Below, piece after piece: positions 1 through 16,436 of a stretch of 16,436 nucleotides of DNA (position 1 is the stretch's first letter; every line of letters begins with the position of its first letter). This DNA comes from a virus. Its lineage: Monodnaviria; Loebvirae; Hofneiviricota; Faserviricetes; Tubulavirales; Inoviridae. The notes under the pieces were generated by a model. The model had not been told where the DNA came from. It worked only from the letters and a program-made list of their open reading frames with translations, and searched no databases. A program made the translations under genes and the position numbers. The stretch lies in IMG/VR virus record IMGVR_UViG_2695420343_000001. One strand, given 5' to 3'.

Positions 1-6439: not shown

Positions 6440-7465
6440 ATGGCTATTTCTGCATATATTGGCATACCCGGCTCAGGAAAAAGTTATGAAGCCGTTTGCA
6501 ATGTCATTATTCCTGCATTTACCAGCGGCCGGAGAGTTGTGACGAACATTTATGGTTTACAAAAAGATAAAATCACCGAACGTTATCCTGATGCAACGGG
6601 AGAAATTATTGTTGTGGATAATGATGATGTGCTTAAAGCAGATTTCTTTCCTTTTAAAGGTGGGGAAGGGAGCTTTTGCCAGTTTGGTGATTTAATTGTT
6701 ATTGATGAAGCATGGCGAATCTTCGGTAGCGATAAGGATATGACGGCTGAGAAGAAATCATTTATTGCTGAACATCGTCATTTTACGCACCCTGAAACGG
6801 GTATTAGCTGTGATTTGGTTATTGTAAATCAGTCACTTTCTAATATTGCTCGCTTTCTGAAAGACAAAATAGAAACAACTTACCGGATGCGCAAGCTGAA
6901 AGCGTTGGGCCTGAATAATCATTACTGCATTGACGTATATTCAGGCCACAAAATCTATAAAAGCAACCTCGTCACCAGTTATCGCAATAAATATAACCCT
7001 GATATTTTTGAACTTTATAAAAGCTATGAAGGAAATAACGGTAATGAAAAGCAGACAGATAAACGCCAGAGCATCTGGAATTCTGGCAAAGTCAGGTTCT
7101 TTCTTGTGCTTTTTCCATTGATGTTTATCGGGTCAGGCTGGCTGATTTACTCATTTTTCAGCACGTTTGGCCGAAGCGATCCCTCGCCAGATTTGGCTAC
7201 AACAGATGTACGTGATGCGGCCATGTTTCGTTCTTCCGCTGCTACTCCAGCACCAGATACTCCCTCAGAACCAGCTGAACCGCCACTTTCAACCGAGTGG
7301 CGTATATCAGGGAGAATGACCAGTGAAGGCAGGGCGTTTGTGATTCTTGTTAACGGTGCCGGTGTTTTGCGTGCCGTTCCTGCATCCAGTTTTAATTACA
7401 AAGGGATGTTGATGAGCGGAATTATTGATGGTGAGCGTGTGACGCTTTATACGGGGAAAAAATAA
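6440..7465 (+). CDS. Zot / gpI-like assembly ATPase
   Basis: N-terminal Walker A (GIPGSGKSY). Internal TM segment (FFLVLFPLMFIGSGWLIYSFF) followed by a Pro/Ser/Ala-rich region, the typical Zot/gI topology. Confidence 0.85.
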   Translation: MAISAYIGIPGSGKSYEAVCNVIIPAFTSGRRVVTNIYGLQKDKITERYPDATGEIIVVDNDDVLKADFFPFKGGEGSFCQFGDLIVIDEAWRIFGSDKDMTAEKKSFIAEHRHFTHPETGISCDLVIVNQSLSNIARFLKDKIETTYRMRKLKALGLNNHYCIDVYSGHKIYKSNLVTSYRNKYNPDIFELYKSYEGNNGNEKQTDKRQSIWNSGKVRFFLVLFPLMFIGSGWLIYSFFSTFGRSDPSPDLATTDVRDAAMFRSSAATPAPDTPSEPAEPPLSTEWRISGRMTSEGRAFVILVNGAGVLRAVPASSFNYKGMLMSGIIDGERVTLYTGKK

Positions 7466-8709
7466 TGAAAAAGATTTTACTCGCATTAACGCTACTATTT
7501 TCTTCATGTGCTTTCGCAGGGTCAGAGCTTGAATTAAATAAAGTCAAGCTACCGGAGGCTATTTCTCTTATTTATAGTGAGGTGCTTAAAGTCCCGTATA
7601 TGCTAGATCCACAGCTTGTTAATGATGAACGAATGATTACATTCAGGTTAACACCTGATATTGATGAACGGGAATTTGTAACCCGTTATCTTGGCAATAT
7701 GAACATTCGAATATGGACGAAAAAGGGTGTTGATTTTATCGCGCCCTATACGCCGAAAGAGCCGGTTAAGCCACGTTATACATGGACTTATACGCCTCAG
7801 TACCGTTCTGTTGCCTACCTGTCTGATATTCTTGGCGGCTACGTTTCAGGCTCCTTCAATAACAGTGGAGCCGTGATTTCTGACGATTCGCTAAAAGGTT
7901 CATCAGGGGCAAGCAACTACATCAATCGAACCGGTGATATTCTGGTTTATTATGGTACGAAAGAGGATATCGCCATCCTGAAAACACTGGTCACTTCGCT
8001 GGATACGATGAGTGATGAAGTGGTTGTTTCTGGTTATGTTTTTGAGGTTCAGACCTCGCAGTCTGACGGCTCCGGCATTCTTTTAGCGGCTAAAATTCTG
8101 TCTGATAAATTCAATATTTCAGTTGGTGCTGCCGGACTGGATAATTTTATCAATATTCGAACCGGCTCCATTGATGCCATTTTCAATCTGCTTAAAACCG
8201 ACAGTCGTTTTACTGTTGTCAGTGCGCCACGACTGCGGGTAAAAAATAATGCCTCAGCGTCTTTTTCAGTCGGCTCTGATGTGCCAGTACTGGGCAGTGT
8301 TACGGTGAATAACAATACGACCACGCAATCCGTTGAATATCGTTCCAGCGGTGTTTTGTTTAACGTAACGCCATCAATCAAAAGTCGGACAATGGATCTC
8401 AAGATTCAGCAGCAGCTTTCCAACTTTGTGACCACTGAAACCGGCGTCAATAACTCGCCAACCCTTATCAAGCGTGATGTAACAACCGAAGTCAGCCTTG
8501 CAGATGGTGATATTATTTTACTTGGTGGCCTTGCTGAACAGAAAGACAGTAAAGCCAGTTCCGGCTGGAGCTTCTTCGGTTCCCGTACCAGTGAAAGCAA
8601 CAAGACTGATATTATGGTGATGCTTCAGGTCAGAAAGGTTGACCGGAGCAGGGCGACGCCCCGCAGCGCCGCGAGGAGCGGTGAACTGTTCCGGGACAAC
8701 CTGAACTGA
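7465..8709 (+). CDS. Secretin (gpIV-like outer-membrane channel)
   Basis: Start overlaps the gI stop (TAATG coupling). Signal peptide MKKILLALTLLFSSCAFA. C-terminal secretin-like region (…VPVLGSVTV…DGDIILLGGLAEQKDSK…). Confidence 0.85.
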   Translation: MKKILLALTLLFSSCAFAGSELELNKVKLPEAISLIYSEVLKVPYMLDPQLVNDERMITFRLTPDIDEREFVTRYLGNMNIRIWTKKGVDFIAPYTPKEPVKPRYTWTYTPQYRSVAYLSDILGGYVSGSFNNSGAVISDDSLKGSSGASNYINRTGDILVYYGTKEDIAILKTLVTSLDTMSDEVVVSGYVFEVQTSQSDGSGILLAAKILSDKFNISVGAAGLDNFINIRTGSIDAIFNLLKTDSRFTVVSAPRLRVKNNASASFSVGSDVPVLGSVTVNNNTTTQSVEYRSSGVLFNVTPSIKSRTMDLKIQQQLSNFVTTETGVNNSPTLIKRDVTTEVSLADGDIILLGGLAEQKDSKASSGWSFFGSRTSESNKTDIMVMLQVRKVDRSRATPRSAARSGELFRDNLN

Positions 8710-8797
8710 TTGTATGGATTTTTATTATGGCGTTAACTTTTATGGGGTATAAACAGTACGACATCTTCTAGGTATTCAGTTACTTAGAGGATTTATT

Positions 8798-9046
8798 ATG
8801 TCTGTAAAAAATAAGGCGCGTGACCGACTTCCCGGTGGCCGCCTTAAGTCTTATCGTCGTGTAGGTTCACATTTTGCCAGTTGTGCCAGATGGTTTGATA
8901 AATCGCCGTCCTGGTATCGCAATATGATGATGACCAGGCCTGAGCGCCGTGAAGTCAGAAGGCTTCTCAATCAGGTAATGCGTGGTCATGATGCTGACGG
9001 CATTGCTTTTCCGGTCAGTCATCGTCCGTTTGTTTATTGGTGGTGA
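8798..9046 (+). CDS. Hypothetical small basic protein, 82 aa
   Basis: ORF with a good RBS (GAGGA about 7 nt upstream). Arg-rich with a Trp-rich end. Lies in the GC-richer tail after the secretin. Possibly a small regulator, but no family recognised. Confidence 0.4.
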   Translation: MSVKNKARDRLPGGRLKSYRRVGSHFASCARWFDKSPSWYRNMMMTRPERREVRRLLNQVMRGHDADGIAFPVSHRPFVYWW

Positions 9047-9069
9047 ATTTCGTACGCACGAAATTTCAC
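9043..9069 (+). other. Imperfect hairpin directly after the 82-aa ORF (candidate origin or packaging-signal structure, or terminator)
   Basis: GTGAATTTCGT … ACGAAATTTCAC: about 11 bp of stem with a 1-nt bulge and a 4-nt loop. Not followed by a T-tract on the plus strand. Confidence 0.3.
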
Positions 9070-9191
9070 GCATAAACACCAGACAAAAAATCGTTAACTG
9101 TCTGTTTTGAAAGATAACGCCGGTCAGTGACAAAACTTGTTTTGTTGCTGTCCGGGGTTGGCCAAGCCGTACAGTTTCCATTTTCAGCGTT

Positions 9192-9440
9192 ATGGCTGAT
9201 TCGGCGCGGCAGCATTCATCGGGGCTTATCATGGAAAAATTCATGACACATCAGGAGCTGAAAGTGATGCTTCTCAAAGATCCAGCATTCCGGGCTGCTT
9301 ATGAAGCTGAGAGCCAGAACCCGCAATCCGGTTACCAGATTATCCGGCATCATGGTGATGGCACTGAAGAAGTGGTGTTTGATTCTCGTGTATCAGGTAC
9401 AGATTTACCAACTAACTGGATGAACAGGCCTGATTGGTGA
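9192..9440 (+). CDS. Hypothetical small protein, 82 aa (start may be an internal ATG)
   Basis: ORF from the track. Segment ELKVMLLKDPAFRAAYEAE resembles the N-terminal motif I associate with some XRE-type antitoxins, but no HTH follows. Overlapped by an antisense ORF, so coding status is uncertain. Confidence 0.3.
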   Translation: MADSARQHSSGLIMEKFMTHQELKVMLLKDPAFRAAYEAESQNPQSGYQIIRHHGDGTEEVVFDSRVSGTDLPTNWMNRPDW

Positions 9441-9580
9441 GGTCAGGCCGTTCACTTACTGCTGACAGACATTTGATTCTGATTCGTTTGGAGAAACGGA
9501 TGATTTTGAATCACTGTCGATAGTAGCCAGTTGACGGCCAGTGTCAACGATTCCCGCCAGATTCTGCCATCCTTACCATT

Positions 9581-9613
9581 GGTGCGCATAATGTACGACT
9601 CGTTATGTTGAAA
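9581..9613 (+). other. dif-like site at the copy 1 / copy 2 junction (same as 224-256)
   Basis: Identical sequence at offset 9357. Confidence 0.6.
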
Positions 9614-9614
9614 A

Positions 9615-9646
9615 GGCCGCTGCGAAAATCGAATCCCGCAGCGGCC
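9615..9646 (-). terminator. Hairpin / terminator (same as 258-289)
   Basis: Identical sequence at offset 9357. Confidence 0.5.
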
Positions 9647-9647
9647 T

Positions 9648-9674
9648 CTTTAGCATAACGTCATTATGCGAACC
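9648..9674 (-). other. Inverted dif-like site (same as 291-317)
   Basis: Identical sequence at offset 9357. Confidence 0.45.
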
Positions 9675-9676
9675 AA

Positions 9677-10048
9677 TTATAGTTTATTCGTAACCAGCAT
9701 TTTTTCAGTCGCTATACCACCATGGATAAATCCATATTGGAGCAACCATTTTTGTAATGCGTTCACATCTTGGAATAACGCTTCAACACCACTAGACTTT
9801 GATAGATAAGCAGCAAGATTTCTCTCTGTGCTTTCAAATGGGTCATCAACTTCCATATTAGGATTATTATTGATAAATACGTACTCACCACTTTCATTTT
9901 TTTGTATTGATGCGCTATCAATTATAAGGCTAATGTGTTCATTTATTGCATTAAGCGCTTCAAATTCAATCGTATATGGAAAGTTTCTTAAATAGTGGCT
10001 TCTGATTATGTCGTATATTCCTTGACGGCTATAAAGTTGATTTTTCAT
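9677..10048 (-). CDS. Hypothetical soluble protein, 123 aa (copy 2)
   Basis: Translation identical to 320..691. Confidence 0.65.
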   Translation of the reverse strand: MKNQLYSRQGIYDIIRSHYLRNFPYTIEFEALNAINEHISLIIDSASIQKNESGEYVFINNNPNMEVDDPFESTERNLAAYLSKSSGVEALFQDVNALQKWLLQYGFIHGGIATEKMLVTNKL

Positions 10049-10093
10049 CCTTACTCCTCTACTTGTTTTGCTTCGATATAAAGTGTATTTAAA

Positions 10094-10561
10094 TCAATAT
10101 GTTATATGTAAAACAATTTCATTATCATCCTTGAAATCGTCATCCCACATTAGTCTTACAGTAAATTTCCTTGCTCGACCTAACTCTCCTGACGCAATGA
10201 GATCGACTGGTTGATCTGTCGCGAGATACTCAAGCGGAAATTTGCTTTTAACGTCACTCATTGATACTGGTGAATTATTATCGGGAAATTCTATTCTTAC
10301 ATTTTTCGCAGAAACCTTCCCTTTATTAATAACTCTTAGTTTATATTCTCTATTTCCTACAGAGACCATGCTTGCACTAATATCAGCTTTCTTTGAACTT
10401 TCCAACTCATTTTTTTCTTTAGTAAGTTGGAGATTCGTTAACCTTTCTTGCGCTTCTATTAACGCTTTTTGTCTTTCATTGAACTTTACGGTTTTAATTG
10501 TTGCATAGATTGAGAGAAAAAACGCCAAACCACCAAACACATCGCCAAGAGATACTGTCAT
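10094..10561 (-). CDS. Hypothetical membrane-anchored protein, 155 aa (copy 2)
   Basis: Translation identical to 737..1204. Confidence 0.65.
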   Translation of the reverse strand: MTVSLGDVFGGLAFFLSIYATIKTVKFNERQKALIEAQERLTNLQLTKEKNELESSKKADISASMVSVGNREYKLRVINKGKVSAKNVRIEFPDNNSPVSMSDVKSKFPLEYLATDQPVDLIASGELGRARKFTVRLMWDDDFKDDNEIVLHITY

Positions 10562-10672
10562 TATTTAACCCTTATATGTTTTGACTTACTCTCTATAGTT
10601 GATTGCTATTTAACCGCTTGCGGTTCGGGGTTCAGTGACACCCGAACTTTACCGTGGTTTCCCGCGGCGGAG

Positions 10673-11095
10673 TTACCAGTAATATGACTTTCTTCTGTGC
10701 CACCAATAAAGTAGGCCGTATCCGACGATAAGAATCCCGAAGAACATCAGCGACATTCCCCAGCCAGTTCCGTACCACGAAACCATATCATCGAAAACTA
10801 ACCCGCCCATTTCACGAACTCCGGCTGCTTCCTTAAGAATTGGTTTGAATACCGGAATCAGAAGGGCGATCGCAAGTGGAGCACCCCAGCGAACAAGACC
10901 AGTTTCCATTTTGATCCCGAAAAAGATCCCCGCACCGACAACAAGCAACCAGACTATCAGGCCAGGCGCAGTTTCCAGTGCTGTTTGCCATTCAACATCG
11001 AAAGTTTTCATTAGCCAGGCAACAACTGCCAGACAGAAAGCAAATACGCCCACGACAACCAGTTCAACGCCGCTTGTTTCGTTATTTCTACTCAT
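10673..11095 (-). CDS. Hypothetical integral membrane protein, 140 aa (copy 2)
   Basis: Translation identical to 1316..1738. Confidence 0.65.
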   Translation of the reverse strand: MSRNNETSGVELVVVGVFAFCLAVVAWLMKTFDVEWQTALETAPGLIVWLLVVGAGIFFGIKMETGLVRWGAPLAIALLIPVFKPILKEAAGVREMGGLVFDDMVSWYGTGWGMSLMFFGILIVGYGLLYWWHRRKSYYW

Positions 11096-11194
11096 CCTTT
11101 TGATCCTTTTTCGCTATTCAAAACTCGCACAATAAAGAACGTGCAGTGTTGGTAATACTGCACGTTTGTCTCATTCCTGAGACTGTTAATCCTT

Positions 11195-11641
11195 TTACTC
11201 TTCTCCAGACACCGCTTTTTTCATAAACATTTTAGTACTGTAAGTGTATGAACTTAAGGCAGAAACCTGCCTTGCGAGTGCCAGAATATCTTGTTTTTCC
11301 AGTGTCCTGATGTTCCACACGATGAAATTATGTGCGTTAGTGGTTTCTTCATCAGTATATCCATCCGCAGAAGTGATTAGCTTCCGCTCGGTAGCTTCTT
11401 CTTTAACATCAAGAGCATAGCCATAAGCTAAGGTGTTTAAGTCTGCACCAGTAATTTTAGCTATCTGAATGATGTCACTGAATTTAGGTTCAGTTTTGCC
11501 GGACGCTATCCTGACCAGCGTACTCACGCTAATGCCAGTCTTCTCGGCCAGTTCTTCATAAGTCGAGTGTTCCAGAATTACCTTTTTGATACGTTCTGCT
11601 CTCTGTTTGTCCGCCATAACTTCATGCTCATTGTTGCCCAT
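11195..11641 (-). CDS. XRE-type HTH repressor (copy 2)
   Basis: Translation identical to 1838..2284. Confidence 0.75.
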   Translation of the reverse strand: MGNNEHEVMADKQRAERIKKVILEHSTYEELAEKTGISVSTLVRIASGKTEPKFSDIIQIAKITGADLNTLAYGYALDVKEEATERKLITSADGYTDEETTNAHNFIVWNIRTLEKQDILALARQVSALSSYTYSTKMFMKKAVSGEE

Positions 11642-11812
11642 CTACTTGGCTCCATCTTAACAGTGGTTTTTCAATAGTTAGATTTGATGCTCATTTCTGA
11701 CAATTTAAACATTGCAAATGTATTGACTGTCAGATCTGAGCATATTACATTGTGACCATTCAATCTGCTCACAAATGACTATTGACACATATTTTGATGG
11801 GTGTGACTACTT

Positions 11813-12865
11813 ATGATCGACTGGTTTACCGGAATCCTGCCTTGCACACACCGACCGTTACCGGCTGGTAGTGTCGTCAGCGTCGATGCTGACGGTGCAG
11901 TGGAGTGGGAAACAGTAAAACGGTTGACAGTTCGCGGTTCGCATGAGTCCACAATGAAAGTAAGGTCTGTTGGATCTGATGGTGAAGGTCGGGCAACACA
12001 TCTCTACATTGACGGTAATCCATCAAAGTTTTTGCAAGGTCACTCTGTTATCGGTTCCGACGATTTGCAAGGGTTGGTGTTAACAGCTTACGCCAGAATA
12101 TTGGCATTACTGCATATTCCTCATGATCTACCATCCTATCGGCAGGTCATGGAAGGGCAATTTAAGATCTCGCGCATCGATATCAATTACATGTATTCAT
12201 TGTCAACATTAGAAAATGTCCGCGCATGGTTATATGCCGCAGAATTTAAAGCTAAAACTCGCCACGGTCGCGCCTGTGGTAAAGGTGGCACTGTTTACTT
12301 AGGGAAAAACTCCCGTCGTTGGAGCCTGAAATTTTATTCAAAATATGATGAGCATACATCTGGCAAAAAAGGGCACCAGATGGCAGACGAATTCGTTAAA
12401 GCTGGTTTACTGGACTGGTCAAAAGATAAATTACGCATTGAATTAACATTAAGAACAACTGAATTAATTGATTTGAATCTTACGCTTGGTAATAGCTGGA
12501 ATATTGAGACGCCCAATAAATTATTCTCTGACTATGTAGGGAGAATAGAAATGAATCAAAATACCATATTAACTGATGAAAAAATAATTAATCTCCCAAG
12601 AAAAATACAGTCTACATATTTATTGTGGAAGCAGGGCGCGAACATGAAAGAGATGTTACCGAAACCTACATTCTACCGACACCGTAAAGAATTACTTTCT
12701 TTCGGAATAGATATTAACTTTTATTGTGAGTCACCGGATTCTAATAACGTTGTTCCGTTGGTTCGTACTCTTGAAGCCAAACCAGCCAAAATTCCATCAT
12801 GGGTTTATGAGAAAGGTTTAATTTTCGATTATAACCGTATTTCACATGCCAGTAACTGGCATTAA
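11813..12865 (+). CDS. Rep_trans rolling-circle replication initiator (copy 2)
   Basis: Translation identical to 2456..3508. Confidence 0.8.
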   Translation: MIDWFTGILPCTHRPLPAGSVVSVDADGAVEWETVKRLTVRGSHESTMKVRSVGSDGEGRATHLYIDGNPSKFLQGHSVIGSDDLQGLVLTAYARILALLHIPHDLPSYRQVMEGQFKISRIDINYMYSLSTLENVRAWLYAAEFKAKTRHGRACGKGGTVYLGKNSRRWSLKFYSKYDEHTSGKKGHQMADEFVKAGLLDWSKDKLRIELTLRTTELIDLNLTLGNSWNIETPNKLFSDYVGRIEMNQNTILTDEKIINLPRKIQSTYLLWKQGANMKEMLPKPTFYRHRKELLSFGIDINFYCESPDSNNVVPLVRTLEAKPAKIPSWVYEKGLIFDYNRISHASNWH

Positions 12866-12876
12866 AGGAGAGTGAT

Positions 12877-13194
12877 ATGTCTAATTATGGTCTTTTTGTA
12901 AAAGGTAAAATGCTTGGTGCTCGCCAGCGTAATAAGGTCAATGGTCAGGGATACTATAATGAAATTGGTGTTGGCTTAGAGATTCCTGATGGTTTTGGTG
13001 GCACTAAGCAAGACCAGATTATTATTCGTGTATCTCAGGCTCTTGTTAATGCCGGTGTAATGAATCAGGCAAATAATTTTATCGGTAAGTTAGTCCAGAT
13101 ACCTGTATATGTTCGCGTCTGGTCAATGGAGGGGAGGGAAGGAGTAACTTATAACATTTCATCAGATGGCGGCATTACTGAAATAAAAGGCTGA
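12877..13194 (+). CDS. Candidate ssDNA-binding protein (copy 2)
   Basis: Translation identical to 3520..3837. Confidence 0.45.
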   Translation: MSNYGLFVKGKMLGARQRNKVNGQGYYNEIGVGLEIPDGFGGTKQDQIIIRVSQALVNAGVMNQANNFIGKLVQIPVYVRVWSMEGREGVTYNISSDGGITEIKG

Positions 13195-13196
13195 TT

Positions 13197-13448
13197 ATGG
13201 ATACATCAGGTTTCGATATTCAGTTTGATAATCATATTCCTGAAAATGGTTACCGTATTGAAGGTTATTTATGTAATGCGAACAATGCAAAAGAATGTCA
13301 GGCAATAATGGTACGTTCTGAACCATTTCATCAAATTGATTATTCTGCAATGGGAAATTACTGGACATTAGGTTTTGGCTCTGTCCTGCTGCTCTGGCTT
13401 TTTTCTGTAGGTGTGGGACAGGTAATAAAGATGGTTCGTACTGCTTGA
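13197..13448 (+). CDS. Small membrane-anchored protein, 83 aa (copy 2)
   Basis: Translation identical to 3840..4091. Confidence 0.45.
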   Translation: MDTSGFDIQFDNHIPENGYRIEGYLCNANNAKECQAIMVRSEPFHQIDYSAMGNYWTLGFGSVLLLWLFSVGVGQVIKMVRTA

Positions 13449-13482
13449 ATGCGAACCTTTAAAATGTAATGGAGATAGAGTT

Positions 13483-13716
13483 ATGTTTAAAAAAATCGTT
13501 AGTTTTCTGGCTGTACCTGCATTAATGGCTGTTTCTGGCGCGACTTTCGCTGCAGAAGGAGCGGCATCAAGTGGTGTTGATTTATCGCCGCTGACGAACA
13601 GCATTGATTTCAGTACAGTTCTGGTTGCGATTATGGCCGTTGCTGCTTCACTGGTAACACTTTATGCCGGTGTCGCTGGCGTTCGCTGGGTATTGCGTAC
13701 CGTTAAATCCGCATAA
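13483..13716 (+). CDS. Major coat protein (copy 2)
   Basis: Translation identical to 4126..4359. Confidence 0.8.
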   Translation: MFKKIVSFLAVPALMAVSGATFAAEGAASSGVDLSPLTNSIDFSTVLVAIMAVAASLVTLYAGVAGVRWVLRTVKSA

Positions 13717-13766
13717 ATTCATTATTCATGGGCGATGCAATATCGCCCGTTTTACTTGAGGTTATT

Positions 13767-13850
13767 ATGGAGATTGAATTATGGAAATTGGGTTCCCTTT
13801 TATGGGGGATCGTCTCAGCTTATGTCGTTATTCTTGGGCTAAGAGGCTGA
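13767..13850 (+). CDS. Small hydrophobic 27-aa ORF (copy 2)
   Basis: Same sequence as 4410..4493. Confidence 0.3.
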   Translation: MEIELWKLGSLLWGIVSAYVVILGLRG

Positions 13851-15493
13851 CGGTTTATTCCTTTATTTTTTCCTTTCTCTGGGTTTCCTTTCCCCGATAT
13901 TCATATTCATTTGTACCAGCAATTGCAGCAGTGGCTGCGCGGGCTGTTATTCCTAAAGTCGTTGGCCGGGTGCTTGTTCGTCGCTTTGCTGCCAATGATG
14001 CGATTTATACGGCATCACAGCTTACAGCAACCCGTGTTTTTGTTGGCCGCGCTGCGGCTAATGCTGCCGAATACTTGCCTGCTGCCTCATCATACAAAAT
14101 GAGCGGTGTTGCAACGTGGGCGGGTATTGCTGCTGCTGTATCATCTTTTGTTCCGTCTTCTTTGAGTTCATCTGACGGCTCGGTAATGGTAATGACTAAC
14201 GGTAAAAAGATTTCCGATAATTTATATGAAGTAACGTACAGTGGTCAAAGTGGTGAAAGTAAGACGATAACCGTTAATTTTGAACCACAGGAATTAAGTC
14301 CGGTAATCCTTCATGTTAGTCGTAATAATGTGGATGCGGGTTCTCCAGTTGTAGGTGTTGAAACAGGATATTCCACGCCAGATAATGCGCTTTATTATTA
14401 TCAGGATTCGAAAGAGCTAATTTATTACTATGGTGATAATCCAACTGAAATTGCCAGAAATTATCTTAATGACTATAACTCGCGTACTTATACTGAAACA
14501 CTAACGAATTTTGAACGCACTGTGACGAATAAAGTTGTCAACAGTAATGGAGATGTATCCTTTACTGAACAGAATTATAAGTTTACTTATCCTTCCTCAT
14601 TTTATGAAATACCTGAGATTACACACTTGTATAGCAACCCGGCCGCATCTTCATTTCCCGCAGGTATTCCCATGTATGAAAATGTAGCAGGGCTTCCCAT
14701 GTATTACAGCGTTGCTTATTTAACAGCAGGCAAGCAATATCAGTATCACAACACGCCTTGTAAAACGACTAATCAGTCAAATGGTGGATATTCGACGATT
14801 TGCGCCGTTCCTGAAAAAGAGGATTACACCGCAAAAGATATTGATGAAAAGAGTGAGCTTACTATCTGGACCAATACCAAATATAAAGCCATGACGGAAG
14901 TACTGGAGGCCGGAAATATTGAGTCCATGATTGATTATCTGGAGTATCTTGATAGTGTTAGTGTATCGCCAGCACTTCTTGCCGACATGATTAACGAGCT
15001 GTGGTCTGAAGCTGCCGTTAATGCCGATTATAACGGCTTACCGTTTAAAGAGGTTTCACCGGCTGAAGTAACTTCTGCGATGTCGGAACTTAGGCTATCT
15101 CCAACGTTATTAGATATGCTTTCACCTGTATCTGACAGTGCGGGGGCTGACGTCAATATTGATATTACCATTAATAACAACTCAGGGTCTGACACTGGAA
15201 ATAATGGCAATATAGATTTGGGAGAAGATCCCGGTGTAAAAGAGCCTGAGCTTGAAGAAACGCCAACGGCAAGAGATATTTTAACGCCAATTATTAACTT
15301 GTTGCCTTTTACAAACGAATTTAACATCGGCTCTCGTTCAGCATCCTGCCCCGTTGTTGAATTCAGCGTGTTTAATCACCAGTACAGAATTGACTCCCAT
15401 TGTCCGTTAATTGAGCAGAACAGAAGCGCCGTAGAAACCATATTTCTGATTATATGGGGATTTGTTGCGCTCCGTATTATTCTGAGTGCCTAA
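13781..15493 (+). CDS. gpIII-like adsorption protein (copy 2)
   Basis: Translation identical to 4424..6136. Confidence 0.7.
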   Translation: MEIGFPFMGDRLSLCRYSWAKRLTVYSFIFSFLWVSFPRYSYSFVPAIAAVAARAVIPKVVGRVLVRRFAANDAIYTASQLTATRVFVGRAAANAAEYLPAASSYKMSGVATWAGIAAAVSSFVPSSLSSSDGSVMVMTNGKKISDNLYEVTYSGQSGESKTITVNFEPQELSPVILHVSRNNVDAGSPVVGVETGYSTPDNALYYYQDSKELIYYYGDNPTEIARNYLNDYNSRTYTETLTNFERTVTNKVVNSNGDVSFTEQNYKFTYPSSFYEIPEITHLYSNPAASSFPAGIPMYENVAGLPMYYSVAYLTAGKQYQYHNTPCKTTNQSNGGYSTICAVPEKEDYTAKDIDEKSELTIWTNTKYKAMTEVLEAGNIESMIDYLEYLDSVSVSPALLADMINELWSEAAVNADYNGLPFKEVSPAEVTSAMSELRLSPTLLDMLSPVSDSAGADVNIDITINNNSGSDTGNNGNIDLGEDPGVKEPELEETPTARDILTPIINLLPFTNEFNIGSRSASCPVVEFSVFNHQYRIDSHCPLIEQNRSAVETIFLIIWGFVALRIILSA

Positions 15494-15505
15494 AGGAGTG
15501 CAACT

Positions 15506-15793
15506 ATGTTTGGGATTCTGATTAGTGCATTAAATACTTTGTTAGGTTTTGTATTCCGGTCATTGATTATTAAATTCGTCGTATTCTTTGCGCTGTATTT
15601 TGTAGTCCAGGGCTTCGTTGAAATCCTTGTTGAGTTACTGCCAGATTCAAGCAATCTCTCATCGCTGTTTGCCAATTTATCAGACGGATTCTGGTACTTC
15701 ATTAACCTGAGTAAATTACCACAGGGGATTAGTATGATTATCTCCGCAATGGCTACTCGTTTTATTATTCGACGTATTCCTGTTATAGGGTGA
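15506..15793 (+). CDS. gpVI-like minor coat protein (copy 2)
   Basis: Translation identical to 6149..6436. Confidence 0.6.
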   Translation: MFGILISALNTLLGFVFRSLIIKFVVFFALYFVVQGFVEILVELLPDSSNLSSLFANLSDGFWYFINLSKLPQGISMIISAMATRFIIRRIPVIG

Positions 15794-15796
15794 GTT

Positions 15797-16436
15797 ATGG
15801 CTATTTCTGCATATATTGGCATACCCGGCTCAGGAAAAAGTTATGAAGCCGTTTGCAATGTCATTATTCCTGCATTTACCAGCGGCCGGAGAGTTGTGAC
15901 GAACATTTATGGTTTACAAAAAGATAAAATCACCGAACGTTATCCTGATGCAACGGGAGAAATTATTGTTGTGGATAATGATGATGTGCTTAAAGCAGAT
16001 TTCTTTCCTTTTAAAGGTGGGGAAGGGAGCTTTTGCCAGTTTGGTGATTTAATTGTTATTGATGAAGCATGGCGAATCTTCGGTAGCGATAAGGATATGA
16101 CGGCTGAGAAGAAATCATTTATTGCTGAACATCGTCATTTTACGCACCCTGAAACGGGTATTAGCTGTGATTTGGTTATTGTAAATCAGTCACTTTCTAA
16201 TATTGCTCGCTTTCTGAAAGACAAAATAGAAACAACTTACCGGATGCGCAAGCTGAAAGCGTTGGGCCTGAATAATCATTACTGCATTGACGTATATTCA
16301 GGCCACAAAATCTATAAAAGCAACCTCGTCACCAGTTATCGCAATAAATATAACCCTGATATTTTTGAACTTTATAAAAGCTATGAAGGAAATAACGGTA
16401 ATGAAAAGCAGACAGATAAACGCCAGAGCATCTGGA
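15797..16436 (+). CDS. Zot / gpI-like assembly ATPase, 5' portion only (copy 2, truncated by window end)
   Basis: Same start and Walker A as 6440..7465; runs off the window. Confidence 0.8.
   Translation, partial: MAISAYIGIPGSGKSYEAVCNVIIPAFTSGRRVVTNIYGLQKDKITERYPDATGEIIVVDNDDVLKADFFPFKGGEGSFCQFGDLIVIDEAWRIFGSDKDMTAEKKSFIAEHRHFTHPETGISCDLVIVNQSLSNIARFLKDKIETTYRMRKLKALGLNNHYCIDVYSGHKIYKSNLVTSYRNKYNPDIFELYKSYEGNNGNEKQTDKRQSIW

Follow-up and report, generated by a model that had tools for sequence, protein, structure and literature searches.

Two accessory genes, a leader ORF and a candidate priming island at the right end of a CUS-1/YpfΦ-type prophage

Filamentous phages of the Ff type carry a packaging hairpin and the minus- and plus-strand origins after gene IV. 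The segment at positions 8710–9578, which follows the secretin gene in the window (the whole stretch of 16,436 nucleotides analysed), raises the question of whether it is a cis-acting region of this kind, a block of cargo genes or both. A preliminary description made from the letters alone had proposed that the tail mixes cis-acting single-stranded DNA (ssDNA) signals with cargo, and this general idea is supported here by two genes under selection and by a conserved structured island.

Identity and layout of the prophage right end

The window consists of 221 bp of flank from the 3′ side of hipA followed by a tandem filamentous prophage with a unit of 9,357 bp, which begins with GGTGCGCATAATGTA. 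A self-comparison at an offset of 9357 gave 0 mismatches from position 222 on over the 6,858 bases compared, the copies being 100% identical; copy 2 begins at 9579 and continues past the end of the window.

222–9578, + strand: prophage copy 1, CUS-1/YpfΦ-type, unit of 9,357 bp
9578–9677, + strand: forked attP hairpin of the CTX type, an ssDNA fold of inverted dif-like sites, just outside the studied 8710–9578
9581–9613, + strand: attP1, a dif-like site found by scanning
9648–9674, − strand: attP2, a dif-like site found by scanning

A near-identical tandem prophage adjoins hipBA in E. coli MS8345, about 89 complete E. coli genomes have the segment 3′ of the secretin gene at 99–100% identity, and the array in Y. 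pestis terminates in a perfect dif. The 870 bases 3′ of the secretin gene are the published right end of the CUS-1/YpfΦ-type prophage at E. coli dif, which a review describes with two ORFs of no known function adjoining attR, tandem arrays and inverted XerCD sites (PMC4266046). The preliminary description had missed the tandem repeat with its unit boundary, the leader ORF, the hairpin at 9116–9159 and the attP hairpin.

The attP hairpin folds as ssDNA at −33.2 kcal/mol (z = −9.06) with an unpaired centre. Integration at dif, a forked hairpin of two inverted XerC/XerD sites on the (+) strand and tandem copies are all present; the phage is a CTX-class element that uses host XerCD at dif and is integrated here as a tandem array. 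CUS-1 and YpfΦ have been assigned to this class (PMC4246890, PMC4266046), in which, according to the literature, integration proceeds by XerC-only strand exchange on ssDNA and is irreversible, and tandem prophage copies are needed for rolling-circle production.

We compared the unit with known phages. YpfΦ of Y. pestis and CUS-1 of E. coli O18:K1:H7 share its gene order, integration site, tandem arrangement and attP, whereas the cargo genes at the left end of YpfΦ differ from those of the window, as the review also says of CUS-1 (PMC4266046). The available parts of the YpfΦ/CUS-1 literature mention neither a leader ORF nor a conserved island and give no function for the two ORFs. CTXφ of V. 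cholerae resembles the window in three respects: a pair of inverted dif-like sites forms a forked attP on ssDNA, the prophages are in tandem, and the stretch from the assembly genes to attR holds accessory genes (ctxAB in CTXφ). However, the accessory genes of the window are unrelated to ctxAB, its replication protein is an Ff-type G2P unlike that of CTXφ, and its structured island lies between two accessory genes whereas the CTXφ ori(+) lies beside rstR. The intergenic region of Ff (M13/f1/fd) resembles the tail in its place after gene IV and in containing a structured ssDNA element with imperfect hairpins, but the tail is mostly coding, and neither the minus- nor the plus-strand origin of M13 has a sequence match in the window.

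From left to right the tail is composed of a 14-codon leader, ORF1, a non-coding island of ~105 nt, ORF2 and a poorly conserved spacer, with the attP hairpin following beyond 8710–9578. The two genes (dN/dS < 0.45) and the leader ORF fill about 58% of it, so that it is not non-coding in the Ff manner. The preliminary description would have accepted a plain non-coding origin/packaging region if the ORFs had neither homologues nor good coding statistics; both are conserved, with dN/dS well below 1. By their sequence evolution, ORF1 and ORF2 are real genes under purifying selection and not decay products.

The same description called the tail GC-richer and asked for a comparison of GC and codon usage. 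The tail is slightly richer than the unit (45.8 versus 41.9%); the excess is small, since the secretin gene already reaches 45.1% and another gene up to 48%. The third-position GC (GC3) of ORF1 and ORF2 is 0.42–0.43, compared with 0.44 for the secretin gene. The excess therefore arises mainly at codon positions 1 and 2, as expected for an Arg-rich protein, and a foreign origin of the tail, which the GC content might suggest, was rejected.

The account of the tail that we consider best, and probably correct, although with considerable room for error, is an accessory and cis-acting right end with a leader-coupled ORF1, a priming island and accessory ORF1 and ORF2. Accessory genes, coupled translation and hairpin origins on ssDNA are well-known kinds of feature and cause no surprise. 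YpfΦ/CUS-1 confers a modest fitness advantage on Y. pestis and invasive E. coli K1, and the review lists the prophage-end ORFs without known function as an open question (PMC4266046).

ORF1 and its leader

8728–8772, + strand: leader micro-ORF MALTFMGYKQYDIF*, 14 codons, upstream of ORF1
8763–8792, + strand: RNA hairpin with a 12-bp stem, in which the leader end is paired with the Shine–Dalgarno (SD) sequence of ORF1
8798–9046, + strand: ORF1, 82 aa, basic, Arg/Trp-rich

The preliminary coordinates and description of ORF1 as an 82-aa Arg/Trp-rich protein are correct. It is 100% identical to the Y. pestis YpfΦ copy, and on this similarity we assign it to YPO2280a. Its length of 82 aa is retained in several genera, and its dN/dS of 0.12–0.24 indicates purifying selection. 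In Xenorhabdus phages ORF1 is ~70% identical, compared with 47% for the secretin, 42% for Zot and 28% for gIII; the assembly genes of the phage evolve faster. The ORF1 family takes in at least 175 representative clusters at E ≤ 1e-3, all of them small basic proteins on mobile elements, with the core PSWW..RPxRR..G.D.D..FP..KPxxYYW, and the relatives occur in inovirus, tailed-phage, plasmid and transposon (Tn3-type) contexts. These contexts are uninformative on biochemistry. Searches of Pfam, the PDB, NCBIfam and PADLOC with ORF1 returned noise only, the PHROG matches are to unannotated families, and INPHARED yielded one weak match, to a Salmonella phage. A JetB hit (E = 0.004) was dismissed as not credible. 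The AF2 model (pLDDT 54) is too poor to justify a fold search. The basic, Arg/Trp-rich composition suggests that ORF1 binds nucleic acid.

The ribosome-binding site of ORF1 had been described as strong. The SD sequence is real, but it is base-paired within a conserved hairpin: the 5′ arm consists of the last two codons of the leader and its UAG stop, and the 3′ arm contains the SD sequence (AGAGGA). This hairpin is the sole helix in the centroid fold. Over 16 distinct sequences, 95% of cells are paired and two pairs show compensatory changes, compared with 26–54% for slid controls. The leader was found in 24 of the 24 examined loci with ORF1, in 7 genera, and it ends in ..GYEQ(L/Y/K)DIF*, the one exception being L041 with ..NIF*. 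Its variable sites fall seven times on the third codon position, four times on the first and three times on the second. The same leader design, with other stem sequences, recurs in distant members of the ORF1 family (L003, L082 and L084), whose contigs include one of a tailed phage and a small plasmid-like one. The leader ends near the main start and its end is paired to the SD sequence, the arrangement of a translationally coupled leader. A promoter and terminator scan of the region was not enriched over shuffles, and the sole terminator reported was the SD-masking hairpin itself.

We propose that the translation of ORF1 is coupled to that of the leader. A ribosome finishing the leader would melt the 12-bp stem and free the ribosome-binding site of ORF1, so that ORF1 would be made only when the leader is translated. 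The conservation of the last leader codons may come from SD pairing alone and not from peptide function, and the ..YEQLDIF ending matches none of the described arrest motifs found in the literature. In the mok/hok and erm leaders, as here, the end of a short ORF is paired with the SD sequence of the gene that follows, but ORF1 encodes a soluble basic protein, neither a membrane toxin nor a methylase. We know of no antisense RNA or inducer for the leader/ORF1 system. Since ORF1 is probably gated by its leader and belongs to a family that is broad on mobile elements, it can be studied outside a select-agent host.

The preliminary description had also considered ORF1 as an RstC-like antirepressor, which here would inactivate the HTH repressor of the phage (148 aa). 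ORF1 is small and belongs to a CTX-class phage, and its position at the end of a long operon would suit repressor feedback. However, it is 80–84% identical in phages with a different repressor (75% in L041 and 40% in L060), it is present at dif without any phage (L013 and L026), and a regulator specific to inoviruses would hardly be expected to have relatives in tailed phages, on plasmids and in a Tn3-type context. Pfam, annotated PHROGs and NCBIfam gave no match. We regard this function as very improbable. As accessory proteins of the moron type, ORF1 and ORF2 would instead act on the host or on competing elements, and would be neither virion nor replication proteins.

ORF2 and the antitoxin question

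9231–9440, + strand: ORF2, 69 aa, acidic, with the start set by homologues and phrog_6642

The ORF given earlier as 9192–9440 (82 aa) exists, but this is only its longest reading, and the start at 9231 leaves 69 aa. The match to phrog_6642 (E = 1.1e-53) covers residues 14–82 of the 82-aa reading, and the family, intact and about 57–69 aa long in several genera of Enterobacterales, begins at the 9231 Met; PGAP places the start at 9243. ORF2 is 97% identical to the Y. pestis YpfΦ copy, which leads us to assign it to YPO2281, and its dN/dS is 0.15–0.43. In other phages its position is taken by unrelated small genes, and ORF2 occupies an exchangeable cargo slot. The AF2 model shows a helix–helix–strand–strand arrangement (pLDDT 70).

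The motif ELKVMLLKDPAFRAAYEAE, which had led the preliminary description to suggest that ORF2 could be the decayed remnant of an XRE antitoxin or of a regulator, is present, and the N-terminal helix LLKDPAFRAAYE is one that we take to resemble the N-termini of some HTH antitoxins. Besides this likeness, the pairing of a small basic with a small acidic protein and the proposed tight gating of ORF1 translation would suit a toxin–antitoxin-like pair or its remnant. The searches point elsewhere. Pfam, searched at E ≤ 10 with twelve family members, gave neither an HTH family nor an antitoxin family; among 5.8 billion proteins, a profile search recovered only the family itself, with no HTH proteins and no Pfam domains; a PDB profile search, NCBIfam and PADLOC gave no match; and a Foldseek search of the PDB with the AF2 model gave no fold match. 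INPHARED searches with the DNA and with the ORF2 protein returned no matches. In these comparisons ORF2 shows neither an HTH domain nor antitoxin homology nor an obligate adjacent toxin, and it is intact and under purifying selection. ORF1 is found alone in L013, L032, L040, L041 and L080 and ORF2 alone in L065; since each occurs without the other, they are no obligate pair, and a 184-bp conserved non-coding element separates them. The toxin–antitoxin proposal, decayed antitoxin included, has largely been refuted already, and we give it almost no credence.

The conserved two-hairpin island and its neighbours

9043–9069, + strand: hairpin over the ORF1 stop codon, 11-bp stem
9113–9216, + strand: non-coding island, ~105 nt, two hairpins, candidate complementary-strand priming signal
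9116–9159, + strand: hairpin Y, the first hairpin of the island
9161–9210, + strand: second helix, GCC..GCCG / CGGC..GGC, enclosing a T-rich loop

Two hairpins had been put forward as origin or packaging structures, at 9043–9069 and 9530–9546; the conserved structures lie elsewhere, at 9113–9216. The first is real and partly conserved: it is kept in Yersinia, Brenneria (B. alni) and L065, with an altered loop in B. alni and L065, and is absent from L031, L013 and L014. The second (TTGAC..GTCAA) is outside the minimum-energy fold; in 200 shuffles, 14 folded equally well (z = −1.69), so that the stretch shows no excess structure, and it is not kept in Brenneria.

The island was found in several lineages, on 26 viral contigs, and in each of them it is 3′ of the secretin gene and on the gene strand; as in Ff and CTXφ, we take this to be the packaged (+) strand. 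In one phage (L029) it is 85% identical and its flanking ORFs are unrelated; it is kept despite diverged flanking genes, structural genes (secretin 27%) and even gII (L037 and L065). In hairpin Y, 90% of cells are paired with four compensatory pairs, and the loop variants are CTTG, CTCG, CGTGT, CATGT and CTTGC; the second helix is invariant, which makes covariation uninformative there. The ssDNA fold of the island has z = −3.17. Compensatory changes are few in both hairpin Y and the 8763–8792 hairpin, and the relatedness of the sequences means that shuffle controls overstate significance.

The island has imperfect hairpins that are conserved and always oriented the same way on what is taken to be the transmitted strand, as those of a priming signal would be, and it is probably a complementary-strand priming signal. 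It would act on the packaged (+) ssDNA to prime complementary-strand synthesis, as a minus-strand origin or an ssi-type signal read by host enzymes. In the Xenorhabdus relatives L021 and L025, the same slot, 42 nt 3′ of ORF1, holds a match to the M13-type minus-strand origin, and the M13 intergenic region also matches L026; compared with the window it gave no match at E ≤ 0.01, and the island has no similarity to the M13 minus origin. No promoter-like hexamers were found in the island. As a concrete candidate, it bears on the unmapped replication signals of this phage group.

The slot evidence also bears on whether the island is instead the plus-strand rolling-circle origin nicked by gpII, since these relatives have a minus-strand and not a plus-strand origin there. 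Searches with Ff/M13 origins did not locate a gpII (+)-strand origin anywhere in the unit, so the island could be that origin. In the conserved part of the unit, the rest of the (+) strand gave no Ff-type nick sequence. The gII of most contigs with the island is 82–100% identical to that of the window, and a location immediately left of attP would be suitable for an origin that serves production from a tandem array. The CTXφ ori(+) is reported in the literature as a 167-bp multi-hairpin region, nicked by RstA at G/T in an apical hairpin loop, and the loop of hairpin Y contains TG; the loop sequence, however, varies. The island is also retained at about 85% or more in L037 and L065, where the gII nuclease domains are too diverged for tblastn, and a related hairpin occurs in F-like plasmids, which are without gpII. 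We consider a plus-strand origin rather doubtful, although it deserves serious attention. Two other candidates for this origin were discarded. The best (+) match to an Ff-type plus origin, TTTCTTAAATAGTGG at 627–641, falls within a cargo gene for which tblastn gave no match in the Y. pestis YpfΦ locus, and CACGTTCTTTA at 1776–1786 is on the wrong strand and is part of a terminator-like hairpin just 3′ of the repressor gene.

A packaging signal for the assembly machinery, in the island or in the 9043–9069 hairpin, would match the Ff layout by its position 3′ of the secretin gene, its orientation to the (+) strand is fixed, and the packaging signals of integrative inoviruses may be short hairpins of 20–26 nt. 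However, the island is common to phages with unrelated structural and assembly proteins (secretin 27%; coat, gIII and Zot undetectable) and its hairpin also occurs on conjugative plasmids, while the 9043–9069 hairpin is missing from a close relative with the same structural genes (L031). Such a role appears decidedly improbable.

A role of the island as RNA (a 5′ UTR, a processing or stabilizing element or a small RNA for the gene in the downstream slot) is unlikely. In the window as in L029, the island runs up to the start of the next ORF, though these ORFs differ, and its G–T positions would be good G–U pairs in RNA. On the other side, a search of Rfam gave nothing above noise, the weak matches all being on the attP stem, and there is no promoter or terminator consensus; the island is retained beside dif in remnants without a downstream gene (L013), and its counterpart in F-like plasmids is antisense to the tra operon, which makes an mRNA role unlikely there.

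In these plasmids a hairpin-Y-like sequence, followed by GGGGTTGG, lies between traD and traT on the strand opposite to the tra genes. From the established polarity of F transfer, we infer that the hairpin is on the transferred strand. Several stem positions of hairpin Y are G–T in this T-strand orientation and would be A–C mismatches on the other strand. To our knowledge, the traD–traT site is not among the mapped ssi sites of F; in the comparison with conjugative-plasmid ssi signals, only hairpin Y is common to the F-like plasmid site, and priming is putative for both.

A bolder reading joins these elements to ORF1. The set of promoter, leader ending in ..(Y/L)D(I/A)(F/L)-stop, SD-masking hairpin and PSWW..RPxRR..YYW basic protein would be a new self-contained cassette moving among inoviruses, tailed phages, plasmids and transposons, with the leader as a sensing or arrest peptide and the protein as an effector of a new class, directed at the host or against defence systems. 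As a separate matter, the hairpin Y island would represent a new type of portable single-strand priming signal, common to inoviruses and F-like plasmids. We put this combination forward tentatively, as a possibility that we do not expect to hold in full.

The tandem prophage and its ends

The preliminary description saw the tail 3′ of the secretin gene as possibly combining cis-acting signals with accessory genes, which is borne out, since both ORFs are genes and a conserved non-coding island accompanies them. Its observations are partly confirmed and its interpretation is partly supported. To these we add a putative leader-coupled ORF1 cassette, the apparent breadth of the ORF1 family, a proposed exchangeable slot at ORF2 and a candidate complementary-strand origin, all from comparative sequence analysis. 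The tail had also been taken as part of a single unit. Direct self-comparison shows that the ORFs recur at a 9,357-bp offset, with mismatches confined to positions 1-221 and 0 beyond; the window is therefore a 221 bp flank and then two identical copies of a 9,357-bp prophage arranged head to tail, of which copy 1 spans 222-9578 and copy 2 leaves the window unfinished. Phage production by rolling-circle replication from CTX-class prophages requires tandem copies. The array (222-16436) adjoins hipA.

Features of the unit and its tail
320-1738 (= 9677-11095), minus strand, left-end cargo: variable 123-, 155- and 140-aa ORFs, PHROGs of unknown function
Opposite strand, HTH repressor and three unknown ORFs
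Encoded in the unit, Ff-type replication protein (Phage_CRI + G2P_X_C)
Encoded in the unit, gV-like protein, coat proteins and gIII-like protein
Encoded in the unit, DUF2523/gVI-like protein and Zot/gI protein
7465-8709, secretin
8728-8772, (+) strand, leader ORF of 14 codons, MALTFMGYKQYDIF*
8798-9046, (+) strand, ORF1, 82-aa basic protein
9113-9216, (+) strand, non-coding island with two hairpins
9231-9440, (+) strand, ORF2, 69-aa acidic protein

The prophage is a member of the CUS-1/YpfΦ family. A nearly identical tandem prophage adjoins hipBA in E. coli MS8345, the whole tail region is present in about 89 of 5,426 complete E. coli genomes, and Y. pestis copies are identical to the window in ORF1 (100%) and nearly so in ORF2 (97%). 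The segment itself is already published. In MS8345, an IS3 element lies between the secretin and the ORF1 cassette of copy 2, and the gIII-like gene of copy 1 is frameshifted (coordinates 20077-21290 and 6476-8037). In E. coli O114:H49, a CUS-1-like prophage with ORF1 and a variant of the first island hairpin (4709-7138) lies beside site-specific integrase genes; a different integration route may be open to the same phage backbone.

Directly 3′ of the segment, the (+) strand at 9578-9677 folds as a forked hairpin (-33.2 kcal/mol, z=-9.06) composed of GGTGCGCATAA-TGTACGACTCG-TTATGTTGAAA and an inverted GGTTCGCATAA-TGACG-TTATGCTAAAG. This attP fold matches the CTX-class mechanism, and CUS-1 and YpfΦ are placed in the CTX class in the literature (PMC4246890, PMC4266046). 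Between ORF2 and attP (9441-9577), conservation is poor except in approximately the last 30 nt.

About 700 other places in E. coli, ColV-type plasmids among them, match the upper attP stem together with attP2 and the first left-end cargo bases (9604-9685, 247-328) at about 94% identity (comparison loci L027 4001-4081 and L028 4001-4071). The order in E. coli C1 is hipA, attP2-bearing hairpin, SIR2 gene, ISNCY transposase and true dif; pAPEC-O78-ColV carries the same hairpin, then an STM4504-family gene, ISNCY and a dif-like site. This arrangement resembles either a dif-associated cargo element of non-phage type or a hotspot where defence-type genes are exchanged. The left end differs between YpfΦ and CUS-1 (review, PMC4266046), and none of the 123-, 155- and 140-aa ORFs was found by tblastn in the Y. 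pestis YpfΦ locus. At this end, another E. coli inovirus (L029) carries a PD-(D/E)XK nuclease and DUF6953. The 140-aa ORF, by contrast, persists at 87-99% across many inoviruses that otherwise differ. Just 3′ of the repressor stop and before the 140-aa ORF, a hairpin ACGTGCAGT..ACTGCACGT followed by TCTTTATT (1760-1810, minus) resembles an intrinsic terminator and was the source of an 11-nt match to the f1 nick region, which we rejected as spurious.

ORF1 and its leader

The tail had been described as visibly more GC-rich. The excess exists and is small: the tail has 45.8% and the unit 41.9%, the secretin has 45.1%, and one gene at the left end reaches 48%. GC3 of ORF1 and ORF2 (0.42-0.43) is not above that of the secretin (0.44), so the excess falls mainly at codon positions 1 and 2. 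This is what an Arg-rich protein predicts, and it does not reflect foreign base composition. The two ORFs reported in the tail both exist and are genuine genes, with dN/dS values of 0.12-0.24 for ORF1 and 0.15-0.43 for ORF2. ORF1 is exactly 82 aa long in Salmonella, Pantoea, Brenneria, Morganella, Xenorhabdus and Pectobacterium, at 68-88% identity. Its evolution is slower than that of the assembly genes; in Xenorhabdus prophages, ORF1 is ~70% identical, the secretin ~47%, Zot ~42% and gIII ~28%.

ORF1 has no Pfam, PDB or NCBIfam match, and its structure model is poor (pLDDT 54). An exhaustive profile search yielded a family of 175 representative clusters at E<=1e-3, sharing the core PSWW..(T/N)RPxRR..G.D.D..(F/W)P..KPxxYYW, preceded by a variable basic N-terminus. 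Distant members occur in small-gene rows of tailed-phage contigs (adjoining an endolysin in L003, with an AcrIC5-like gene nearby in L008), in a mobile island carrying Fic, HicB and ParE genes (L010), on a small Rep3 plasmid-like contig (L084), and adjoining TA modules and a Tn3 transposase (L085). These contexts argue that ORF1 is a widespread mobile-element accessory gene rather than one serving inovirus structure or replication. In all dif-integrated loci recovered, ORF1 lies directly 3′ of the secretin and 5′ of dif or attP; in Pantoea, Brenneria and Zobellella it adjoins dif with no other phage gene. The Zobellella aerophila locus (9327-9362 and 10001-10246), in which ORF1 and its leader lie ~40 nt from a perfect dif and no phage genes are detectable, may be a minimal dif-integrated remnant or satellite. 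Some 640 nt upstream of its ORF1, 36 nt match the core of the M13 plus-strand origin (92%), nick site included.

The 88 bp gap between the secretin and ORF1 is more conserved than the coding sequence. The leader ORF stands upstream of ORF1 in 24 of the 24 examined loci having ORF1, reading ..GYEQ(Y/K/Q)DIF* in E. coli, Yersinia, Brenneria and Pantoea, M..IIGYEQLDIF* in Xenorhabdus and ..YWYE.LDIF* in Zobellella; one locus (L041) ends ..NIF* in place of ..DIF*. Its variable columns fall at third (7), first (4) and second (3) codon positions. The leader RNA AUC UUC UAG GUA (last two codons and stop) pairs with UAC UUA GAG GAU, the ORF1 Shine-Dalgarno, and the centroid fold contains no helix but this 12-bp stem. 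In 16 distinct sequences the stem is paired in 95% of cells, with compensatory changes at two pairs; with the partner slid by 1-3 columns, pairing is 26-54%. Distant ORF1 relatives have the same leader design with different stem sequences: MNYMSYDIF* with CTAGTT/AACTAG and then AGAGGA (L003), ..KALDAL* with GTGAGT/ACTCAC and then AGAGG (L084), and MNEFEDYFS* with its stop codon within CTAGAGGA (L082). We infer that the leader controls ORF1 via translational coupling: as a ribosome terminates on the leader, it would open the stem and expose the ORF1 ribosome-binding site. The conserved peptide may have a role of its own, for instance in ribosome arrest, or conservation of the last leader codons could be explained by the pairing alone.

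ORF2 and its position

ORF2 had been placed at 9192-9440, which is only the longest possible frame of an ORF that is present; the true start is Met 9231. This start is shared by the homologues (57-69 aa, 22 invariant positions) and by phrog_6642 (E=1.1e-53, matching residues 14-82), and codons 1-13 of the long frame overlie a non-coding element conserved in another phage without that frame. The suggestion of a decayed antitoxin or regulator is not upheld. No credible Pfam family was found in 12 members, even at E<=10, and PDB sequence, NCBIfam and PADLOC searches gave no match. The AF2 model (pLDDT 70) contains two short helices and a beta-hairpin and matches no PDB fold (best E=1.1), and a profile search of 5.8 billion proteins returned 51 at E<=1, all of its own family, with a Pfam domain in 0 of 51. 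Because none of these gave regulator homology, ORF2 is an intact small acidic protein rather than a decayed regulator.

The ORF2 position appears to be an exchangeable slot. In B. alni it is filled by a 145-aa protein having only the C-terminal QIIRH..GTEEV.FDS hairpin in common with ORF2, and in L029 by an unrelated Cys-rich 77-aa protein. ORF1 and ORF2 are each found without the other, and a conserved non-coding element lies between them, which makes a toxin-antitoxin pair very unlikely.

The conserved non-coding island

Two hairpins had been proposed as origin or packaging structures. That at 9043-9069 is real and partly conserved. The TTGAC..GTCAA hairpin (9530-9546) is unsupported: it is absent from the minimum-energy fold, folding of its surroundings does not surpass that of shuffled sequences (z=-1.69), and Brenneria shows no conservation of it. 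The conserved hairpins that matter are others, in the island at 9113-9216. This is near-invariant among E. coli, Yersinia and Brenneria and partly retained in Pantoea and Brenneria remnants. L029, which is unrelated in its post-secretin ORFs, structural genes and repressor, has four kinds of segment in common with the window by blastn: the island (85%), attP (97%), the 140-aa ORF (93%) and gII with gV (80%). A search with the 16-mer GGGGTTGGCCAAGCCG retrieved 52 viral contigs. The full element occurs in 26, always 3′ of the secretin on the gene strand (26/26), and an attP1-like site, where detected downstream, lies ~325-450 nt past its start; the remaining contigs look like chance matches. Two lineages (L037 and L065) keep the island though their G2P-type replication protein is too diverged for tblastn detection.

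The first hairpin, hairpin Y (9116-9159), has 18 pairs. Among 15 distinct sequences 90% of cells are paired, with compensatory changes at four pairs, including G-C to C-G; slid controls are 42-56% paired. The second helix (9161-9210) joins GCC..GCCG with CGGC..GGC around a variable T-rich loop and is invariant in all sequences, so covariation is uninformative for it.

Sequence comparison with the M13 origins gave no match in the window. Since the gpII nick site was not located in the window, a plus-strand origin stays a live rival reading of the island. We favour a candidate complementary-strand priming signal or origin, because of the slot that the island occupies, its independence from other phage genes and a plasmid homologue. 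First, the M13 minus-strand origin (M13 5625-5727) matches L025 10288-10390 (E=2e-11) and L021 (E=1e-9), and in Xenorhabdus relatives such a match lies 42 nt past the ORF1 stop, which is the island's slot. Second, the island is conserved irrespective of structural genes and gII, as expected of a signal read by host enzymes. Lastly, F-like plasmids carry a hairpin Y homologue, followed by GGGGTTGG, between traD and traT on the strand opposite the tra genes. To our knowledge, this hairpin is not among the mapped F ssi sites. The established direction of F transfer would make its strand the transferred one, and G-T positions in the hairpin Y stem become A-C mismatches if read on the other strand. 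In some of these plasmids the homologue is found at L088 3990-4050 and L089 4001-4050, antisense to the tra operon.
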